Part shown: positions 1 through 64,000 of the stretch, piece by piece
Layout: each line of letters opens with the position of its first letter
How positions within the stretch are numbered: position 1 is the first letter of the stretch
IMG/VR virus record: IMGVR_UViG_3300026116_000035
From: a virus
Taxonomy: Duplodnaviria; Caudoviricetes
Direction: 5' to 3' (one strand)
DNA: 64,000 nucleotides
Position numbers and translations under genes: made by a program
Notes under the pieces: generated by a model
What the model was told of the DNA's origin: nothing
Seen by the model: only the letters and a program-made list of their open reading frames with translations
Databases searched by the model: none

Positions 1-162
1 AGAAGTTCACGCAAAGATTTTATATTAAAAATAATAAGTGGAGATCCTCCTACATATTTTTTATTATCTCATAATTCTGGAGAATTTGCTCCGGATAGAG
101 TTAATCGATTATTAATTATGAATAGAGTAAATGTAAAAAGAAAATTTAAAAGAGTAAAATGA
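1..162 (+). CDS. 3' end of a gene truncated by the window edge (RSSRKDFILK...KRKFKRVK*)
   Basis: Open frame 1 from base 1 to TGA at 160-162; the stop overlaps the ATG of the next ORF (ATGA). Confidence 0.6.
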   Translation, partial: RSSRKDFILKIISGDPPTYFLLSHNSGEFAPDRVNRLLIMNRVNVKRKFKRVK

Positions 163-374
163 GAATAAGAAATTTAAATAAAAATTTGGAAATATTAAGA
201 GCTGTATCATGTTCTAAAACATCTATGTCATCATATGATTATAATACATCTAGAATTTTTCATATTAATTATAAATTAATAAATTTTTTACATATTAATA
301 TTATTAATAAAAGATCAATTGAAGAAAATGTTATAAAGGCAGTTTTGCAATATAAATGTAAAATAAAAAATTAA
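159..374 (+). CDS. hypothetical protein
   Basis: 71-aa ORF coupled to the upstream stop; no motif recognised. Confidence 0.45.
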   Translation: MRIRNLNKNLEILRAVSCSKTSMSSYDYNTSRIFHINYKLINFLHINIINKRSIEENVIKAVLQYKCKIKN

Positions 375-385
375 GAAAGTATTGA

Positions 386-1486
386 ATGAAGGTAAAAATA
401 CAACAATTTTTATTTGGTAAAAATCATAGTTGGAGTGTAGTTGGAAAAGAAATTGGCCGAGAATTAATTCATCGCGGTCATGAAGTTCATTTTATTTCTA
501 CTGATGGAATTAATAAAGAATTTATAGATTCTGATCTAGCTAAATATATTAAATATTATCCAGATAATAATTATGATATAAATTATTCTTATACCGCCCC
601 AAAGAATTTTATTAATTATTTAAATGGAAATAAAGGAATTAGATTAGGATGCTGGAATTATGAATGGCCGTATATGCCGCGAACTTTTGTTCAAGCTATA
701 GCGTCTAAAAATAATGTAGATAAATTTTTACCATCATCTAAATGGTTTTATGATATTTGTTTGCAAAATAAAATTCCAGAAGAAAAACTTTGTTTAATGC
801 CTCATGGTATTGATGTTGATAAATTTATTAACGCTGTACCAATGCAATTAAAAACTGATAAAAAAATTAAAATATTAATTAATGTCACTCAATTACATAT
901 AAGAAAAAATTTACCAGGTACATTAAAAGCTATTGGAGAAGCATTAAATAAAAATGATGATGTATGTTTGGTATTGAAGGTTTCAGATACTAAACCAAAA
1001 ATGGCATTTGAATTATCTTTTTCGCAAGTTTTTAATGAATTTAATAAAAAATATCCAAATCATGTAGAATGTTTAATATTAAAAGAATATATTCCAAATA
1101 TAGAATGTTTATATAAAGCTTGTGATATTTTATTTTTATTAAGTCATGCTGAAGCTTATTCTTTAACTCATGCAGAAGGTTTAATTTCTGGGCAGGTGGT
1201 TTTTTCTAGTAATTATGGAGGAGCCTTAGATTTTTTAAATGATAATAATTCATTTTTGATTCCAGGTAAAATGGTGAGAGCCCCTACTTTATCTCAATAT
1301 TGGGAACCTAATGTTTTGAATGGACATTTTGAACCTGATGTAAAAATTGCCGCTGAAAAACTACGATATTGTATAGATAATTTTGAAACTGTTAAAAAAG
1401 AAAAATTATCATTTGTAACTAAAAATGATATAGATAATTTTAGATGGGGCAAACAAGTTGATATTTTAGAAGGATTAGTTAAATGA
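386..1486 (+). CDS. GT-B fold glycosyltransferase (GT4-like)
   Basis: GHEVHFIS, MPHGIDVDKF, and C-terminal HAEAYSLTHAEG...SNYGGALDF resembling the GT4 E-x7-E region. Confidence 0.8.
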   Translation: MKVKIQQFLFGKNHSWSVVGKEIGRELIHRGHEVHFISTDGINKEFIDSDLAKYIKYYPDNNYDINYSYTAPKNFINYLNGNKGIRLGCWNYEWPYMPRTFVQAIASKNNVDKFLPSSKWFYDICLQNKIPEEKLCLMPHGIDVDKFINAVPMQLKTDKKIKILINVTQLHIRKNLPGTLKAIGEALNKNDDVCLVLKVSDTKPKMAFELSFSQVFNEFNKKYPNHVECLILKEYIPNIECLYKACDILFLLSHAEAYSLTHAEGLISGQVVFSSNYGGALDFLNDNNSFLIPGKMVRAPTLSQYWEPNVLNGHFEPDVKIAAEKLRYCIDNFETVKKEKLSFVTKNDIDNFRWGKQVDILEGLVK

Positions 1487-2226
1487 AAGTATCTATAATA
1501 ATACCTGTATTTAATAATTGGAATTTAACTAAAGCTTGTTTAAATGATTTATCTAAATTACCTGATGATCATGAAATTATTTTAGTTGATAATGGATCTA
1601 CAGATGAAACTAAAAATATATTAAATTTATCTAAAAATCAATTACCAGTTAATTTTGTTTTAATTAGAAATGAAGATAATTTAGGATTTGCTAAAAGTTC
1701 AAATCAAGGAGCTAAAATAGCAAAAGGTGAATATTTAATATTTTTAAATAATGACATTAGGGTTAAAAAAGATTTAAGTAATTGGACAAATTTATTAACT
1801 AAAGTAGCTGAAAATGATTGTTTGGTTAGTCCTACAGTAGGTTTATTAAATGCTAGCTTTAATTTTATAAATGAAAATAATATTAGAGAAAGTGATGATA
1901 TAATAAATAATGTAGATGAATTTAAATATTATAATCGATATCCAAATTCAATTATTTATTTAAGTGGATGGTGTTTATGTGCTAAAAAAGAAATATTTAA
2001 TAAATTAATAATAAATGATTATGATGGACCGTTTACTGAAGAATTTTTTACTTATTTTGAAGATACTGATTTAAGTATTCGGGCTAAAAAATTAAATATA
2101 AAAAAGGCTCAAGTATATATTCCATTAGTACATTTTGGAAGAATGACAAGTACAAAAGTAGGATTACAAAGTTTATATAGAGTAGCAAGGGAAAAATTCA
2201 TAAATAAATGGAAGAACCAACTTTAG
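1483..2226 (+). CDS. GT2 family glycosyltransferase
   Basis: VSIIIPVFNN, ILVDNGSTD, NLGFAKSSNQG, FLNND, YFEDTDL. Confidence 0.88.
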   Translation: MKVSIIIPVFNNWNLTKACLNDLSKLPDDHEIILVDNGSTDETKNILNLSKNQLPVNFVLIRNEDNLGFAKSSNQGAKIAKGEYLIFLNNDIRVKKDLSNWTNLLTKVAENDCLVSPTVGLLNASFNFINENNIRESDDIINNVDEFKYYNRYPNSIIYLSGWCLCAKKEIFNKLIINDYDGPFTEEFFTYFEDTDLSIRAKKLNIKKAQVYIPLVHFGRMTSTKVGLQSLYRVAREKFINKWKNQL

Positions 2227-2258
2227 AAAATCAAATATATTTTATATGTAGTGTATTT

Positions 2259-2351
2259 ATGAGGATAGTATTATTTTCATTATTTGGCTTATTTTTCTGT
2301 ATATATGTAATATTGATCCTTATATTGGCTATAAAATTATTATTTCCATGA
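2259..2351 (+). CDS. possible 30-aa hydrophobic single-pass membrane peptide (MRIVLFSLFGLFFCIYVILILILAIKLLFP)
   Basis: Manually translated ORF filling an otherwise empty gap; no clear SD; hydrophobic ORFs arise easily in AT-rich DNA. Confidence 0.3.
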   Translation: MRIVLFSLFGLFFCIYVILILILAIKLLFP

Positions 2352-2402
2352 CTTTATTAGGTGCTGTTATTGGGGTTGGTGATGTTTTGAAGAGGATGAG
2401 TA

Positions 2403-3230
2403 ATGGTTAATTTGCACGTATTTACTTTATCATGGAATGGTTTAGATAAATTAAATAAATTAAAAACTGGTTTATTTGATAATTTAAATTACATAAAAGA
2501 AAATAAAAATATTAATTATTTATGGAATATACGTGATAATGGAAGTAAAGATAATACAGTAAAAGAAGTTAATTCATGGATTTCTGAAGGTTTACCGATT
2601 AATCTTACAGAAGTTGGACATAATCGATTAAATTTTTCACAGGGAATGAATTGTATTTTTAAAAATATCATTTATTCTGATAATGATTTAATATTATTGT
2701 TAAATAATGATATTACATTTGAAGATAATAAATCACTTTTTAATATGTTGAATTTAATGAAAGACGATGTTGGAATTGTGGGTTCTAAATTATTATTTAC
2801 AGGAACTAATAAATTACAACATGCTGGAATTGTATATTCAAATTATCGTGGTGGTAATGCTTGGAATTATCGAACTGGAGAAATTGATGATAGTGATGCT
2901 TCAAAAAATCGATATTTTCAAGGAGTGTCTGGAGCTGTATTATTAACTAAAGCTAAAATTTATGAAGAAGTAAATGGATTATCAGAAGATTTACATTGGG
3001 CTTTTGATGATTGTGATTATGGTTTAAAAATCAAACAATTAGGTAAAAAAATTATATATTGTGGAGATACTAAAATTTTTCATGAAAATTCAGCTTCATT
3101 AAAAAAGAATCCGGTTAATACTTTATTTTTAAATGAAAATTTAAGAATATTTAAAACTAGGTGGTTTGGCAAATATGAAATTGATCATGATAAGTATTTA
3201 AAAAATAAAAATTATAATGAAATTAAATGA
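2403..3230 (+). CDS. GT2 family glycosyltransferase
   Basis: RDNGSKD, LLLNND, LQHAGI, VSGAVLL, AFDDCDYGL. Confidence 0.85.
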   Translation: MVNLHVFTLSWNGLDKLNKLKTGLFDNLNYIKENKNINYLWNIRDNGSKDNTVKEVNSWISEGLPINLTEVGHNRLNFSQGMNCIFKNIIYSDNDLILLLNNDITFEDNKSLFNMLNLMKDDVGIVGSKLLFTGTNKLQHAGIVYSNYRGGNAWNYRTGEIDDSDASKNRYFQGVSGAVLLTKAKIYEEVNGLSEDLHWAFDDCDYGLKIKQLGKKIIYCGDTKIFHENSASLKKNPVNTLFLNENLRIFKTRWFGKYEIDHDKYLKNKNYNEIK

Positions 3231-4183
3231 GTGTTTGTTATTTTCCTTTTTGTCCTGGTATTCCTTGGCAATTAAATTCAAGTAGAGTAGTCCAACCTAC
3301 ATTAAATAGTGAAATTTGGTTTAAAGCTATAAATGATAAAAATCCTATAATTACTTGTTTTGGTGGATTATTTGAAACTTTTTTTGCTTTATCTTATGCA
3401 GAAGCTTTAAATAAATTAATACCCACCAAAAAATTAATATTTAATGGCAATCCTACATTTAATAAATTAATTAGTTTAAATGGTTTAGCCACTTCGGGAA
3501 ATTTAATTTCTAAAAGTGAAGTTGAACAATATCCATTACCATTATTTTTCGATCAAGAAAATAATGTTTATTTTAATTGTTTATTTAATTATTTAAAAAT
3601 TTATAATAATATTAATGTTTACGCATACAAAAATTTAAAAGCATTAAGTAAACAAATATTTATAAATTCATGTTTACCTTGGAATATTAATTATATACCT
3701 AAATTAAGAAACTTAATAGAACCACCTGAATTTGCTAAATGGAAATTATCTAAAAAATTTAATATAGATAAGCCCTTTGTATTAATTTTTCCAGATAAAA
3801 CAGGATTATCTGAGCATCCACAATCTGCATTAAAATGGTCAATAAATGATATTAAATCATTTATATCAATGATTTATGGTTCTGGAATGGAGTCAGTAAT
3901 TGTAACAAAAAATATTGGAAGATATACAGGAATTAATAGTTTGGTTATTGAGCCAAATTTAGAGCATATTTTTTATTTAATTGAAAAATGTGGCGTTATA
4001 TTAGCAGAAGAGATAGATTTTTTATTAATCAGTTTAATGATTTCGAAAAATGCAACAGTGGTTAGTAGGAAAAATAAATATCAATATTCTATTAAATCTA
4101 ATAAAAAATTTTATAAAACTGATATAAAAATAATTGAAAGTAAAAAATTAATTCCATTTGAAGTTTATAAAGCAATTAAATAA
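3227..4183 (+). CDS. putative glycosyltransferase-like protein (GT9/GT-B-like, weak)
   Basis: Position in the glycan island; PFVLIFPD...WS and LIEKCGVILA segments loosely resemble heptosyltransferase-fold proteins. Confidence 0.35.
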   Translation: MSVCYFPFCPGIPWQLNSSRVVQPTLNSEIWFKAINDKNPIITCFGGLFETFFALSYAEALNKLIPTKKLIFNGNPTFNKLISLNGLATSGNLISKSEVEQYPLPLFFDQENNVYFNCLFNYLKIYNNINVYAYKNLKALSKQIFINSCLPWNINYIPKLRNLIEPPEFAKWKLSKKFNIDKPFVLIFPDKTGLSEHPQSALKWSINDIKSFISMIYGSGMESVIVTKNIGRYTGINSLVIEPNLEHIFYLIEKCGVILAEEIDFLLISLMISKNATVVSRKNKYQYSIKSNKKFYKTDIKIIESKKLIPFEVYKAIK

Positions 4184-4206
4184 TTTGATTGTAAATTAAA
4201 GGTAGT

Positions 4207-4959
4207 ATGAAAATAGCAGAATCTGTAATTTCTATTATGATGGTCACTTATAATCGTTTAGAATTAACTAAACAAACTATAACTAATATTTATGAAACTG
4301 TAAAAACTCCATTTGAATTTGTTATTATTGATAACGCTTCTACTGATGGAACCATAGAATATTTAAATGAATTAAATAAACAATATAATAATATACATTT
4401 AAAATTTAATAAAATAAATAAGGGAATTGGTTGGGGAAGGTCTCAAGCTCTTTTATTGGCGGACACATTAAATACAGAATGGTATGTTACTATAGATAAT
4501 GATGTTTTATTTCATAGTGGCTGGTTAGATGAGTGTATTGAAATATTAACTCATAATAAACATTTTGGAGCTATTGGTGTAAGTTTTGAACCTACAGTGT
4601 ATCCAATTATTAAGTCAAATGGATATGAATTTGAATATAAATCTAAAGGTAATTTAGGAACAGCATGTATGGTTTTTCATAAATCATTACATAAAATGAT
4701 TGGATTTTTTAATACTACATTTGATAAATATGCTCATGAAGATGCCGATTGGGGAAATAGAGTTGTTTTTGCTGGATTAAAATTAGGATATATTAAAACT
4801 CATGGTACTCATATAGGTGAAGGGGTAAATGATCAAGGCACTTATCGTGAGTTTAAAAATAAACAACATCAAGATAACCTTCAAAAATATTATAAAGATT
4901 ATACATTATATGCTTCTGGTAAAAAATCATTATATATTCCATTTAAGGATAATGAATGA
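4207..4959 (+). CDS. GT2 family glycosyltransferase
   Basis: ISIMMVTYNR, IIDNASTDGT, TIDND, HEDADW. Confidence 0.88.
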   Translation: MKIAESVISIMMVTYNRLELTKQTITNIYETVKTPFEFVIIDNASTDGTIEYLNELNKQYNNIHLKFNKINKGIGWGRSQALLLADTLNTEWYVTIDNDVLFHSGWLDECIEILTHNKHFGAIGVSFEPTVYPIIKSNGYEFEYKSKGNLGTACMVFHKSLHKMIGFFNTTFDKYAHEDADWGNRVVFAGLKLGYIKTHGTHIGEGVNDQGTYREFKNKQHQDNLQKYYKDYTLYASGKKSLYIPFKDNE

Positions 4960-7037
4960 ATGATATTGAATTAAATGGATTAGAAATAAAACCATATATT
5001 CATTCTCAAAAAAATTGCCGACCCTCAGCTTCTGGCTATGTTATGGAGGCTTTAGATTCTTCTTTTATTATAGATTTATCAAATTTTCAAAATATATCTA
5101 AGATTGCAATTATAACTAAACGAATATCTGGAAATGGTAAAGTTATTATAAATGATTTAAACTTTGATGTTTTATCTAAAGATTCCAATATATTAGAAAT
5201 AGGTCCCACAAAAACATTAACTTTTTTAAGGAATGATTTATGTATTGGTAAAATTATTATTGCTAATATTAAAATATCAATAAATGATGTACAATTAAAT
5301 ATTAATCCATCATTTATTGATCAAAGAATTATTGCTCAAAATCCAGAAAATTGGCGAAATTTACTTATGAAGTGTGGGGAAATAAGGGGAATTAAGTTAG
5401 TTAATAATAAGCTATTAGTTTCAGAAGGTGCCTTTATTCAAAAAAGCGATTTAATAAATTATATCGAAACTGAACCACCCAATTGTTTTATTAAATCAGA
5501 TGTGATTAAATTCATATATCCTTGTGAAATAACGAATATTTCATTTAGTGAAAATACAATATTAGTCGATAAATCAAATACAATTTATAAACATTTTAAT
5601 GAGCCTGTTAATACTATGATTAATGTATTACCTAGTATTTTAGCTAATGACAACTTTACCGCAAAAGAAAATATGACAAAAAGTGATAATATTATATATG
5701 ATTCTTTAGAAAATGGTATAAATCCATCAACATTAACTAAAGTTGATGATGTAGAGGCCCATCAAGGTAAAAATAATAAAGGGGCTATTATTAAAAAAGA
5801 TGGAACTTTTTGTGTTCCGTTGTCTATGTTGCAACCAAATATGCAGTATGTAGTTGTTGTTAATATTAAGAAAATAAATGGAAATGGTAAATTTGGTATT
5901 CAAATAACTACAACTGATAATATTCCTAAAGGTTCAGTTGTTACAGTTGCTACAGATCGTGAAACAGAATTATATCTTAAATTAAATACTGATTCTGAAC
6001 CGACCCCTGGAAATTCCTATATGTTAAAATTCTTCCGTCCAGAAGAATCTAGTTTTGGAGATTTATTATTAAATCGTTTGATGGTAATTAGCGGTATTGC
6101 TTTGGCTAATTTAGTTAATCCACAAAATAATAAACCAGCTCAAATTAAAGTAAGTAAATTTAATAATAAAAATGAAACAGACCCAATTAGAGGATTAGCT
6201 AAACTTTATCATAGAAATTTACCACATAAAAAAACTAATCCTATTTTTAATTACTCTGGAGAAATTTCTCTTAAAAGCAGTTCAGCTATCAATTGGTTTA
6301 ATAAATTAAGTCCTCTTTGTTCTAAAATAAAAGTTACAGATAATGCAAAAATATTATTTAGTGAACTAACTTCCTTAAATTCAGCTGATATTATATTTTT
6401 GGAACCATTTACGGAAGACATATCATCTGAAGATATGAATATTTTACAATGTGCAAAAATTATTATTTCTTCATCCTCAGAAAATGTAAAATTATTAACC
6501 GAATTATTTCCAAATGTTTCAGTTAAATTGCTAGAACGTACTTGGCCAATGATTGAATCAACGCCAATAAAACATTTACCTAAAGATTATTGTGTAATGT
6601 TTCACAGAAATGCTGAAATTACACATAAAGTTGTAAGTAATTATCCTAATAATTATCCACCATTAGTATTAATCGGGGCACAACATTCTTATAATGAAAA
6701 TATAATTCAATTAAATGAATATATTAGTTATGATAAAATTTTAGACGTATTAATTAATTGTAAAATTCTAATTGATTTTCCTGAATATAATCAGTATATG
6801 TCAGGATTGTTATCATTAGCTTTTGATTATGGTATCCCTGTTGTTACTTCTAATAATTTTGGAAAAGATAAATATAATTGTAAATTTTTAATATCAAATA
6901 AAAATGATAAAATTAATTTGCCAGAAGTCGAGAATATTCAAAAAGCAATAGTTGAATTATTAGAATTTAAAAAACTTGAAGTTAATTCAGAACATAATAA
7001 AAAATTAGATGAATTATTTTCAACAATATTTAATTGA
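4956..7037 (+). CDS. large multidomain hypothetical protein, beta-rich N-terminus with a possible degenerate GT-B C-terminus
   Basis: 693-aa ORF; C-terminal LINCKILIDFPE...LAFDYGIPVVTS resembles a GT4 nucleotide-binding tail. Confidence 0.45.
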   Translation: MNDIELNGLEIKPYIHSQKNCRPSASGYVMEALDSSFIIDLSNFQNISKIAIITKRISGNGKVIINDLNFDVLSKDSNILEIGPTKTLTFLRNDLCIGKIIIANIKISINDVQLNINPSFIDQRIIAQNPENWRNLLMKCGEIRGIKLVNNKLLVSEGAFIQKSDLINYIETEPPNCFIKSDVIKFIYPCEITNISFSENTILVDKSNTIYKHFNEPVNTMINVLPSILANDNFTAKENMTKSDNIIYDSLENGINPSTLTKVDDVEAHQGKNNKGAIIKKDGTFCVPLSMLQPNMQYVVVVNIKKINGNGKFGIQITTTDNIPKGSVVTVATDRETELYLKLNTDSEPTPGNSYMLKFFRPEESSFGDLLLNRLMVISGIALANLVNPQNNKPAQIKVSKFNNKNETDPIRGLAKLYHRNLPHKKTNPIFNYSGEISLKSSSAINWFNKLSPLCSKIKVTDNAKILFSELTSLNSADIIFLEPFTEDISSEDMNILQCAKIIISSSSENVKLLTELFPNVSVKLLERTWPMIESTPIKHLPKDYCVMFHRNAEITHKVVSNYPNNYPPLVLIGAQHSYNENIIQLNEYISYDKILDVLINCKILIDFPEYNQYMSGLLSLAFDYGIPVVTSNNFGKDKYNCKFLISNKNDKINLPEVENIQKAIVELLEFKKLEVNSEHNKKLDELFSTIFN

Positions 7038-7043
7038 GGTATA

Positions 7044-8000
7044 ATGACTGAAAAAGTAAAAGTTAATTTAATTTATACTCCCCAAAATGTTGATGCTACA
7101 TCTCCTAGATTTCAAAATGAATTTGGTGAATTATGGATGAATGCACATCATAAATCAGATATGCATAATATTAGTATGAGTTTTTATTCAGCTAATTATC
7201 CAAACCCGATAGCTTTAGGTGATTCAATATATGTAATTGAACCTAAATGTGTTTCAGAGCGAGATTATGAAATTGAATTTTTAGAACGATTTAAATATAT
7301 TTTTACTTGGGCTGATAATGCTTTTAAAAATACTAGAATTCAAAATAAAATAATTCCATTAAATCATCCAAGTTGTTGGGGTATGGATAAACAAGGTTTT
7401 GAAAATAGAAAAAAACAATGGGCTTCTTGGAATAATAGAAGGGATGAAATTACTTTTATTGCTAATAATAAAGCTTCAACACATAGAACAGAATTATATA
7501 GTGTTAGAGTTATGTTAGCTCAATGGCTAAATAATAATTCAGAGAAATATAAAGTTAGTTGGTATGCTCAAGGAAATATTACTCAGCCATATTTTAAAGG
7601 TACAATTGGGGAAAAATCAGAAGTATTAAATAATGTCAAATTTTCTATTTGTACTGAAAATTGCTATGATGAAAAATATAGCTCTAATTATTTTACTGAG
7701 AAAATGCCTGAAGTTTGGTTTTCAGGAGCCGTTCCAATTTATACAGGATGTTATAATATAGATAAATTTGGCTTTCATCCGGATTCTTACATTGATTTAC
7801 GAAAATTTATGGATCATAAAGCAATTAAATATAGAGAATTATTAAATGAAATAAATTCTTTTAATGAAGAAAAATACAATAAATATTTAGAAGCTGTTAA
7901 TTATAATATATATAATGCAGATTTATTTAATATAATTTCGGAAGAAAAAGTCATGAGTAAAATGATTGAAACTTTTTATAAGGAAAAGAATGGACTATAA
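7044..8000 (+). CDS. GT10-like (alpha-1,3-fucosyltransferase family) glycosyltransferase
   Basis: KFSICTENC...YFTEKMPE...GAVPIYTG matches the GT10 GDP-fucose-binding motif (FxLxFEN...YxTEK...vPIy). Confidence 0.72.
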   Translation: MTEKVKVNLIYTPQNVDATSPRFQNEFGELWMNAHHKSDMHNISMSFYSANYPNPIALGDSIYVIEPKCVSERDYEIEFLERFKYIFTWADNAFKNTRIQNKIIPLNHPSCWGMDKQGFENRKKQWASWNNRRDEITFIANNKASTHRTELYSVRVMLAQWLNNNSEKYKVSWYAQGNITQPYFKGTIGEKSEVLNNVKFSICTENCYDEKYSSNYFTEKMPEVWFSGAVPIYTGCYNIDKFGFHPDSYIDLRKFMDHKAIKYRELLNEINSFNEEKYNKYLEAVNYNIYNADLFNIISEEKVMSKMIETFYKEKNGL

Positions 8001-8739
8001 AAATTTTGTAATTATTATTCCTTCATATAATAATGCTAAATGGTATGAGCAAAATGTAATTTCTGCTATGCAACAAAATTATCCTAAAGATAAATTTAGA
8101 GTAATATATACCAATGATGCGTCTATAGATGATACTGGTACTTTAGTTAATAATTTAATTGAAAAACATAAATGGGATAACATTAAATTAATTAATAATA
8201 TTGAAAGATTAGGTGCTTTACATAATATATATAATATGATTCATTCTTGTAATGATGATGAAATTATTGTTGATTTGGATGCAGATGATACTTTAGCCGG
8301 CCCACATGTATTAGAAAGATTAAATCAAGAATATCAAAATCCTAATGTATGGATGACGTGGGGTTCCTATTTAGATTCTTGTAATATGACTCGTGGATGT
8401 TGTAAACCATATGAGCAAACTGTTATTGATAGGAATGCTTATCATGTTGTTCCCTGGAGATGTTCTCATTTACGAACAAGGATAGCTAAATTATTTAAAT
8501 TAGTTAAAAAAGAAGATTTAATGTATCAAGGTAAATTTTTTATGTCCGCTTGGGATCTTTCTTATCAATTAAGAATGTTAAGTATGGCTGGTGGGAGATT
8601 TTCTTATATAAATGATATTTTGTATATTTATAATAATGATAATCCTATTTCTGATTATAAAGTAAGAGCACAAGAACAAGCTTTTTTTGATCAGTATATT
8701 AGACGTCAAAAACCTTATGAAAAAATAGATTCATTATGA
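7990..8739 (+). CDS. GT2 family glycosyltransferase
   Basis: IIIPSYNN, NDASIDDT, LDADD; start moved to ATG 7990 behind AAGGA. Confidence 0.85.
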   Translation: MDYKNFVIIIPSYNNAKWYEQNVISAMQQNYPKDKFRVIYTNDASIDDTGTLVNNLIEKHKWDNIKLINNIERLGALHNIYNMIHSCNDDEIIVDLDADDTLAGPHVLERLNQEYQNPNVWMTWGSYLDSCNMTRGCCKPYEQTVIDRNAYHVVPWRCSHLRTRIAKLFKLVKKEDLMYQGKFFMSAWDLSYQLRMLSMAGGRFSYINDILYIYNNDNPISDYKVRAQEQAFFDQYIRRQKPYEKIDSL

Positions 8740-9464
8740 GTATTACTTTTTCTGATTTAGGTAAAATGGGACGCTTGGGTAATATATTATTTCAAGCATC
8801 TGCTACTATTGCTTTAGCATTAGATAATAATGTAGATTATCAATTTCCTAAATTTTGGTCTGATCGTAAATATTTTAATATACCAGAAGAAAAATTTGTA
8901 GATAAATTATATTATTTAAATAATTACAAAGAATTAAATTACCATTATAATAAAATAATATTTAAAGATAATTTAAATTTAAATGGATATTTTCAAAGTT
9001 ATTATTATTTTAATTCTCAAGATAAAATAATAAAAAAATTATTAACACCTAATATTATAATTAATAAACAAGATTATGTTAGTTTGCATGTTAGGCGAAC
9101 TGATTATTTAATTCACAATAATTGTTATAAAATATTAAATAGAAATAATTATTATGATAAAGCAATGGAAATTTCTAGTGGAAAGAAATTTTTAATATTT
9201 TCTGATGATATAAATTGGTGTAAACAAAATTTTACTGGTAATGAATTTGATTTTGTAGAGGGTAATAATGCACCAACAGATTTAAAGTTAATGGCAAATT
9301 GTTTGGGTGGAAATATAATTGCAAATAGTAGTTTTTCATGGTGGGGAGCCTATCTTAATGAAAATATTAATAATTGCGTTATATCTCCTAATGATTGGTT
9401 TGGTCCTGAGTTGTCAATGAATAATACTAAAGATTTATATTTGCCGAGTTGGATAAGGATTTAA
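8736..9464 (+). CDS. GT11 family (alpha-1,2-fucosyltransferase-like) glycosyltransferase
   Basis: GRLGNILFQ, GYFQS, SLHVRRTDY, IFSDD, IIANSSFSWWGAYL are GT11 signatures. Confidence 0.88.
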   Translation: MSITFSDLGKMGRLGNILFQASATIALALDNNVDYQFPKFWSDRKYFNIPEEKFVDKLYYLNNYKELNYHYNKIIFKDNLNLNGYFQSYYYFNSQDKIIKKLLTPNIIINKQDYVSLHVRRTDYLIHNNCYKILNRNNYYDKAMEISSGKKFLIFSDDINWCKQNFTGNEFDFVEGNNAPTDLKLMANCLGGNIIANSSFSWWGAYLNENINNCVISPNDWFGPELSMNNTKDLYLPSWIRI

Positions 9465-9469
9465 GAGAA

Positions 9470-10450
9470 ATGAGAGTATTATATTTACCTTTAAATTATG
9501 GAAGTACAGTTCAGGACGGAGTATATGACGCATTTAATCAATTAAATTGTCAATTAGAAATATTTGATTATTTTGAACATTATAATAATGCCGGAAATAA
9601 TCAAAGAAATGTTAGGCAAATGTTAATTGAGGTAGCAAAACGATTTAGACCTGATTTAATTTATTGTCAAATTCAACATACAGTTATTATTGATGCCGAT
9701 ACAATTAATGGAATTAGGAATTATTGTCCAATGGTTAAAATAGTTAATTATACTATTGATGCCAGAAATTATATTCCTGGTCCATATTTTAGTGTGTCTA
9801 GAATTTCTGATCTTAATTTAATTACATCAACTGGACAATTACAAATGTATAAGGATAATAATGTTCCTAATATACATTATTTGCAAGTTGGTTATAATCC
9901 TAAACATTATTTTCCTGAAGTTGAAGCTAAATCATCATATGAATTTGATACAGTATTTTTAGCTAATGTTAATAATGTTGAAAATTATCCTGGTCATTCT
10001 CAAAGAATTGATACAGTACATGCGTTAAGAAAAGCTTTTGGAAATAGATTTGGTTTATTTGGTCACGGTTGGCCTAAAGAATTAAAATCTCTAGGGTCTG
10101 TTGATATAAATTTAGCTGTTAAAAATGTATATGCAAATAGTTTTTCTACAATCAGTGTGAGTCATTTTAATGAAATTACTCATTATTTTTCTGATAGATT
10201 ATTAATGTGTTTAGCTTCCGGCAGACCTACTGTTTCTTGGCATTTTCCAGGTTATGAAAGTTATTTTGTTAATAAGCAAGATTTATTAATTGGAAATAGT
10301 CCTGATGAAATTGTAAATAATGTTAAATGGTTGTTAGAAAATCCTGATAGAGCTAATTTAATTGGTCAAAATGGAGCAAGTAAAGTATTTTGTGAACATA
10401 CATATTTAAGCAGAATTAAAGAAATGCTTGAAATGATCGGATTACAATAA
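9470..10450 (+). CDS. CgeB/DUF3880-like GT-B glycosyltransferase
   Basis: VFLAN, LFGHGW, YFSDRLLMCLASG, IGQNG...HTYLSRI; start placed at ATG 9470 behind AAGGA. Confidence 0.75.
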   Translation: MRVLYLPLNYGSTVQDGVYDAFNQLNCQLEIFDYFEHYNNAGNNQRNVRQMLIEVAKRFRPDLIYCQIQHTVIIDADTINGIRNYCPMVKIVNYTIDARNYIPGPYFSVSRISDLNLITSTGQLQMYKDNNVPNIHYLQVGYNPKHYFPEVEAKSSYEFDTVFLANVNNVENYPGHSQRIDTVHALRKAFGNRFGLFGHGWPKELKSLGSVDINLAVKNVYANSFSTISVSHFNEITHYFSDRLLMCLASGRPTVSWHFPGYESYFVNKQDLLIGNSPDEIVNNVKWLLENPDRANLIGQNGASKVFCEHTYLSRIKEMLEMIGLQ

Positions 10451-10458
10451 GGAATATT

Positions 10459-10563
10459 TTGTTTGGGTATCAATATAGTGCTAAATTAACTCCCGAGGAA
10501 AGACAAAGAATTATTAATTCAATCATTAAAAATATTAAAAAATCAAGATATATTTGTTATTAA
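10459..10563 (+). CDS. possible 34-aa small protein (TTG start; FGYQYSAKLTPEERQRIINSIIKNIKKSRYICY)
   Basis: AAGGAA SD just upstream; the TAA stop overlaps the SD of the next gene; fills the gap exactly. Confidence 0.45.
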   Translation: MFGYQYSAKLTPEERQRIINSIIKNIKKSRYICY

Positions 10564-10569
10564 GGAAAT

Positions 10570-12150
10570 ATGGAACCGTTAATTGCTGCATTTTTTTCTC
10601 ATGATTCTTCTATTTGTATAAGAGATACTAATGGAAAATTTACAATATTTGAATTTGAACGTTTATTAAAAGAGCGTTTTGTTAAATTAACTGGAAGAAA
10701 AGATTTAAAGAATATTTTAATTAATCTTAAAGAAATAATAAAAAAAGATTATAATATTGAATCATTTAATATTTGTTATCATTTAGGGTTGACCGAAGAA
10801 GAAAAAATAATATTAAATGAAGTATGGGGTATTTCGGATTTTCATGAAACTGGCCATCATTTATCACATGCTTCTTGTGCTTATTATCAAGCTCCATTTA
10901 ATGAATGTTTAGTAATGTCATATGATGGTGGTGGATATGATGGCGGTTTTGAAGATGAAAGAATTGGCTATTTTAATGTTTATTATGTAAATGATGGTAT
11001 TTTTAAAAAGATAAATCATATAAAGTATGATTTAGGTACGGCTTATGGTTTATCAGCTATTCCTATAAGTGAAGTTCAAAAAACAGAAGAAAATTGGGAA
11101 GAACGCTTTTTATCATTTAGTGGTAAAATGATGGGTTTAGTTGGATACGGTTCTGTTAGAGAAGAATGGCTAATTCCATTTAAGAATTTTTATAAAGAGC
11201 ATAAGCATGTTTCTTTAATTGATTTAAATAAAAGTTTAGCTCCATCTATTAATTTACCTTTAAATATTAATAGTTTAAGTGGACAAGATAGTTATGATTT
11301 TGCAGCTACTTCACAGAGAGCATTTGAAGAAGTAATATATAAAGAAATTATTCATTTAATAAATTGTTATAAATTACCCATATGCTTAACAGGTGGCTGT
11401 GCATTAAATGTAATATTAAATCAAAAATTAAGTGATTTGTTAGGTAATGATAAAGTATTTATTCCACCAAATCCAAGTGATTGTGGATTAACTTTTGGAA
11501 TGCTTGCTTATAAAACATCTCCGCAAAATGCTATAAATTTAATGTATGACGGATTTCCTATATTAGATATTGATGAATTATCTAAATATGTAAAAAAATA
11601 TAATGCTAAAAAAATAAAATTACCTGAATTAGCCAAATTATTATATGATGGTAAAATTATTGGATTAATGAGAGGAAAATCTGAAGTAGGACCGAGGGCT
11701 TTAGGAAATCGAAGCATTTTATGTGACCCTTCTTATTCAGATATGAAAGATACATTAAATCATAAAATTAAATTTAGAGAATGGTTTAGGCCATTTGCCC
11801 CAATATCTAAATTAGAAAATGCCAATAAATATTTTGAATTTAATGGTGACGCTTCTTTTATGTCTTTTTCTCCTAAAGTTAGAAAAGAATATTTAGGTAA
11901 AATACCAGCTGTAGTTCATAAGGATAATACAGCTAGATTGCAAACCATCTCTGAAAAGCAAAATAAATACATATATGATTTATTAACTGAATTTGAAAAT
12001 TTGCGTGGCATTGGGTGTTTATTAAATACTTCTTTTAATATAAAAGGAAAGCCAATATTAACTACGATTAAAGATGCAATTGAAGTATTGGAAACTACAC
12101 AAATAGATGCTGTGATTATTGAAGATTATTTATTTGAAAGAATTAAATGA
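10570..12150 (+). CDS. carbamoyltransferase (NodU/CmcH/TobZ family)
   Basis: HHLSHASCAYY, GKMMGL, TGGCALNV, EVGPRALGNRSIL, REWFRPFAP, ARLQT, LLNTSFNIKGKPI. Confidence 0.92.
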   Translation: MEPLIAAFFSHDSSICIRDTNGKFTIFEFERLLKERFVKLTGRKDLKNILINLKEIIKKDYNIESFNICYHLGLTEEEKIILNEVWGISDFHETGHHLSHASCAYYQAPFNECLVMSYDGGGYDGGFEDERIGYFNVYYVNDGIFKKINHIKYDLGTAYGLSAIPISEVQKTEENWEERFLSFSGKMMGLVGYGSVREEWLIPFKNFYKEHKHVSLIDLNKSLAPSINLPLNINSLSGQDSYDFAATSQRAFEEVIYKEIIHLINCYKLPICLTGGCALNVILNQKLSDLLGNDKVFIPPNPSDCGLTFGMLAYKTSPQNAINLMYDGFPILDIDELSKYVKKYNAKKIKLPELAKLLYDGKIIGLMRGKSEVGPRALGNRSILCDPSYSDMKDTLNHKIKFREWFRPFAPISKLENANKYFEFNGDASFMSFSPKVRKEYLGKIPAVVHKDNTARLQTISEKQNKYIYDLLTEFENLRGIGCLLNTSFNIKGKPILTTIKDAIEVLETTQIDAVIIEDYLFERIK

Positions 12151-12914
12151 AAGACATACAATTTACTTTTGGAATAATTACACAATCTACTACAGAGGCG
12201 TCTGAACATTTAAAATTATCCATTAATTCTATTATTAATTTAAATATTCCCGAATATCAAATTATTATTATAGGAGATGGATTTAATTTAAAAAATGATA
12301 ATTTTTTATTATCACTTAATAATATTAAAATAATAGACTTTGATTATACAATTAAAAAAGATTGGATAACAAGAAAGAAAAATTTAATTACACAAAATGC
12401 TAAATATGAAAATATAGTTTACCAACATGATTATATTTCTTATGAACAAGATTGGTATGAAGGCTTTAAAGTATATGGTGATGATTTTAAAGCTTGTATG
12501 ACTAAGATATTAAATAATGATAATACGCGTTTTAGGGATTGGGTATTATTCCCTTGGCATCATTGTTACGGTGAGAATTATATTAAAAAGGCTAAAGAAT
12601 TGTGGGAATTTGCTAATATTCAAAATAATGAAAGTATGATTCCTTATAATGAAACGCGATTTAGTAGATTTCAATATTTTTCAGGATCTTACTGGGTAGC
12701 TAAAAAACAAATAATGTTAGAAATACCTTTAGATGAAGGATTAGTTTGGGGGCAGGGGGAGGATTGTGTATGGTCATCTCAATTTAGCTCAAAATATAAT
12801 TTTAGTATGAATGCAAATTCTACGGTTAAACTATTAAAATGGAAACAAGATGCATTTAGTATAATTCGTCCAGAATGCTATGAAAAAGCCATTAAATACA
12901 TTGAAAATAGCTAA
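12147..12914 (+). CDS. GT-A fold glycosyltransferase-like protein
   Basis: FTFGII, YQHDYI (DxD-like), WGQGEDCVWS. Confidence 0.6.
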   Translation: MKDIQFTFGIITQSTTEASEHLKLSINSIINLNIPEYQIIIIGDGFNLKNDNFLLSLNNIKIIDFDYTIKKDWITRKKNLITQNAKYENIVYQHDYISYEQDWYEGFKVYGDDFKACMTKILNNDNTRFRDWVLFPWHHCYGENYIKKAKELWEFANIQNNESMIPYNETRFSRFQYFSGSYWVAKKQIMLEIPLDEGLVWGQGEDCVWSSQFSSKYNFSMNANSTVKLLKWKQDAFSIIRPECYEKAIKYIENS

Positions 12915-12931
12915 TATTGTTATATTAAGAT

Positions 12932-13738
12932 ATGGTTAAAAAAGTTGTAGTTTCCATACCTGTTCATGAAGAACCGTTAGTAGTAGCAGATCATTTAAGA
13001 AATATTAAAAAATTTGTACCTGATTCATTTGTAGTTCTTCATGCTTCGGCGGATAGTCCAAGTCCATTTAAAAACATATTGAATGATATGTCTAAAAATG
13101 AATTTGATGGATTTATGTATGTTAATGATATTTCTTATCATACCCATGCACCGAATGAAGCTGGATCTGTTTATGGATTAAGTACAGTACATTCATCTAA
13201 TTTTCAATTTGCAAATAAAGTAATTTCAGATTTTGATGTTTTTGCTTTAGAAACATCAAATGACATGTTTGTAAGAAAAGGTGTTGAACGACTTTGGAAT
13301 AACTTTAAATGTGGATGTGGTGCTAGAAAAAATGATTTATCCGCTTATAGAAATGTTCGCGAAAAAGAAGTGATTGATATACTTAATATTGTTATACCAT
13401 TAAAAACTATTGAAATTCATGCTCAGGAGGGAACATTTTATCCCAAAGAAGTGTTTAGTGAAATTTCAAATATTATATTAAATAAGCTTGGTGGATTTAT
13501 TGCACATGAAGAATTAGTACTTCATACATTGGCATTTAATTTATTTCCTGAATTATATGATAGTAATTGTGGTGAGGGATATATGTTTCATAATGCAACT
13601 CATTATGCCACTACTAATGAAGATATTTTAAAAGTTAAAAATGGAATATTAAATAATAAATATGCCGTTAAAAGAGTTCCTAGAAGGATAAATGATCCTT
13701 GTAGAATTTTTGTTAATAAGGTTAATGAAAATGAATAA
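12932..13738 (+). CDS. hypothetical protein of the glycan island
   Basis: 268-aa ORF; N-terminal VVVSIPVHE suggests a GT-like Rossmann start; no confident family. Confidence 0.45.
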   Translation: MVKKVVVSIPVHEEPLVVADHLRNIKKFVPDSFVVLHASADSPSPFKNILNDMSKNEFDGFMYVNDISYHTHAPNEAGSVYGLSTVHSSNFQFANKVISDFDVFALETSNDMFVRKGVERLWNNFKCGCGARKNDLSAYRNVREKEVIDILNIVIPLKTIEIHAQEGTFYPKEVFSEISNIILNKLGGFIAHEELVLHTLAFNLFPELYDSNCGEGYMFHNATHYATTNEDILKVKNGILNNKYAVKRVPRRINDPCRIFVNKVNENE

Positions 13739-14090
13739 AAGACCTTATACACTTATTATAGATATAGATGGAACATTAATTAAACATTCTGGTGATATTT
13801 GTCATCAATATACAGAAGAAATTGAAATTTTGCCAGGTGTTATTGAAAAATGGAAAGAATTTGATATTGCAGGTCATAATATAATATTAATAACTGGAAG
13901 AAGAGAAAGTAATAGAAAATTTATTGAAGAAAAATTACAAGATGCAGGATTGTTTTGGGATCAATTAATAATGGGTGTCGGGGGAGGAAATCGGATTTTA
14001 ATTAATGATCTAAAACCTTTAAGTGAAGAACCTACAGCAATAGCTATAAATGTAAGACGAAATACAGGATTAAAGGATATAAAAATATGA
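13731..14090 (+). CDS. HAD-superfamily phosphatase (capsule-locus type)
   Basis: IIDIDGTLI motif I, LITGR motif II, RILIND; start moved to ATG 13731. Confidence 0.78.
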   Translation: MNKRPYTLIIDIDGTLIKHSGDICHQYTEEIEILPGVIEKWKEFDIAGHNIILITGRRESNRKFIEEKLQDAGLFWDQLIMGVGGGNRILINDLKPLSEEPTAIAINVRRNTGLKDIKI

Positions 14091-14428
14091 AATTTGTAGA
14101 AAAACCTTGGGGTTCTGAAAAAATCATTATATTAAATAATATTGTATTAAAAGAATTATTTATGAAGGCCGGTTGTAAATGTAGTTTACAATATCATAAT
14201 TTTAAAAATGAAATTATCAGAGTTTTAAGTGGTAAATTAAAATTATCTTATTCACCAAATAAAGAAACATCATTAATTAATTTAGAATTATCGCCTGGTG
14301 ATAGTTTTGCTATTGAACACGGAATTATACATAGAATGGAGGCTATTGAAGACTCAATTTATATTGAAGCATCATCTAATGAATTAGATGATGTTATTCG
14401 ACTTGAGGATTCATATGGCCGAGTATAA
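14087..14428 (+). CDS. cupin domain protein (mannose-6-phosphate isomerase type II C-terminal-like)
   Basis: VEKPWG, CSLQYH...E, HGIIHRMEA. Confidence 0.78.
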   Translation: MKFVEKPWGSEKIIILNNIVLKELFMKAGCKCSLQYHNFKNEIIRVLSGKLKLSYSPNKETSLINLELSPGDSFAIEHGIIHRMEAIEDSIYIEASSNELDDVIRLEDSYGRV

Positions 14429-15980
14429 AGTTCTTTTAACAGCCTCCGGTATTGGTCAAAGACTCGGCGATTTAACTAAATATACTAATAAATCTTTAGT
14501 TAAAATTGGTAAAAAACCAGCTATAAGCTATATAATCGAACGATATCCAGATGATGTAGAAATTATTGTTACATTAGGTTATTTCGGAAATCAAGTAAAA
14601 GAATTTTTAACATTAGCTTATCCTGAAAAAAAGTTTAATTTTATTAATGTTGATAAATATGAAGGTTACGGCAGTAGTTTATTATATTCAATGTTATGTG
14701 CAAAAGACGAATTACAATGTCCATTTATATTTCATGCTTGTGATTCTATTATTTTAGATGAACCTATTCCATCATTAGAAGATAATTGGCTTGGCGGGTA
14801 TAATAAAACTGATAGTGCTCAATATAGAACATTTAATATTGAAAATGAATTTGTTAAAAAAATCAATGAAAAAGGTGAAATGTCCTATGATTTTGAATAC
14901 ATAGGCGTTTGTGGTATAAAGGATTTTGATTTATTCTGGAAAACAGCTGAAAAAATTTATTTTAATTATTCAGAAGACAGTTCATTATCTGATTGTCATA
15001 TATTTAAATTTATGATTAAAAAAATAATATTTAAATACTACATATTTAATTCATGGTTAGATATTGGAAATATTTATTCTTTAAAGAAAGCGCGAGAATT
15101 TATTTATGATAAATTTGAAATTTTAGATAAATTAGATGAATCAATTTTTATAATTAATAATTTTGTTATTAAATTTTTTTATGATGTTAATATAGTTAAA
15201 AATCGCGTTATTCGTGGTGAAAGTTTACTTCCAAACGTTCCTAAAATAACAGGATCAACAAATCATTTTTATAAATATGATTATGTTGAAGGTAAATTAT
15301 TTTCTAAATCAGTTAATGAAGTTAAATTTAAACAATTTTTAGAATGGGCTAATAAAGAAATATGGTCAAATAAAATTATAGAAAATTTTAAAGAAAGCTG
15401 CTTTGATTTTTATATTACGAAAACTTATAATAGAGTGAATAAATTTTTAATAAATAATAATATTATTGATAAACAAGATTGCATTAATGGAATTTTAGTA
15501 CCGTCTATTGCTGATTTAATGAAATTAGTAAAAGAATATAATATCATTGACGGAATACCAGTTAATTTTCATGGAGATTTTATTTTGGATAATATTATTG
15601 AAACTGATGATGGATTTATGCTTTTAGATTGGCGACAAGATTTTTCAGGAAAAACTTCTGGCGGAGATTTATTTTATGATTTAGCCAAATTAAATCATAA
15701 TCTTACAGTGAATCATGATGTAATTAATAAAAATTTATTCGAAATACATGTAAATAAAGACAATTCTATTAATTGTGATATTTTAATTAATTATAAATTA
15801 GTTGAATGTAATAAAATTCTTAAAGAATTTATTAAAAATAATAAATATGATTATAAAAAAATACAAATAATTACAGGATTAATTTGGATTAATATGAGCC
15901 CCTTACATCATTATCCATTTGATCAATTTTTATTTTATTTTGGTAAATATAATTTATTTAAAGCTTTAGGAATGGAATGA
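14415..15980 (+). CDS. fused nucleotidyltransferase (LicC/GlmU-like) plus choline/aminoglycoside kinase-like domain
   Basis: N-terminal LLTASGIGQRL...TNKSLVKI...WLDIG; C-terminal HGDFILDNII and LLDWR...GDLFYDLAKL; start at ATG 14415 behind GAGGA. Confidence 0.75.
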   Translation: MAEYKVLLTASGIGQRLGDLTKYTNKSLVKIGKKPAISYIIERYPDDVEIIVTLGYFGNQVKEFLTLAYPEKKFNFINVDKYEGYGSSLLYSMLCAKDELQCPFIFHACDSIILDEPIPSLEDNWLGGYNKTDSAQYRTFNIENEFVKKINEKGEMSYDFEYIGVCGIKDFDLFWKTAEKIYFNYSEDSSLSDCHIFKFMIKKIIFKYYIFNSWLDIGNIYSLKKAREFIYDKFEILDKLDESIFIINNFVIKFFYDVNIVKNRVIRGESLLPNVPKITGSTNHFYKYDYVEGKLFSKSVNEVKFKQFLEWANKEIWSNKIIENFKESCFDFYITKTYNRVNKFLINNNIIDKQDCINGILVPSIADLMKLVKEYNIIDGIPVNFHGDFILDNIIETDDGFMLLDWRQDFSGKTSGGDLFYDLAKLNHNLTVNHDVINKNLFEIHVNKDNSINCDILINYKLVECNKILKEFIKNNKYDYKKIQIITGLIWINMSPLHHYPFDQFLFYFGKYNLFKALGME

Positions 15981-16984
15981 ATAGAAATGGTTTAAAAGAA
16001 ATTAAATTATATGTCGGTCCAATGACAAAAAATGTTGTTGATGCAGTTATTGAATTTGCGAATAAATTTAATATTAAAATAGGGTTTATTCCATCTAGAA
16101 GGCAAATCGAATTTGATCAATCTGGATATGTTAATAATTGGACCACCAGAACTTTTATGCAATATATTAGGTCAAAAACCAATTTAATAGGTTTAGAAAG
16201 AGATCATGGTGGTCCTAATCAAGGTTTAACTAATGATGATGGATTTGCTAGTTTATTTCAGGATACTCAGAATTTTGATATTGTTCATATTGATGTTTGG
16301 AAAAAATATCCCAATTTTGATGATGGTGTTAAAAAAACTATAGAATATATTAAATATTGCCATAATGTAAATCATCTTACTTTGTTTGAAGTTGGTACTG
16401 AGCAAAGTATTAGGCCATTTAATTTATTCGAATTAGATAATTTTTTATTTGAACTCCAGCATAATTTAACTAATGAAGAATTTAGTAAAATACTTTATTG
16501 TGTTATTCAATCTGGCACTTCTTTAAAAGGAACAATTAATACTGGAAAATATGATTCTGTAAAATTAAAAGATATGTGCTATATTGTAAATAAATATAAT
16601 ATATTATCTAAAGAACATAATTCCGATTTTGTTGATATAAATGAAATATATGATAGATATAATAATGGATTAAATGCTATTAATATTGCTCCAGAATTTG
16701 GACAGATTGAAACTAATTGCATTTTGGAATTAATTAATAATAATGCTTATTTATTAAATATATTTTATACAATATGTCTAAATTCTAATCGATGGGTTAA
16801 ATGGGTAGCTTCAAATTTTAAGCCTGAAGATAATAAAATTGAATTAATTAAAATCTGTGGACATTATGTATTATCTGATCCGAAAATGAAAGAAATTATA
16901 AGTAAATTTCCTGAATTGTCTGATTTAGTCAAACAAGGTGTATTTGAAAAGTTATATAGTATATTAACTCCAAGGATATCATGA
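15977..16984 (+). CDS. GatZ/KbaZ-like TIM-barrel (tagatose-phosphate aldolase/epimerase-related) protein
   Basis: GPMTKNVVDAVI, PSRRQIE, LERDHGGP, IHIDV, FEVGTE, VIQSGT, KEHNSD, NIAPEFG. Confidence 0.68.
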   Translation: MNRNGLKEIKLYVGPMTKNVVDAVIEFANKFNIKIGFIPSRRQIEFDQSGYVNNWTTRTFMQYIRSKTNLIGLERDHGGPNQGLTNDDGFASLFQDTQNFDIVHIDVWKKYPNFDDGVKKTIEYIKYCHNVNHLTLFEVGTEQSIRPFNLFELDNFLFELQHNLTNEEFSKILYCVIQSGTSLKGTINTGKYDSVKLKDMCYIVNKYNILSKEHNSDFVDINEIYDRYNNGLNAINIAPEFGQIETNCILELINNNAYLLNIFYTICLNSNRWVKWVASNFKPEDNKIELIKICGHYVLSDPKMKEIISKFPELSDLVKQGVFEKLYSILTPRIS

Positions 16985-17613
16985 TAAAAGGAATTTTATA
17001 CGATTTAGATAATACTTTATGTTATTGTGCTGATTGGCATAAATTAGCCTTAAATAAAGCATTAAAAGAAATATGTGGATTTGAAATTTCAGAAGATGAA
17101 CATATTTCTACATTTAATGGATTACCAACCAAAAAGAAATTAGATTTATTAATTAATCAAAGACGAATTAAAATAAATGATTATGATTTAATTTCTCAAA
17201 AAAAACAAGAATATACAAAAGATATAATTTTTGAAGAAGCAATTGTAGACCCAATAAAAGTTAAATTACATCGGCAAAATAAATTAAATGGATTAAAATC
17301 AGCATGTGTTACTAATAGTATTACTGAAACAGCAGCATTAATTTTAGAGAAAACTGGACAATTACAATATATGGATTTTTTAATTTCTAATGAAGTAGTT
17401 AAATATCCTAAACCGCACGGAGAAGGATATATTATCTCTATGATTAAATTAGGAATTTATCCTTCTGAAACTCTTATCGTAGAAGATAGTCCTGTTGGAA
17501 TTCAAGCTGCAAAATCTACTGGAGCTCATGTCTGGGAAGTTAAAGATTCTATTGAAGTTACTTATGAAAATTTCCAGCAATTTATAAGTTCAATAAATAT
17601 AAGAAAGGTATAA
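16981..17613 (+). CDS. HAD family phosphatase (beta-PGM/CbbY-like)
   Basis: LYDLDNTL, VTNS, KPHGEGY, IVEDSPVGIQAA. Confidence 0.85.
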   Translation: MIKGILYDLDNTLCYCADWHKLALNKALKEICGFEISEDEHISTFNGLPTKKKLDLLINQRRIKINDYDLISQKKQEYTKDIIFEEAIVDPIKVKLHRQNKLNGLKSACVTNSITETAALILEKTGQLQYMDFLISNEVVKYPKPHGEGYIISMIKLGIYPSETLIVEDSPVGIQAAKSTGAHVWEVKDSIEVTYENFQQFISSINIRKV

Positions 17614-18339
17614 ATGGCTTTAAATATTTTGGTGCCTATGGGTGGAAAGGGCCGGAGGTTCGCAAATCTTGGGTACACATTCCCTAAACCATTAATAGAA
17701 GTTCAAGGTAAACCTATGATTCAAGTTGTTGTTGAAAATTTGAATTTAGATGGAAAGTATATATTTTTGGTTTCTAGAGAACATTATACAAAATATGCTT
17801 TAAATTATTTATTACCATTAATAACAAAACCATATCAATGTGAAATTATTATTGAAGAACCTCCTATTTATGGAGCAGCTTATGCTTGTCTTTTAGCCAA
17901 ACATTTAATAAATAATGATGATAATTTACTTATAGCTAATTCTGATCAATGGATAGATTATGATCCGGAAAGTTTTTTAAAATCAGTTAAAAATGTTGAT
18001 GGAGCTATTTTAACATTTTATGGTACACATCCTAAATGGAGTTTTAGTAAAATTAATGAAGAAACTGGTTTTATTTCCGAAGTGGCAGAAAAACAACCAA
18101 TTAGCACAAATGCCAATACAGGAATATATTATTGGAATAAAGGTAGCGATTTTATTTCATCAGTAGAAGAAATGATTGCTGATGAATTTAAAGTGAACAA
18201 TGAATATTATGTAGCTCCTTCTTATAATTATTTAATTAATAAAGGTAAAAAAATAATTAATTATCCAGTTAAACAAATGTTTGGAATTGGAACTCCAGAA
18301 GATTTACAAAATTTTTTGCAATTAAATATTAAGGTTTAA
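17614..18339 (+). CDS. sugar-phosphate nucleotidyltransferase-like protein
   Basis: ILVPMGGKGRRF, PKPLIEV, IANSDQ, VAEK, GIGTPEDL. Confidence 0.82.
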   Translation: MALNILVPMGGKGRRFANLGYTFPKPLIEVQGKPMIQVVVENLNLDGKYIFLVSREHYTKYALNYLLPLITKPYQCEIIIEEPPIYGAAYACLLAKHLINNDDNLLIANSDQWIDYDPESFLKSVKNVDGAILTFYGTHPKWSFSKINEETGFISEVAEKQPISTNANTGIYYWNKGSDFISSVEEMIADEFKVNNEYYVAPSYNYLINKGKKIINYPVKQMFGIGTPEDLQNFLQLNIKV

Positions 18340-18342
18340 TAA

Positions 18343-19008
18343 ATGTTGATATTGACACGAACAGCTTGTTTAGGTGGGGAAGTTATAAATTATAAAATTG
18401 GTGGAAATCATGATTTTTATAATCAGCAAAAAGTTAGAGTTGATATGTTTAATGAAGTTGTAAGTGGGAATACAATTAAACCTAAAAAATCTGAAATATT
18501 ACCTTGGTTAGCTGATGCATCTGATACTGGTGGAGTTTATTCACAATCAGAAGAATTTAGATGGTTTACTATTAATAGTAAACCAAACTATTTAATTATG
18601 GATAATTATTCCGAACTTGTTGATAAACAAATAATTCATAAAGATGGTTGGTCTTTTTGTGGTGTTTATGGTGATTTTAAACATGAGGCATTTACAAGTA
18701 GTACTTTTATTGATGGCAGTCTTTTACCTCTTGATAAGATTTATGATTCTTATGATAATTTTTTCCAATTTGTAAAAAACAAATGGAATATTCCTATTAT
18801 TTTTATTCATTTTCCTACAATTTTTGATCATAGAGAAATGTATATAAATCAGGGAATAGCAATAACTGATGCTTTAAATATACTTGCTCCTAAATATAAT
18901 ATACAAAATATTCATGCAGACTTATCAGAAATAGAAAAACAAGATAGTAATTATTATCATTTTACAAAAAGAACATTTAAAAACTTGGCTGATAAGATTA
19001 TTATTTAA
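18343..19008 (+). CDS. hypothetical protein (possibly SGNH-like)
   Basis: 221-aa ORF; YLIMDNYSEL and C-terminal YYHF; family assignment weak. Confidence 0.4.
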   Translation: MLILTRTACLGGEVINYKIGGNHDFYNQQKVRVDMFNEVVSGNTIKPKKSEILPWLADASDTGGVYSQSEEFRWFTINSKPNYLIMDNYSELVDKQIIHKDGWSFCGVYGDFKHEAFTSSTFIDGSLLPLDKIYDSYDNFFQFVKNKWNIPIIFIHFPTIFDHREMYINQGIAITDALNILAPKYNIQNIHADLSEIEKQDSNYYHFTKRTFKNLADKIII

Positions 19009-19024
19009 TATAAGGTAAATTTAA

Positions 19025-19714
19025 ATGTTAAAATATAATGATTTAATAAATATAATGAATGAAACTGAATATAAATTAGTTCCATTTTATAAAGGATTAC
19101 GTATGGAAACTCATATGAATCCTGTTTCTATTGCCGAACCAGAATTTAATTTTATTTATGATTTTATTTTAAACAATAAATTAAAAAAAGGTTATGAAGT
19201 TGCTACTGCTTTTGGTATTTCAATGTTGGCGGCAGGATTAGCGTTTAAAGAAACAAATGGTAAATTAGTTACAATGGATGCTTATATAGAAGAGCAATTT
19301 AATAGTTGCTCTTCATATGATGAAAAACACACAATTACTTATCAAAATTCAGATGGATTTAAAACTGCCACTAAATTAATTGAAATATTTAAATTAGAAA
19401 ATACAGCATCATTAAATGTAGGATTTAGTCCAACAGACACTTTTAATGTAATTAAAAATACATTCGATAATGAAAAATTAGATTATGTTTTTATAGATGC
19501 TTTACATACAGAAGAAGCGGTAATAAAAGATATTGAAGCAGTATTACCATTTTTAGATGAAAAATTTGTTTTATTTTTGCATGATGTACATTGTTTTGAA
19601 TCTGGTAAAGTTCAAAATTATGTTTACGAAAAATTTGGAACCGCTTGGACTGTAGCTAAAGGTTGTGAACATCCTGGCGAAGGTTACAATTTATCTTATA
19701 TAAATAAATTATAA
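19025..19714 (+). CDS. class I SAM-dependent methyltransferase (Methyltransf_24-like)
   Basis: EVATAFGIS, DYVFIDALHTEEAVIKD, LFLHDV. Confidence 0.8.
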   Translation: MLKYNDLINIMNETEYKLVPFYKGLRMETHMNPVSIAEPEFNFIYDFILNNKLKKGYEVATAFGISMLAAGLAFKETNGKLVTMDAYIEEQFNSCSSYDEKHTITYQNSDGFKTATKLIEIFKLENTASLNVGFSPTDTFNVIKNTFDNEKLDYVFIDALHTEEAVIKDIEAVLPFLDEKFVLFLHDVHCFESGKVQNYVYEKFGTAWTVAKGCEHPGEGYNLSYINKL

Positions 19715-19776
19715 TTTAATATTTAAATAAAATATAAAATGTTCGATAAGAATTTGATAATCACATATTTAATTAT

Positions 19777-20241
19777 ATGAATAAAGTTCTGATCTGTCAC
19801 AAAGGTAACATCGCTGGACCAAATCCATTAAGAGAAAATCAGCCAGAATATTTAAAAGAAGCTTTAAATTTAGGTTTTCATGTAGAGACTGATGTTTGGT
19901 TATTAAATAATACATTTTATTTGGGTCATGATAGGCCAGAATATATAATAAATTTTGAATTTTTATTGAATGAAAAAGTTTGGGCTCATTGTAAAAATTT
20001 AGCAGCTTTAGATGCTTTAATATTAGAACCTGATGCTAATTGTTTTTTTCATGATAAAGATGATTTCACTTTAACTAGTAAATGTTATATATGGACATAT
20101 CCGAGAAATTTGAGATTAACTTCAAATTCAATAGCTGTTTTGCCTGAAAAAGTTAAGAATTGGAATTTAAAAGGTTGTCATGGAATTTGTACGGATTATG
20201 TTTTAAGTTATCAACGTTGGGATGAAGAAGGTAAAATATAA
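19777..20241 (+). CDS. PLC/GDPD-like phosphodiesterase-fold small protein
   Basis: ICHKGN...ENQPEYL...GFHVETDVW...LGHD...WAHCKN...HGICTD. Confidence 0.65.
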   Translation: MNKVLICHKGNIAGPNPLRENQPEYLKEALNLGFHVETDVWLLNNTFYLGHDRPEYIINFEFLLNEKVWAHCKNLAALDALILEPDANCFFHDKDDFTLTSKCYIWTYPRNLRLTSNSIAVLPEKVKNWNLKGCHGICTDYVLSYQRWDEEGKI

Positions 20242-20279
20242 AATAATTTAATATTATTTATATACATAAGGATTAATTG

Positions 20280-21284
20280 ATGAAGAATGTTGAAGAAAAT
20301 AAAGTTTGTAGTATTACTGGAATAAACGGCCAAACTGGTAGTTTTTTAGCTGAATTATTACTAGAAAAAGGATATAAAGTTTATGGCATGGTTAGAAAAA
20401 GCTCTGTCTTTAACACGGAAAGAATTGAAAATATTTATAATCATCCAAATTTAAAACTTATTTATGGCGATTTGGCTGACACATTAAGTGTTGTAGATTT
20501 TATTACTCAAACTAGGCCTGATTATTTTTTTAATTTAGGTGGATTATCACATGTTAGAACCAGTATAGATATGCCTTTATCAGCTATTGATGTTGATGGT
20601 CTAGGTGTTGTTAGATGCTTAGAAGGGATTAGAAAATATAGTTCTCATACACGATTTTTACAAGCATCAACTTCAGAATTATTTGGTAATTCTCCTGCAC
20701 CACAAAATGAACTTACCCCTATGGTTCCATGTAGCCCTTATTCAATAGGAAAATTGACTGGATATAGTGCTGTTAATTATTATAAACTCGCATATGGAAT
20801 GTTTGCTGTAAATGCAATTAGTTTTAATCATGAATCATATCGCAGAAATCCAACATTTGTAACAAGAAAAATTACAAAAACATTATCAGAAATAAAACTC
20901 GGATTAAAAACTGAATTAAATTTAGGAAATTTAGTCTCAAAACGCGATTTTTCTCATGCTTCGGACGTTGCTGAAGCTATGTATTTAATGATTACTGCAG
21001 AAAATCCGGAAAATTATGTAATATCGAGTGGAGAAACTTATTCAATTGAACAATTTTTAGATTTAGTAGCTGCAAAATTAGAATTAAATTGGAAAGATTA
21101 TGTTAAATTTGATAAACGATTGTTGAGACCTGTAGAAGTTAATTGTCTTTTAGGAGATAGTACTAAAATTCGTACAGAACTTTCATGGAAGCCAAAATAT
21201 AATATTAATTCATTAGTGGATGAAATGGTTGAATATGATTTAAAATTGGCTAGACGGCAATTATTATTAAAAAATAATGAATAA
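20280..21284 (+). CDS. gmd: GDP-mannose 4,6-dehydratase
   Basis: ITGINGQTGSFLAELLLEKGY, LSHV, QASTSELFG, PCSPY, FNHES, FVTRKI, GNL...RDF, LLGDSTK. Confidence 0.93.
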   Translation: MKNVEENKVCSITGINGQTGSFLAELLLEKGYKVYGMVRKSSVFNTERIENIYNHPNLKLIYGDLADTLSVVDFITQTRPDYFFNLGGLSHVRTSIDMPLSAIDVDGLGVVRCLEGIRKYSSHTRFLQASTSELFGNSPAPQNELTPMVPCSPYSIGKLTGYSAVNYYKLAYGMFAVNAISFNHESYRRNPTFVTRKITKTLSEIKLGLKTELNLGNLVSKRDFSHASDVAEAMYLMITAENPENYVISSGETYSIEQFLDLVAAKLELNWKDYVKFDKRLLRPVEVNCLLGDSTKIRTELSWKPKYNINSLVDEMVEYDLKLARRQLLLKNNE

Positions 21285-21293
21285 AAGGAATAA

Positions 21294-22250
21294 ATGAGAG
21301 TTTTAATTACCGGTTCCAATGGCATGCTTGGAAGAAATTTAATATCTAAATTATTACAATCAAGTTCCAGTCATACATTTTTAACTCCATCTTCTAGTGA
21401 ATTAGATTTAAGTAATTCTGGTCATACTTGGGATTATTTTTACAAATTTAAACCTGAAATAATAATTCATTTAGCCGCCTTTGTTGGAGGAATTGGATTA
21501 AATAAAAAACAACCAGCCGATTTAACTCATTTAAATTTAAAAATGACTGTTAATTTATTTGACGCCATACGAGAACATAAGACAAAATATTTCTATGGCA
21601 TGGGTTCAGTTTGCTCTTATCCTAAATTTCTACCCCACGGTTTAAATAAATTTTCAGAAGAAGATATGTGGGGTAAACGTAGCGAATTTACCAATTTCGG
21701 ATATGGCGAAAATAAGAAAATGATGATCGTTGAATTCGAAACCCATAAAAGACAATATGGTTTAAAAGGTGCTAATTTAGTTTTATGTAATATGTATGGA
21801 CCTCACGATCATTTTTTTGATCTAGAAAATTCCCATGTTATACCCGCCTTAATAAGAAAATTTTATGAAGCTAAATTAAATAATTTACCACAAGTTGAAT
21901 GTTGGGGAACAGGTAAGGCAACTAGAAGTTTCCTTTATGTTGAAGATGCTTGTGATGCTATTTCAAAAGCTTTAAATATGAAATTAGATACAGATGAATA
22001 TATAAACATTGGTCCCGAAGATGATATATCAATATTAGATTTAGCTAATATGATCTCTGAATTAGTTGATTATAAGGGAAATATAGTTTTTTCTGGAGAA
22101 TTAGATGGACAACCAAAACGTTTATTATCTGTAGAAAAGGCTAAATCAATATTAAATTGGAAAACTGAAACTGAATTAAAAATTGGATTAATGAAAACTA
22201 TCGAGTTTTATAAAGAAAATAGATTAAATTATGTAAGTGAATCAAAATGA
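21294..22250 (+). CDS. fcl: GDP-L-fucose synthase (epimerase/reductase)
   Basis: ITGSNGMLG, HLAAFVGGI, YGENK (YxxxK), NMYGPHD, SHVIPALIRK, WGTGKATRSFLYVED. Confidence 0.9.
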   Translation: MRVLITGSNGMLGRNLISKLLQSSSSHTFLTPSSSELDLSNSGHTWDYFYKFKPEIIIHLAAFVGGIGLNKKQPADLTHLNLKMTVNLFDAIREHKTKYFYGMGSVCSYPKFLPHGLNKFSEEDMWGKRSEFTNFGYGENKKMMIVEFETHKRQYGLKGANLVLCNMYGPHDHFFDLENSHVIPALIRKFYEAKLNNLPQVECWGTGKATRSFLYVEDACDAISKALNMKLDTDEYINIGPEDDISILDLANMISELVDYKGNIVFSGELDGQPKRLLSVEKAKSILNWKTETELKIGLMKTIEFYKENRLNYVSESK

Positions 22251-23215
22251 GTAAAATTAATTTATTAGTAACTGGGTCATCTGGATTTATATATGGAAAT
22301 TTTATTCGATATATGCTTAAAAATTCTAATGATTATAAAATTTCCAGTATAGATGATATTAAAGATGTTAAATTAATTAATACCATTTACGCTAATAAAG
22401 GTCATCAATTTTATATGGGTGACATTACAAATCAACATTTTGTAAATAATGTTTTTGAGATTGAACGTCCAGACATAGTAATTCATGGAGCGGCAGAATC
22501 ATTTGTAGATAAATCTTTAATTGCCGGCCAAGAATTTGTAAAATCAAATGTATTAGGAACTCAAATTTTAATTGATGTAGCTTTAAAATATAAAGTTAAA
22601 AAATTTATTTATGCATCAACTGATGAGATATACGGAGCTTTAAATAATGAAAATGAACCTTCTTGGACTGAGGAATCTCCATTAGCTCCACGAAATCCGT
22701 ATTCTGCCACAAAAGCTGCTGGAGAATTATTAGTTAATGCAGCTCATATTACTCATGGATTAAATTATATAATAACTAGAGCTTGTAATAATTATGGTCC
22801 AAGACAGCCAAGAAGAAATTTAATTCCAGTAACAATTGGAAATATATTAGAAGGAAAAGAAGTTCCAATATATGGACAAGGTTCTCAAATTAGAGAATGG
22901 ATATATGTGCAAGATATGTGTTCAGCTATAAAAACAATTATTGAAAATAATACTATTAATGAAATATATAATATATCTTCTGGACAAGAATTTTCAAATA
23001 TAGAAGTTTGTAATGAAATTTGTAATATACTTGGAAAAGGTCATAATTTATTAAAATTTGTAACTGATCCACGAGGAAATGGTCATGATTTTAGATATTC
23101 AGTAATATGCGATAAATTGAAAAAACTCGGATGGAAACCACAATATAATTTTAAAAAAAATGGGCTCGAGGCTTGCGTAAATTGGTATGTAACAAACAAT
23201 TGGTTTTTAAAATAA
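22247..23215 (+). CDS. rfbB: dTDP-glucose 4,6-dehydratase
   Basis: VTGSSGFI, HGAAESFVD, STDEIYG, PRNPYSATKA, RACNNYGPRQ, REWIYVQD, GHDFRY. Confidence 0.88.
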   Translation: MSKINLLVTGSSGFIYGNFIRYMLKNSNDYKISSIDDIKDVKLINTIYANKGHQFYMGDITNQHFVNNVFEIERPDIVIHGAAESFVDKSLIAGQEFVKSNVLGTQILIDVALKYKVKKFIYASTDEIYGALNNENEPSWTEESPLAPRNPYSATKAAGELLVNAAHITHGLNYIITRACNNYGPRQPRRNLIPVTIGNILEGKEVPIYGQGSQIREWIYVQDMCSAIKTIIENNTINEIYNISSGQEFSNIEVCNEICNILGKGHNLLKFVTDPRGNGHDFRYSVICDKLKKLGWKPQYNFKKNGLEACVNWYVTNNWFLK

Positions 23216-23275
23216 AGAATTAAAATGCGCAATGTTCGTGGCTCTATATTAAATAGATACTCTAATAAGGATATA

Positions 23276-24661
23276 ATGTCAGTAAAGAATGAAACAATAA
23301 AAATGGAACAAAACGAATTAGTCGATGATATTTCAAACGAAGAAATTAAAAAATCAAACGAAGAAGAAAATTTAAATGATGATGTGATGGCTCAATTAAA
23401 AGCAAAATTGGCAGCCAAAACAGAAAAAGCTGAGGAAAAAGTTATGACACCACGAATAGTAGAAAAGAAAAAGCGCAGTATTGATCTAGGAGTTGTAGCT
23501 TCTGGTCAGGCTGGCGGAAGAATTGCAGAAACTTTTAATACTCTAGGATATCCCGTTGTAGCTGTAAATACTGCCCAACAAGATTTAGAATTTTTAAATA
23601 TTGACGAATCTTGCAAACTCCATCTTCAATGGACTTTAGGTGGTACTGCAAAAGATCAAATTACCTCTAAGGATGCTACTGATAATAATATTGATTCAAT
23701 TCGTCAGATTATTGCAGAAAAATTAGATTCTTCAGTACACGGTTATATTTTTACTACATCTTTGGCTGGTGGTTCTGGTTCAGGTTCTGCCGAATCAATT
23801 ATCCAAATGATGCAGGAATTTGGAAAGCCTATTGTAGTTGTTGCCGTACTACCTCTTTCAAATGATGATGCTATTGGTAAAAATAATACTATTTCAGCTT
23901 TAGCTAAATTAACTTCTATGGCTCAAAATAAACAAATATCTAATTTAATTTTAGTTGATAATAGCCGAATTGAAACCATTTTTGCTGATGTTTCTCAAAT
24001 GGATTTCTTTAATGTTTCAAATTTAGCTATTGTGGATGGTTTAGATTCATTTAATAAATATAGTGCTCAGCCATCAAAAGTAAAGAGTTTTGATCCAATG
24101 GAATGGGCTACTGTACTTTTTTCATCTAATGGCATTTCTACTTATGGTTCTATCGATGTAGATAACGTTCAAGAACCTACAAGAATTGCTGAATCTGTTA
24201 TTGAGAGCTTATCTGGAGGATTATTGGCTAGTGGGTTTGATCTTAAACAAGCTAGTCATGTAGGTGTATTATTTGTTGGAAATGAAGAAACTATGAAATC
24301 AATTCCTAGCGCAAATATTAACTATGCTATGAGTATAATTAAAGAAACTAGTCCAAGTGCTACAGGAGTTTTTCGAGGCTTATATGAGGATGAATCAATT
24401 AAGCCTGGAATATTAAGAGTTTATTCTATTTTTGCTGGATTAGGATTGCCAACTGAACGTATTAATTCTTTACAAAAATCTGCTAAAGAAGAGATGGAAA
24501 AAACTAAGGGTAGAGATCAAAATAGAAATTTAACTCTTAAATTAGAAACTGGAGTTGAAGAAACAGCCTCTGCTGCTGATAAGGTACGTGAATTAATTAA
24601 GAGAAATAGTTCAACGTTTACTAAGAATTTTGTCGGTATTAAAGATTTTCGCAAGAAATGA
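23276..24661 (+). CDS. tubulin/FtsZ-family GTPase (PhuZ/TubZ-like)
   Basis: GVVASGQAGGRIAE, AVNTAQQDL, LGGTAKD, SLAGGSGSGS (GGGTGSG-like T4 loop), LVDN, FDPME (T7-like); start at ATG 23276 behind AAGGA. Confidence 0.85.
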   Translation: MSVKNETIKMEQNELVDDISNEEIKKSNEEENLNDDVMAQLKAKLAAKTEKAEEKVMTPRIVEKKKRSIDLGVVASGQAGGRIAETFNTLGYPVVAVNTAQQDLEFLNIDESCKLHLQWTLGGTAKDQITSKDATDNNIDSIRQIIAEKLDSSVHGYIFTTSLAGGSGSGSAESIIQMMQEFGKPIVVVAVLPLSNDDAIGKNNTISALAKLTSMAQNKQISNLILVDNSRIETIFADVSQMDFFNVSNLAIVDGLDSFNKYSAQPSKVKSFDPMEWATVLFSSNGISTYGSIDVDNVQEPTRIAESVIESLSGGLLASGFDLKQASHVGVLFVGNEETMKSIPSANINYAMSIIKETSPSATGVFRGLYEDESIKPGILRVYSIFAGLGLPTERINSLQKSAKEEMEKTKGRDQNRNLTLKLETGVEETASAADKVRELIKRNSSTFTKNFVGIKDFRKK

Positions 24662-24679
24662 TATATAATATATAAGTTA

Positions 24680-24714
24680 ATAGCCTATATATTTATTATA
24701 AGTATATAGGCTAT
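24680..24714 (+). terminator. hairpin (perfect 12-bp inverted repeat) downstream of the tubulin gene
   Basis: ATAGCCTATATA (24680-24691) / TATATAGGCTAT (24703-24714), followed by an AT/T-rich tract. Confidence 0.6.
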
Positions 24715-24740
24715 ATTTATTTAATGGGTTAAGGAAATGA

Positions 24741-26207
24741 TTGGTTGAAATTATAATAAATGGAACATCTTGTAAATTAATAGATGATTCAATACCTACT
24801 AGAGTTTTGCAGAAATTAGATTTAGAACTATCTTATAAAATCGAAGGCGCTGAATTTAGTGAAGCGTATAAATCTCGTGGATGGGATGGTACGAAACATT
24901 TATTAAGTAAAAAATTAGAATTTCCATACGGTTTATTAGATAGAGTTAAAGATTTTTTAAAAGTATATGATATTGAATATACGATTAAAGATAATCGTGA
25001 TATTTTTAAACCGAGACCAATAGATATTTCAGAACGATTAAAAGAACTTAAAAAAATTCCATATGATTATCAAATAAAAGCCGCAAGTATAGTTTTAGAA
25101 AAAGATTGTGGAATAATTCGTATGGCTACTGGCGCTGGCAAGTCGATTGTATGCTGTATGATGATTGCTAACTTGGGTCGAAATGCTAATGTATATGTTA
25201 TTGGAAAAGATTTATTATATCAATTACATTCATTATTAAAACAAGTATTTGTAAATATTAAAGTTGGCATTATTGGTGATGGATTATGTGAAATTGGTGA
25301 TATAAATGTAATTTCTATTTTTACTGCTGGTATTTGTTGTGGTATTGATAAAAAGAAAATTATTAATGATGATTTTGATGGCGAAAATATTGTGCCAGAA
25401 AATAAACATCAATTTATTAGAGAAGCATTAAAAAAAGCCAAAGTTCATATATTAGATGAATGCCAAGTAGTAACAGCAGAAACAATTAACATTATACATA
25501 AAAATATAAATGCAGCTTATATTTATGGAATGAGCGCTACTCCATATAGAGGAGATAATAGTTCAATTTTAATTTCTGAATCAATTCTTGGCAGAAATAT
25601 AGTAGATATTTCAGCGTCATATTTAATTGAACGTGGTTTTTTGGTACAACCTGTTATTAAATTTATTGATGTTCCAAAATATAAAGGAGTTCTACCTAAA
25701 ACTTATCAACAAATATATACGACATATATAGTTGAAAATAAAGTTAGAAACGATCTAATTATAGAACATGCAAAAGATTTAGTTGCAAAAGGTTATAAAA
25801 CACTTATTTTGTTTGATAAAATTGCTCATGGCGATTTATTATACGATGCATTAAAAGATCAAATACCATGTTCTTTATTATCTGGAAAAGACAGTAACGA
25901 ACAACGTAATATTATAAAAAAAGATATTGAAACGGGTACTATTAAATGTATTATTGTTTCACGAATTTTTGAAGTGGGAGTGGATATTCCGTGTATTAAT
26001 GGATTAATTTTAGCTTCGCCTACAAAATCGAAAATTAAAGTTTGTCAAAAAATTGGACGAGTTATTAGAAAGTTCGAGGGGAAAAGTTTTGCGGCCGTTA
26101 TAGATTTCAAAGATTCAGCTAAATATTTTAAATTACATTCTGAAGAACGTAAAAAAATATACGAGCTAGAGCCGAAATTTAAAATACTATGGCCCCAGAA
26201 AAAGTAA
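24741..26207 (+). CDS. superfamily 2 helicase (UvsW/XPB/Rad25-like)
   Basis: PYDYQ, MATGAGKS (Walker A), ILDECQ (Walker B), MSATPYR, EVGVDIP, QKIGRVIR; TTG start. Confidence 0.9.
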   Translation: MVEIIINGTSCKLIDDSIPTRVLQKLDLELSYKIEGAEFSEAYKSRGWDGTKHLLSKKLEFPYGLLDRVKDFLKVYDIEYTIKDNRDIFKPRPIDISERLKELKKIPYDYQIKAASIVLEKDCGIIRMATGAGKSIVCCMMIANLGRNANVYVIGKDLLYQLHSLLKQVFVNIKVGIIGDGLCEIGDINVISIFTAGICCGIDKKKIINDDFDGENIVPENKHQFIREALKKAKVHILDECQVVTAETINIIHKNINAAYIYGMSATPYRGDNSSILISESILGRNIVDISASYLIERGFLVQPVIKFIDVPKYKGVLPKTYQQIYTTYIVENKVRNDLIIEHAKDLVAKGYKTLILFDKIAHGDLLYDALKDQIPCSLLSGKDSNEQRNIIKKDIETGTIKCIIVSRIFEVGVDIPCINGLILASPTKSKIKVCQKIGRVIRKFEGKSFAAVIDFKDSAKYFKLHSEERKKIYELEPKFKILWPQKK

Positions 26208-26806
26208 ATTTTATAATGGAACAAGTCAAACTTTCTAAACCTTGGGAAAATTTCTTTTATAAATTCAAGGATATAGAAGAAGAACCTTTTAAATCCAAAG
26301 TATTCTTATGGAAAGAAGTTCACATATTAGCTTATATATGTAAGCGATTTAAAGAGTTATATAATAAAGACTATGCTATAACGCAAAAAAATGCACCATC
26401 AAAGTGCCCTGATATGTTTTTTGTAAGAAAAATGATTTCGACTTTAGGCACTACAAATATGGTGATTGTTAAAGAATATATTGATTGGATATACGATAAA
26501 AAAATTATTCCAGAAAACAAGAAAATTAGAACATTATCCTATTTTATGACAGCAGGATTTGTAAATGAATTTTATTTCCAAAAATCGGAATCTGAAATAG
26601 TTAAAAGATCTACTTCTCTTCCTAAAAACTATAAAGAAATTGCTAATGCTTTAAATGTTTCAGTAGATACATATGGAGATTTAGCTTTTATAAAAATGGC
26701 CTCAGATAGAGCTAAAGGTGATTTAAATAATCCTAATGTAGTATTTTTTGAAAATATTAAAGCTTTAGGATTTGATATTTCTATTTTGGAGAAATTGGCT
26801 GAATGA
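26189..26806 (+). CDS. hypothetical protein
   Basis: 205-aa ORF overlapping the helicase stop. Confidence 0.6.
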   Translation: MAPEKVNFIMEQVKLSKPWENFFYKFKDIEEEPFKSKVFLWKEVHILAYICKRFKELYNKDYAITQKNAPSKCPDMFFVRKMISTLGTTNMVIVKEYIDWIYDKKIIPENKKIRTLSYFMTAGFVNEFYFQKSESEIVKRSTSLPKNYKEIANALNVSVDTYGDLAFIKMASDRAKGDLNNPNVVFFENIKALGFDISILEKLAE

Positions 26807-27255
26807 AAGTTGGAGATTTTATTAAAATTGTATTATCATCTAACCAAGTTGAAGAGGGAATTATTATTTCAGTAGATGATATTGAAAAAATTGAAATAGC
26901 TCCACAAAAATTCATTTACAGACATTGGTTAGTTTTAGCTCATAAAGATTTTCCTAATTTAAAACTTACTGTTGATAAAAAGGAAATTATAGCTTTTCAA
27001 ATTAGTGAAATTGAATTACAAAAAGCAAAAGAAGTATTTGTTGTAGATGATCAAACTATAAATCAAGAAAATGATTTAGTTTCAATAGATATTAATGACA
27101 AAAATTCACGTATTAAAAGGTTGGCACATTTAGCTATTAAAAATGGAGAAAAGGAGCGTAATTATTTTAAAAAAAATATTAAAAATAATAATGGTATTCC
27201 TCCAAATATAAGCTTATCACCTAAATATAAATTGCCATTTTTCATTAAAAAATAA
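26803..27255 (+). CDS. hypothetical protein
   Basis: 150-aa ORF, ATGA-coupled. Confidence 0.55.
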   Translation: MKVGDFIKIVLSSNQVEEGIIISVDDIEKIEIAPQKFIYRHWLVLAHKDFPNLKLTVDKKEIIAFQISEIELQKAKEVFVVDDQTINQENDLVSIDINDKNSRIKRLAHLAIKNGEKERNYFKKNIKNNNGIPPNISLSPKYKLPFFIKK

Positions 27256-27259
27256 ATTT

Positions 27260-27469
27260 ATGAAATCTTCTTCTAAGAAATTTACTCATAATTTAATTAA
27301 ATATAGTAGATTTGATTTATCATATGATTATATTTGCACAGTTTGTGGAATTGAATTATATAAAGCTATTTTTGATGAAGAATATTTTCTCTTGAATGAA
27401 GGGCATTTATCTACAGATTACTATGAATATAATTGTAATGAGTGGATTATTAAAAATATAGTAGAGTAA
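27260..27469 (+). CDS. H-CxxC-C microprotein, array copy 1
   Basis: FTHNLI..CTVC..CNEWIIKNIVE. Confidence 0.85.
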   Translation: MKSSSKKFTHNLIKYSRFDLSYDYICTVCGIELYKAIFDEEYFLLNEGHLSTDYYEYNCNEWIIKNIVE

Positions 27470-27470
27470 T

Positions 27471-27686
27471 ATGGAAAAAGAAAGTTATTTAACTCATCAA
27501 TTAGTAAGACATATTTTCCCTAATTATAAAGGTTATAATGATTTTAAATGTAATATTTGTGGTATTTATTTATGTAAAATGAATGATATGTATTTTTTAC
27601 TTAATAATGATGGATCAGGTCCGAATAATGAAGATGAATTTTCATTGACTTGCAATCAGTTTATTATTAAAAATATAATAGAATGA
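27471..27686 (+). CDS. H-CxxC-C microprotein, copy 2
   Basis: YLTHQL..CNIC..CNQFIIKNIIE. Confidence 0.85.
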   Translation: MEKESYLTHQLVRHIFPNYKGYNDFKCNICGIYLCKMNDMYFLLNNDGSGPNNEDEFSLTCNQFIIKNIIE

Positions 27687-27898
27687 AGTATTTAACTCAT
27701 AATTTAATTGAATGCAAAGATCAGTATTATGATTATTATGTAGATTTTAAATGTAATATTTGTGGTGTATTATTAGCCAAATCTTTACATAATAAATTTT
27801 ATTTAATTAGAAAAAATCCAAATGATTTTTATGATATTGAATATGATGAATTTTTATTAAATTGTAATGAAGTTATAATTAAAAATATAATAAATTAA
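27683..27898 (+). CDS. H-CxxC-C microprotein, copy 3
   Basis: YLTHNL..CNIC..CNEVIIKNIIN. Confidence 0.85.
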   Translation: MKYLTHNLIECKDQYYDYYVDFKCNICGVLLAKSLHNKFYLIRKNPNDFYDIEYDEFLLNCNEVIIKNIIN

Positions 27899-27899
27899 A

Positions 27900-28106
27900 A
27901 TGATAAAAATAATTAAATATTTAGATCATGAATTAATTAGATCGAATCCTAATTATGATATAAATGATTATCGGTGTATTAATTGTAATATATTACTTTA
28001 TCAGGCAGCTAACGAAAAATATTTTTTTATAGATGAAAATTCTCATAATGTATATAATTTTATTTATACATGTAAAGAATGGATTATTAAAAATATAATT
28101 GAATAA
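27900..28106 (+). CDS. H-CxxC-C microprotein, copy 4
   Basis: YLDHEL..CINC..CKEWIIKNIIE. Confidence 0.85.
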   Translation: MIKIIKYLDHELIRSNPNYDINDYRCINCNILLYQAANEKYFFIDENSHNVYNFIYTCKEWIIKNIIE

Positions 28107-28317
28107 TATGGAAAAATATTTAACTCATCAACTAATTAAACATGCTTTTGAAGGTTATGATTCTTATCAAGATTTTACATGTGAAATTTGTGGAGTTTAT
28201 TTATGTAAAATGGATAGTATATATTTTTTACTTAAAGATGACGGATCAGACACTCTTGATGAAGATGAATTTTTATTAACTTGCAATCAGTTTATTATTA
28301 AAAAGATAATAGAATGA
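28099..28317 (+). CDS. H-CxxC-C microprotein, copy 5
   Basis: YLTHQL..CEIC..CNQFIIKKIIE. Confidence 0.85.
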   Translation: MNNMEKYLTHQLIKHAFEGYDSYQDFTCEICGVYLCKMDSIYFLLKDDGSDTLDEDEFLLTCNQFIIKKIIE

Positions 28318-28508
28318 AATATTTAGATCATGAATTAATTCAAATTGATCCTAATAAAGATATGTACTATTATCGATGTATTAATTGTAATGTAATACTT
28401 TATAAAGCATTTGATAAAAACTATTACATTATAATTGAAAATCCATATATTATATATAAATTTTTATATACATGTAAGGAATGGATTATTAAAAATATAA
28501 TTGAATAA
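28314..28508 (+). CDS. H-CxxC-C microprotein, copy 6
   Basis: YLDHEL..CINC..CKEWIIKNIIE. Confidence 0.85.
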   Translation: MKYLDHELIQIDPNKDMYYYRCINCNVILYKAFDKNYYIIIENPYIIYKFLYTCKEWIIKNIIE

Positions 28509-28518
28509 TATATAAATA

Positions 28519-28579
28519 TATTTATCTCATATTGATTAGAACAAAAACATATGATGATTTTATATGCACAAAATTTTAA
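28519..28579 (+). pseudogene. frameshifted, truncated remnant of a 15th array copy
   Basis: TAT TTA TCT CAT [A] TTG ATT AGA ACA AAA ACA TAT GAT GAT TTT ATA TGC ACA AAA TTT TAA = YLSH/LIRTKTYDDFICTKF*, matching YLTHELIKTK..DFICTIC of copy 8; no ATG. Confidence 0.7.
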
Positions 28580-28778
28580 AATTAAATATTTAAATCATGA
28601 TTTAATTAAAATTAATAATTTAAATATATGTTTTAAATGTACTGTTTGTAATGTTATTTTATATTCTGTATATAGTAAGCCAGCTGGTAAACTTATATTT
28701 TATGAACCATTACCAGGCCCCCTTTCTGAATTTAAATATAATTGTAATGAATATATTATTAAAAATATAATAGAATAA
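28551..28778 (+). CDS. H-CxxC-C microprotein, copy 7 (N-terminus borrowed from the remnant)
   Basis: KYLNHDL..CTVC..CNEYIIKNIIE. Confidence 0.8.
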   Translation: MMILYAQNFKIKYLNHDLIKINNLNICFKCTVCNVILYSVYSKPAGKLIFYEPLPGPLSEFKYNCNEYIIKNIIE

Positions 28779-28779
28779 T

Positions 28780-28989
28780 ATGAAATATTTAACTCATGAA
28801 TTAATAAAAACTAAAATGTATGGTGATAATTTCAATAATGATTTTATATGCACTATATGCGGAGTATTATTATATAAAGAAAATATAAATAATCGTTTTT
28901 TTGAAATTAAATCAAAAAATCATTTAAATGAATATAAAATTTTTCAATTAACTTGTGATGAAGTCATTATACAAAAAATAATAGAATGA
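28780..28989 (+). CDS. H-CxxC-C microprotein, copy 8
   Basis: YLTHEL..CTIC..CDEVIIQKIIE. Confidence 0.85.
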   Translation: MKYLTHELIKTKMYGDNFNNDFICTICGVLLYKENINNRFFEIKSKNHLNEYKIFQLTCDEVIIQKIIE

Positions 28990-29183
28990 TAAAATATTTA
29001 GATCATCAATTAATTCAAATTGTCCCAATAGAAGATATAAACGATTTTAAATGTATAAATTGTGGTATTATACTTTATCAATCATCTAATAAAAATTATT
29101 ACTTTATCGATGATAAACAACGTAAATATTATAAATTTTTATATACATGTAGTGAATGGATTATTAAAAATATAATTGAATAA
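28986..29183 (+). CDS. H-CxxC-C microprotein, copy 9
   Basis: YLDHQL..CINC..CSEWIIKNIIE. Confidence 0.85.
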   Translation: MIKYLDHQLIQIVPIEDINDFKCINCGIILYQSSNKNYYFIDDKQRKYYKFLYTCSEWIIKNIIE

Positions 29184-29391
29184 AATGCAAAAGTATTTAA
29201 CTCACGAATTAATTCGAACATATATATGTGGTAAAACTTATTATAATGATTTTATATGTTTAAAATGTAACGTCTTATTATATGCGCAAAATCAACAATA
29301 TTATAAAATTACATCGTGTGATTCTTATGATAACTCTCAAATTTTCACATTAACTTGTGATGAAGTCATTATACAAAAAATAATAGAATGA
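29176..29391 (+). CDS. H-CxxC-C microprotein, copy 10
   Basis: YLTHEL..CLKC..CDEVIIQKIIE. Confidence 0.85.
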   Translation: MNKMQKYLTHELIRTYICGKTYYNDFICLKCNVLLYAQNQQYYKITSCDSYDNSQIFTLTCDEVIIQKIIE

Positions 29392-29591
29392 TACAATATT
29401 TAACTCATAAATTAAAGCCATATGGAAAGTTTGGACACCATTTTGACTTTAAATGTGAAATTTGTAATGTATGTTTATTTCAATCTTCTAATACCTATTT
29501 TTATTTAATAAATAATGACGGATCAACCTTTGATGTTAAAAACTTTCTATTAACTTGTAATGAATGGATTATTAAAAATATAATAGATTGA
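29388..29591 (+). CDS. H-CxxC-C microprotein, copy 11
   Basis: YLTHKL..CEIC..CNEWIIKNIID. Confidence 0.85.
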   Translation: MIQYLTHKLKPYGKFGHHFDFKCEICNVCLFQSSNTYFYLINNDGSTFDVKNFLLTCNEWIIKNIID

Positions 29592-29800
29592 AAATGTTAA
29601 AAATAATTAAATATTTAACTCATGAATTAAAAGAAATTAAAAATTATGGTAGCTTTTATGATTTTAAATGTACTATTTGTAATGTATGTTTATTTCAGTC
29701 TTCTACTGGTACTTATTATTTAATTGAAAATAATAAAACTGATGATGAATTTTTTTTATTAACCTGTGATGAAGTGATTATCAAAAATATAATAGAATGA
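29588..29800 (+). CDS. H-CxxC-C microprotein, copy 12
   Basis: YLTHEL..CTIC..CDEVIIKNIIE. Confidence 0.85.
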   Translation: MKMLKIIKYLTHELKEIKNYGSFYDFKCTICNVCLFQSSTGTYYLIENNKTDDEFFLLTCDEVIIKNIIE

Positions 29801-29994
29801 TTAAATATTTAACTCATGAATTAATTAGAATTTACCCTTATGATGATATTTTTGATTATAGATGTAAAAATTGTAATGTAATATTATATGAAACCTCTAA
29901 CATGAAATATTTTTATATATGTGAAAAACCGAGATTAATTTATGAATTTTTATATACTTGTGATGAATGGATAATTAAAAATATAATAGAATAA
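29797..29994 (+). CDS. H-CxxC-C microprotein, copy 13
   Basis: YLTHEL..CKNC..CDEWIIKNIIE. Confidence 0.85.
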   Translation: MIKYLTHELIRIYPYDDIFDYRCKNCNVILYETSNMKYFYICEKPRLIYEFLYTCDEWIIKNIIE

Positions 29995-30002
29995 AATAAA
30001 AA

Positions 30003-30191
30003 ATGATAAAATATTTAAATCATGAACTTATAAAAATCGAATATTTTGATTTGCATTTTAAATACAATATTTGTAATATTTTTTTATGTAAACTGTATGA
30101 TGATTATTATGAATATAATAAAAATTCAACAAAGTTTATTAAATATAAATATACTTGCGCCGAGCAGATAATTAAAAACATATTAGAATAA
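30003..30191 (+). CDS. array copy 14 (first Cys replaced by Tyr)
   Basis: YLNHEL..FKYNIC..CAEQIIKNILE; TAC where other copies have TGT/TGC. Confidence 0.8.
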   Translation: MIKYLNHELIKIEYFDLHFKYNICNIFLCKLYDDYYEYNKNSTKFIKYKYTCAEQIIKNILE

Positions 30192-30193
30192 TA

Positions 30194-30859
30194 ATGATAT
30201 CCAAAGAATTAAGAAATGTCCCCGAAACAAAATTAAAAACTCTAATAGATGAATTAGATAAAACTGATGAAAAAAAATCCAGTTTATTAGCTAAAGCATA
30301 CGAAAGATATTTTAATGCCAATATCCCTATCATGTATTGGAAATTAGAAATGTCAAAATTTAATGGAGACCCAACTTTATTAAATATTTATAATGATCTA
30401 ATTGTCGATTTAAAAAAAACATATGATAACGGAAAAACTCTATGCCTCGCTGGTAGTTTTGGCCGAGGAAAAACTATGACAGTTACTAATATATTAAAAC
30501 GTGCAGTTGAAAAAGGTTACACAGCCCTCTACGTCACACTCAATGATATTATTTCTGCAATTTATTCTCCAGACGCCTACTCAGCACGAAAAGAATTATT
30601 AACCGTAGATTTTTTAGTTATAGATGAATTTGACTCAAGACATATGTCCAATACCAATCAGTCAATAGATTTTTTTGCCAGAACTATTGAAGATATATTT
30701 AGAACTAGATCTCAAAATAAATTACCCCTTTATTTATGTACTAATTCCCCAAACCCTTTAGAAGCCTTTAAAGGATCATTAAAAGAAAGTATTACTAGCC
30801 TTTGGAACTATGTTGATCTTATTCCCGTTACCGGAAAAGACTTTAGAGCGGAGAAATGA
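30194..30859 (+). CDS. DnaC/IstB-like AAA+ ATPase (helicase loader)
   Basis: GSFGRGKT Walker A, LVIDEF Walker B, LCTN; directly upstream of DnaB. Confidence 0.85.
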   Translation: MISKELRNVPETKLKTLIDELDKTDEKKSSLLAKAYERYFNANIPIMYWKLEMSKFNGDPTLLNIYNDLIVDLKKTYDNGKTLCLAGSFGRGKTMTVTNILKRAVEKGYTALYVTLNDIISAIYSPDAYSARKELLTVDFLVIDEFDSRHMSNTNQSIDFFARTIEDIFRTRSQNKLPLYLCTNSPNPLEAFKGSLKESITSLWNYVDLIPVTGKDFRAEK

Positions 30860-32259
30860 TGCAGGATATCGATTATCGAGTATTACAAGGTATAGCCCAA
30901 AGCTCTTTCGTTGCACTATCTTATAGCAATAAATATGATGAAAAATTATTCATAAGCCCAGAAGCTAAAATCATAGCTAAACCTATGATCGATTATGCTA
31001 AAGCTTATCACTCAGCTCCATCTAAACGAACATTATTAGAAACTTATAAAAATGAAAAAGACTTACTCCCACATTTAGAAAATTTTTATACTTCTATTGA
31101 ATCTAAAAAATATAATGATTCAGATTTTAAATTTGATTTAGAAAAATTAAAAGAACGATTTTGCTCATTTAAATATAAAGAATTAAAAAAACTTAATACA
31201 GAAACTGAAGATATTCAAGTAGGTGTCAAACAAGCTCAATCTATCCTAAATGAAATTAAAGGTTTAAATCACGCCCAAACTTCAACTAGAAAATCATTAA
31301 AAGAATTTACTCCAGATTTTATAGCCGAATATAAAGCCAAACAAAAAAATCCAGACTTAGGTAAAGGTATTTTAACAGGATACTCATATCTAGATTTCTT
31401 AAAAAATGGATTTAGACCAGCTGATTTAATCATGATCGCCGGTGAATCTGGTGCCGGAAAATCAATGTGGCTAAATAACATCGCAGTTAATATGTGGATG
31501 CAAAATAATACCATTGATACTCATCCAGATAAATATACTAAAGGATATAATGTTGTTTATGTATCTCTAGAAATGCCTTTAGCCGATATGTATCAAAGAA
31601 CTATCGCCTGCGTAGCTGATGTATCTTCCTATGGAGTAAGAGATGCTAAAAATTCAGCAGAAGAAGGAATTGCACTAGGAAAAGCAACCAAATTCTTCAA
31701 AAATTATCCATATACTTTTGATATAATAGATGTTCCACGAGGTTTTACCGTAGAACAACTAGAATTACAAATGGAGCAAATTAAAACCCAATATAAACCA
31801 GATGTAGTTTTTATTGATTATTTAGGATTAATGGATGAAGTTGATGACCAAGAAGATTGGCTAAAATTAGGTTATCTAGCTGGTAGAGTTCATGAGTTCG
31901 GTAGAGTTTATGAAATCCCAGTTGTTACAGCCGTTCAAATGACAGATAAACGCGCCGTCAAATCCAAAGAAGATTCAGATAAAATAGGCTTACATAGAAT
32001 TGGTCGATCAGGATTAATTGCCCACCACGCTACTATGGTTATTCAAATCGAAACCAAAGGCGGAAAAGATGACGGAATTAATGATTTTAAATATCATATT
32101 GTTAAAAATCGTTATGGTGAATCTGGTGGATCAGCTTGCGTAATTAAAAAATATAGTCATTGTAAAGTTATTGATAAACCTTATGATGTATCCGCTAGAA
32201 CTGATTATACTATAAATGATGACATTAGTGTAGATATATCGAAATATTTAAATGACTAA
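30856..32259 (+). CDS. dnaB: DnaB-like replicative helicase
   Basis: GILTGY, AGESGAGKS, SLEM, FIDYLGLM, TAVQ, IVKNRYG. Confidence 0.9.
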   Translation: MMQDIDYRVLQGIAQSSFVALSYSNKYDEKLFISPEAKIIAKPMIDYAKAYHSAPSKRTLLETYKNEKDLLPHLENFYTSIESKKYNDSDFKFDLEKLKERFCSFKYKELKKLNTETEDIQVGVKQAQSILNEIKGLNHAQTSTRKSLKEFTPDFIAEYKAKQKNPDLGKGILTGYSYLDFLKNGFRPADLIMIAGESGAGKSMWLNNIAVNMWMQNNTIDTHPDKYTKGYNVVYVSLEMPLADMYQRTIACVADVSSYGVRDAKNSAEEGIALGKATKFFKNYPYTFDIIDVPRGFTVEQLELQMEQIKTQYKPDVVFIDYLGLMDEVDDQEDWLKLGYLAGRVHEFGRVYEIPVVTAVQMTDKRAVKSKEDSDKIGLHRIGRSGLIAHHATMVIQIETKGGKDDGINDFKYHIVKNRYGESGGSACVIKKYSHCKVIDKPYDVSARTDYTINDDISVDISKYLND

Positions 32260-32443
32260 AGATAAATACTCATTATATAAAACTGTAGGAAAAGCTATTC
32301 GTATTGAATATGATCATAGCTCAGATTCTGTTTATTTAGTTTTTGAATTAATTGATGAAGATTTTAAAAAACGCATTAAAAATGATTGGACTGAAGATAT
32401 AGATCTGGAATTAGATAATAAAAATTTAATAATAAAAGAATAA
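32252..32443 (+). CDS. hypothetical protein
   Basis: 63-aa ORF overlapping the DnaB stop. Confidence 0.6.
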   Translation: MTKDKYSLYKTVGKAIRIEYDHSSDSVYLVFELIDEDFKKRIKNDWTEDIDLELDNKNLIIKE

Positions 32444-32487
32444 TTTCACTGATATATATTTATGTTATCTATAAATAAAGGAATTTA

Positions 32488-32802
32488 ATGCCGTTTTATA
32501 CTATGTTATGTCATGCCTGCAACCACGAATTTGAAGATTTTTTCTCTGCTAAAGCTCCAGTTCCTACATTATGTCCTAATTGTAATGTAGATGGATATGT
32601 TCAAAGATTAATTCCAAGTATTGTCTATGCCAGAGTGCCTTTAACAGGACAAGATCTTAAACAACAAATTAAAAAAGAAGCTGCTCAAATTAAAGCTCAA
32701 GTTAGTACCAATGAAAATTTAAGGGCTAATATTGTAGGTGAACAGAAATACGAACAGCATGTTAAAGCTACAGAAAAATTAAAAGAAACGTATAAAGATT
32801 AA
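32488..32802 (+). CDS. FmdB-family zinc ribbon protein
   Basis: MPFYTMLCHACNHEFE...CPNCN...VQRLI; AAGGA SD. Confidence 0.8.
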   Translation: MPFYTMLCHACNHEFEDFFSAKAPVPTLCPNCNVDGYVQRLIPSIVYARVPLTGQDLKQQIKKEAAQIKAQVSTNENLRANIVGEQKYEQHVKATEKLKETYKD

Positions 32803-32803
32803 T

Positions 32804-32944
32804 ATGTCTAAAAAATATTTAAAGGAAATTTTACAAACCCTTTTAAATGTAGATGATATTGATGTAATTAAATATACAATCGAATCTCTTATCGAGGAAA
32901 TTGAAGAAGAGCTCAATAATAAAAAGGATGGTGAAGACCTGTAA
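32804..32944 (+). CDS. 46-aa acidic small protein (MSKKYLKEILQTLL...KKDGEDL)
   Basis: Manually translated; fills the gap between genes exactly. Confidence 0.55.
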   Translation: MSKKYLKEILQTLLNVDDIDVIKYTIESLIEEIEEELNNKKDGEDL

Positions 32945-32958
32945 TAACAAGGATTTGG

Positions 32959-33621
32959 ATGAGTAATTTGAATAAAGACGAAATAAATGAAATTGTAAAA
33001 GAATTTATTGAGCTAAGAGAACGAGCCGAAAAAAGTAAAAGCAAAAAAATTAAAAGCAAATTCCTCGAGTTTCAATCAACTATAGTAAAAAAATTATCGC
33101 ATCTGGTATTATTAAGAACTAATAGATACAGAATGTTTTCAAATTATCATGACCTGCAGCAGGATGGATTCGAGGCTCTCTTTATGGCATTAAAAACTTA
33201 CCGCCCAGAAAAAGGGGATTTCTCCTGGTGGGCTAAAAAATATATAGATACTAGAGTTTCGAGAGCTGCTAATTCACATTCTACTATTAAATATCCATTA
33301 AAAACAATTAAAGATTTCAAACCTCATAAAGTCAGTATCATCCCTGTTATTACCGATATTGCTTTAGATCCTCAACAATCTTTAGAACAAATGGAAATTA
33401 AAAAGGCAATTACAGAAGCTATCGTATTATTACCCGAACTACAACAAAAAGTAGTTAAATTATCTTTCGAAATGGCTGGAAATAGAGCTTCTACAATAAC
33501 AAAAATTTCTGAAGAATTAAAAATATCACGATCAGCTTGTATGAAAATATTAGAAGAAGCGAAACAAACTTTAAAATTAACATTGATTAGTAACTTGACG
33601 GATTTGGAGAATAATGAGTGA
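32959..33621 (+). CDS. sigma-70 family RNA polymerase sigma factor (phage-encoded)
   Basis: Region 2 [32 protein letters not shown]; region 4 LPELQQKVV...[16 protein letters not shown] helix-turn-helix. Confidence 0.85.
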
Positions 33622-34570
33622 TATCGAAAATAGCGAACGATTTGTTTTATTTCCTATAAAGTATAATGAAATTTGGAAAATGTATAAGGATGCCGAGGCT
33701 TCCTTTTGGACCGCTGAAGAAGTTGATTTAACCGGTGATATAAATGACTGGAAATCTTTAAAAGATTCTGAAAAATATTTTATTAGTCATATTTTAGCTT
33801 TCTTTGCAGCTTCAGATGGTATTGTTGGAGAAAATTTAGCATTACGTTTTTATGGTGATGTAAAAATCCCCGAAGCTCGTGCATTTTATGGATTTCAATT
33901 AATGATGGAGGGTATACATTCAGAAATGTATAGCTTATTAATTGATACTTATATTAATGATGATAAAGAAAAAAATAAATTATTTAACGCTGTTAATGAA
34001 ATTCCCATTATAAAAGAAAAAGCAAAATGGGCTTTAAGATGGATTGATTCAAATGAGTCATTCGCAGAACGACTAATTGCCTTTGCTATTGTTGAAGGTG
34101 TGTTTTTTAGTTCATCATTTTGTTCTATTTATTGGCTTAAAAAACGCGGCCTGATGCCAGGGTTAGCATTTTCCAATGAGAGTATAAGTAGGGATGAGAA
34201 TCTCCATTGCGAATTCGCTTGTTTACTATATAAAACATTAGGATTTAATTTATCTCAAGATAGAATAAATGAAATTTTTACGCAGGCGGTTGAACTAGAA
34301 TGTAAATTTGCGACTGAAGCTCTTCCTGTTAGTTTAATAGGAATGAATGCTGACTTAATGAGTCAATACATAAAATATGTAGCTGATAGACTTGCGGTAT
34401 CATTAGGATATAAAAAAATATATAATGAAACTAATCCGTTTGACTGGATGGAATCAATTTCATTAGTTAAAAAAGGTAATTTTTTTGAAGTTAAAGTTGC
34501 CAATTATAAGAAAAATGGAGTCGGATTAACTGCTGAGCAAAATTCTGTTTCATTTGACGCTGATTTTTAA
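33614..34570 (+). CDS. nrdB: ribonucleoside-diphosphate reductase class Ia beta subunit
   Basis: [35 protein letters not shown] (radical Tyr), VEGVFF, SRDENLH, NFFE. Confidence 0.95.
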
Positions 34571-34598
34571 TTTATAAATACTAAAATAGGAAATACTA

Positions 34599-36212
34599 AT
34601 GTTCGTAATTAAACGCGATGGATCCAAGGAACAAGTAAAGTTTGAAAAGGTAGCTAAAAGAATAACGAGAGTCGCCAAAGATCTTAAAAATGTTGATCCT
34701 AATGCTGTAGCTCAAAAAGTTATTCAGGGTATTTATGATGGCGTATCTACTGTAGAATTAGATAAACTTGCAATAGAAGTAGCATATTCTATGACCACTA
34801 TGCATTATGAATATGATCGATTAGCTGTTAGACTCGCTGTTTCAAATTTACATAAAAATACACCTTCTACTTTTTCTGAAGCTGTTGATAAAGTTTACAA
34901 TTCAGTTGATGTATTTGGAAATAAACGTCCATTAATAGCTGAAGATGTATATACTATAATTAAGAAAAATGCTCACATTCTGGATTCAAAAATTGATTAT
35001 GATCGGGATTATTTATTAGATTATTTTGGATTCAAAACATTAGAGCGATCTTATTTATTAAAGATAAATGAATATGTTGATAATAAATTAACACAAAAAA
35101 TCGCATTTCGGCCACAACATTTATGGATGATGGTTTCAGTTGGAATTCATAAAGAAGATATTGATGCCGCATTAGAAACATATGAAATTCTTTCTAAAAA
35201 AGAAGCTACACATGCAACTCCAACATTATTTAATGCAGGATTAATTAAAAATCAGCTCAGCAGTTGTTTTTTAATAGCAATGAATTCTTCCGATTCAATG
35301 GCTGGTATTTATGATACATTAAAACAAACTGCTTTAATAAGTCAAAGTGCCGGAGGAATTGGATTACACATTCATAATATAAGATCAAAAGGATCTCCAA
35401 TATTTGGCACAGGAGGATTATCAAATGGTATAATTCCTATGTTAAAAAACTTTAATGAAACTGCGCGTTATGTTGATCAGGGCGGGAAAAGGAAAGGCTC
35501 ATTTGCCATATACTTAGAGAGCTGGCATTCCGATATCTTTGAATTTTTAGATTTACGTAAAAATAATGGTAAAGAAGAATTTCGTGCAAGAGATTTAAAT
35601 CTTGCTTTATGGGCTCCTGATTTATTTTTCAAACGAGTAAAAGAAGATGGAAAATGGACATTAATGGACCCAGCTAAATGTAAAAATCTTTCCGATGTTC
35701 ATAGTGAAGAATTTGACAAATTATATATTCAATATGAACAAAACAATATGGGTGAAAAAACAATTAATGCACGTGATCTTTGGAGTAAGATTGTTGAAGC
35801 ACAAATTGAAACTGGTCAACCATATATTTTAGCAAAAGATGCTTGTAATAATAAATCAAATCAAAAAAATCTTGGTACAATTAAGAGCAGTAATCTTTGT
35901 ATAGCTGGTGATACATCTGTTTTTATTAAAACCTCATTAGTGGATGATGAAATTGAACTTCCAATTAATAACGTTGTTAACATGTTTAAAAATGGAGAAA
36001 AATTATTTATCAAATCATATGATGAAATAAATGATAAAATTACTTTCAATGAAATATTAAACGGTGCAGAAACAAATCGTGAAGCTGAAGTTTTAAAAAT
36101 TACTTACAATGATTATGAAATAGTTTGTACCGAAGATCATGAATTTTTCACCACAAGAGGTTACGTAAAAGCCAAAAATTTATTGGAAACAGATATTTTA
36201 AAATTAATTTAA
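34599..36212 (+). CDS. nrdA: ribonucleotide reductase alpha subunit, N-terminal fragment fused to N-intein
   Basis: ATP cone [55 protein letters not shown], ending [10 protein letters not shown] then intein. Confidence 0.93.
35898..36209 (+). mobile_element. N-terminal half of a naturally split intein (104 aa)
   Basis: Begins [10 protein letters not shown] (block A) immediately after SSNL; contains [19 protein letters not shown] (block B, TxxH); ends at the stop codon. Confidence 0.92.
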
Positions 36213-36222
36213 TTGGAATTTA

Positions 36223-37335
36223 ATGATAGAAAAAGAAAATGAAGAAAAAATAAAACAAAATAAATTTTATTGTGAGTTTGATTCAAAATTTTATAATCGC
36301 ATACAAATGGTAAAATTATTAAAAATAAATGTAGACATGTTTAATTATTATTTTAATAAATTATCATTAGAATTACAAAATGAAGTAATTAAAAGTAATG
36401 ATTATAAATATAAATATTTATATAGAATTATATCTAATAAAATCATATATTGTATTTATTCTAATAAATTAATTCCATTTGAAAGAGTTCTTAGAGGATG
36501 CATAACATTTTCAGATGTTGAAAGTTTATGGGGTAAAGGAATATCAACACGAAATAAAAAAAGACCCGAACATGCTAAAATAATTTCTCTTAAGCTTAAA
36601 GGTGTTAAAAAATCTAATGAACACCGTAATAAAATGACTCAAAGATTAAAATCTATAGATTTTAAAAAAAAAGTACTGTCTAATAAAGGAATTGAATATA
36701 CGGATGATTCTTCTGTATATGAAAAATATGCCGCCCTGTATTCTAATTTATTAAAATCGTTTGATTTTAAAAAATCATTTGTTTTAAATAATTATAAATT
36801 ATATTTAGAAGATACAGAATTAACTCATGAAGAAATTAATCAAATGAGTGAAACTGAAATTTTAAATTTATATTCTGAATTAATGTCAATAAAAAGTTCT
36901 ATAGCTATGGCTAATTCAACTTCAATGGGGAATGCCAAAATAGTTAAAATTGAAAATTTACAATATAATTTAAGAAATATAAATTCAATTGATGTTAGAT
37001 CTGAAATGGAAAAGAAAATAATTTCTTTTTTTGAACGTAATAAAATTTATTGGGATTATGAAACTGAAATTATAAAATATTTTTTTAATTTTAATAGAAG
37101 ATATATTATGGATTTTATATTTTATATTGATGGTAAATGTAATTATATGGAAGTAAAAGGTTCGGTTAGAAGTAGTGATGTTGAAAAAACATTAGCAAAA
37201 ACCAAAACAGCAATTGAAAAATTTGGTGAAATATATGTTTATCAAAAAGAATTAATTACGTCGATAAAAGATTTAGATAAAATTAAATATAATAATTTTT
37301 CAGAATTTAAGTTAAAACACGTATATGGAGATTGA
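36223..37335 (+). CDS. free-standing putative homing endonuclease (NUMOD3-like repeats plus a C-terminal PD-(D/E)xK-like domain)
   Basis: KKRPEHAKIISLKLKGVKKSNEHRNKM; C-terminal VRSEMEKK...WDYE...YIMDF...YMEVKG; lies exactly between the two nrdA halves. Confidence 0.72.
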   Translation: MIEKENEEKIKQNKFYCEFDSKFYNRIQMVKLLKINVDMFNYYFNKLSLELQNEVIKSNDYKYKYLYRIISNKIIYCIYSNKLIPFERVLRGCITFSDVESLWGKGISTRNKKRPEHAKIISLKLKGVKKSNEHRNKMTQRLKSIDFKKKVLSNKGIEYTDDSSVYEKYAALYSNLLKSFDFKKSFVLNNYKLYLEDTELTHEEINQMSETEILNLYSELMSIKSSIAMANSTSMGNAKIVKIENLQYNLRNINSIDVRSEMEKKIISFFERNKIYWDYETEIIKYFFNFNRRYIMDFIFYIDGKCNYMEVKGSVRSSDVEKTLAKTKTAIEKFGEIYVYQKELITSIKDLDKIKYNNFSEFKLKHVYGD

Positions 37336-37434
37336 ATGTTAAAAATAGAAAAATTGTCACAAAAAATTCCGGTATATGATTTAACTGTTAAAGATAATCA
37401 TAATTTTTTTGCTAATAAGATTTTGGTTCATAAT
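37336..37434 (+). mobile_element. C-terminal half of the split intein (33 aa)
   Basis: MLKIEKL...VYDLTVKDNHNFFANKILVHN followed by Cys+1 (blocks F/G, terminal His-Asn). Confidence 0.93.
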
Positions 37435-38523
37435 TGCGCCGAAATAATTGAATATTCTGATGATCAATCAACCGCAGTATGTAATTTAGCATCTATCTCA
37501 CTACCTTCTTGCGTTGAAGGTAAAAAATATAAACGAACATTTAATTTTCAAAAACTATATGATATTACTTATCAATTAACTATAAATTTAAATAAAGTTA
37601 TAGACATAGAATATTATCCTGTTGAAGAAGCTAAATATTCTAATTTAAAAAATAGACCTATCGGTATTGGTATTCAGGGTTTAGCTGATGTTTTTGCTTT
37701 GATGCGATTAACCTGGGATAGCAAAGAAGCTTTAATATTAAATCAGCATATAGCTGAAACAATGTATTATGCTTCGTTAAATGCTTCTGCAGATCTGGCT
37801 AAAAAAGATGGTCCTTATGAATCTTATTCTGGATCACCATTAAGTGAAGGTATTTTTCAATTTGATTTATGGAATACTAAACCTACATTGGAAACATGGG
37901 ATTGGGATAAATTAAAGAAAAAAATTAAAAAATATGGTGTTCGGAATTCGCTGTTATTAGCTAACATGCCAACAGCTTCTACGTCTAATATACTTGGTAA
38001 TACCGAATGTTTTGAACCAATTACTTCCAATATTTATACGCGCCAAACATTAAGTGGTGAATTTGTACAAGTAAATAAATATTTGCTAGAAGATTTAATT
38101 GAATTAGGATTATGGAATGATACACTTAAGCAAAAAATTATAGCTTCAAATGGATCAATTCAAAACATTGCTGAAATTCCAGATGATATTAAATTATTAT
38201 ATAAGACTGTTTGGGAAATATCTCAAAAAATAATAATTGATATGGCAGCTGCTCGCGGTCCTTTTATTTGTCAGTCACAAAGCATGAACCTTTATATTAA
38301 AGAAGCAAATACTGCTAAGGTTACCTCTGCAATATTTTATGCTTGGGAAAAAGGATTAAAAACTTTGGTGTATTATTTAAGAACTACAGCTGCACGCGAA
38401 GCTGCTAAATTTACTGTTGATAAAGAAATTGAAAATCAAGTATTAGAAGCTAATCAGGCACTTATTGAAGGTGTAGCATGTTCATTAGATAATCCAGAAT
38501 CTTGTGAAATGTGTTCTGGTTGA
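37336..38523 (+). CDS. nrdA: C-intein fused to the C-terminal fragment of ribonucleotide reductase alpha
   Basis: After the intein: CAEII, VCNLAS, RPIGIGIQGLAD, GVRNSLLLANMPTASTS, QSQSMN, GLKTLVYYLR, terminal C-x-C-E-M-C-S-G redox cysteines. Confidence 0.93.
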   Translation: MLKIEKLSQKIPVYDLTVKDNHNFFANKILVHNCAEIIEYSDDQSTAVCNLASISLPSCVEGKKYKRTFNFQKLYDITYQLTINLNKVIDIEYYPVEEAKYSNLKNRPIGIGIQGLADVFALMRLTWDSKEALILNQHIAETMYYASLNASADLAKKDGPYESYSGSPLSEGIFQFDLWNTKPTLETWDWDKLKKKIKKYGVRNSLLLANMPTASTSNILGNTECFEPITSNIYTRQTLSGEFVQVNKYLLEDLIELGLWNDTLKQKIIASNGSIQNIAEIPDDIKLLYKTVWEISQKIIIDMAAARGPFICQSQSMNLYIKEANTAKVTSAIFYAWEKGLKTLVYYLRTTAAREAAKFTVDKEIENQVLEANQALIEGVACSLDNPESCEMCSG

Positions 38524-38554
38524 AATTTAATAATCCAGTCCTATATGTCGAGAT

Positions 38555-38570
38555 AGAATTTTAAAATTCT
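38555..38570. other. perfect 16-bp palindrome in the intergenic region after nrdA
   Basis: AGAATTTTAAAATTCT. Confidence 0.4.
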
Positions 38571-38603
38571 TCTATTAACTAGAATATAATAAGGAAAAAT
38601 TAA

Positions 38604-38918
38604 ATGGAACAATTATCATTTAAATTTATGGAATCACAAGAATATAATAAATCAAAAGAAGATAAAATGCTTATTGCAAAATCTTTAATTAAAGATGCAG
38701 AAGATTTTGTATCTAAACATTTACCATGTTCAGATGTAGTTATATCTAATGAAGAATTAATGGCGGAAGCAAATGCTCTAGCTGATAAATATTTAAATAT
38801 CTCAGGAATGGATGCTTTATGTATGGCCGCAAGAGGTGATTTCTACGATACCGATTTAGAAGGTAGTATTTTGCATGCTAATTTGAGAAGAATAGCTTTT
38901 TTACTTAATATGTACTAA
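38604..38918 (+). CDS. hypothetical protein
   Basis: 104-aa ORF with AAGGA SD. Confidence 0.6.
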   Translation: MEQLSFKFMESQEYNKSKEDKMLIAKSLIKDAEDFVSKHLPCSDVVISNEELMAEANALADKYLNISGMDALCMAARGDFYDTDLEGSILHANLRRIAFLLNMY

Positions 38919-38919
38919 A

Positions 38920-39294
38920 ATGGAAGAAACGGTATTTGCTGATAATGATAATTTTAAAGAAGTTCATGATCAGCTTCGTTTTATTTGGTTTAGAAATTTA
39001 TTAATACAAACTGGCATGGATTTAGAAAATTGTTTTCCAGATTCAGATGATCCACATGATCAGACAATTGAGCAGAAATTAAAATTAAAAAATATACTAA
39101 GTGATAATAAAATATTCATTGTAGATAATAATGATGATTCTTTAATGATTTATATTCAAGATCAATTAATTGGACAATGGAATAAACCTCGGTATGATAA
39201 AAGAGAAGATTTATCACAAAGAGGGAAAAGAAATAAATATTATATAGGTATTAATTTAAATTATTGGTCTGTTTTTGATGAAATTGAAAGTTGA
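38920..39294 (+). CDS. hypothetical protein
   Basis: 124-aa ORF, tightly packed. Confidence 0.6.
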   Translation: MEETVFADNDNFKEVHDQLRFIWFRNLLIQTGMDLENCFPDSDDPHDQTIEQKLKLKNILSDNKIFIVDNNDDSLMIYIQDQLIGQWNKPRYDKREDLSQRGKRNKYYIGINLNYWSVFDEIES

Positions 39295-39315
39295 TTTTAA
39301 AATAAGGTAAATAAA

Positions 39316-39591
39316 ATGGAAGATATACAGGCTAAACCAGTTGAAGAAAATGTTGAAAGATTAACTCCGGAAGAATTACAGGCGATTAATCAAGCTAAAG
39401 CTAAAACTTCGTATGCTATGTTAGTTGTTGAAAAGGCTTATGGTAATGTTCAAATAGCCAAATTAGAAGTTGAGAATTTATTATTAACATTTTATAATAG
39501 GCATCAAATAAATATTGATACTGATGAAGTTACTGATGATGGAGTAATTCATCGTAATGTAAAAACAAAGGAAGATAAAAATGGACAGTGA
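39316..39591 (+). CDS. hypothetical protein (coiled-coil-like)
   Basis: 91-aa ORF with AAGG SD. Confidence 0.6.
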   Translation: MEDIQAKPVEENVERLTPEELQAINQAKAKTSYAMLVVEKAYGNVQIAKLEVENLLLTFYNRHQINIDTDEVTDDGVIHRNVKTKEDKNGQ

Positions 39592-39955
39592 AAAATTACA
39601 AAAATTAGCAAACTTAGCAATCGTTAGACAACATGCTGCCGGAGTTACTGCTTCAACAAATTTTCAAAAAGCTTATATAAATAAGGTTAATAATTGTTTA
39701 TCCGCTTTAGATGCAGAGTTTGTTAAAGAATTGACCGATTTAGTTGGAGATGTAAGTAAGCAAGATAATGCAACTATTTCTCAAAGATTAGCAGAAGAAA
39801 AAGCTAAATTAAATAAGCCAGTTCAGAAAGAAGTTGTAAATACTTCGGCTTTAGATGAAACGGTATTAGTTGATTTAGAAGTTTCAAATAAATCTGAAAC
39901 TAGACCTTCTATTAAGACGAGTAAAAAAGCTAATAAAAATGAAGCTTCAAAGTAA
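39581..39955 (+). CDS. hypothetical protein
   Basis: 124-aa ORF overlapping its neighbours. Confidence 0.55.
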   Translation: MDSEKLQKLANLAIVRQHAAGVTASTNFQKAYINKVNNCLSALDAEFVKELTDLVGDVSKQDNATISQRLAEEKAKLNKPVQKEVVNTSALDETVLVDLEVSNKSETRPSIKTSKKANKNEASK

Positions 39956-40745
39956 AAATAAATTTTCCACAAATTCTATTATTAAATTATATGATAGAGA
40001 ATCTTTAAATAAACAAAAAATAGCTGGAAGATGTGTAGCTTCAATATTAAAAGAATGTGGAAAATTAATTAAAGATAAAACACCTAATTTATCATTAAGA
40101 GATTTGGAGCAAATTACATATTTATATACAAAAAATATGGGATGCACTCCAACTTTTTTAAATTATCATGGATTTCCTGGAGCTGCTTGTATTTCCGTAA
40201 ATAAGCAATTGGTACACGGGATCCCTTCAGATTATATTTTAAAAGAAGGTGATGTTGTTTCTGTTGATGTGGGAGCAACATTTGAAGGTAAGATTGCTGA
40301 TGCTGCTAGAACTTGGATTTATGGAGATCCTATTTCTCAAGAACATGTTAGACTGATTAATACTTGTAAAAATTCATTAAAAGCTGCTATTTCTAAAATT
40401 GAGGTTGGAAAAAGACTTGGTATCATAGGTTATACCATTTATAATGAAACGAAGAATTCTGGATTTTCATTAATTACAAATTATGGAGGACATCATATAG
40501 CAGATAATGTACCTCATGCTGAAACTTTTATAGCTAATAAAGAAGATCAATTTAAAGGTAATAGAATGCAGTATGGGGAAGTTATGGCAATAGAGCCGAT
40601 GTTAGTTATAGGTTCTCCGGAAACTAAAGTATTGGAAGATAAATGGACTGTGATGACATCTGGAATTGGATGTCATTTTGAGAATACGGTTTGTTTAATG
40701 GAGGATGGGGTACATATACTTACAGAGGTTCCTAATGAAGATTGA
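39939..40745 (+). CDS. map: methionine aminopeptidase type I
   Basis: GFPGAACISVN..VHGIP, VSVDVG, ADAART, GGHH, AIEPM, HFENT (all metal ligands present). Confidence 0.92.
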   Translation: MKLQSKNKFSTNSIIKLYDRESLNKQKIAGRCVASILKECGKLIKDKTPNLSLRDLEQITYLYTKNMGCTPTFLNYHGFPGAACISVNKQLVHGIPSDYILKEGDVVSVDVGATFEGKIADAARTWIYGDPISQEHVRLINTCKNSLKAAISKIEVGKRLGIIGYTIYNETKNSGFSLITNYGGHHIADNVPHAETFIANKEDQFKGNRMQYGEVMAIEPMLVIGSPETKVLEDKWTVMTSGIGCHFENTVCLMEDGVHILTEVPNED

Positions 40746-40932
40746 TTTTGATGATTCTAGTTTTGTTGAATTAATTTTATCTGGGCCTGGGAAAGTTAAT
40801 ATTATATTGGGAGCTAAGGATGGAAATAATCCTTTAAATACAATAATTAATTCTGCTGAAATTTCTTTAGTTCAATTGGCGGAATTAGTTGCAGATTTAA
40901 ATATTCCTTTGCCACTTGTAAATAAAAAATAA
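40705..40932 (+). CDS. hypothetical protein (probable start at ATG ~40735, MKIDFDD...)
   Basis: Short ORF overlapping the end of map. Confidence 0.5.
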   Translation: MGYIYLQRFLMKIDFDDSSFVELILSGPGKVNIILGAKDGNNPLNTIINSAEISLVQLAELVADLNIPLPLVNKK

Positions 40933-40959
40933 TAATTAGATTTTGTCGAGAGTTTGTTG

Positions 40960-40987
40960 AATTTATTTCTTTTATTAGAAATAAATT
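40960..40987. promoter_or_regulatory. perfect 11-bp inverted repeat, candidate operator upstream of the basic DNA-binding gene
   Basis: AATTTATTTCT-tttatt-AGAAATAAATT. Confidence 0.4.
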
Positions 40988-41027
40988 GGTATTTTAAATA
41001 TACTAAATAAAATAGAAAGAAAAACAT

Positions 41028-41330
41028 ATGAATATCACTGTTTCACAATATATCCGTAATTTAAATCGTCGTAATTTTACTAATAATGTTCAGAGAGTTT
41101 TGTATACTCTTTTGACTGCTCCTGGTTGGGTATCTCGTGGTAGTTTTCGAGTTCCATCAGCTACCGCTCGTCTTCGTGATCTAAGGAAGTCTGACTATGG
41201 TAATTTTTCAGTTGAATGTAAGAATTCATCTGATTTAGGCCGTACTGGAACTCCTACTACTTGGTATGCTTTGACGAATACTCATCGTTTAACGGTCAAT
41301 CAGCTTCGTAGAGTTTTTGAAGGCGTTTGA
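41028..41330 (+). CDS. small basic protein, probable winged helix-turn-helix DNA binder
   Basis: VQRVLYTLL...SATARLRDLRK..YG.F.V...TWYAL pattern; 13 Arg, 9 encoded by CGT. Confidence 0.6.
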   Translation: MNITVSQYIRNLNRRNFTNNVQRVLYTLLTAPGWVSRGSFRVPSATARLRDLRKSDYGNFSVECKNSSDLGRTGTPTTWYALTNTHRLTVNQLRRVFEGV

Positions 41331-41365
41331 TATAATTTAATTTTCCATAAAATATTTATTCCTTT

Positions 41366-41398
41366 AGCCCCCGATATTAATTTATCGGGGGTTTTTTT
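41366..41398 (+). terminator. rho-independent terminator
   Basis: CCCCCGATA-ttaatt-TATCGGGGG stem followed by T7. Confidence 0.88.
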
Positions 41399-41445
41399 AT
41401 GTCAATTTTTCCTTTTATTGATATATAATTAATAAGAGGTAAATA

Positions 41446-42654
41446 TTGAAGACTAAGTATCCTAATCAAATTGATGATTTACATGTTGATCAATTAGAAG
41501 CTTTAATTAGCTTAGAAAATATTATTGGTACTAATCCAAATGGTGCTTATTCAACTGTAAATGATAGATTAAATAATTTAGATGAACAATTAAAATCACT
41601 TAATATTTTATTATCTAAAGATTATTTACAATATTTAAATCTATCAACAATATTATCATTAAATAATCATACTGATGGATATGATATTATATTATCAGAG
41701 GGTGATGCTTTAACTGGTGTGGGTGGAATTGTAAATATTTATGGTGATACTACAATTACTGGTTATTTAAGTGTAACTAAAAATATAGATTTAAATAATA
41801 ATAATATTAAAAATTTACCATTACCTATTTATCCAGATGAGGCGGCTAATAAATTATATATAGATAATCAAATTTCCGCACAAAGTAATAAATTTAATAA
41901 CTTAATTACTTCCATTATAAATAAAGATAATAATAGTATCCAGTATACAAAAGGAATAAGCCAATGTTTTCCTGAACCTAAAGCTAATCAATATCTTAAG
42001 AGAACTAAAGATAATAGTGCTTGGGAGTTTAAAGAAATAGATTTAGAAACAATATATAATAAAATAGAATCAATTAATAAGTCAATTAATTTTGTTAGTA
42101 AGATAATGACACATGGGCAAGATTTTATTGTAAATATTGGCGATGCTATTAAAGGTGAAGATGGATTCGTAAATATTGATTCTGAAGTAATAATACATAA
42201 GGGATTAACTATTAATGGTACTTTGGATGCACAATATCATAATTTAAGTAATTTATTAGATCCAACCTTACCACATCATGCTGTAACAAAGAAATATTTA
42301 GATGATAGAATTCCTAAACATGTTATCATTTCAGATAATTTATATAATAATGTAGATGTTTATTATCATGATAAATTATTTAATTGTAATATTTTAAATT
42401 TAAATATTACATTAAGTGATAATATAATAATATCAGGTATTAAATTTCCTGAAAAGCCTGTAAGATTTAATTTAATTAATTGTAATGATATATTTAATAT
42501 TATATTAAAACATAATGATTGTTCAGTTTTTGGGAATTCGTTTAAATTGGCTAATTGTGATGATTTGGTTATTCCTCCAAATGGCTGTTGTGAGCTAATT
42601 TACGATTTTGATCAATCATTTTGGAGAGTTATTTCGACTAATTTTAACAATTAA
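41446..42654 (+). CDS. tail-fibre-related structural protein (divergent paralog)
   Basis: N-terminus MKTKYPNQID...LENIIGTNP..YSTVNDRL parallels 42680 and 49260; NIKNLPLP...AANKLYID and LSNLLDP...AVTKKYLD fibre motifs; TTG start with AGAGG SD. Confidence 0.55.
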   Translation: MKTKYPNQIDDLHVDQLEALISLENIIGTNPNGAYSTVNDRLNNLDEQLKSLNILLSKDYLQYLNLSTILSLNNHTDGYDIILSEGDALTGVGGIVNIYGDTTITGYLSVTKNIDLNNNNIKNLPLPIYPDEAANKLYIDNQISAQSNKFNNLITSIINKDNNSIQYTKGISQCFPEPKANQYLKRTKDNSAWEFKEIDLETIYNKIESINKSINFVSKIMTHGQDFIVNIGDAIKGEDGFVNIDSEVIIHKGLTINGTLDAQYHNLSNLLDPTLPHHAVTKKYLDDRIPKHVIISDNLYNNVDVYYHDKLFNCNILNLNITLSDNIIISGIKFPEKPVRFNLINCNDIFNIILKHNDCSVFGNSFKLANCDDLVIPPNGCCELIYDFDQSFWRVISTNFNN

Positions 42655-42679
42655 CAGCTAATTATCCTGTATATATAAC
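42655..42679 (+). promoter_or_regulatory. conserved upstream motif CAGCTAATT-N4-TGTATAT-N5-ATG (copy 1)
   Basis: Same sequence and spacing at 49235-49259; no SD. Confidence 0.45.
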
Positions 42680-43633
42680 ATGACAACGAAGTACCCTTTT
42701 AGCGTTGATACAAATACTGAAATACCTCTTTCAACAGATAATGTCACTCCTGTATCTGCTGAGGTTGTTAATACGCTTCGAGGAGCAATTTTAGCTGTAG
42801 AAGGTGAATTAGGACCCGATCCATCACGAGAATACGGTACAGTTAGAGCTCGTTTAGATGCAATGCAGGCAGCTATTACGGGAACTGGTGTAATTATTGG
42901 CGGATTAAATCCAAACAGAATATTAACAACAGACTTAACCGGTGGAATTTCTTCAGAAATTCCATTATCTGGACAGTTATTTTCGGTATTTATGGAAAAT
43001 CCAGTAGGAACGATGTCATGGTCCAGAATTACGAATGACATGATTTTGCCTAGTTTTATTGTTTCGATAGCTGGTGGCATAGCAGTTGAGGTTGGTCAAA
43101 CCGTAGTTACTCCGGCATTTACCGCTTCTTATAATCGAACACCTATAAGTGTAATATTAACTGATTCAAATGGGTCTCCACCAAAAAATGTTACAGCTAC
43201 TCCTAATTCTTTTAATTCAAATGCATCTATTACAAAAAATACAGTTAATGCTACATGTGATTTTACAATAACTGCAAATGATGGGATTGTTTCAAAAACT
43301 GCAACAACAACTTTTATTTGGGAGCAGAAGAATTACTCTGGAGTTGGTACAGCGGGACAAAATTCAGCTGCCTTTATTTTAAGTTTAAATGGCGTATTAT
43401 CTGGAGGATTAGCTAATACATTTTCTGTTACAGCTGGTTCTAATCAAAAAATTTATTTTGCTTGTAGAGCGGCTTATGGAACACCTACATTTACAGTAGG
43501 TGGATTTTCTGGAGGATTTAATTTAGTATCCAATTCAATAAGTGTTACAAATGCCCATGGGTTTACTGAATTATATCAACTTTGGGAAAGTACAAATGTT
43601 AATCTTGGATCAACTACAGTGAGTGTGACATAA
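42680..43633 (+). CDS. virion structural/tail-fibre-associated protein with shared N-terminal module
   Basis: Thr/Gly-rich beta composition; N-terminal ~60 aa nearly identical in pattern to 49260. Confidence 0.65.
   Translation: MTTKYPFSVDTNTEIPLSTDNVTPVSAEVVNTLRGAILAVEGELGPDPSREYGTVRARLDAMQAAITGTGVIIGGLNPNRILTTDLTGGISSEIPLSGQLFSVFMENPVGTMSWSRITNDMILPSFIVSIAGGIAVEVGQTVVTPAFTASYNRTPISVILTDSNGSPPKNVTATPNSFNSNASITKNTVNATCDFTITANDGIVSKTATTTFIWEQKNYSGVGTAGQNSAAFILSLNGVLSGGLANTFSVTAGSNQKIYFACRAAYGTPTFTVGGFSGGFNLVSNSISVTNAHGFTELYQLWESTNVNLGSTTVSVT
42817..42865 (+). repeat. 49-bp perfect direct repeat, copy 1
   Basis: CGATCCATCACGAGAATACGGTACAGTTAGAGCTCGTTTAGATGCAATG, identical at 49400-49448. Confidence 0.95.
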
Positions 43634-46600
43634 TGACTATTCCCCTTATAGATAAAATTAAACCTAAAAATAATGGCAGTTTTCCAGTATATGATGATGT
43701 TGATGGTTACGGTGGTTTCCAAGTTCGATTAAATATCGCTGATAGAGATTCTATTCCAGATTTAAACAGAAAAGCTGGAATGTTAGTAAAGACATTAAGT
43801 GATGGATATTATTGGGAATTAAGTCCTAATTTACATGATTGGGTTCAGGCTCCTTTTTCAGAAGGATCTGCAGTAGCTGTAGATTTAAATATTTCAGGAC
43901 AAGCAAAAGGTTCAACTTTATATTTTGATGGAACTAGTTGGGTACAATTACCACCTAGTATTGATGGATATGTTTTAACAACTCATTCTGGAGGGCAAAA
44001 TCCAACATGGTCACCAGCAACAACAATATCCACATTAAGTCCAATAGATGTTGATAAATCAACTGCTGTAATTGGAACATCTTCAAAAGCAGCTCGAGAA
44101 GATCATAAACATAATATTTCTACGGCTTCAGCGGTATCGATAGGAACAGTTAATGCTGAAGGTACATCTACAGCATTAGCAAGAGCTGATCATACACATA
44201 ATGTTACCGGATTTAATATTCCAGGACAAGCTCAAGGTGACGTTTTATATTTTAATGGCACAAGTTGGGTTAAATTGCCTGCTGGTCAAGATGGTTATTT
44301 TTTACAAACTCACTCTTCTGGTCCGGTTTGGGCATCCGCTACAAGTGTTCTTAATTCAAATGCTTATATTGCTACTTGGTATGTAAATCAAAGTACAGGT
44401 TTAGATACAAATGATGGTTTGACTTCTGGAACAGCTTTAAAAACGATTGAAGAATTATGTAATAGATTATGTCCTAATGGTGCCGTTGCATTTTTAAAAC
44501 AGACAACTACTATAAATATAGCTTCTGGTTCATATGGATCTGCTAATTTTCGTATTGGAAGTGGTACATTAATAATAAATGCAGCTTTATCTTCTACAGC
44601 AAATATTACAACAAATGCTGTTACAAATACAAATGCTTCTATAATTACTCGTGGTGAAATTGAAACTGCCTCTGGTACATTTATTGATTTAGGTAGAATA
44701 AGAATTACAAGTGGTACAGCAACTGGCGCTATAGCTTTTTGTACTGGCTTTAATGGTGGAACAAATAAAGCCTTTGTTAGTTCATTTATTTCATCTACTG
44801 GCACCCAAGTTAATATTACAAATGGAAATACAGTTGTTAATGATAGTTTAATTGTATCATTTAATAAATCTTCATTTTTAACACAAAATAAAAGTGCTAA
44901 TATTATAATAAACAATATAATATTAAATGACTGTTATTCTAATATTGGTGTTACATTTAACAATTGTAATTTAGTTAATTCTATATTAATAGGCGGGTCA
45001 ACATTAACATTTTGTTCAATTCAAAATTCGAGTATTAATAATGGCTATTATAATGGTTATGGGAATCAATTCTTAGGTACGTGTTCTAGTGCTAATGCTC
45101 AAATTGAATTTACGGCTTCAAATGTATTTGATGATTGTAATACATTTGTTGGTTCAGATGTTAATTTTAAGTTTGTTGATTTAGAATTAATTAGAAGAAC
45201 ACAAACTGTAGGCTTAATATTTCCAGTTAATTCAAATGTAATTAGTACAGGTTATTTGTGGTCTGGGACTGGATCTTATGCAACTACTGGTGTTCAATTA
45301 GACCCTGGTGCTTATTTTTCATTTGCAATACTTCCAATAGTTGGAGGGTCAAATAATATTACATTAGCTGGTGTTGGATTTACTTGGGCCCAATTACCAA
45401 AGAGAGTAGGAAGTACAGCTGCTGAATATAATGTAATTTATACTAGTGCAGCAAATGACATAAATTATTGGACTGGTAATTATTGGGAGAGGTTACCTGC
45501 AGGGCAAGATGGTTATGTATTAACCACACATGGCACTAGTAATATACCTAGCTGGAATCTACCATGGCCAGGTGATTATCGTGCAGTTGCTACGATTTCG
45601 GATCGAAATACAATTAATCCTATTCTTAGAAAAAGTGGTTTAATTGTTTATGTTGCTGCATTACAAGTCTTTTATCAATTAGCTGATGATCTTGTAACAT
45701 GGAATTTTTATGATGCATCTGTAACATTAGCTAATCAGGCAACTTGGTATGTTAATAGTTCTACTGGTAGTGATACAAATGACGGTAAGACAACCGGTAC
45801 AGCTTTAGCAACTCTTTCAGAGCTTTCTTCAAGAATTAGTCCTAATGGCGCTACTCGTACATTATCTCAAAATACAACTGTTTTTATTGCTGCAGGTACT
45901 TATACTGGCGATAATCATATTCGAATTAGTATTTCTGGTACACATAATTTACTTATTCAAGGTGAAGTAACAAGTGGCACTGCTATAACTTTAAATTCTG
46001 TTACTAATACAGTGGTGGGTACAACGGTTGGCGGTGGAACCAGAGGGCGAATTGGTACAGCTTCAGGAACTTTTGTTGTTGGTCAAATGCTTCGTTGCAC
46101 AGCAGGTTCAAATGTTGGAGCTGTTGCATTCGTACATGAATTAGACGGAGATGCCCAACATGCTTATGTAACTATGTGGCATACCGCTAATCCATTAACT
46201 CCACAAAGAGGTACTCAAGTTAATTTAACGAGTGGCGATGTAGTTGTACCAGATACTAATGCTGTTACAATTGATGCAATTTTTGCTGAAACAATCGGTA
46301 ACTGCTCATTATTAATACGAAATTTAAATGGTTCAATAGTTTCTGATTGCAAAACAGATAATGTTTTTAGTGTCATATTCGATCTTTGTACAGGTGGTTT
46401 TTCATCTAATGCTAATTCAAGTGCTGGATTTATGCGTTGTATGGGTGGTTGGTTTACAACTGGTGGTTATATTCAATATTTAGGTGGTAATTATTTTTCA
46501 AATAACTATCTTTATTCTCATACTAAAATTGATTTTTCTGGTGGTGATTATATCTCAGGATTAGGTTTTCAATTTTATGATTGTGAAGTTTCGCTCCAAA

Positions 46601-48798
46601 TTGATTGGGCTGCTGGTAATTCTAGTGGTGGTATGCAATTTGAAAAAATTACTAGTAGTTGTATATATATTGGCTCAGGATCTAGATTTTCTCAAGCGTT
46701 TAATCTTCGAATTTGGGGTGTTAGTGGATCTTCAGCTGCAGGCCTTTCATTTCAACCAAGTTCTCAGGCAATATTTAATAATTTACCAACTGTTACAGCT
46801 GTTAATCCTATTGTTCTTCCGGATCGTACATTATCAAGCTATTCAACATTTGAACTTTTGGCATATGATGTATCTTGTCTTTCATCAACAGGCATCCCTG
46901 CACCAGCTCTTGATAATGCAGCCCTTGTAGTAGCTAATAATACTGCACGTGACGCTATTCCTTCATATGCTCGTCAAGAAGGAATGTTAGTTTATAGTAA
47001 AAATATTAAAGTATATTATAGCCTTGATGCTAATTTAACAACTTGGAGTTTTTATGACTCATCTCCTACGTTAGCCAGTCAAACAGTTTGGTATGTAGAT
47101 CCTACGGGAAATGATGGTTATGATGGTAAAACATTAGCGACTGCTCTTGCTACTCTTTCAGAATTAGAGTTGCGTTTATGGCCTAATGGACGCAGACAAA
47201 AAATGACTAATGATGTTACATTATATATTAATACTGCAAATCCTACTGCATGGAATTTTCCACAATTAATTATGAATGTATCTACTGATGAGCCATTAAT
47301 TTCGGGTGCAGCATTTTATACATTTAATGTTATTTTAGGAAAAGTTTCTAGTGCTCCAATTGTACTTAGTTCAAATGCTGTTATACCTGTTGCATCAACC
47401 AATCAACGTGGACAATTTGCTACAGCTTCAGGTACGTTTTTAGATGATGAATTAATTGAAGTTACATCAGGTTTAGGTATTGGTGGTGTTGGATATGCAG
47501 CTGGATTAAATGGTGATGCTCAACATGTTTTTTATACTGCATTAACTGTTCCAACTATTGCTGGAACAACAGTAAATTCTGGTCACGGACAAGATATTAA
47601 ACCATTAAGTGGTGACACGGTAGTTACAACTCAACTTGTAACGACAATTACACGATTAGAAATTACTTGTTCTGGATTCGCTCGTGTTTTTGTTCAATAT
47701 GCTAAGATTACGCGATTATCCATTAATGGATCATCAATAAATACAGTATATGCTGGCAGTGGCGGACCTGTATTTATATCATGTTGTCAACAAATATCTT
47801 CTGGTGGACGTTGGGAAAATAATTGTGGTGGAGCATTTTTACTTCAATGTCGTACAGTTCGTAATACTAAAACTGCTTTGTATGGTACGGGCTGGTCTGT
47901 AATTGGACATGCTATACAGGGCGTTCTACAAGTTAATGGTCAAGTTATTAGCTATGGAGTAAATGTAGATGGTGGGCAACTTAAAATTGGTAATGGTGAT
48001 GATAATAACCATCCTGGTGAAAGCATGTTTTCTAAATGGTTAGCTTTTTCTTGTTATACTAATTTATTTTCAGGTGGAACTAGCGGATCTATTGAATTTT
48101 CACGTGGTAGTTTAATTACTGGAAGTACTATATATAATAGTTGTGCTCTTTTAGTTGCTGACGGCTCGGAATTTCTTAATACAGATTTTAATGGATGGAT
48201 GTGGGGAGCTACTACTTCTTTATATGATTATGGCGTTGTTATTATGTCAAATTCTCGTGTTGTACAAGGCAATATATCTTCAGGTATTTTAGGTCAAATT
48301 TGGCAAATACCTAGTACTGTTAATATAGTTCTTGATAATTTATATTTTGCATTTAGTGATAATACCATAACAATACCTAATAGTCTTTGCGGATTTATAA
48401 ATGGTAATTATAATACGACTAATAATTACAATGAAACTGATGCTGGTTTTTATTTAACAAATCAAAGTGCTAATATTGGAGCTACATCATTTTCTCAAAT
48501 TAAAAAGCCTGGATTATATAGAGTTATGGGTTATGTAGCAGTAACTACAGCAGATGGAGCTGCTACCGGAACTCCTGTTTTAAATGTTACCTGGAAAGAT
48601 GATTCTGGGGTATCACAAACAGTAGCAGTAGCAACAGGAACAGCATTAACTACTTTAGGGGGTAATGGTGGTCAAGTAATTATTGAATGTGGTTCTTCAC
48701 TTACTTTGGTTACATGGTCAATTACCGGCGTTACTAGCGCTGGAACATCAAAATTTAGTGTTCGTATGCGTGTTGAAAAAGATTGCTTTGGCGCATAA
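43633..48798 (+). CDS. large tail fibre/tailspike with three tandem beta-helix-like receptor-binding units
   Basis: YFxGTxW and DHKH/DHTH fibre repeats; three WYV(N/D)xxxG.D.(N/Y)DG.T..TAL.T(I/L).EL..R..PNG motifs at 44377, 45745 and 47089. Confidence 0.8.
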   Translation: MTIPLIDKIKPKNNGSFPVYDDVDGYGGFQVRLNIADRDSIPDLNRKAGMLVKTLSDGYYWELSPNLHDWVQAPFSEGSAVAVDLNISGQAKGSTLYFDGTSWVQLPPSIDGYVLTTHSGGQNPTWSPATTISTLSPIDVDKSTAVIGTSSKAAREDHKHNISTASAVSIGTVNAEGTSTALARADHTHNVTGFNIPGQAQGDVLYFNGTSWVKLPAGQDGYFLQTHSSGPVWASATSVLNSNAYIATWYVNQSTGLDTNDGLTSGTALKTIEELCNRLCPNGAVAFLKQTTTINIASGSYGSANFRIGSGTLIINAALSSTANITTNAVTNTNASIITRGEIETASGTFIDLGRIRITSGTATGAIAFCTGFNGGTNKAFVSSFISSTGTQVNITNGNTVVNDSLIVSFNKSSFLTQNKSANIIINNIILNDCYSNIGVTFNNCNLVNSILIGGSTLTFCSIQNSSINNGYYNGYGNQFLGTCSSANAQIEFTASNVFDDCNTFVGSDVNFKFVDLELIRRTQTVGLIFPVNSNVISTGYLWSGTGSYATTGVQLDPGAYFSFAILPIVGGSNNITLAGVGFTWAQLPKRVGSTAAEYNVIYTSAANDINYWTGNYWERLPAGQDGYVLTTHGTSNIPSWNLPWPGDYRAVATISDRNTINPILRKSGLIVYVAALQVFYQLADDLVTWNFYDASVTLANQATWYVNSSTGSDTNDGKTTGTALATLSELSSRISPNGATRTLSQNTTVFIAAGTYTGDNHIRISISGTHNLLIQGEVTSGTAITLNSVTNTVVGTTVGGGTRGRIGTASGTFVVGQMLRCTAGSNVGAVAFVHELDGDAQHAYVTMWHTANPLTPQRGTQVNLTSGDVVVPDTNAVTIDAIFAETIGNCSLLIRNLNGSIVSDCKTDNVFSVIFDLCTGGFSSNANSSAGFMRCMGGWFTTGGYIQYLGGNYFSNNYLYSHTKIDFSGGDYISGLGFQFYDCEVSLQIDWAAGNSSGGMQFEKITSSCIYIGSGSRFSQAFNLRIWGVSGSSAAGLSFQPSSQAIFNNLPTVTAVNPIVLPDRTLSSYSTFELLAYDVSCLSSTGIPAPALDNAALVVANNTARDAIPSYARQEGMLVYSKNIKVYYSLDANLTTWSFYDSSPTLASQTVWYVDPTGNDGYDGKTLATALATLSELELRLWPNGRRQKMTNDVTLYINTANPTAWNFPQLIMNVSTDEPLISGAAFYTFNVILGKVSSAPIVLSSNAVIPVASTNQRGQFATASGTFLDDELIEVTSGLGIGGVGYAAGLNGDAQHVFYTALTVPTIAGTTVNSGHGQDIKPLSGDTVVTTQLVTTITRLEITCSGFARVFVQYAKITRLSINGSSINTVYAGSGGPVFISCCQQISSGGRWENNCGGAFLLQCRTVRNTKTALYGTGWSVIGHAIQGVLQVNGQVISYGVNVDGGQLKIGNGDDNNHPGESMFSKWLAFSCYTNLFSGGTSGSIEFSRGSLITGSTIYNSCALLVADGSEFLNTDFNGWMWGATTSLYDYGVVIMSNSRVVQGNISSGILGQIWQIPSTVNIVLDNLYFAFSDNTITIPNSLCGFINGNYNTTNNYNETDAGFYLTNQSANIGATSFSQIKKPGLYRVMGYVAVTTADGAATGTPVLNVTWKDDSGVSQTVAVATGTALTTLGGNGGQVIIECGSSLTLVTWSITGVTSAGTSKFSVRMRVEKDCFGA

Positions 48799-48847
48799 AT
48801 ATAATTTAATGTTATATATAATACGAATTTTGTAAGAAAGGCAAATA

Positions 48848-49222
48848 ATGAAATATTTAAAATTTAATAGATCTCATGTAGTTGAAGATGTTAATGGAGG
48901 CTGGATTATTCAAGATAATGGCGAAGCTTTAACTATTCCTTTTGATATATTTTTTAAAGGAATTATTTTAGTTGATGATCGTTGGGGTAAAAGTGGAAAA
49001 ACATTAAATATGTTAATGGATATTCGTGATAAAGTTAAGCAATTATCTTTTAATGATAATAATGAAAATAAATTTTTAGAATTAACTGATGAAGAATGGA
49101 ATTTATGTTGTATTATTGCTGATGAACCAGGCGCTGGATTTAATGTAAAAATGGCATCAGCTTTATTTGCTCATGTAAAAGATTTAAAAGAAGCTGTAGA
49201 TAGTCTTCCAAAATCTGAATAA
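48848..49222 (+). CDS. hypothetical protein (possible fibre assembly chaperone, by position only)
   Basis: 124-aa ORF between the two fibre genes. Confidence 0.5.
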   Translation: MKYLKFNRSHVVEDVNGGWIIQDNGEALTIPFDIFFKGIILVDDRWGKSGKTLNMLMDIRDKVKQLSFNDNNENKFLELTDEEWNLCCIIADEPGAGFNVKMASALFAHVKDLKEAVDSLPKSE

Positions 49223-49234
49223 AGTTTCATTATT

Positions 49235-49259
49235 CAGCTAATTTTAATGTATATTTATT
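49235..49259 (+). promoter_or_regulatory. conserved upstream motif CAGCTAATT-N4-TGTATAT-N5-ATG (copy 2)
   Basis: Matches 42655-42679. Confidence 0.45.
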
Positions 49260-52200
49260 ATGAGCGGAACAAAATACCCTTACCAAATTGATTCTAATTC
49301 TGAATTAATTTTAACTACAGATAATGTAACCGCAGTAAAAGCTCAAGTTGTTAATGATTTGCGTGGTGCTATTATTGCTATTGAAACAGAATTAGGCATC
49401 GATCCATCACGAGAATACGGTACAGTTAGAGCTCGTTTAGATGCAATGACTGCAATACTAAATGCTTTACAGGGTAATAATGGTAGTGGTAATGCAAATT
49501 TAACAACAATACCACCAGTTAATGTTACAAAATCTCCAGCTCAATTAGGAAGTATTCAAGAAGCAGCATTATCTGATCATAAACATGATGTAGCTACTTC
49601 TTCAGCTACTTCTATTAGTTCTATAAATAGTGAAGGTTCATCTACATTTTTAGCAAGAGCAGATCATACTCATGCTGTAGTTGGATTTTCTATTGCATCT
49701 CAAGTTCAAGGATCAATTCTTTATTATAATGGAACTAATTGGGTACAACTATCTCCTAGCAATGATGGATTTGTATTAACAACTCATGGAGCTAATAATA
49801 ATCCTAGTTGGCAGGCTTCTCCTACTGGCACTACATTAACTAATAATAGCCCAGTTAATGTTACAAAATCACCGGCAGTTTTAGGTGTTGGAACAGCTGC
49901 TGCAAGAGATGACCATAAGCATGATATTTCTACTGCTGCCGCAATATCTATTACAAATACAAATACAGAAGGTACAGCAACAACTTTAGCTAGATCTGAT
50001 CATACTCATGCTTTAGCTGGAGCAGTAGGTGGCAATTTATCAGGAACATTACCAAATCCAACAGTTACAGGATTTACAATTCCTGGACAAGTACAAGGAG
50101 CAGTACTTTATTTTAATGGTACGAATTGGGTTACATTAAATCCTGGTACTGATGGATATGTATTAACTACTCATTCAACTGGAAATAATCCCGCTTGGAC
50201 TTCATTACCTAGTGGAATTGCATTAGCTGTAGTCGCTCCATTAGATGTAGATAAAACTGCTGCATCAATAGGAGTATCAGCAAGAGCTGCTCATGAAGAT
50301 CATAAACATGATATTTCTACAGCTTCAGCAGTATCTGTAGGAGCAACAAATGCAGAGGGTGTAGCTACAAGCTTAGCACGATCAGATCATACCCATGCTG
50401 TAATTGATTTAAAATTAACTAATCAAGCTCAAGGTGATGTTATATATTTTAATGGAACTAATTGGGTAAGACTTCCTGCAAGTACTGATGGATTTGTATT
50501 AACTACTCATTCTGTTGGTCAAAATCCAACTTGGGCTGCAGTTCCCGGAATTTCATTAGCTACAATTGCTCCAGTTAATGTAACAAAAGCAGCAGCAGCA
50601 GTTGGAACTTCTGTACGTGCTGCCCGTGAAGATCATAAACATGATATTTCTACAGCTTCAGCAATATCTATTGGAACAGTTAATTCAGAAGGCACAGCTA
50701 CTACTTTAGCTCGTTCAGACCATACGCATTCTGTTTCTGGTTTTTCAATTACAGGACAAACACAGGGTGATATTTTATATTTTAATGGAACTAATTGGGT
50801 AAGATTGCCACCCAGTACTGATGGGTTTATTTTAACTACACACAATGTCGGTAATAATCCTACGTGGTCAGCGGCTCCTACAGGTGTTACGTTATCTAAT
50901 ATTGCGCCAGTAGATGTAGATACAAGTGCGGCTGTAGTAGGAGTCGGAACAACAGCGGCCCGTTCAGATCATAAACATAGTATTGCAACTGGTGTAGCTG
51001 TTTCAATTGGAGCACTAAATTCACAAGGTTCAGCCTTAGCTTTAGCTCGCTCAGATCATACTCATGCTGTAATTGATTTGGCAATTGCTAGTCAAGCTCA
51101 AGGTGATATTATATATTTTAATGGAACTAATTGGGTAAGGCTTCCTGCTGCTACTGATGGATTTGTACTAACTACTCATGGTGTGGGTGCAAATCCTACA
51201 TGGACTACTGTACCTACATTAACTTCAGCAGCTCCGGTAAATGTAAATGTATCAGCAGCTGCAGTAGGGACAGCTACTACAGTTGCAAGGGCAGACCATA
51301 AGCATAATATTGATGTTGGAACTGCTGTATCTATAGGGGCAGCAAATACAGCTGGATCGGCTACTAGTTTAGCTAGGTCTGATCATACTCACGCGGTAGT
51401 TGATTTATCTATTACTGGTCAAACACGTGGAGATATTATATTTTTTAATGGAACTAATTGGGTAAGACTTCCTGCGAGTACTGATGGTTATGTATTAACT
51501 ACTCATAGTACTACAGCAAATCCAACATGGACAGCGGTTGTTGGTAGTGGCGGAACAATTACTAGTGTATTTGGTAGAACTGGCCCTGGAATTGTGGCAG
51601 TTTCAGGAGATTACACTTCTACTCAAATAACTAATTTATCTACAGTTACTGGAGCAAATGTAACTATAGCTTTAAATAATATTAATACAACAATATCTTC
51701 TATGGTTACTGGTGTTTCCTCAGTTTTCGGTAGAGCTGGTGCTGTTACTGCCGTCTCTGGAGATTATACGTCTACGTTAATAAGTAATTTATCAACTGTA
51801 ACTGGAGCAAATGTAACTATAGCATTAAACAATTTGAATACTGCGGTTTCTGCATTGCCTTCATTAACTTCAGCAGCTCCAGCAAATGTAAATGCATTAG
51901 CTGCAGCAGTTGGTGTAGCAACTACGGCGGCAAGGGCAGATCATAAACATAATATTGATGTAGGTGTACCTGTAACAATTAGTACTACAAATAGTGCTGG
52001 TACTGCTACAAGTTTAGCTAGATCAGATCATACACATTTAGGTGTAGCAAGCTTTATTGGCAGAACTGGAAATGTAGTAAGTGTTTCTGGTGATTATAAT
52101 TCCAGTCAAATTACAAATTTATCAAATATTACGGGAAGTACGGTTACTGATGCTTTAAATAGAGTACCTGTTGAATATCAAACCGTATTAACTTTAGCGG

Positions 52201-53030
52201 CATCTAGAAATTTATTAGCAACTGATATTGGAGCACTTTTAATTGTAACAAGCAACAATGTAACATTCACATTATTAAATGATGCAACAGTAACTTTTCC
52301 AATTGGTGGAAAAGTAACATTTCAAGTTGAAGCTCCAAGTGATCCAAGTGGATTTTCTATTTCAACTGGTAGCGGTGTAACTATAGCTGTTCCAGGTGAT
52401 AACGTTTATTATCATAGACACGCTTTATTTGAAGTTATAAAAACAGGAGCTAATGTTTGGGCTCAATATGAACGAAATAATGTTAATAATTCATTTGAGC
52501 TAGCTGATGCCAGTTTATTCGCTAAACCTACAGTATATGATACGCTTAATTATATTTATAACCAAATTAATGGTAAAGTAAATGGAACATATTATATACC
52601 ATTATGTCCTGTTTATGATCCAAATTTAACTGGAGCTACTGGTTGGAGTTTTAATCCTGCTTGGACTGGTACAGGTCATGGCCAATCAATTATGTTTGCT
52701 ATGCCAGGACGTTTTAATCAATTTATTACACAGGTGACAGTAAGGGTAGTTGCTGATTCTCATACAGCTTTACCACAAATTATGCCAAACATTTCATTAT
52801 ATGCAACAAGTACAGCTTCAGGGGCAAATTTAGATAATTGGAGTTCTGGTGTATCTGACCCTTCTACAACTACGGCTCAATATACAACGGCGCATAATAT
52901 TGTGGTTAATGCTTTTTCAACTGGAATACCACCTACTCAATCAGCGTTTGTTCTCATACATGATGAAGCTGGAACTAATGCTAGAACCGGATTCGTAATT
53001 ATTTCAATAGCCGTACAATACAGCATTTAA
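49260..53030 (+). CDS. long repetitive tail fibre protein
   Basis: 7 DHKH plus 7 DHTH motifs, 6 (Y/F)(F/Y)NGTNW...LTTH...NP(S/A/T)W modules, 3 (V/I)FGR(T/A)G...SGDY-like modules. Confidence 0.85.
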   Translation: MSGTKYPYQIDSNSELILTTDNVTAVKAQVVNDLRGAIIAIETELGIDPSREYGTVRARLDAMTAILNALQGNNGSGNANLTTIPPVNVTKSPAQLGSIQEAALSDHKHDVATSSATSISSINSEGSSTFLARADHTHAVVGFSIASQVQGSILYYNGTNWVQLSPSNDGFVLTTHGANNNPSWQASPTGTTLTNNSPVNVTKSPAVLGVGTAAARDDHKHDISTAAAISITNTNTEGTATTLARSDHTHALAGAVGGNLSGTLPNPTVTGFTIPGQVQGAVLYFNGTNWVTLNPGTDGYVLTTHSTGNNPAWTSLPSGIALAVVAPLDVDKTAASIGVSARAAHEDHKHDISTASAVSVGATNAEGVATSLARSDHTHAVIDLKLTNQAQGDVIYFNGTNWVRLPASTDGFVLTTHSVGQNPTWAAVPGISLATIAPVNVTKAAAAVGTSVRAAREDHKHDISTASAISIGTVNSEGTATTLARSDHTHSVSGFSITGQTQGDILYFNGTNWVRLPPSTDGFILTTHNVGNNPTWSAAPTGVTLSNIAPVDVDTSAAVVGVGTTAARSDHKHSIATGVAVSIGALNSQGSALALARSDHTHAVIDLAIASQAQGDIIYFNGTNWVRLPAATDGFVLTTHGVGANPTWTTVPTLTSAAPVNVNVSAAAVGTATTVARADHKHNIDVGTAVSIGAANTAGSATSLARSDHTHAVVDLSITGQTRGDIIFFNGTNWVRLPASTDGYVLTTHSTTANPTWTAVVGSGGTITSVFGRTGPGIVAVSGDYTSTQITNLSTVTGANVTIALNNINTTISSMVTGVSSVFGRAGAVTAVSGDYTSTLISNLSTVTGANVTIALNNLNTAVSALPSLTSAAPANVNALAAAVGVATTAARADHKHNIDVGVPVTISTTNSAGTATSLARSDHTHLGVASFIGRTGNVVSVSGDYNSSQITNLSNITGSTVTDALNRVPVEYQTVLTLAASRNLLATDIGALLIVTSNNVTFTLLNDATVTFPIGGKVTFQVEAPSDPSGFSISTGSGVTIAVPGDNVYYHRHALFEVIKTGANVWAQYERNNVNNSFELADASLFAKPTVYDTLNYIYNQINGKVNGTYYIPLCPVYDPNLTGATGWSFNPAWTGTGHGQSIMFAMPGRFNQFITQVTVRVVADSHTALPQIMPNISLYATSTASGANLDNWSSGVSDPSTTTAQYTTAHNIVVNAFSTGIPPTQSAFVLIHDEAGTNARTGFVIISIAVQYSI
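49400..49448 (+). repeat. 49-bp perfect direct repeat, copy 2
   Basis: Identical to 42817-42865 and in the same reading frame. Confidence 0.95.
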
Positions 53031-53116
53031 TTTTATTTATTTTGCTTATATTATTAATTAAATTTTATAACTTAAATAATTTTTGTTATATATAAAGTCC
53101 ATGATTAAGGAATTAT

Positions 53117-54325
53117 ATGGACAAGTATGATATTGGAATAATTGGAGCAGGAATTGCCGGAACTTTTGCTGCATTAAAAGCCGCTGAATCTTATAATGCC
53201 AAAGTAATATTATTTGAATTAGGTCATAAACCTGGAAAACGAAGACGATTTTTAGAAGGTTTTTTAGGTTGTTTTCCTACTGGTGATGGAAAAATATATA
53301 CAGATACTAATCAAATTTTAGAGTATGTAGATGGTAGAACTGTAAAATCAGCTAGTAATTGGGTTATGAAACAATTTGATTCAATTGTTAAAAATAAAAT
53401 AATTAAAGATAAATTACCTAGTGCAGCACTTCAAAAAAAATTAACTGCAGCGAATATTAATATTTCTACAAATGATTATATTCAATGGAAACCAGAAAGC
53501 ATTCATCTATTATCAAAGCAAGTAACGGAAATTATTGAATCTTCTGGAAATATTACTTTTAGTTTTGATAATGAAGTTACTAAAGTTACTAAAGAGAAAA
53601 ATGGTTTTATTATTTCCACCGCTTCTGAAGGTGAAATATTTGCTAAAAAAATAATAATTAGTGTAGGTAGAAGTGGTTGGAGGTGGGTTAATACTTTATA
53701 TAAAGATTTTGGGTTAACAATAAAAGATGATATTGCTTCTTATGGAATATATTTAGAATGTCCTGCAAATCAATTAAAAGAATTAAATCATTCTCATTGT
53801 ACATTGAGTCGTTCAGATTTTGAATTAGGACCATTTAATTGGAGTGGCACAATAATTCCAGAAGATCATGCTGACTTAGTTATTGCTGCATTTAGATCAA
53901 ATGAAGATCGTTGGAAATCTGACAAAGTTTCATTTTCATTAATTGGTCATAGAAAAGTAAATGATGGGGATGGAATTTATCAAGCGGATAGATTGGCAAA
54001 ATTAGCTTATTTATTATTTAACGATAGAATTGGTAAAGAAAAAATTAAATTAATTACAAAAAATAATTCACCTTTATCACAATTACCAGAATATGATTGG
54101 TTAAATGAAACTATAAATGAATTGAATACATTATTTCCATTTTTAATATCTAAGGGATCTTTTCATGCTCCAAATATATTACCATTAGCTGCACCAATTA
54201 GAATAGGACCGAATTTAGAAACTGAAATTGAAGATATGTTTGTAGCGGGAGAAAGTGGAAGATTTCGAGGAATATCAGCTGCAGCAATTTCTGGAACAAT
54301 TGCTATAGAGAATGCATGTAAATAA
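53117..54325 (+). CDS. FAD/NAD(P)-dependent oxidoreductase
   Basis: IGIIGAGIAG (GxGxxG), FELG, GDGK, ISVGRSG, FVAGES...GISAAAISG. Confidence 0.8.
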   Translation: MDKYDIGIIGAGIAGTFAALKAAESYNAKVILFELGHKPGKRRRFLEGFLGCFPTGDGKIYTDTNQILEYVDGRTVKSASNWVMKQFDSIVKNKIIKDKLPSAALQKKLTAANINISTNDYIQWKPESIHLLSKQVTEIIESSGNITFSFDNEVTKVTKEKNGFIISTASEGEIFAKKIIISVGRSGWRWVNTLYKDFGLTIKDDIASYGIYLECPANQLKELNHSHCTLSRSDFELGPFNWSGTIIPEDHADLVIAAFRSNEDRWKSDKVSFSLIGHRKVNDGDGIYQADRLAKLAYLLFNDRIGKEKIKLITKNNSPLSQLPEYDWLNETINELNTLFPFLISKGSFHAPNILPLAAPIRIGPNLETEIEDMFVAGESGRFRGISAAAISGTIAIENACK

Positions 54326-54334
54326 GGAAATATT

Positions 54335-54667
54335 ATGGAAAAATATGAAGATGATACAGTTTCTTATTCAGATGGACAACAAAAATATTTTAATGCCGCT
54401 TTGAAATATAATAATGAATTTTATAAAGACGAGGATAATATTCAGCAAAAAGTAATTAATGTAAAGCGAACAAAATTAAGAAAAGGTGAAGATTGGGAAA
54501 TATTAGAGAATAAAAAAGTGGTTCTAATTTTAAAAGGTGTAAGGTTTAATAATAAAGAAAAAGAATATTTTAGAACGATTGAAGGTATTAAATTTATAAT
54601 GGATGGATATAAAAATGGGTGGGATTCAATATTAAAATTTAAAATCGAGCTGAGGAAAATTTTATGA
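54335..54667 (+). CDS. hypothetical protein
   Basis: 110-aa ORF with AAGGA SD. Confidence 0.6.
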   Translation: MEKYEDDTVSYSDGQQKYFNAALKYNNEFYKDEDNIQQKVINVKRTKLRKGEDWEILENKKVVLILKGVRFNNKEKEYFRTIEGIKFIMDGYKNGWDSILKFKIELRKIL

Positions 54668-54861
54668 TTATATTTGATGGCATTATTCCAAAACCAGGAC
54701 AGATGGCAATATTACGATTTAAAAATGAGAATAATATTACAATCGATATACCCATAGATAAATTTGCAGCAGATCGTATTTCTTTATATTTAACAAAATT
54801 GTCTGGATTAGGAAATTCTGTCGAGCGAGGAAATATTGAAAACTTAGAAAACTCTGAATAA
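54664..54861 (+). CDS. hypothetical protein
   Basis: 65-aa ORF, ATGA-coupled. Confidence 0.55.
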   Translation: MIIFDGIIPKPGQMAILRFKNENNITIDIPIDKFAADRISLYLTKLSGLGNSVERGNIENLENSE

Positions 54862-54875
54862 GGAGTTTTTAAAAT

Positions 54876-55526
54876 ATGACTGAAGGTTACGTAATATATA
54901 TTTCTGACGTTGAATCTACTGGTTTAAATAAAGAAGAAAACGAAATTATAGAATTATCCATGCTACGGCTTTTTTTAGATGGGTCTAGAGAAGATGAACA
55001 AAAAACTTGGCTAGTTCGAGCTTTAAAACCAGAAACGATTACAGAAGAATCATTAAAAATTAACGGTCACAAGCGAGAAGATATTTTATGTATGACGAAA
55101 TTTGGTCAAGAAAATTATTTGCATCCAGAAATTGTACTTCCACAAGTAGAGAACTGGATCGCTGAAGACGATATGACTTCTTCTGAGAGAGTTTTGGGTG
55201 GGCAAAATATAAAATTTGATTTCGATATGATGGAAGAAACTTGGAAAAGATTTAATTCTATAGGTACTTTTCCTTTTCAAACTGGTCACAATAGACTAAC
55301 TGTAGATACAAAAGAATTAGCTTTATTTATTGATATAATTGCTGGTAAAAGAAGAAAGTTTTATAATTTAGGATCATTGGTAAAGGACTATGGTATTAAA
55401 AAAGAAAAAGCCCATAGAGCTGATGCAGACGTTAGAATGACTAAAGATTTATTAGTTAAACAAATCAGTATATTTAAAAAAGTAATACAAGAAAGTAAAT
55501 TAGATATTTTTCCAAAAGATGAATGA
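54876..55526 (+). CDS. DEDDh 3'-5' exonuclease (DnaQ/Pol III epsilon-like)
   Basis: SDVESTG (ExoI), GQNIKFDF (ExoII), AHRADADV (ExoIII). Confidence 0.88.
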   Translation: MTEGYVIYISDVESTGLNKEENEIIELSMLRLFLDGSREDEQKTWLVRALKPETITEESLKINGHKREDILCMTKFGQENYLHPEIVLPQVENWIAEDDMTSSERVLGGQNIKFDFDMMEETWKRFNSIGTFPFQTGHNRLTVDTKELALFIDIIAGKRRKFYNLGSLVKDYGIKKEKAHRADADVRMTKDLLVKQISIFKKVIQESKLDIFPKDE

Positions 55527-56395
55527 ATATTATATATAGTGCAGGAAATAGAATAGGTGCAAATAATCAATTATTAAGATTTTTAGAAAATACTAATCAT
55601 AATATAAAAATTGCCGCATATATATCTTCTAGTTATTCTATCCCCCATGTAGATTGGATTTTAAATGCTGTTCATATAAATAATTATCCTTTTGTAGAAG
55701 ATTTAGAATCAATTAGAAATAATCAAAATGTAGTTGAATTACTTTTAAATGATGTGTTTAAATTTAAACCAAATTTGATTATATCAGATTCAGAACATAT
55801 TTTAGTTTATATAGCTAAAAGATTAGAAATTCCTGTATGGTATTGCAGTCCTTTGAATTTAATTGAAGCTATAAATTGGAAGAAGCCGTTAATTTATGAT
55901 TATTTATTTAATCAATATAAAAACAAATTACCGAAAGCAGATAAATATTTAATTTATTCATCATTTTGTGATATCTTAAATCCACCTGAAATAAAAGAAA
56001 ATTATACTTGGATTCGTCCTTATTATACTGAGCCTACAAAAGTCTGTATAGATGAAAATAGCAGAAGAATTATATTTAATAATATATTGAGATATATAGA
56101 TTTAAATGATTATAGTTTTACTGATGGCAATACCAATAGTATATCTAATTTATTTTATCATAATAAAAAAATTATTATAAGTCCAAATGCTAAAAATTTA
56201 GAAGCTTTAGTTAATTCAGTATTAATTGAACAATATAAAATTGGACATAACGTAGGTCAAATAGAATTAATGGGAAATAGGGCTGTTGATGCTTTAGAAG
56301 ATTTTACATATAAAGAATGTAAAAATATAGAATTAAATAATAGCAATCATTTACAATTACACGAATATATTGAGGAACATGCATATAGCTTTTGA
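55523..56395 (+). CDS. divergent GT-B-like protein
   Basis: MNIIYS, KPNLIISDSE, FTDG...IIISP resemble GT28/MJ1255-like proteins; weak. Confidence 0.4.
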   Translation: MNIIYSAGNRIGANNQLLRFLENTNHNIKIAAYISSSYSIPHVDWILNAVHINNYPFVEDLESIRNNQNVVELLLNDVFKFKPNLIISDSEHILVYIAKRLEIPVWYCSPLNLIEAINWKKPLIYDYLFNQYKNKLPKADKYLIYSSFCDILNPPEIKENYTWIRPYYTEPTKVCIDENSRRIIFNNILRYIDLNDYSFTDGNTNSISNLFYHNKKIIISPNAKNLEALVNSVLIEQYKIGHNVGQIELMGNRAVDALEDFTYKECKNIELNNSNHLQLHEYIEEHAYSF

Positions 56396-57023
56396 TTTAG
56401 GCAATGTAATATTTAATTATGATTTAGATAATTTTATTAAACAAATACGATCACACGATGATGCAAGAAAAATATTTCCTAATTATAATGAAGCTAAAAT
56501 TTTCGTTCAAGAATCAGAACATTTAAGTTATATTGGTGCTACAACTTTATATAAAAGATTATCTCATAAATTTTCACATTTATCTGAAGATAATAAAATA
56601 AGTATTATTAATACATGGAATAATATTATTTATCCAGATCAAAGAATGTTAGATTTTATAGAAGAATTAAAAAAAGAAAATGTTAAAATTGCTTTATTAA
56701 GCAATATGGGATTAGAACATGCCGAATATTTACGAAATAAATATCCTGAAGTATTTGATGTTGAGGCTATTCATTTAAGTTATGAAGTTGGAGCTTTTAA
56801 ACCAACTAAATTATTTTATCAAAGTTTTTTATTAGAATATCCAGATTTTTCAGAATGCGTTTATCTAGATGATTTAGAAGAGAATATTTTAATGGGTTCA
56901 AGATTTAAATTTAATAGTGTTTTATTTGATCTTAAAAAATTATCGCAAGAGTCAGAAAAGAATTTTAAATTAAATTTAGATAAAATTAAAAATCAAGTTT
57001 TACAAGGTGCATTGACATTATAA
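56379..57023 (+). CDS. HAD family phosphatase (YihX-like)
   Basis: AFDLGNVI, LLSN, SYEVGAFKP, YLDDLEEN. Confidence 0.82.
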   Translation: MHIAFDLGNVIFNYDLDNFIKQIRSHDDARKIFPNYNEAKIFVQESEHLSYIGATTLYKRLSHKFSHLSEDNKISIINTWNNIIYPDQRMLDFIEELKKENVKIALLSNMGLEHAEYLRNKYPEVFDVEAIHLSYEVGAFKPTKLFYQSFLLEYPDFSECVYLDDLEENILMGSRFKFNSVLFDLKKLSQESEKNFKLNLDKIKNQVLQGALTL

Positions 57024-57124
57024 TTTAATTTGATTATATTTAAATACGTATCAATAATGTTACTTATAATTTCTATGTTTTAAACAATTTTCGAGGTTTT
57101 AGTTTTGACAATATATATTTGTTT

Positions 57125-57328
57125 ATGACTGAAAAATCATTAAAAAAAGCAGATCTCGAAATTGCACTAAATGGCATGGTAGCTGATGGAACTTTATTTG
57201 CTTCTTGCCCAAATTGTAAACAGCATTTAAATTATAATGAATATTGTTTAAGACGTTGTAATCAGTGCAAAAAAATAAAGTTTGAAGATATAACGTACAT
57301 AACTGGCGCTAAAAAAGATAACAATTGA
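57125..57328 (+). CDS. small zinc-ribbon protein
   Basis: CPNC...CNQC. Confidence 0.6.
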   Translation: MTEKSLKKADLEIALNGMVADGTLFASCPNCKQHLNYNEYCLRRCNQCKKIKFEDITYITGAKKDNN

Positions 57329-57338
57329 GAATATAAGA

Positions 57339-58862
57339 ATGCCTGAAAAAACTCAAGACCAACCACTATTAAAAACTGGCGAATATAAAGTAACACGAGT
57401 TATTGAATTGAGTTTTTTTGATTTAACTGGTGAAAAAGCGAAAACTTCTGGATCTTCTAATAAATTCTATAAATTAGAAGAACATATATCTTTAAATGAC
57501 TCTAGAGCTCAATTATATAGTATGTGGGGAGCTGTAGGTGGTCATTTAAATGAAGATTATCGTCATTATAATACCCATGAAAAAGCTGCTAAAGAATTTG
57601 ATTCTATTATAAAATCTAAGAAGAGAAAAGGTTATCAAGAAATAGATTTAGCGATTAGGGCTCATGGCTCAGATGAAGCTAAACAAATAATTAAACCAGT
57701 TGCTCTTTTAAATGTAGATAGTAATTTAAAATCAAAGAATAGTACCTTACATATAGAAACACAAAAATTAATTGTAAATTTAATGGGAGCAACTAATACG
57801 TTCGTTGCTCAAACATTACGTTGTCCACTTGGGCAACTTTCAAATTTACAGATAAATCACGGGCGAGATAAATTAAATCAAGCTAAAGATATTATTAATA
57901 AATATCCTGGAAAGTCAATTCCTGATAATTCAAATGATTCTAAAAAAATATTAGAATTAACAAATGATTTTTATAGCTTAATTCCTCATAATTTAGGTTC
58001 TGGATCGCGTGGAAAAATGGATCATTTATTATTAAATGATCTTAACAAAGTTGTACAAAAAGAATCCGATTTAGATACTTTATTAGATGCTAAGTCTATT
58101 GGTGCAGTTTTAAAATCTGATTCTAATGTAGATGATCAGTATGATACATTAAATGCTGATTTTACATATATTGATAACCAAGATCCTATATTTAAATATT
58201 TGGAAAATTACTTTCATAATTCCGCTAATTCAAGGCATGGATTTAATAGCGTAAAAGTAAAAAATATTTGGGCGGTTGAAAGAAGAGATTCAGAAAAAGA
58301 TTATTTATTAAAAAATATATCTAAAATTGCTAAAGAATGTGGCAAGCATACCTTTGAAAAAGAGGCTGCAGCTTTAGCTAAAAACCCAGCTCAATGGAGT
58401 CCAGCAAAACGATTAGATATGGATATAGAATTACAAAAAGAATATAATAAAGCTAATGTCTGGTTATGTTGGCATGGTACACGAAGTGCAAATGTTGTTG
58501 GTATTACTAAACGTGGTTTAATGATCAGACCTGCTGGAGCTATTCATACTGGAAGTCTAATGGGAGATGGAAAATATTTCGCTTGGCAGAGTACTAAATC
58601 TTTAAATTATTGTGATAATGGATATTGGACTGGTAAAAATAATAGTAATACTAATTCTCGCTACATGTTTATGTTAGATGTTGCATTAGGTAATATGCAT
58701 GTAGCCTCTGGTCCACATTTTTATAAATCGGCTCCTAAAGGCTTTCATTCAGTTTATGGCAAAGCTAATGTTTCAGGAGTTTTGAATGATGAAATGATTA
58801 CTTATGATTTTGAAGCAAAAGATACGCAGTCTCGCATTAGATATCTATTAGAAATAGTATAA
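57339..58862 (+). CDS. PARP-like ADP-ribosyltransferase with WGR-like, helical regulatory and catalytic domains
   Basis: SNKFY...YSMWGAVG...EFDSIIKSKKRKGY (WGR-like); LPLGQLS-like CPLGQLS and LTNDFYSLIPH (regulatory domain); WHGTR, GDGKYFA, STKSLNY, DEMITYD (H-Y-E triad). Confidence 0.88.
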   Translation: MPEKTQDQPLLKTGEYKVTRVIELSFFDLTGEKAKTSGSSNKFYKLEEHISLNDSRAQLYSMWGAVGGHLNEDYRHYNTHEKAAKEFDSIIKSKKRKGYQEIDLAIRAHGSDEAKQIIKPVALLNVDSNLKSKNSTLHIETQKLIVNLMGATNTFVAQTLRCPLGQLSNLQINHGRDKLNQAKDIINKYPGKSIPDNSNDSKKILELTNDFYSLIPHNLGSGSRGKMDHLLLNDLNKVVQKESDLDTLLDAKSIGAVLKSDSNVDDQYDTLNADFTYIDNQDPIFKYLENYFHNSANSRHGFNSVKVKNIWAVERRDSEKDYLLKNISKIAKECGKHTFEKEAAALAKNPAQWSPAKRLDMDIELQKEYNKANVWLCWHGTRSANVVGITKRGLMIRPAGAIHTGSLMGDGKYFAWQSTKSLNYCDNGYWTGKNNSNTNSRYMFMLDVALGNMHVASGPHFYKSAPKGFHSVYGKANVSGVLNDEMITYDFEAKDTQSRIRYLLEIV

Positions 58863-58893
58863 AATATATTTGTTTGTTAATTTGAGGAAAATA

Positions 58894-59130
58894 ATGAATA
58901 ATTTTTTAAAATGTATATTGTTACTTGGATTAACATCAAGTTGTTTATCAAAAGAAGATTTGTCTTCCTTAAAAAGGAATAAAATTATCTTCGAACAAAA
59001 AATGGAAATAAAGCCAAGTTCAGTTAATTGTTTTATTCATGTGGATATATATGAATGTTCTGGAATTACAAATGCAGGATTTCCTATAATGTATTCCTGT
59101 ACAACAACAATATGTACTATGGATAAATGA
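58894..59130 (+). CDS. small Cys-rich secreted/lipoprotein-like protein
   Basis: MNNFLKCILLLGLTSSC signal peptide with a lipobox-like Cys; start at ATG 58894 behind GAGG. Confidence 0.5.
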   Translation: MNNFLKCILLLGLTSSCLSKEDLSSLKRNKIIFEQKMEIKPSSVNCFIHVDIYECSGITNAGFPIMYSCTTTICTMDK

Positions 59131-59255
59131 TAAATTATTTCAATATATTATTTATTAATACTGGCATTTTTTTACCGTAAGTATTTTTGATAATTTCAAA
59201 AATAAAGAATGTTGTGAAATAAACGCTTTTGATAATTGTGAAATAAGGGTAATAA

Positions 59256-59798
59256 ATGATTTTAAATATTTTGATTATAATTACAACAATATTATTAATT
59301 ATAAGTATTGAAAATAATAATAATTGGTGGTTATGTTTTTTAACACTTTCTGTTGGCAGCTATATATGGTTTTCTAATAATTTTCATAATATTTTTAATT
59401 TTATTCAACATAACGTTTTAAAAACTACTATATATTTTTTAACATATATAATTATTGGAATCATATGGTCATTTATAAAATGGCTTCTATATTTAATTGA
59501 TTGCCGAACTGAATGGAAAAACTTTTGGGAAATAAGAAAAACTCAACAGCATTTTAATCCAGAATTTCATAAACCACCAATACCTAAAGTTTCTGAACGA
59601 TTAGATTTTATAATCTCTTGGATTTTATATTGGCCTTTTAGTTTAATTGGTACATTATTAAACAATATTTTTAGAAAAGCTATTACTTATATAATTAAGA
59701 AGATTGATGGGATATATAAATTAATTGCTATGAAAATATATAAAGATGATTTGGTTATGGTTGAAAAAACAATTAAAGAATTTAAATCTAATAAATAA
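59256..59798 (+). CDS. predicted membrane protein
   Basis: Several hydrophobic segments; WILYWPFSL. Confidence 0.6.
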   Translation: MILNILIIITTILLIISIENNNNWWLCFLTLSVGSYIWFSNNFHNIFNFIQHNVLKTTIYFLTYIIIGIIWSFIKWLLYLIDCRTEWKNFWEIRKTQQHFNPEFHKPPIPKVSERLDFIISWILYWPFSLIGTLLNNIFRKAITYIIKKIDGIYKLIAMKIYKDDLVMVEKTIKEFKSNK

Positions 59799-59830
59799 TT
59801 AAATATTAAATTTCTTAGTTCGAGCAGTTG

Positions 59831-59866
59831 AAGGTCGATCAATATAAAAATTGGTCGGCCTTTTTT
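59831..59866 (+). terminator. rho-independent terminator
   Basis: 13-bp stem AAGGTCGATCAAT / ATTGGTCGGCCTT with two G-U pairs, followed by a T run. Confidence 0.8.
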
Positions 59867-59890
59867 ATTATTAAGGCCCAAGGAGTTATA

Positions 59891-60919
59891 ATGGTTTTAA
59901 ATGTTCGTAAAGGTCTTACATTTGACGATGTTTTGCTTGTCCCAAAATATTCTACAATTGATAGTCGTAAAAATATAGATGTATCAGTTGATCTTGGAAA
60001 GGGAGTTAAATTATCTATACCTATTATTTCAGCTAATATGAAAAATATTACTGAATTAAATATGGCTTTAAAAATTGCTGAAATGGGAGGGTTGGCAATA
60101 TTACATAGATTTTATGATAATCCTTTACATGATCAACTTAGTGTTTTTTATGAAGTTATCAAAGTTAATCCTAAATATATAAATCATGTTGGTGTCTCTA
60201 TTGGTGTTCAAGATAGTGACTTTGAACAAGTTTGTGAATTTGTTCAACACGGTATTAAAATAATTTGTTTAGATATAGCTCATGCTCATAGTGCAGCTGC
60301 CGGTGAAATGGTATCCAAAATTAAAGCTAACTATCCAAATGTATTATTAATTGCCGGTAATGTTTCAACGGCAGAAGCATTTACATTTTTAGCAAAAGCA
60401 GGAGCGGATGTAATAAAATCTGGAGTTGGTGCAGGTTCAATTTGCACTACACGTATTGAAACAGGTAATGGTGTTCCGCAATTAACTGCATTATCTGAAT
60501 GTTATCAAGTTATGGATAGAATATTCCCTAACGTAAAAATCATTGCTGATGGTGGTATAAAAGCTGCCGGAGATCTTACTAAATGTTTATGTTTTTCTCA
60601 TGCCGTTATGTTAGGTAATTTATTAGCTGGTACTGATGAAGCTCCAGGTGAAACTACTTATATTGATGGTAAATCTTATAAATCATATAATGGCAGTTCT
60701 ACATTTAAAAAAGATCATATTGAAGGAGTTTCGGCCCTAGTTCCTATAAAAGGTCCCGTAGAAAATGTAATAAATAAATTATTACAAGGTTTAAAATCAG
60801 GATGTAGTTATCAAGGTGTAGATAATCTTCAAGACTTAAAAGAATATCCTGAATTTATTTCAGTAACTAATGCTGGATTGATTGAATCACGTGCTCATGA
60901 TGTTATTGTTGTAAAATAG
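59891..60919 (+). CDS. IMP dehydrogenase / GMP reductase family protein (no CBS domains)
   Basis: [62 protein letters not shown]; true start ATG 59891 behind AGGAG. Confidence 0.9.
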
Positions 60920-61032
60920 AATCGCATTTTAAAAATCAATTTAGCTATTTTTATTTTATTAATAACGTTAAAATCGAGATTTATGATTCGTCACACCTAT
61001 AAAAGGTGATTGACATATAATAAGGATTTAAA

Positions 61033-61401
61033 ATGGATGAAGTTAATTTATTAAGTAAAGTTATAAAGGTAGTTACGTATTTATATCGTGGAGATGTAAT
61101 GGCTCCTAATGTATTAATATCGGAATTACCAAATAAAAAGGTTTATCTTTCTATTAATCGATATCTTGACCGCAAAGATAAAACTAATAAAACAATTTTA
61201 TTTAAAGCTACTAAAAATAATGTAAATGAAGCTTTAGTAGCTGCCGCAAAATGGTTAGTTCTTCAGAAAAAAGAATCTAAAAACCCAATAGAAGAATTAA
61301 AAGAAATAGTAGAGGTACCTTCTCAATCAACTGTAAAATCAAAAACTCGTTCTTCTCTTAAGCAAGATCAGCTTTTGACAGATTTAGATTATTGGAGTTG
61401 A
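61033..61401 (+). CDS. hypothetical protein
   Basis: 122-aa ORF with AAGGA SD. Confidence 0.6.
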   Translation: MDEVNLLSKVIKVVTYLYRGDVMAPNVLISELPNKKVYLSINRYLDRKDKTNKTILFKATKNNVNEALVAAAKWLVLQKKESKNPIEELKEIVEVPSQSTVKSKTRSSLKQDQLLTDLDYWS

Positions 61402-61414
61402 TCCATTATTTAAA

Positions 61415-61754
61415 ATGGATAAAGAAGATCCTAGAAAAACTGGATTAAAAAATGGGCTAAGACAATTAACAATTTCTCAATTAAAACGAATAATGGAATA
61501 TTCAGGAGAAATGGTTTTAGATGAAGTTAATTTTAAGGATGGTTGTTTTTTGCCCACTTGCTATCGGATTAGAATTAGATAAAAATTTAATTAATCCTAA
61601 TCATAATTTAGTATTTGAAACCCTAACTAAATTAGGATATAAAGTATATAATGCCCGTGGAATAAAAGGTAATTTTTATACTTCAAATAGAAAAGAAGAT
61701 TTAATCCTTGCAGCTAAAGAAGTATTAAATGAAAAGTTATCTACATTAGAGTGA
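61415..61754 (+). pseudogene. apparently one gene split by a +1 frameshift at a T6 run (or a homopolymer assembly error)
   Basis: ORF 61415-61582 (MDKEDPRKTGLK...NFKDGCF) continues as CPLAIGLELDK... in the +1 frame if one T of 61546-61551 is removed. Confidence 0.6.
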
Positions 61755-61809
61755 GTAAATTATTTTTTAAATTTAGAAGAAAATTTTGAATATAACTTAT
61801 AAGGATTAA

Positions 61810-62640
61810 ATGTATTCAGCTAAAATATTAAAAGATTCATTAGCAGCTTCAGGGGCACGTCTTACAACTATGGAAATTACTTTTCCTAGAATTGTATTAC
61901 CGGAATTAAATACTCATAGAATTTGTAGTAGAAATTCAGCTTCATCAAGAGCTATACCTAGTGAAAAAATAATTAAACGTGTAATGCAAGACCCATTTTT
62001 ACCAGTTTATTGGGGTAAAAATAAAAAAGGAATGTCAGCCGAATCTGAATTAAGCATTTCTGAACAATTTGAAGCTAATTTAATATGGATAGAAGCTAGA
62101 AATAATGCAGTAGATTCAGTCAGAAAGTTATTGAAACTAGGCGTCCATAAGCAAATAGCTAATAGATTATTGGAACCATTTATATGGCAAACCGTAATTA
62201 TTTCGGCAACTAGTTGGGATAATTTTTTTAATTTACGTTGTCATCCAGACGCACAGCCAGAAATTAGAAAAATAGCCTTAATGATGCGTGATTTATATTA
62301 TTCATGCATACCTAATTCTGATTTGTCTAAAACATTTAATTGGCATCTGCCATTACTTGATGATGAAGAATTTAATGAATTGATAAAAATATATTCATTA
62401 GATGATATTATTAAAATTTCTGTAGGAAGATGTGCTAGAGTTTCTTATTTAACTCATGACGGAATTAGAGACCCTCAAGCGGATATTGAATTAACAAATA
62501 GATTATTAGCTTCTGGACATATGAGTCCTAGTGAACATATTGCTTTAGGAATGTCCGATATGAAGGTTAGTGGTAATTTTGTTGGATGGCAACAATTTAG
62601 AAAAACACTACCAAATGAAAATATATTTGTGAGTAACTAA
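61810..62640 (+). CDS. thyX: FAD-dependent thymidylate synthase
   Basis: ELNTHRICSRNSASSRAIP (ThyX motif), HKQIANRLLEP, LRCHPDAQPEI, RCARVSY, HMSPSEH. Confidence 0.9.
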   Translation: MYSAKILKDSLAASGARLTTMEITFPRIVLPELNTHRICSRNSASSRAIPSEKIIKRVMQDPFLPVYWGKNKKGMSAESELSISEQFEANLIWIEARNNAVDSVRKLLKLGVHKQIANRLLEPFIWQTVIISATSWDNFFNLRCHPDAQPEIRKIALMMRDLYYSCIPNSDLSKTFNWHLPLLDDEEFNELIKIYSLDDIIKISVGRCARVSYLTHDGIRDPQADIELTNRLLASGHMSPSEHIALGMSDMKVSGNFVGWQQFRKTLPNENIFVSN

Positions 62641-62811
62641 ATGAATAAAAATAAAATAATTGAGCTAATTGAAGAAAATGGTATTTTAATTACTGGTATG
62701 CCGATTTGGGATACAGAAAAAGATCAAAATGATACTATTAATAGTGTAGCAGATTTCGCTTTGAAAATGTATAACTTAGGATTAAATGAAAGAAAAAAAT
62801 ATGTCAAATAA
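62641..62811 (+). CDS. 56-aa hypothetical protein (MNKNKIIELIEENG...NERKKYVK)
   Basis: Manually translated; the ATG immediately follows the thyX stop. Confidence 0.5.
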   Translation: MNKNKIIELIEENGILITGMPIWDTEKDQNDTINSVADFALKMYNLGLNERKKYVK

Positions 62812-63028
62812 AAATGAAGATGTTGTCTCAGAATTAGAAAACAAGTATAACTCTATTAAAGAATTAGTTCATGAATTTAATAAGTTAGCTCAAAATAATA
62901 AACTACCAACACGAGTAGGTTGTGTTATAAACGAAAATGATAAAGATAATGAAGATGAAGAATATGATTATTGTGAAGAATTAGGATTTTCCTATGAAGG
63001 TTGGCAGCCTTCATCAATATCATGCTGA
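62786..63028 (+). CDS. acidic small protein ending GWQPSSISC (WxPSSxC family, copy 1)
   Basis: IKELVHEFNKLAQ core plus the terminal motif shared with the next three genes. Confidence 0.75.
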   Translation: MKEKNMSNKNEDVVSELENKYNSIKELVHEFNKLAQNNKLPTRVGCVINENDKDNEDEEYDYCEELGFSYEGWQPSSISC

Positions 63029-63050
63029 TTTTTAATTACAGGTAAATGGT

Positions 63051-63428
63051 ATGCTAAAAATAGATGATAAAATTCTTAAAGTAAAAGAAACAATAGATAA
63101 ATTAAATAAAGATTATGAACGATTAATTGCTGAAAAAGCTTTAGAGATAGAAAAAGAAAAAGAGAAACTACGTGCTCTAAGAACTCCACAGCAACTTGAA
63201 TTAAGTGATATTCGTAATAATATTAAAGATTTAGTTGATAAATACAATGACATTGCTCAAAATTCGGCCTATGATACAAAAGTAGCTTTATTTACTTACA
63301 ATGGTCAAAATATCTATGTTTTAGATGAATATGGTGAAAATGAATACAAAGAATATTTCCCCGAGTATGATAATATTAATAAACATCCTAATTATCAGCA
63401 TTGGTATCCAAGTTCTACAGATTGTTAA
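63051..63428 (+). CDS. WxPSSxC family protein, copy 2 (ends HWYPSSTDC)
   Basis: IKDLVDKYNDIAQ core; N-terminal coiled coil. Confidence 0.75.
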   Translation: MLKIDDKILKVKETIDKLNKDYERLIAEKALEIEKEKEKLRALRTPQQLELSDIRNNIKDLVDKYNDIAQNSAYDTKVALFTYNGQNIYVLDEYGENEYKEYFPEYDNINKHPNYQHWYPSSTDC

Positions 63429-63451
63429 TTTAAATTAGAAAGAAATATAAA

Positions 63452-63724
63452 ATGGATCAAGAAAAACGATATGAAGACATTGCTAAGTTAATTAAAGAAT
63501 ATAATGAATTTGCAATAAGTAAAAACTCTAATGTTCGATTAGGTATAGCTTCATCTAGATTATATAGAGATGATGATGATCATGATGATGATGAAAATCA
63601 GGATAATAAAGTTTTAACTCATGAAGAATTTATAAAAGAAATTGGTTATTATGATAATAATACTAGCATTTCTATTCATGCATTTGGTACAGATGCTGGT
63701 TGGTTTCCCAGCAGTATTTGTTAA
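63452..63724 (+). CDS. WxPSSxC family protein, copy 3 (ends GWFPSSIC)
   Basis: IAKLIKEYNEFA core; poly-Asp linker. Confidence 0.75.
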   Translation: MDQEKRYEDIAKLIKEYNEFAISKNSNVRLGIASSRLYRDDDDHDDDENQDNKVLTHEEFIKEIGYYDNNTSISIHAFGTDAGWFPSSIC

Positions 63725-63729
63725 ACACT

Positions 63730-64000
63730 ATGGTAAACAAACCTTGGAATTGTGATTTTACTGAAGCTCAAATTCAAAAAGAAATTGACGCTAAATTAAA
63801 ATTAATTGATTTAGAATCTAAAATTAAAGAATTATTTTCTCAATATAATGAAATTGTAAAAGAAAATAATCTTAGTCCATATATTATTTATACCACAGTA
63901 AATTATTTAAATAGTGAATTAAGTCCAGATAGTTGTAATGATATGGATACTATTCTTAAAATATATAATGAAAATAATGGTTGGTACGCAAGTTCTTGGT
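63730..64000 (+). CDS. WxPSSxC family protein, copy 4, truncated by the window end (MVNKPWNC...GWYASSW)
   Basis: Manually translated open frame to the window edge; IKELFSQYNEIVK core and GWYASSW, next base T (compatible with a Cys codon). Confidence 0.7.
   Translation, partial: MVNKPWNCDFTEAQIQKEIDAKLKLIDLESKIKELFSQYNEIVKENNLSPYIIYTTVNYLNSELSPDSCNDMDTILKIYNENNGWYASSW

Follow-up and report, generated by a model that had tools for sequence, protein, structure and literature searches.

A fractured nrdA gene with split-intein halves and an intervening putative PD-(D/E)xK nuclease gene in a huge soil phage

The nrdA gene, for the large subunit of ribonucleotide reductase (RNR), lies in two pieces in the 64,000-nt stretch of phage DNA analysed here (the window). 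It is split at the active-site Cys, and the sequence data support the conclusion that protein trans-splicing at this thiyl-radical Cys is needed to unite the halves. Probably, the locus is a fractured gene of the type described by Dassa et al. in 2009, in which a mobile cassette, made up of a split intein (class 1, NrdA-2 family) and a free-standing endonuclease gene, was inserted into nrdA exactly before the thiyl-radical Cys, and in which trans-splicing and homing would operate together. The layout and the intein family are already known, and the locus is a well-preserved new example; nothing but the kind of nuclease appears to be new.

Results

Organisation of the fractured nrdA locus

ORF and Pfam analysis placed the two pieces of nrdA at 34599–36212 (N-fragment ORF, 537 aa) and 37336–38523 (C-fragment ORF, 395 aa). 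Together with the ORF between them, they form three ORFs on one strand, tightly packed 3' of nrdB, with the following features:

33614..34570, + strand: nrdB, RNR small subunit (Pfam Ribonuc_red_sm, E 9e-115; 67% identical to the nrdB of the related locus L001)
34599..35897, + strand: nrdA N-extein, 433 aa (Pfam, yeast Rnr1 alignment, motif positions)
35898..36212, + strand: N-intein, 104 aa plus TAA stop (Pfam Intein_splicing, NrdJ-1 8ubs, invariant residues, charge)
36223..37335, + strand: putative free-standing homing endonuclease, 370 aa (phrog_945, structure model, TnsA likeness, family profile, genomic contexts)
37336..37434, + strand: C-intein, 33 aa (Pfam Intein_splicing, solved inteins, invariant residues, sequence context)
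37435..38523, + strand: nrdA C-extein, 362 aa (yeast Rnr1 alignment, motif positions)

An earlier sequence-only reading, which had proposed a fractured nrdA with a 104-aa N-intein, a 33-aa C-intein and an SSNL/CAE junction, was thus exact to the base. The nrdB gene adjoins the N-fragment upstream and probably forms one operon with the nrdA pieces. A spacer of 10 nt separates the N-fragment from the nuclease gene, whose TGA abuts the ATG of the C-fragment (TGAATG, 0 nt between), with a GGAG 7–10 nt upstream of that ATG. No internal terminator was detected across the three ORFs, and promoter-like sites at the locus were no commoner than in shuffles; the spacer before the nuclease gene contains no hairpin (fold z-score 0.2), and TATAAATA is absent from it.

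A ~98% identical copy of the whole arrangement is present in an independent soil metagenome, and soil-metagenome contigs span both the N-intein/nuclease and the nuclease/C-intein junctions, showing that the arrangement is not an assembly artefact. All sequencing runs in which this sequence was found are DNA runs. The phage carrying the locus is a ~390-kb soil/rhizosphere huge phage with a near-complete genome.

The exteins together match a class Ia R1 subunit

The N-extein matches the Pfam domains ATP-cone and Ribonuc_red_lgN along with the first 213 of the 523 positions of Ribonuc_red_lgC, corresponding to the ATP-cone, the all-alpha domain and the first part of the ten-stranded barrel; both the catalytic Asn and a redox Cys (in SSCFL) lie in it, and it ends ...IKSSNL. 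The C-extein, which begins CAEII, covers Ribonuc_red_lgC positions 196–523 and carries Cys+1 (the thiyl-radical Cys), AVCNL, the YY radical-transfer pair and the C-terminal CEMC tail. When compared with yeast Rnr1, the N-extein aligned end to end with residues 1–427 (E 1e-160) and the C-extein picked up at residue 428 (E 6e-133), with the C-terminal tail also aligned. Joining of the exteins gives a gap-free protein of 795 aa with an N-L-C-x-E active site and motifs at positions 221 (SSCFL), 432 (NLCAE), 447 (AVCNL), 746 (YY) and 790 (CEMC); this product is a eukaryote-like class Ia R1 (NrdA alpha subunit).

In the yeast Rnr1 alignment, Cys+1 (37435–37437) falls on the active-site Cys, in agreement with the earlier suggestion that it is the catalytic residue as well as occupying the position of the splicing nucleophile. 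Unless spliced, the phage RNR should be inactive, since the chain with the catalytic Asn lacks the Cys and Glu, which are found on the other. The earlier statement that dNTP supply depends on splicing would hold for the activity of the phage-encoded RNR, to which we limit it because the host has its own RNR; it does not extend to dNTP supply overall.

The intein halves retain all splicing motifs

Cys1 of the N-intein (CIAGD, 35898–35900) directly follows SSNL, and block B reads C-T-E-D-H (TxxH), while the C-intein contains block F (VYD...NHNF) and block G (ILVHN) and ends His-Asn. The two halves matched Pfam Intein_splicing over positions 2–92 (N-intein, 24.6 bits) and 125–155 (C-intein, 31.4 bits), both below the gathering score of 35.8. 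The best solved match of the N-intein was the NrdJ-1 intein (8ubs, E 4.5e-4), and the C-intein matched several solved inteins (DnaX, DnaB, gp41-1; E 1e-4 to 2e-3). Net charges are −9 for the N-intein and +2 for the C-intein. We aligned the halves with those of other fractured nrdA loci, where identity was 31–42% among 6 N-halves and 55–82% among 8 C-halves: Cys1 and the block B Thr and His were invariant in the N-half alignment (6 loci), as were D15, H22, H32 and N33 of the C-intein together with Cys+1 in the C-half alignment (8 loci). By these features the intein is a class 1 split intein; it is a member of the NrdA-2 family.

Structure prediction docked the two halves with a score of 0.77 compared to 0.01 for the best control; the runs agreed in at least 94% of contacts, with partner pLDDT of at least 77. 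Among reference cases, 58 of 80 solved complexes and 2 of 110 mismatched pairs attained this mark, and it is a measure of likeness rather than of binding, because similar complexes have already been solved. The prediction is that the halves come together as a single HINT fold.

The middle gene encodes a putative PD-(D/E)xK nuclease

On its own, the 370-aa middle ORF had no Pfam match, and it matched phrog_945, annotated as 'endonuclease' (E 6e-7). Its structure model (pLDDT 77) resembled TnsA (1t0f, Z 8.4), Vsr (1cw0, Z 6.2) and 3r3p (Z 5.9), with a PD-(D/E)xK domain located C-terminally (aa ~237–360; E263, D297, E310, K312) that has an alpha-beta-beta-beta-alpha core. A profile of the nuclease family matched T7 endonuclease I (1m0d, E 1.3e-9) with the catalytic residues aligned and also found Bax1; neither Vsr nor I-Bth0305I was found in this search. 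E263, D297, E310 and K312 align on residues that we take to be E20, D55, E65 and K67 of T7 endonuclease I, a numbering that fits the listed K67A and E65K mutant chains. Across 60 relatives at 19–39% identity, E263, E280, D297, E310, K312 and G313 were invariant, and the nuclease domain contained no invariant His or second Asp. Pfam matches among these relatives were to Tn7_TnsA-like_N (14/60) and Phage_endo_I (13/60). The canonical Pro of 'PD' is replaced by Met in the window nuclease (MDF). A GIY-YIG or Vsr-like (EDxHD) identity was considered and rejected. Where EDxHD enzymes have a conserved Glu, Asp, His (general base) and neighbouring Asp, the invariants here are E, D and ExK, and the likeness to those enzymes is limited to the general fold.

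Before the nuclease domain lies an N-terminal extension of ~235 aa with a basic GKKRPEH segment (aa ~106–140), whose GKKRPEH...KG..KS.EH pattern looks NUMOD3-like by eye; NUMOD3 (PF07460) gave no Pfam match at E≤1 in 8 family members, and Atlas neighbours carry NUMOD3. The family profile and the likeness in fold indicate a T7-endonuclease-I/TnsA-like PD-(D/E)xK enzyme, encoded by a free-standing gene between the halves. This type of nuclease appears unreported in a fractured-gene setting.

Related loci and alternative explanations

We looked up the genomic contexts of the nuclease family, and all 11, with the window counted, lie between the halves of a fractured gene. In nine, this gene is nrdA (P0003, P0006, P0008, P0009, P0010, P0011, P0012, P0016 and the window). 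Of the two more distant members, P0051 has on its flanks split-intein halves in a class II RNR (nrdJ-like), and P0030 has intein-bearing ORFs whose host gene was not identified. Spacers at related loci measure 35–87 nt. With more than a dozen such loci found, the arrangement is not the rarity that it was earlier held to be.

Related locus L001 is syntenic with the window (dnaB, Zn-ribbon, sigma-like, nrdB, nrdA, MetAP) and contains an uninterrupted nrdA, 66–68% identical, that reads ...KSSNLCIE..., which by comparison of the two sequences is the empty allele, giving a presence/absence polymorphism between syntenic phages. Another related locus (L027) has a GIY-YIG gene in the same place, and two others (L035, L036) have related split inteins without any nuclease gene.

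These last two loci bear on an alternative in which homing never was, or has ceased to be, the function of the middle gene while the intein still works: the gene would encode a resident nuclease for junction resolution or repair, or would be a dead relic that by chance lies in a split intein that has become fixed. Loci L035 and L036 indicate that the intein does not need the nuclease, and the nearest solved relative, T7 endonuclease I, is a Holliday-junction resolvase that is not site-specific. However, the family was found inside fractured genes in every context and nowhere else, an association that persists down to ~20–25% identity and marks out a mobile, site-specific nuclease rather than a housekeeping resolvase. 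The invariant catalytic tetrad, the long N-terminal extension, which includes a basic segment resembling NUMOD3 as is typical of homing enzymes in phages, and the polymorphism between syntenic phages also argue against this alternative, which we regard as unlikely.

Much less probable is a non-covalent assembly, in which the intein halves would serve only as docking tails, like the mobE-derived tails of Aeh1 NrdA. The split Aeh1 NrdA does work without splicing (Crona 2010, PMC3045599), and docking of the halves, as predicted here, would be needed by this model too. Nevertheless, residues required only for the chemistry (Cys1, block B Thr/His, the terminal Asn and Cys+1) are invariant even though the inteins have diverged to 31–42%, a HINT fold of ~137 residues would adjoin the catalytic Cys in the active site, and the homologous NrdA-2 intein splices.

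It is similarly hard to credit a decaying nrdA, disrupted by mobile DNA and being lost while the phage uses the host RNR, although split RNR genes of some phages have been read as degenerating (Campylobacter phages, Dwivedi 2013, PMC3653736). Both exteins are full length and as similar to the intact orthologue as given above, their similarity to yeast Rnr1 is that expected of an intact enzyme, every catalytic motif is kept, and the same architecture has been maintained in many diverged phages. Compared to the ~98% identical soil variant, 32 of 38 changed codons are synonymous (synonymous:non-synonymous 24:4 in the exteins, 3:0 in the nuclease and 3:2 in the inteins), a pattern that reads as purifying selection.

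Joining at the RNA level, with the intervening 1.5 kb as a group I or II intron with an endonuclease ORF, has a negligible probability: phage RNR genes do often house group I introns with endonuclease genes, but no Rfam match was obtained at E≤1 within 34000–39000, the reading frames on both sides of the break run on into intein sequence in which every intein block is present, and the non-coding DNA of only 10 nt plus 0 nt leaves no room for a ribozyme structure.

Discussion

A model for splicing and homing

In our model of trans-splicing and homing, the nuclease gene would be lodged at the canonical endonuclease-insertion point of the intein, and the three ORFs would share a transcript from which each is translated by itself. 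The N-intein (104 aa, acidic) and the C-intein (33 aa, basic) would dock to complete the HINT fold, upon which Cys1 would perform an N–S acyl shift, Cys+1 would attack in a trans-thioesterification, and cyclisation of Asn33 would release the intein, with an S–N shift creating the native peptide bond. The spliced product would be a 795-aa NrdA with N432-L-C434-A-E436 restored, where Cys+1 would afterwards form the catalytic thiyl radical. The product of the middle gene would be a PD-(D/E)xK nuclease that has its catalytic tetrad in common with T7 endonuclease I, cutting intein-less nrdA alleles of co-infecting relatives near the NL/C codons, and repair of the cut allele would copy the entire cassette in (homing). 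In this way, the nuclease would provide mobility and the intein would make the insertion harmless.

Tentatively, the 370-aa gene may further be the founding example of an undescribed homing-endonuclease lineage, a T7-endonuclease-I/TnsA-type PD-(D/E)xK enzyme behind a NUMOD-like arm, specialised on the thiyl-radical-Cys site of class I and II RNR and travelling only with split inteins of the NrdA-2/NrdJ-1 type.

The fractured nrdA described here is complete and apparently intact, and it lies in the near-complete genome of a huge phage. It is accompanied by a syntenic empty-site relative and more than 10 diverged sister loci, and the recognition site of the nuclease can be guessed as the intein-less NL/C region of nrdA. 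The same intein family occurs with at least three fillings (a GIY-YIG gene, a T7-endonuclease-I-like gene, and nothing), supporting repeated invasion of inteins by free-standing nucleases, which creates split inteins. Practical gains are modest and consist of a further natural NrdA-2 split-intein allele, with the native junction SNL/CAE, for the protein-ligation toolbox.

Comparison with known systems

Fractured NrdA-1 to NrdA-7 were described at the same site from GOS metagenomes (Dassa et al. 2009, PMC2677866). Those loci share with ours the host gene, the insertion point (SNL/C, before the thiyl-radical Cys) and the order of N-terminal host part with N-intein, free-standing endonuclease, and C-intein with C-terminal host part. 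Their endonucleases are GIY-YIG or Vsr-like, whereas the one studied here is neither; they have a 27–51 nt spacer with a hairpin or late-promoter element, compared to 10 nt without a hairpin here, and their stop and start overlap by 6–69 bp, while here the stop abuts the start. They are also cyanophage-like marine fragments, in contrast to the eukaryote-like NrdA of a huge soil phage.

NrdA-2, with the junction SNL/CNE, trans-splices in vitro and already belongs to the toolbox of orthogonal split inteins (Pinto et al. 2020, PMC7090010). It shares the split position (about 104 + 33 aa) and the charge polarity reported by Dassa, with an acidic N-half and a basic C-half; the C-intein is identical at 23 of 33 positions, and the N-intein at roughly one third (by eye, from an OCR'd table). 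Similarly, the last 13 C-intein residues are identical to NrdJ-1 at 11 positions; the host of NrdJ-1 is a class II RNR, its insertion point lies one residue further downstream (Dassa 2009, PMC2677866), and more distant relatives of our nuclease sit in fractured class II RNR genes. Where NrdA-2 and NrdJ-1 are concerned, the earlier idea of a new orthogonal pair is therefore improbable, as the intein belongs to the NrdA-2 family and NrdA-2 is already in the toolbox.

The nuclease has the same PD-(D/E)xK catalytic residues as T7 endonuclease I (1m0d, 2pfj), a junction resolvase, and the N-terminal domain of TnsA (1t0f), a transposase subunit, and differs from them in its long N-terminal extension of DNA-binding type and its strict tie to split-intein sites. 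With the EDxHD enzymes (I-Bth0305I, PMC3239194) it shares a restriction-endonuclease-like fold, a bipartite design in which the DNA-binding part comes first (NUMOD3 in some EDxHD members) and a habitat inside fractured genes; catalysis there relies on Asp, His and Asp, while our family has invariant E, D and ExK and no conserved His.

Finally, nrdA-a/mobE/nrdA-b of Aeromonas phage Aeh1 resembles the locus in the window in that a free-standing gene for a homing endonuclease (a putative one in the window) interrupts nrdA, giving three co-oriented ORFs and an active site spread over two chains. The Aeh1 locus lacks an intein, its nuclease is of the HNH type, and its NrdA chains assemble non-covalently by means of short tails (Friedrich 2007; Crona 2010, PMC3045599), whereas the complete intein halves in our phage predict covalent ligation.

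A fractured ribonucleotide reductase gene

The window, of rhizosphere origin, is AT-rich (~25–30% GC), with nearly all of its ORFs on the + strand, and its ribonucleotide reductase (RNR) gene nrdA is laid out as two fragments separated by a further gene:

33614–34570, + strand: nrdB, with three closely spaced ORFs directly behind it
34599–36212, + strand: N-fragment, 537 aa; Pfam ATP-cone, all-alpha domain and positions 1–213 of the 523-position RNR barrel model
36223–37335, + strand: middle gene, 370 aa; no Pfam match
37336–38523, + strand: C-fragment, 395 aa; weak Pfam Intein_splicing match, then RNR barrel model positions 196–523

Weak matches to Intein_splicing cover the last ~90 residues of the N-fragment and, with the final 31 model positions, the start of the C-fragment. 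The N-fragment reads ...IKSSNL and continues with 104 residues opening with CIAGD; the first 33 residues of the C-fragment close with ILVHN and are followed by CAEII. The sequence-only reading had described a fractured nrdA that needs protein trans-splicing, and its coordinates, intein lengths (104 and 33 aa) and SSNL/CAE junction proved exact when compared with ORF positions, Pfam matches and sequence ends, confirming the observation and supporting the interpretation, with splicing itself being predicted from sequence. The class Ia RNR active site of E. coli comprises N437, C439 and E441. In these terms, the break leaves the catalytic Asn on the N-fragment, whereas the C-fragment carries both the Glu and the Cys that forms the thiyl radical. 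The inserted cassette (35898–37434) is richer in AT than the gene it interrupts, with a GC content of 25% in the N-intein, 20% in the nuclease gene and 20% in the C-intein, as against 30–31% in both exteins and nrdB.

The two fragments form one intact gene

The N-extein (433 aa) aligned end-to-end with residues 1–427 of yeast Rnr1 (E 1e-160), and the C-extein starts at residue 428 and reaches the C-terminal Cys-x-x-Cys tail (E 6e-133), so that the joined exteins amount to 795 aa in which SSCFL, NLCAE, AVCNL, the Tyr-Tyr pair and CEMC are all kept. In a syntenic phage relative (L001; gene order dnaB, small ORF, Zn-ribbon, sigma-like, nrdB, nrdA, methionine aminopeptidase), nrdA is uninterrupted, is 66–68% identical to that of the window and reads ...KSSNLCIE... 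at the site; three more close NrdA relatives are likewise without interruption. A ~98% identical copy was present in an independent soil metagenome, with contigs spanning both internal junctions, and 32 of the 38 listed codons that differ between this copy and the window are synonymous changes (synonymous:non-synonymous 24:4 in exteins, 3:0 in the nuclease, 3:2 in inteins). Together, the intact joined exteins, the uninterrupted relatives, the soil copy and the synonymous excess argue against both a decaying gene and an assembly artefact.

The phage RNR (33614–38523) is eukaryote-like, including its C-terminal ...DNPE.CEMCSG tail; the NrdA exteins matched R1 of yeast at E 1e-160 and of human at 1e-155, with E. 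coli reaching just 1e-41, and the intein-less relatives that rank closest include contigs of giant-virus MAGs (L003). In this phage lineage, the RNR operon lies between a sigma-factor-like ORF (32959–33621) and a methionine aminopeptidase of the Peptidase_M24 type (39939–40745), the latter conserved in L001 and in the contig of nuclease homologue P0006.

With regard to joining of the halves at the RNA level, no intron or other RNA family was found in 34000–39000 at E ≤ 1 (Rfam), and the two gene boundaries within the interval hold just 10 nt and 0 nt of non-coding sequence. The 10-nt spacer lies ahead of the nuclease gene, compared to 27–51 nt at the published fractured loci (Dassa et al. 2009, PMC2677866). 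Neither the nuclease start nor the C-fragment start is preceded by a hairpin (z 0.2 and 0.9), and promoter-like and terminator-like sites were at or below shuffle expectation. The nuclease stop adjoins the C-fragment start (TGAATG), with GGAG 7–10 nt upstream; the two genes abut here, whereas they overlap by 4–47 nt in relatives. We infer that a single transcript would run from nrdB on, with the C-fragment probably translationally coupled. Of the sequencing runs listed as containing this sequence, none is of RNA.

Split intein halves share invariant splicing residues and are predicted to associate

The N-half matched the structure of the split intein NrdJ-1 (8ubs, E 4.5e-4), and the C-half matched inteins of DnaX, DnaB, gp41-1 and others. 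Homologous halves occur at further fractured nrdA loci from viral contigs and protein collections (L027/L028, L035, L036/L037, L038, L059–L063, L065, L066, L068 and L070). Across alignments of six N-halves (31–42% identical to the window) and eight C-halves (55–82%), the residues of the splicing chemistry are invariant: Cys1, block B Thr/His, block F Asp/His, the His-Asn at the intein end and Cys+1. With net charges of −9 for the N-half and +2 for the C-half, the pair is acidic and basic respectively, the same polarity as that of NrdA-2 (Dassa et al., PMC2677866). A predicted complex of the halves passed with controls, scoring 0.77 against 0.01 for the best control, a level attained by 58 of the 80 solved complexes and by 2 of the 110 mismatched pairs; contact agreement between runs was at least 94% and partner pLDDT at least 77. 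Since split-intein complexes have already been solved, this pass shows likeness to known complexes, not binding. A six-frame scan of the window found no second intein.

The middle gene encodes a predicted T7-endonuclease-I-like nuclease

As a lone query, the middle-gene product gave no Pfam match, no PDB sequence match and no Foldseek match against the PDB at E ≤ 0.001, and its family could be placed solely by combining VIA-align, BFVD and AFDB with a profile of 60 members. PHROGs gave a weak 'endonuclease' match over residues 254–358. In a predicted model built from 8 homologues (30–69% identical; mean pLDDT 77), the C-terminal domain (~237–360) aligned with PD-(D/E)xK nucleases, with TnsA (1t0f) at Z 8.4 followed by Bax1 (Z 6.7), VRR-NUC and Vsr (Z 6.2) and I-Bth0305I (Z 5.9). 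In BFVD and AFDB, its neighbours are phage proteins labelled 'endonuclease I', 'NUMOD3' and 'TnsA N-terminal', and Atlas agrees; Pfam did not confirm NUMOD3 in the nuclease.

An exhaustive profile search retrieved 144 representative clusters, and in the 60 that were aligned (19–39% identical) E263, E280, D297, E310, K312 and G313 are invariant, with a near-invariant Pro preceding D297. Pfam matches among these 60 were Tn7_TnsA-like_N (14) and Phage_endo_I (13), and the family profile matched T7 endonuclease I at E 1.3e-9 and recovered neither Vsr nor I-Bth0305I. In this match, E263, D297, E310 and K312 align with E20, D55, E65 and K67 of T7 endonuclease I. The enzyme is thus not of the GIY-YIG type, and it lacks the Asp/His/Asp motif by which the EDxHD (Vsr-like) family is defined (PMC3239194).

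The high read depth at the nuclease start is artefactual and does not reflect copy number: the A-rich stretch at 36230–36264 draws thousands of unrelated short contigs (depth ~5000 in two runs), and the spike at 36128–36271 was rejected as a phage signal, consisting of short A-rich contigs of other origin.

Examined members of the nuclease family lie within split inteins

Every relative with examined context sits inside a fractured RNR gene, between its two halves. In nine cases the gene is nrdA (the window and homologues P0003, P0006, P0008, P0009, P0010, P0011, P0012 and P0016), reaching down to ~26% identity to the window nuclease. Of two more distant relatives, P0051 has neighbouring ORFs that bear split-intein halves and marks of a class II RNR, and the ORFs beside P0030 bear intein marks alone. 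At L027/L028 the intein family of the window holds a GIY-YIG gene in the nuclease's place, and at L035 and L036 its halves have nothing between them. The distribution is consistent with a putative site-specific mobile nuclease that would have lodged repeatedly in this intein. The nuclease homologues came from large protein collections, and none was found in the IMG/VR loci retrieved with the C-fragment.

On contigs L071, L072 and L073, the distant members P0030 and P0051 sit between split-intein halves. The host gene at L072/L073 is a class II (B12-type) RNR, a hint that nucleases of this family may also be present in the NrdJ-type fractured genes already published.

Several loci vary the arrangement. 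At L035 (42–1313), 9 nt separate the N-half stop from the C-half start, without a nuclease gene, and this locus is a 'cured' version of the cassette. A related phage nrdA (L036:4185–7059, also L037) appears to be divided into three or more pieces; the halves of its first split intein are just ~200 nt apart, without a nuclease gene, and its second fragment closes with another N-intein-like tail (...VMRDYCESWVKVKDLKEGDDVIAVNT). L061, which has the same cassette, carries an IS605 OrfB/TnpB (Cas12f-like) gene immediately downstream of nrdB (9623–10864). In Campylobacter phage CPt10 (L038:3415–7482), two small ORFs separate homologous split-intein halves in which Cys1, block B and VHN|C are intact; the record annotates nrdA as 'disrupted' and Dwivedi 2013 interprets it as degenerating, but the locus could be a functional fractured gene instead of a pseudogene.

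Comparison with known fractured genes

Fractured genes were defined by Dassa et al. 2009 (PMC2677866), who give the same insertion site as in the window and name as their nucleases GIY-YIG and Vsr-like enzymes only. A 2025 survey of intein-associated nucleases lists LAGLIDADG, HNH, GIY-YIG, Vsr-like and Endo VII-like types. We found no literature report of a T7-endonuclease-I/TnsA-type nuclease in split inteins, a comparison that left aside the nucleases of the published NrdA-1 to NrdA-7 loci; within that scope, this family, strictly associated with split inteins of RNR genes, is the sole component without a literature match.

NrdA-2, with its native junction SNL/CNE, splices in cis and in trans and was orthogonal to the remaining inteins of an in vitro panel (Pinto et al. 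2020, PMC7090010). Counted by eye from an OCR'd table (PMC7090010), NrdA-2 shares 23 of 33 C-intein residues and about one third of the N-intein with the window, and NrdJ-1 is identical at 11 of the final 13 C-intein residues. The window intein thus adds an allele to a characterised family and would be expected to cross-react with NrdA-2 and perhaps NrdJ-1, which weakens the earlier hope for a new orthogonal split-intein pair. The locus is thus of a kind already known, and its intein belongs to a family already characterised.

Follow-up and report, generated by a model that had tools for sequence, protein, structure and literature searches.

A PARP-family ADP-ribosyltransferase of a megaphage lacks the WGR arginine and may be gated through rewired coupling

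The 64-kb window (the whole stretch of DNA analyzed here) has all of its genes on one strand and contains matches to DnaB, UvsW, RNR, a sigma factor, tubulin, and virion proteins, while its relatives in IMG/VR are 200-480 kb in length and have terminal repeats. Together, the gene packing, the single coding strand, the phage gene matches, and the terminal repeats of the relatives point to a tailed megaphage as the carrier, and we accordingly reject the idea that the window derives from a eukaryote or a giant virus. We place it, roughly, in a ~390-kb megaphage from soil or rhizosphere. The sequencing runs that matched were rhizosphere and soil DNA runs, one of them possibly from the source sample, with no RNA run among the matches listed. 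An exact 25-mer taken from the end of the window had no match in either the metagenome or the viral contig collection. A megablast search of 15 kb against GenBank phages returned no near-identical DNA, and the 64 kb contained neither tRNAs nor a second PARP. The PARP gene and the features within and before it are as follows.

57012..57040, + strand: best sigma-70-like site (TTGACA, 17 nt, TATATT; 11 of 12 matches), in the 96-nt intergenic gap upstream of the zinc-ribbon ORF
57119..57328, + strand: four-cysteine zinc-ribbon ORF, a candidate partner; 69 aa with the TTG start or 67 aa with the ATG at 57125; its end lies 10 nt upstream of the PARP start
57339..58862, + strand: PARP gene P0001, 507 aa, stop codon included in the coordinates; ATG-to-stop ORF with Pfam WGR, PARP_reg, and PARP and a fold match to 4dqy_C
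57372..57650, + strand: WGR domain, residues 12-104; Pfam WGR, aligned with the PARP1 and PARP3 WGR
57525-57533, + strand: WGR motif W63-G64-A65, with Ala at the place of the motif Arg
57651..57743, + strand: basic, low-confidence linker, residues 105-135; pLDDT 41-60, family median net charge +2
57744..58154, + strand: helical regulatory (HD) domain, residues 136-272; Pfam PARP_reg, with PLGQL and LDTLLD aligning to the PARP1 HD
57996-58013, + strand: HD loop G220-x-G222-x-R224-G225, clade-specific and found only in Arg-less sequences
58155..58859, + strand: ART catalytic domain, residues 273-507; Pfam PARP, invariant family residues, hhalign with insect PARP1
58305..58454, + strand: helical ART insert of ~50 aa, residues 323-372; a gap in PARP1 alignments, pLDDT 90-96 with helices, absent from PARP1/2/3
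58473-58475 (H379), 58575-58577 (Y413), 58785-58787 (N483), and 58791-58793 (E485), + strand: ART residues, all four invariant in the family

All three domains of the WGR-HD-ART architecture of PARP/ARTD clade 1 (the DNA-dependent PARPs) were present. Specifically, Pfam matches were found for WGR (residues 32-102, 38.5 bits; cut-off 22), PARP_reg (residues 157-273, 52.4 bits; cut-off 26.8), and the PARP catalytic domain (residues 285-479, 76 bits; cut-off 26.7). A first-pass annotation made from the sequence alone had proposed a phage-encoded PARP with this full architecture, and the intact ORF at 57339-58862, the three Pfam domains above cut-off, and the intact H-Y-E triad bear that out; its FYSLIPH motif indeed corresponds to FYTLIPH of the PARP1 HD, and its WGR-like WGAVG pairs with WGRVG. 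PARP1 was the top PDB sequence match, both for the single phage protein (E 1.5e-24) and for the family profile (1e-42), while the sole PDB match for residues 1-135 was the PARP3 WGR (2eoc), a weak one at E 0.026. The AlphaFold2 model had a mean pLDDT of 81, and its residues 12-507 superposed on human PARP1 WGR-CAT (4dqy_C) with a VIA Z of 24.4 over 382 residues. The alignment thus begins at residue 12, which agrees with the WGR and regulatory identity that had been proposed for the N-terminal domains. Comparisons with PARP1/2/3/4 catalytic fragments gave Z of 23-26, and the structural alignments covering HD and ART begin at model residue 131-137. Both the WGR domain and the linker that follows it are mildly basic.

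The catalytic motifs read earlier by eye were recovered by alignment. H379 (WHGTR) aligned with H862, Y413 (GDGKYFA) with Y896, K420 and Y424 (STKSLNY) with K903 and Y907, and E485 (NDEMITYD) with E988, while N483 occupied the position of Y986 (human PARP1 numbering). Using hhalign against insect PARP1, the phage N-D-E paired with Y-N-E, so that E485 is the catalytic Glu, and the C-terminal strand that bears it aligned with PARP1, PARP4, and tankyrase. At the acceptor site, the K903 equivalent is kept, Y986 is replaced by Asn, and the loop on the acceptor side lacks ~27 residues that PARP1 has, a shortening also seen in tankyrase and PARP4. An H-Y-E triad alone is insufficient for polymer synthesis, PARP3 and PARP4 being mono-transferases; tankyrases make polymer. 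In the WGR domain, Tyr99 was equivalent to PARP2 Y201 and PARP1 F638 in one alignment, but not in another.

We compared 121 relatives (clusters, 48-69% identity) with a set of 126 more distant, mostly short PARPs. At WGR motif position 65 the family had Pro in 97, Ala in 22, and Ser and Gln in one each, with Arg in none of the 121, whereas the Arg was present in 119 of the 126 distant PARPs. The first-pass annotation had taken WGAVG as a harmless variant, yet the missing Arg is the residue needed for DNA-dependent activation in PARP1/2/3: the mutations PARP1 R591A, PARP2 R140A/R153A, and PARP3 R103A abolish it (PMC4081085, PMC6294510). The DNA-end-sensing switch proposed there is weakened accordingly, its key residue being absent from every member of the subfamily. 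Other residues were retained, including the aromatic at 63, K42, and Y44 (aligned with the PARP3 WGR), the invariant HD core motifs PLGQL and LDTLLD, and H379, G380, Y413, K420, Y424, and E485, which did not vary among the 121 clusters; with S421 included, the count per residue was 119-121. WGR, HD, and ART were conserved to a like degree (mean column identity 0.57-0.77), so that none of the three looks vestigial. Asn at the Y986 position, which had seemed an oddity of this gene, was the commonest state in the distant PARPs (94 of 126); Tyr was confined to 8 rows, which included several long sequences and an insect PARP1.

Two further features mark the subfamily. An ART insert of 43-54 aa was present in all 121 relatives, and in the tree it was carried by a clade of 41 tips, the located members of which were on large viral contigs and which lay away from the Tyr-986-type sequences. 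The Arg-less sequences formed one (starred) clade nested inside this insert-bearing clade. Hence the description 'eukaryote-like' holds for the architecture of the protein, but not for its descent. The G-x-G-x-R-G loop of the HD was present in 123 sequences without the Arg, whereas all 119 sequences with the Arg lacked it, and, as read from these alignments, the HD gained the loop in the same clade that lost the WGR Arg. Loss and gain amount to one evolutionary event in one clade, and their co-occurrence is therefore not independent evidence of compensation. By our scans the subfamily is virus-only, as the search of 185,579 prokaryote species gave a single match to it, on a 2.8-kb MAG contig. 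An IMG/VR scan with the single phage protein gave no match, whereas the alignment-based IMG/VR scan did find relatives. One relative (L018) has an ART-only PARP that lacks the HD and would be expected to be ungated.

The genes around PARP form a conserved block concerned with nucleotide metabolism and replication. In 12 of 17 related loci the block comprised an FAD-oxidoreductase, RNase T, glycosyltransferase-like and HAD genes, sometimes the zinc ribbon, PARP, GMP reductase, and ThyX; a dCMP deaminase was among the neighboring genes in relatives. PARP is not part of a universal core here, since only 9 of 46 loci with the shared upstream block have it at this site. Homologues of the zinc-ribbon ORF ended 2-17 nt before the PARP start in six related loci besides the window. 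In this family the four Cys and one Gly are invariant; 16 clusters of it were found, and no Pfam family matched the ORF. In some Arg-less relatives (L002/L003, L009, L010) the zinc ribbon was not adjacent to PARP. Complex prediction for the PARP, the zinc-ribbon protein, and Zn scored 0.00 in two runs without controls, a result that speaks neither for nor against binding. Sigma-70-like sites in the region were no more numerous than in shuffles, and only the position of the best one is suggestive. This position hints, weakly, at a two-gene unit of zinc ribbon and PARP.

A search for macrodomain or PARG partners had been proposed in the first-pass annotation. Within the 64 kb, tblastn with three macrodomain types from relatives found no macrodomain, while each of the 10 related phage records that we examined had a macrodomain-like gene. 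Of these genes, five (from four records) were above the Pfam Macro cut-off, and the rest were weaker Pfam or protein-search matches. Bacterial-type PARG (PF10021) had no match in the five related records searched, and ARH was found in one of five tested. Removal of an ADP-ribose mark would fall to macrodomain hydrolases, for which the macrodomain-like proteins of the ten related records are candidates.

The explanation that we favor, and hold to be somewhat better than an even bet, is a gated H-Y-E ADP-ribosyltransferase of the PARP family, in which the coupling between domains has been rewired relative to PARP1/2/3. Since WGR and HD are both retained, the enzyme is most likely gated, and since the WGR-motif Arg is gone, the coupling must differ from that of PARP1/2/3. 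The phage PARP would be held off by an autoinhibitory HD, much as removal of the HD renders PARP1 hyperactive (PMC8150716), and would be switched on by a signal read at its N-terminus. Once activated, it would use NAD+ to ADP-ribosylate itself and other proteins. Architecture, fold, catalytic residues, subfamily-specific changes, and synteny are observed here, whereas activity, gating, trigger, targets, and chain length are inferred. From the residues at hand, the trigger probably differs from DNA breaks, and it may be a nucleic-acid end, a partner protein, or another signal. Candidate parts of the rewired switch are the Arg-bearing, Gly-rich HD loop, the 50-aa ART insert, and the often-adjacent zinc-ribbon gene. 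No biochemical assay of any phage PARP was found in the literature searched.

A more specific and distinctly speculative version, to which we give a rather low probability, is a two-component switch in which the HD-loop Arg and a zinc-ribbon subunit acting in trans (compare the zinc fingers of PARP1) together replace the WGR Arg, which in every PARP studied so far links DNA binding to the opening of the HD. The signal would then be something other than a simple DNA break, for instance a DNA structure peculiar to the phage or an event in host defence. If true, PARPs would have a previously unseen mode of regulation, and the subfamily would serve as a natural experiment in their allostery.

The main rival to rewired gating is a canonical sensor like PARP1/2/3, in which WGR binds nicks or ends, the HD unfolds, and poly(ADP-ribose) marks phage DNA or recruits its repair. 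In its favor are the complete module and fold, the retained WGR aromatic, K42, and Y44, and a gene placed among replication and nucleotide-metabolism genes; moreover, the bacterial PARP of Herpetosiphon requires DNA for activation (PMC4245714, PMC8120803), and in one related genome an Arg-retaining paralogue is followed by a gene for a pyrimidine-dimer DNA glycosylase. It is set against the complete loss of an Arg whose mutation removes DNA-dependent activity in all three human enzymes, and against PARP2 N127, the residue that pairs with this Arg, which appears to be Ser/Thr here in a by-eye reading of the alignments. With Asn at Y986 and a short acceptor loop, long or branched polymer is likewise not assured. 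On these residues a PARP1-like DNA-break switch seems doubtful, and we judge the canonical reading as a whole to be a minority prospect. [quoted passage not shown] Such a role has been proposed for phage ARTs and PARPs in jumbo-phage surveys (PMC7824862) and fits a subfamily with a lone prokaryotic match and a relative in which an HD-less ART would act ungated, but the gene is surrounded by functions of nucleotide metabolism and replication rather than by early or injected proteins, and the catalytic core is no better conserved than HD and WGR.

Chemistry on nucleic acids is a further alternative, since PARP1-3 can ADP-ribosylate DNA ends in vitro. The phage enzyme might then cap phosphorylated DNA or RNA ends with ADP-ribose and so shield or tag the ends of the phage genome or intermediates of its replication. 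The glycosyltransferase-like, HAD, and ThyX-like neighbors, together with the dCMP deaminase of relatives, hint at DNA-base or nucleotide modification, and related phages have a TARG1-like macrodomain match; such macrodomains share a broad group with DarG, which removes ADP-ribose from DNA. However, the same neighbors are present in many relatives without a PARP at the site, and we consider this role very unlikely. Least plausible by far, to the point of being nearly negligible, is an inactive remnant or pseudo-enzyme kept as a binding module. The lost WGR Arg and the C-terminal divergence from the Pfam profile, the match to which stops at residue 479, are what could suggest it, yet the reading frame is intact, H-Y-E and the lysine, serine, and tyrosine of STKSLNY are maintained across the family, and the E485 strand aligns with PARP1, PARP4, and tankyrase.

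The rewired gating that we favor bears on a mechanism that is central and drug-relevant, namely PARP allostery, in which a DNA break acts through WGR and HD unfolding to open NAD+ access, and which has so far been studied in eukaryotic and two bacterial enzymes. A large, well-conserved viral subfamily that has all three domains and every catalytic residue but lacks an Arg indispensable in PARP1/2/3 offers a direct test of the generality of this mechanism and of possible replacements. It also bears on NAD+/ADP-ribose chemistry in huge phages, in which surveys call such genes 'DNA damage sensors'. Phage and jumbo-phage PARPs have been discussed before (PMC4245714, PMC7824862, PMC9503650, PMC11662467), and, because those with WGR-HD-ART are already on record, this is not a new kind of system. 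What is added here is the Arg-less, virus-only subfamily, its HD loop and ART insert, the paired zinc-ribbon gene, and the possible erasers in relatives.

Among known systems, human PARP1/2/3 (PDB 4DQY chain C, 6X0L, 2EOC) match the phage protein in the identity, order, and fold of the three domains, and share with it the H-Y-E triad, the HD core motifs, and the residues corresponding to K903 and Y907. Identity is only ~22-31%, however, and the phage PARP is without zinc fingers, BRCT, or an N-terminal tail; its WGR Arg is Ala (Pro in most relatives), and it has the extra HD loop and the ART insert. Relative to PARP1 it additionally differs in the shortened acceptor-side loop and in Asn for Y986. 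Similar in format are the bacterial PARPs active in vitro, from Herpetosiphon aurantiacus and Clostridioides difficile CD160, which are short, stand-alone WGR-HD-ART proteins without zinc fingers (PMC5966428, PMC8120803), and the distant PARP sample resembles the phage protein in its prevailing Asn at the Y986 position. Bacterial PARPs have Y/W-G-R, with G58 and R59 the highest-scoring WGR positions by coevolution cMI (PMC5966428), whereas the phage subfamily lacks this Arg and carries the insert.

PARPs of cultured phages are known from Klebsiella phage vB_KpM_FBKp34 (QQV91759.1), Xanthomonas jumbo phage XacN1 (BBA65562.1), and Cellulophaga phages phi4:1 and phi17:2. That of FBKp34 is annotated with exactly the WGR, regulatory, and catalytic domains, and XacN1 has a GMP reductase gene ~4.6 kb from its PARP; such annotations in these two phages temper the novelty earlier attached to a three-domain phage PARP. 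The cultured-phage proteins are only 24-30% identical, keep F/Y-G-R, lack the ART insert and HD loop, and belong to other phage lineages and neighborhoods. The Arg-retaining (YGR) paralogues of related megaphages (L110-L113, L012, L014-L017) are nearer: they occur in the same group of phages, measure ~490-500 aa, share the ART insert, and are 35-39% identical to the PARP of the window. Unlike it, they retain the WGR Arg, have neither the HD loop nor a zinc-ribbon gene upstream, and occupy other genome positions. In two of these genomes a macrodomain gene adjoins the paralogue or is 3 kb off, and in one the pyrimidine-dimer glycosylase gene follows it. Finally, T4 Alt, ModA, and ModB are likewise phage-encoded, NAD+-dependent ADP-ribosyltransferases, but they are mono-transferases of the R-S-E clade without WGR or HD (PMC9503650), whereas the protein studied here has H-Y-E and matches the PARP Pfam families.

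The PARP gene that the first-pass annotation had placed at 57339-58862 (+) was recovered at exactly those coordinates, and its WGR, helical regulatory (HD) and catalytic ADP-ribosyltransferase (ART) domains all scored above Pfam cut-offs.

Features of the window and domains of the PARP protein (residue numbers without prefix are those of this protein throughout)
23225-24661, TubZ/tubulin-like protein (Pfam Tubulin and TubZ-like C-terminal domain)
34599-36212, ribonucleotide reductase (RNR) N-part and beginning of an intein splicing domain
36223-37335, 370-aa ORF without a Pfam match, between the RNR parts
37336-38523, end of the intein splicing domain and RNR C-part
57119/57125-57328, four-Cys zinc-ribbon ORF, 67-69 aa, directly upstream of PARP, stop 10 nt before the PARP start
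57339-58862, +, PARP gene, ORF from ATG to stop, 507 aa
residues 32-102, WGR domain, Pfam 38.5 bits (cut-off 22)
residues 157-273, HD (PARP_reg), Pfam 52.4 bits (cut-off 26.8)
residues 285-479, PARP catalytic domain, Pfam 76 bits (cut-off 26.7)

Of the solved structures, fragments of PARP1 (catalytic or WGR-CAT) came closest, with E 1.5e-24 when the single sequence was searched and 1e-42 with the family profile. The AlphaFold2 model, made from 30 relatives (mean pLDDT 81, pTM 0.71), superposed over residues 12-507 on the human PARP1 WGR-CAT/DNA-break complex 4dqy_C (VIA Z 24.4, 382 residues), and on PARP1/2/3/4 catalytic fragments with Z of 23-26. All motifs picked out in the first pass were found and aligned to PARP1 as described there: WHGTR (H379), GDGKYFA (Y413), STKSLNY (K420, Y424), NDEMITYD (E485, with N483 opposite the PARP1 Tyr preceding the catalytic Glu), the HD motif FYSLIPH, and, in the WGR, WGAVG where WGRVG is expected. 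Across 121 close relatives H379, G380, Y413, K420 and E485 were invariant and Y424 was present in 120. Conservation of the WGR and HD was about equal to that of the catalytic core, the HD motifs matching the PARP1 HD being invariant; the aromatic at residue 63, K42 and Y44 were retained, and the WGR and linker were mildly basic.

A phage PARP with the full three-domain architecture is already known from annotation and surveys. GenBank holds a 'poly [ADP-ribose] polymerase' of Klebsiella phage vB_KpM_FBKp34, annotated with WGR, regulatory and catalytic domains, and a PARP annotated in jumbo phage XacN1. Phage PARPs were listed by Perina et al., 2014 (PMC4245714); Iyer et al. described jumbo-phage PARPs, giving XacN1 BBA65562.1 as the example (PMC7824862), and later named PARP as one of the most frequent ART families in viruses (PMC9503650); a 2024 survey termed jumbo-phage PARPs 'DNA damage sensors' (PMC11662467). 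Our literature search turned up no work in which a phage PARP had been assayed. The earlier interpretation, a phage PARP of eukaryote-like architecture acting as a DNA-end-sensing switch, is partly supported: it stands as to the enzyme and its full architecture, but that architecture was already present in annotations and surveys, and the coupling Arg of the WGR is missing. What is worth pursuing is a virus-only subfamily without the Arg of the W-G-R motif (Arg-less), with an HD loop, an ART insert and a paired zinc-ribbon gene.

Close relatives comprised at least 120 clusters (48-69% identity, ~500 aa, same three domains), many of them located on 50-230 kb contigs. Among 1.84 billion representatives searched, 34 matches had an E-value under 1e-30; a limit of 1e-10 gave 1090, for the most part 400-470-aa proteins with the alignment split in two pieces. 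A pattern scan of 185,579 prokaryote species (one genome each) returned just one relative, from a MAG contig of 2.8 kb, so that to all appearances the subfamily is virus-only.

Residues were compared in an alignment of 247 PARP relatives, comprising the 121 close and 126 more distant representatives. At the Arg position of the W-G-R motif the close relatives have Pro (97), Ala (22), Ser (one) or Gln (one), and never Arg; among the more distant representatives, 119 of 126 have Arg there. DNA-dependent activity is lost in PARP1 R591A, PARP2 R140A and PARP3 R103A, with basal activity unaffected (PMC4081085), and the top-scoring WGR positions by coevolution (cMI) in bacterial PARPs are G58 and R59 (PMC5966428). 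The HD of the clade carries a Gly-rich loop, N-L-G-x-G-x-R-G (residues 218-225), in which the Arg is invariant; all 123 loop-bearing sequences lacked the WGR Arg, and the loop occurred in none of the 119 Arg-bearing ones. A helical ART insert of 43-54 aa (residues 323-372, pLDDT >90), lying between the strand that precedes the catalytic His and the WHG motif, was shared by all close relatives and by 20 of the 126 more distant representatives.

A FastTree reconstruction grouped the window's protein and the Arg-less sequences near it in a single clade (23 sampled tips; SH-like support 100). This clade was nested inside a 41-tip insert-bearing clade (support 98), in whose outer members Y/W-G-R is retained; sequences with Tyr at the position of PARP1 Y986, including an insect PARP1, were placed elsewhere. 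By this nesting, the ART insert came first, and WGR Arg loss and HD loop gain followed together. Since that was a single event in a single clade, the co-occurrence is a lead, not proof of compensation. Neither the Asn opposite Y986 nor the short loop preceding the catalytic Glu is special to the window's PARP; most of the distant relatives, which are mainly short proteins, share them.

The window is AT-rich (GC 19-39%), and its ORFs of at least 100 aa are densely packed and nearly all on the + strand. Around the PARP gene lie genes for a UvsW-like helicase, a DnaB-like helicase, a sigma factor and a class I RNR, together with an RNase T-type exonuclease, a glycosyltransferase-like protein, a HAD hydrolase, GMP reductase and ThyX; two very large proteins had weak matches to phage virion families. 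Related IMG/VR contigs are 200-480 kb long, several rated complete, and the window's DNA occurs in rhizosphere and soil metagenome runs. The PARP gene is a megaphage gene. The tubulin/TubZ-like gene adjoins that of the UvsW-like helicase, an arrangement as in phages that position DNA by a tubulin spindle. The RNR large subunit (34599-38523) is split over three consecutive ORFs, a picture that fits a split intein, an intein whose middle part is interrupted by stop codons, or an inserted gene.

In six related loci, clear homologues of the zinc-ribbon ORF precede PARP, with their ends 2-17 nt from its start; further loci had one frameshifted copy and one different CxxC ORF at the site, three Arg-less loci had no zinc-ribbon ORF before PARP, and it was absent at all Arg-retaining PARPs examined. 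The family is small (16 clusters found), has no Pfam family and evolves fast (18-35% identity where PARP has 52-60%). The best sigma-70-like site of the region falls in the gap preceding the zinc-ribbon ORF, a position that hints at a two-gene unit with PARP.

Gene order in 12 of 17 related loci was FAD-oxidoreductase (GidA-like), small ORF, RNase T, glycosyltransferase-like, HAD, PARP, GMP reductase, (ThyX). The upstream block (window 53117-57023: a 402-aa GidA/TrmFO-like FAD oxidoreductase, a 110-aa ORF, RNase T exonuclease, glycosyltransferase-like protein and HAD hydrolase) was conserved in at least 50 IMG/VR loci (L033-L085), with or without PARP, and preceded in one relative by a dCMP deaminase gene; it may be a nucleotide or DNA-modification module. 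Directly after PARP, an 86-aa ORF (58870-59130) has a signal-peptide/lipobox-like N-terminal stretch ending in Cys, with no Pfam match and no counterpart among the related loci. A strong terminator-like hairpin (59830-59863; 14 pairs and a T run, within 59828-59900), which may end the transcript holding PARP, overlaps the annotated TTG start of the GMP reductase ORF; because the GMP reductase Pfam match starts at residue 29, the true start is probably an ATG ~60 nt downstream.

Among 46 megaphage loci sharing the upstream block, each with at least 9 kb of downstream sequence, PARP was present at the conserved site in nine and is not fixed there. Four of five complete genomes without PARP at the site carry a ~500-aa Arg-retaining PARP elsewhere, and one complete 452-kb genome had no PARP anywhere. 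The Arg-retaining PARP lies 63 nt from a macrodomain gene in one genome and 3 kb in another; in a third it directly precedes a pyrimidine-dimer DNA glycosylase gene. At the syntenic site of a 435-kb relative (IMGVR_UViG_3300027740_000003; L018:10115-10795) there is only a 226-aa ORF matching PARP residues 232-507, with an ART domain by Pfam and the WGR and most of the HD missing; it is either what remains after truncation or an enzyme without a gate. The gene directly 3' of PARP resembles a mobile insertion in six related loci, and mobile endonuclease genes may use the PARP 3' end as an insertion site.

Genes directly after PARP in related loci
L004:11577-12563 and L005:11545-12345, LAGLIDADG homing endonucleases (Pfam)
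L007:11449-13023, L009:11407-12984, L010:11389-12969 and L017:11494-13038, ~525-aa proteins with 6-9 CxxC motifs

The PARG or macrodomain partners that the first pass suggested looking for were missing from the window, where tblastn for macrodomains and Pfam scans detected no macrodomain, PARG or ADP-ribosylglycohydrolase (ARH). Macrodomain-like genes occurred in all 10 related records examined, five genes scoring above the Pfam Macro cut-off. Three contigs carry, 11-20 kb downstream of the Arg-less PARP, a macrodomain of 170-190 aa closest to BT1257, SCO6735 and TARG1; a search of five related records detected no bacterial-type PARG. One complete genome of 459 kb (G003, IMGVR_UViG_3300028920_000022) holds a NAD/ADP-ribose gene cluster within 26 kb (~382-409 kb).

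NAD/ADP-ribose genes of G003
382.6-384.1 kb, Arg-less PARP
~397 kb, second PARP, 472 aa, without a WGR motif
401 kb, NAMPT
403 kb, ARH
408 kb, macrodomain

In two other relatives (L001:12285-14227, L008:12545-13663), a cytidylyltransferase-like (NMNAT-type fold) protein of 367-372 aa is encoded 2.3-2.5 kb downstream of PARP, followed in L001 by an ATP-grasp protein; this neighbourhood may connect PARP with nucleotide or NAD metabolism.

We read the window's PARP as an active, HD-gated ADP-ribosyltransferase, because its catalytic core is intact and strongly conserved, the WGR and HD are conserved about equally and the PARP1-like HD motifs are invariant; a dead enzyme is very unlikely. The enzyme would most likely use NAD+ to modify itself and other proteins, ADP-ribosylation of nucleic-acid ends being a rival reading, as is a host-takeover or NAD-draining role. 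As to the trigger, a nucleic-acid signal is plausible, given the retained residue-63 aromatic, K42 and Y44 and the mildly basic WGR and linker. A further rival is the canonical DNA-break switch; against it, the coupling Arg is missing, so that, judged from sequence, the gate cannot operate exactly as in PARP1/2/3. In the HD-gated transferase that we favour, this Arg may have been replaced by R224 of the HD loop, by the ART insert or by the zinc-ribbon protein. In its chain-length determinants, the window's PARP keeps the H-Y-E triad and the equivalent of PARP1 K903, with an acceptor side like that of tankyrase/PARP4.

Follow-up and report, generated by a model that had tools for sequence, protein, structure and literature searches.

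Small acidic phage proteins with a conserved C-terminal tail are encoded beside a predicted MenT1-like nucleotidyltransferase

Introduction

The closest described systems are the MenAT and AbiE modules, including MenA1-MenT1 (Rv0078B/Rv0078A), in which a small gene likewise lies just upstream of the gene for a bi-lobed nucleotidyltransferase. MenT1, MenT3 and MenT4 modify the 3' ends of tRNAs and not proteins (PMC10435456). MenA1, a short antitoxin, inhibits MenT1 by inserting a Trp and by blocking its active sites with a helix (PMC10435456). While MenAT and AbiE modules are chromosomal and MenAT modules possess one antitoxin, the phage module described here is confined to viruses and contains up to six diverged small genes. 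The phage small proteins also carry a fixed C-terminal W-x-x-S-x(1-3)-C, whereas no such tail is described for the MenA proteins in PMC10435456. The phage enzyme is predicted to share the MenT-like bi-lobed fold and the catalytic motif with the DUF1814 enzymes of MenAT and AbiE, but falls outside DUF1814/AbiEii by sequence, both in Pfam and in phmmer searches.

Other enzymes with a nucleotidyltransferase fold modify proteins, as is the case for MntA, which acts on HepT, and for GlnE, GlnD and DrrA. In these systems, the NMP acceptor is a hydroxyl group on a partner protein that is cognate or encoded alongside the enzyme. We use them as an analogy only, and our results contain no sequence relation or specific fold relation between them and the phage enzyme. 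They modify Tyr in folded partners, whereas the target that we propose for the phage enzyme would be a Ser/Cys tail present on many paralogues.

Phage nucleotidyltransferases have been listed before: a survey of jumbo phages names RlaP and other nucleotidyltransferases, and the pairing of small proteins and enzyme reported here is absent from it (PMC7824862). We found no publication on either partner, neither on the small-protein family nor on the DUF7277/DUF7275 enzyme, and nothing relevant on phage DUF1814 enzymes. Both partners are annotated merely as hypothetical proteins or DUFs.

Here, we analyse four small genes at the 3' end of a 64,000-nucleotide stretch of viral DNA, to which we refer as the window. 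Comparative sequence analysis shows that they encode the small proteins of a conserved two-gene module that is confined to viruses.

Results

The four ORFs are arranged in tandem on the plus strand from position 62786 to beyond position 64000, with gaps of 5-23 bp between the genes. They encode strongly acidic proteins of 80-125 aa (pI 4.4-5.0, net charge -6 to -10). The array is preceded by thyX (61810-62640) and by a plus-strand ORF of 56 aa (62641-62811) that overlaps the start of the first array gene and was also gene-called on a Logan contig from the same sample. This ORF lacks the family tail and is thus not a member of the family, although it is probably in one transcription unit with the array. 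Promoter-like sites were no more common in the region 61000-64000 than in shuffled versions of it.

Paralogue 1 (62786-63028, plus strand) is 80 aa long with a pI of 4.45 and ends in GWQPSSISC-COOH, the codons of this tail being located at 62999-63025. Its true start is probably the ATG at 62801, because the homologue P0007 begins with MSNQ. P0007 (57% identity) and P0021 (52%) are its best relatives in other phages. Paralogue 2 (63051-63428, plus strand), which is identical to P0001, is 125 aa long and ends in HWYPSSTDC-COOH at 63399-63425. It carries an additional coiled-coil-like helix at its N-terminus, and its ortholog group consists of P0008, P0006 and P0012 (33-40% identity). Paralogue 3 (63452-63724, plus strand; P0003) is 90 aa long with a net charge of -10. 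Its tail, GWFPSSIC-COOH at 63698-63721, is the nearest of the four to the family consensus, and its ortholog is P0016 (52% identity). Paralogue 4 (plus strand) starts at 63730 and is cut by the window end at 64000, directly after GWYASSW. In full length, it corresponds to P0002 (95 aa), with an expected gene end at about 64017. P0002 terminates in GWYASSWCLDKD, so that the Cys is present and is followed by four residues (LDKD). Its ortholog P0013 (44% identity) similarly ends in SSWCLNRD.

Residues I24, L27, N32, W73, S76 and S77 are invariant in an alignment of the four proteins. Variable Asp/Glu-rich linkers separate the helix from the tail, which reads W-x-[P/A]-S-S-x(0-2)-C. The two Ser residues are encoded by TCA TCA, AGT TCT, AGC AGT and AGT TCT in the four copies. 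These codon differences show that selection acts on the protein rather than on the DNA. The ORFs and the alignment thus agree with an earlier reading made from the sequence alone, which had described four consecutive acidic small genes with a common helix, Asp/Glu linkers and a shared tail. That reading had also proposed a conserved free Cys at the C-terminus, which is found in paralogues 1-3 but not in paralogue 4, where LDKD follows the Cys.

We then determined how widespread these proteins are. Pfam contains no family for the four window proteins or for ten diverse relatives. The window genes had no match among INPHARED phages by megablast or tblastn, and neither the four-protein alignment nor an exact 33-mer returned a match in IMG/VR. 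A profile of the four proteins, queried against 1.84 billion representative proteins, yielded 45 matches at an E-value of at most 1e-3, of which 43 are genuine. The other two, P0005 (1060 aa) and P0039 (296 aa), are false positives caused by repeats or coiled coils. The genuine relatives are 65-130 aa long and have the same plan as the window proteins: a K-Y-N-x-L-A helix, a short T-R-L-G-L strand, a variable and usually acidic loop, and a tail. This tail reads [G/A]-W-F-P-S-S-x(0-1)-C and is found at the very end or 1-4 residues before it.

Profile comparisons place the four window proteins as distant members of PHROG 899, a family of unknown function whose entry mentions no linkage to an enzyme. 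In a direct hmmscan against PHROG 899, paralogue 2 was aligned up to the last profile position (221/221) with an E-value of 6.1e-5 and paralogue 1 matched with an E-value of 6.8e-3, while paralogues 3 and 4 had no match. T4-like members that contain 'YGMGG' matched the same profile with E-values of 1e-23 to 1e-9. When the window branch was aligned to these T4-like members with hhalign, the probability was 96.4% and the E-value 1.3e-9. The two branches share the C-terminal block. They differ in that the window branch has long Asp/Glu loops where the T4-like members have 'YGMGG.Y', and in its helix motif, KYN.LA. Throughout the superfamily, the proteins are acidic (median pI 4.4, net charge -8.5) and about 60-130 aa long, and they consist of an N-terminal helix, one short strand, a loop that varies and is often rich in Asp/Glu, and an exposed tail.

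The tail is the most regular part of these proteins. Its general form is W-x-x-S-x(1-3)-C, which all four window proteins have at the end or at most four residues from it. Of 200 non-identical members, 194 have Ser at W+3 and 171 have Cys as the last residue; part of this regularity results from the regular expression with which members were collected, although that expression also accepted Ser at W+2 and as many as four residues after the Cys. The Cys is located seven residues after the Trp in 126 members, six in 29 and five in 39. Two copies of the motif are found in 17 proteins. In about half of the members (103/201), the motif Cys is the only Cys of the protein.

Identity among the window paralogues is 17-30%, while their nearest relatives in other phages are 57%, 40%, 52% and 44% identical for paralogues 1 to 4, respectively. 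As each paralogue is nearer to an ortholog in another phage than to its neighbours in the array, the duplications are old and every copy has been kept. Judging from these identities, the copies are retained as distinct proteins and not merely for added dosage.

A structure model of paralogue 3 (AF2 model m569e189453a5, from a 44-sequence alignment) has a pLDDT of 82.4 and predicts a small alpha/beta body with helices at residues 3-23 and 57-64 and strands at 32-37 and 71-76. The tail is predicted as coil outside this fold. Fold searches with the model (Foldseek against the PDB and BFVD, the ESM Atlas by shape, and a wide VIA-align search) returned nothing above noise, with a best Z of 3.8. Likewise, a language-model atlas search with the small protein returned only sub-threshold clusters of unrelated glycosidases.

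The sequence-only reading had suggested an HMM search for the terminal motif across phages together with its gene neighbours. The gene content of contigs with relatives revealed a near-universal pairing with a protein of about 300 aa that contains DUF7277 and DUF7275. Arrays of one to six small genes lie directly upstream of the gene for this protein and on the same strand. In the closest relative of the window array, the enzyme gene starts 14 bp after the paralogue-4-type gene (P0013). In locus L002, three family genes precede the enzyme gene and a fourth follows it. The expectation that the array continues past the window is thus at most weakly borne out, as the enzyme directly follows the paralogue-4 type in the former and only a single member lies beyond the enzyme in the latter.

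A protein search with the DUF7277+DUF7275 enzyme identified 1572 relatives, including P0145. The contig recorded for P0145 is 390,274 bp long, and so is the contig on which the window proteins are recorded. More generally, every contig of at least 5 kb with a small-family protein equals in bp a contig recorded for a DUF7275 protein, and we therefore took these to be the same contigs. Among Logan contigs from the same sample, one ends inside paralogue 4 and another begins 34 bp before P0145. Considering the synteny in relatives and the two contigs that break at this junction, P0145 is probably located just past the window end, beyond about 64017. No modifying enzyme had been recognised in the window, and a tblastn search with the DUF7275 enzyme indeed found no copy there.

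To quantify the linkage, we fetched 80 IMG/VR loci via the enzyme and scanned their small ORFs for W-x(1-2)-S-x(1-4)-C-x(0-4)-end. On the strand of the enzyme gene and up to 3 kb upstream of it, 173 of 899 small ORFs had the pattern, versus 22 of 5616 (0.4%) elsewhere. This corresponds to an odds ratio of 60 and a p-value of 1e-128, which overstates independence because the loci are partly related to each other. The rarity of the pattern away from the arrays, together with the 43 genuine relatives, excludes a chance resemblance of the tails. One to five tail ORFs were found upstream of the enzyme in 70 of the 80 loci. The other ten had no detectable upstream tail gene; some of these loci are incomplete, or the gene lies elsewhere. 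All ten additional loci that we took from MAG and metagenome collections showed the pairing as well, and cultured phages with the pairing include JS98 (five copies) and tuntematon (three copies).

We also scanned whole records with the family profile A4, namely those of JS98, tuntematon and three huge IMG/VR contigs. In four of these phage genomes, all matches were located in the array next to the enzyme. The fifth, a 433-kb IMG/VR contig, had no A4 match, although the regular expression had found one upstream ORF. Clustering of the larger neighbours showed that, besides the enzyme and the small proteins, no gene family is present in more than 10 of 81 neighbourhoods.

The enzyme was found in 695 phage records, including T4-like phages, Phapecoctavirus and phages of Acinetobacter, Aeromonas, Pseudomonas, Gordonia and Streptomyces, so that the hosts range from Proteobacteria to Actinobacteria. 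The pairing itself spans Straboviridae, Stephanstirmvirinae, Pseudomonas phages of ~98 kb and contigs of 266-433 kb, among which all other neighbours change. In the region between e and the tRNA genes of T4, which corresponds to the site of the module in JS98, no equivalent gene is annotated. A search of prokaryotes with one genome for each of 185,579 species yielded five enzyme loci, all on MAG contigs, two of which are 167 and 383 kb long. By this distribution, the module is virus-only and is not a chromosomal addiction module. Within 10 kb after P0145, the contig encodes a CCA-adding-type enzyme, an RNase T-like exonuclease, an AAA_33-type kinase and a Ro60 vWA protein. A gene for a 92-aa protein, a candidate fifth member of the array, also follows P0145.

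A Pfam scan of the L002 enzyme (E-value of at most 0.1) returned only DUF7275 (1.3e-63) and DUF7277 (8.1e-14), and AbiEii/DUF1814 was not among the results at this threshold. A phmmer search of PDB sequences with the enzyme as query returned no MenT. Structure comparison was more informative. The AF2 model of P0145 has a pLDDT of 94, and Foldseek matched it best to MenT1, both by itself and in complex with MenA1 (probability 1.0, E-value of 6e-3). Exhaustive structural alignment placed MenT1 first (Z 9.1; 151 aligned residues, rmsd 4.2 A), followed by TglT/MenT3 (8.2), ANT(2'') (7.9), LnuA (7.6) and MenT4 (7.2). All of the eight highest-ranked structures are nucleotidyltransferases, two of them putative, with moderate Z values. 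G5, D26 and D28 are invariant in the enzyme family and S6 is nearly so, which gives a GS...DxD signature, and the DUF7275 lobe contains invariant His, Lys, Asp, Glu and Arg residues. According to the model, the enzyme has a MenT1/AbiEii-like nucleotidyltransferase fold with an intact catalytic motif. It is near neutral overall, and its C-terminal domain is positively charged (+8.9 in P0145). A complex prediction of P0145 with paralogue 3 scored 0.00, which counts neither for nor against binding.

Discussion

The above results indicate that the window array represents a new, divergent branch of an uncharacterised but widespread phage module. The sequence-only reading had proposed that the conserved terminus serves a common partner or a modifying enzyme. 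Comparative genomics supports this idea in its general form, with P0145 as the candidate, while the specific proposal of AviCys-type chemistry found no support. We consider the odds slightly better than even that tail and enzyme have some joint function.

How they might do so is a more tentative matter. The reading that we favour, with a probability of roughly 0.3, is that the small proteins are acceptor substrates of the enzyme and that NMP is moved onto their tails. The invariant tail would be the handle by which diverged bodies meet one enzyme, entering its active-site cleft. As the site of NMP transfer, we consider the invariant Ser at W+3, the terminal Cys or the carboxylate of this Cys. 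The logic would be that of one enzyme with many tagged substrates, in which several distinct acidic cargo proteins are switched during host takeover. We favour an enzyme-substrate relation because the tail is exposed and rich in nucleophiles, its spacing is flexible, the motif is occasionally duplicated, and the bodies are diverged yet conserved. Several observations count against it. The nearest solved relatives of the enzyme act on tRNA, and RNA-end genes follow P0145. The kept gene order may mean co-regulation rather than physical contact, and 10 of the 80 loci have no detected upstream tail gene.

Some of the same observations would fit a linkage that is only regulatory or historical. The enzyme would then repair or edit RNA ends alone, and the small proteins would be independent effectors of host takeover or anti-defence, whose tails dock onto a host factor as the SSB tip does. 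This is consistent with the RNA-end genes that follow P0145 on the window's contig and with the activity on tRNA of the nearest solved enzymes (PMC10435456). Arrays with fast-evolving bodies are typical of arsenal genes, and small acidic phage proteins often mimic nucleic acids. The acidic C-terminal tip of SSB (SSB-Ct) acts as a hub tail for partners, and the combination of an acidic linker and a short conserved C-terminal tip in the phage proteins resembles such tails. We nevertheless regard independence as doubtful, since the pairing persists over very different phage lineages while other neighbours change, and since four whole genomes contain no family members outside the array. Hosts from Proteobacteria to Actinobacteria would moreover need to share one universally conserved docking site. 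Alternatively, the small proteins could be MenA1-like regulators that remain unmodified. As acidic pseudo-substrates or plugs, they would place their helix and tail in the positive cleft of the enzyme, and so check or time a tRNA-modifying enzyme that is toxic to the host. The gene order, with the small gene upstream and the enzyme downstream, is that of MenAT/AbiE modules, and MenT1, the best structural match of the enzyme, is inhibited by MenA1 through a helix and an inserted Trp (PMC10435456). The charges are complementary, as the small proteins are acidic and the C-terminal domain of the enzyme is positive, and members with two motifs could bridge two protomers as MenA1 does. However, three to six old paralogues at 17-30% identity, each with its own ortholog group, would be needless for the control of one enzyme. 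The virus-only distribution (five loci in 185,579 species genomes) and a Pfam scan that gave DUF7275 and DUF7277 alone, without AbiEii/DUF1814, also argue against such regulators, which makes this explanation unlikely.

Two further explanations concern the chemistry of the tail itself. The Cys residues of several copies, or of a copy and a partner, could jointly bind a metal or engage in a mixed disulfide independently of the enzyme. The near invariance of the Cys is in line with such a metal, redox or disulfide handle, and, as it is the sole Cys in 103 of 201 members, any thiol chemistry in these would be intermolecular. Still, the cytoplasm is reducing, and a handle of this kind would leave the invariant Trp, the Ser at W+3 and the linkage to the enzyme unexplained, so we consider it very improbable. 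The sequence-only reading had itself proposed leader-plus-core RiPP precursors with AviCys-type rings formed from Ser and the terminal Cys, or else a lipid or conjugation tag. AviCys formation does use Ser and a C-terminal Cys, and small diversified gene arrays beside a single enzyme follow a RiPP-like logic. Across 81 loci, however, the arrays have no conserved neighbour that encodes a flavin decarboxylase, dehydratase, cyclase, radical-SAM enzyme, protease or transporter/exporter. The bodies have a predicted fold (pLDDT 82). Conservation is found in the tail and the N-terminal helix and variation in the middle, which is opposite to the arrangement of leader-plus-core precursors, where the leader is conserved and the core varies. 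Signal peptides are absent from the proteins, and their genes are located among early-type intracellular genes. Together, this leaves the RiPP proposal unsupported, and we assign hardly any probability to it.

Returning to the enzyme-substrate reading, the combination of a single enzyme with many diverged proteins that share one short, invariant tag at the C-terminus amounts to a testable hypothesis of host takeover. Carriers of the enzyme include E. coli phages that are easily handled, such as the JS98-type Dhakavirus and Phapecoctavirus. In its most specific form, which we think rather unlikely, the hypothesis envisages a previously undescribed phage protein-tail nucleotidylylation system: the MenT-like enzyme would add a nucleotide to the tail Ser/Cys, and the conjugates would act on host targets, for example as mimics of nucleic acids or tRNA ends directed against defence or translation factors. 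If the tails are modified by the enzyme or control it, the module would represent a new protein-directed or protein-regulated branch of the MenT/AbiEii nucleotidyltransferases. If true, this would provide a function for a common block of 'dark' phage genes.

Variation within the small-protein array

A relative was found in an ENA contig (L001:1-561), which is 94% identical to window positions 62476-62970. In this contig, the loss of a single base joins the 56-aa ORF that lies upstream (62641..62811, + strand) to paralogue 1 as a fusion. Starting at about position 62970, the contig diverges abruptly from the window sequence, so that the tail-coding end of paralogue 1 is replaced. The fusion and divergence could reflect a true variant or a chimera in a short contig.

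Paralogue 3 contains a terminator-like hairpin (63694-63713) of six pairs followed by a T-rich stretch, located inside the codons for AGWFPSS. Because these codons differ in the other copies, the hairpin is probably coincidental.

Genomic neighbourhood of the nucleotidyltransferase

The small-protein family can occur on both flanks of the gene encoding the DUF7277+DUF7275 nucleotidyltransferase. At one locus (L002:11830-12800), a fourth family member of 81 aa, ending in GWYSSGCSF, is placed after the nucleotidyltransferase gene and is followed by a 237-aa Cys-rich DUF7227 protein.

The enzyme itself varies. In a 167,716-bp IMG/VR contig (L045:5365-6600) it is 411 aa long, with an additional N-terminal domain of about 100 aa preceding the GS...DxD lobe, and small genes with the tail are still found upstream. 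The match to the enzyme is shortened here; other hits shortened in this way include contigs of 164-170 kb, and cultured records with enzyme matches include Acinetobacter phages.

Downstream of the enzyme, phage JS98 encodes a 228-aa protein (orf120, L084:5263-5949), with similar proteins at five other loci. This type of protein was found at only 6 of the 81 loci whose neighbouring genes were clustered, and it is outside the conserved module.

Beyond the window, within 10 kb past P0145, the enzyme on the window's own contig, the gene list of a Logan contig from the same sample (SRR5509277) includes a CCA-adding-type PolyA_pol enzyme, an RNase T-like exonuclease, a metallo-beta-lactamase-fold protein, an AAA_33/KTI12-type kinase and a Ro60-type vWA protein. 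Judging by this gene list, the region 3' of P0145 resembles an RNA-end repair neighbourhood.
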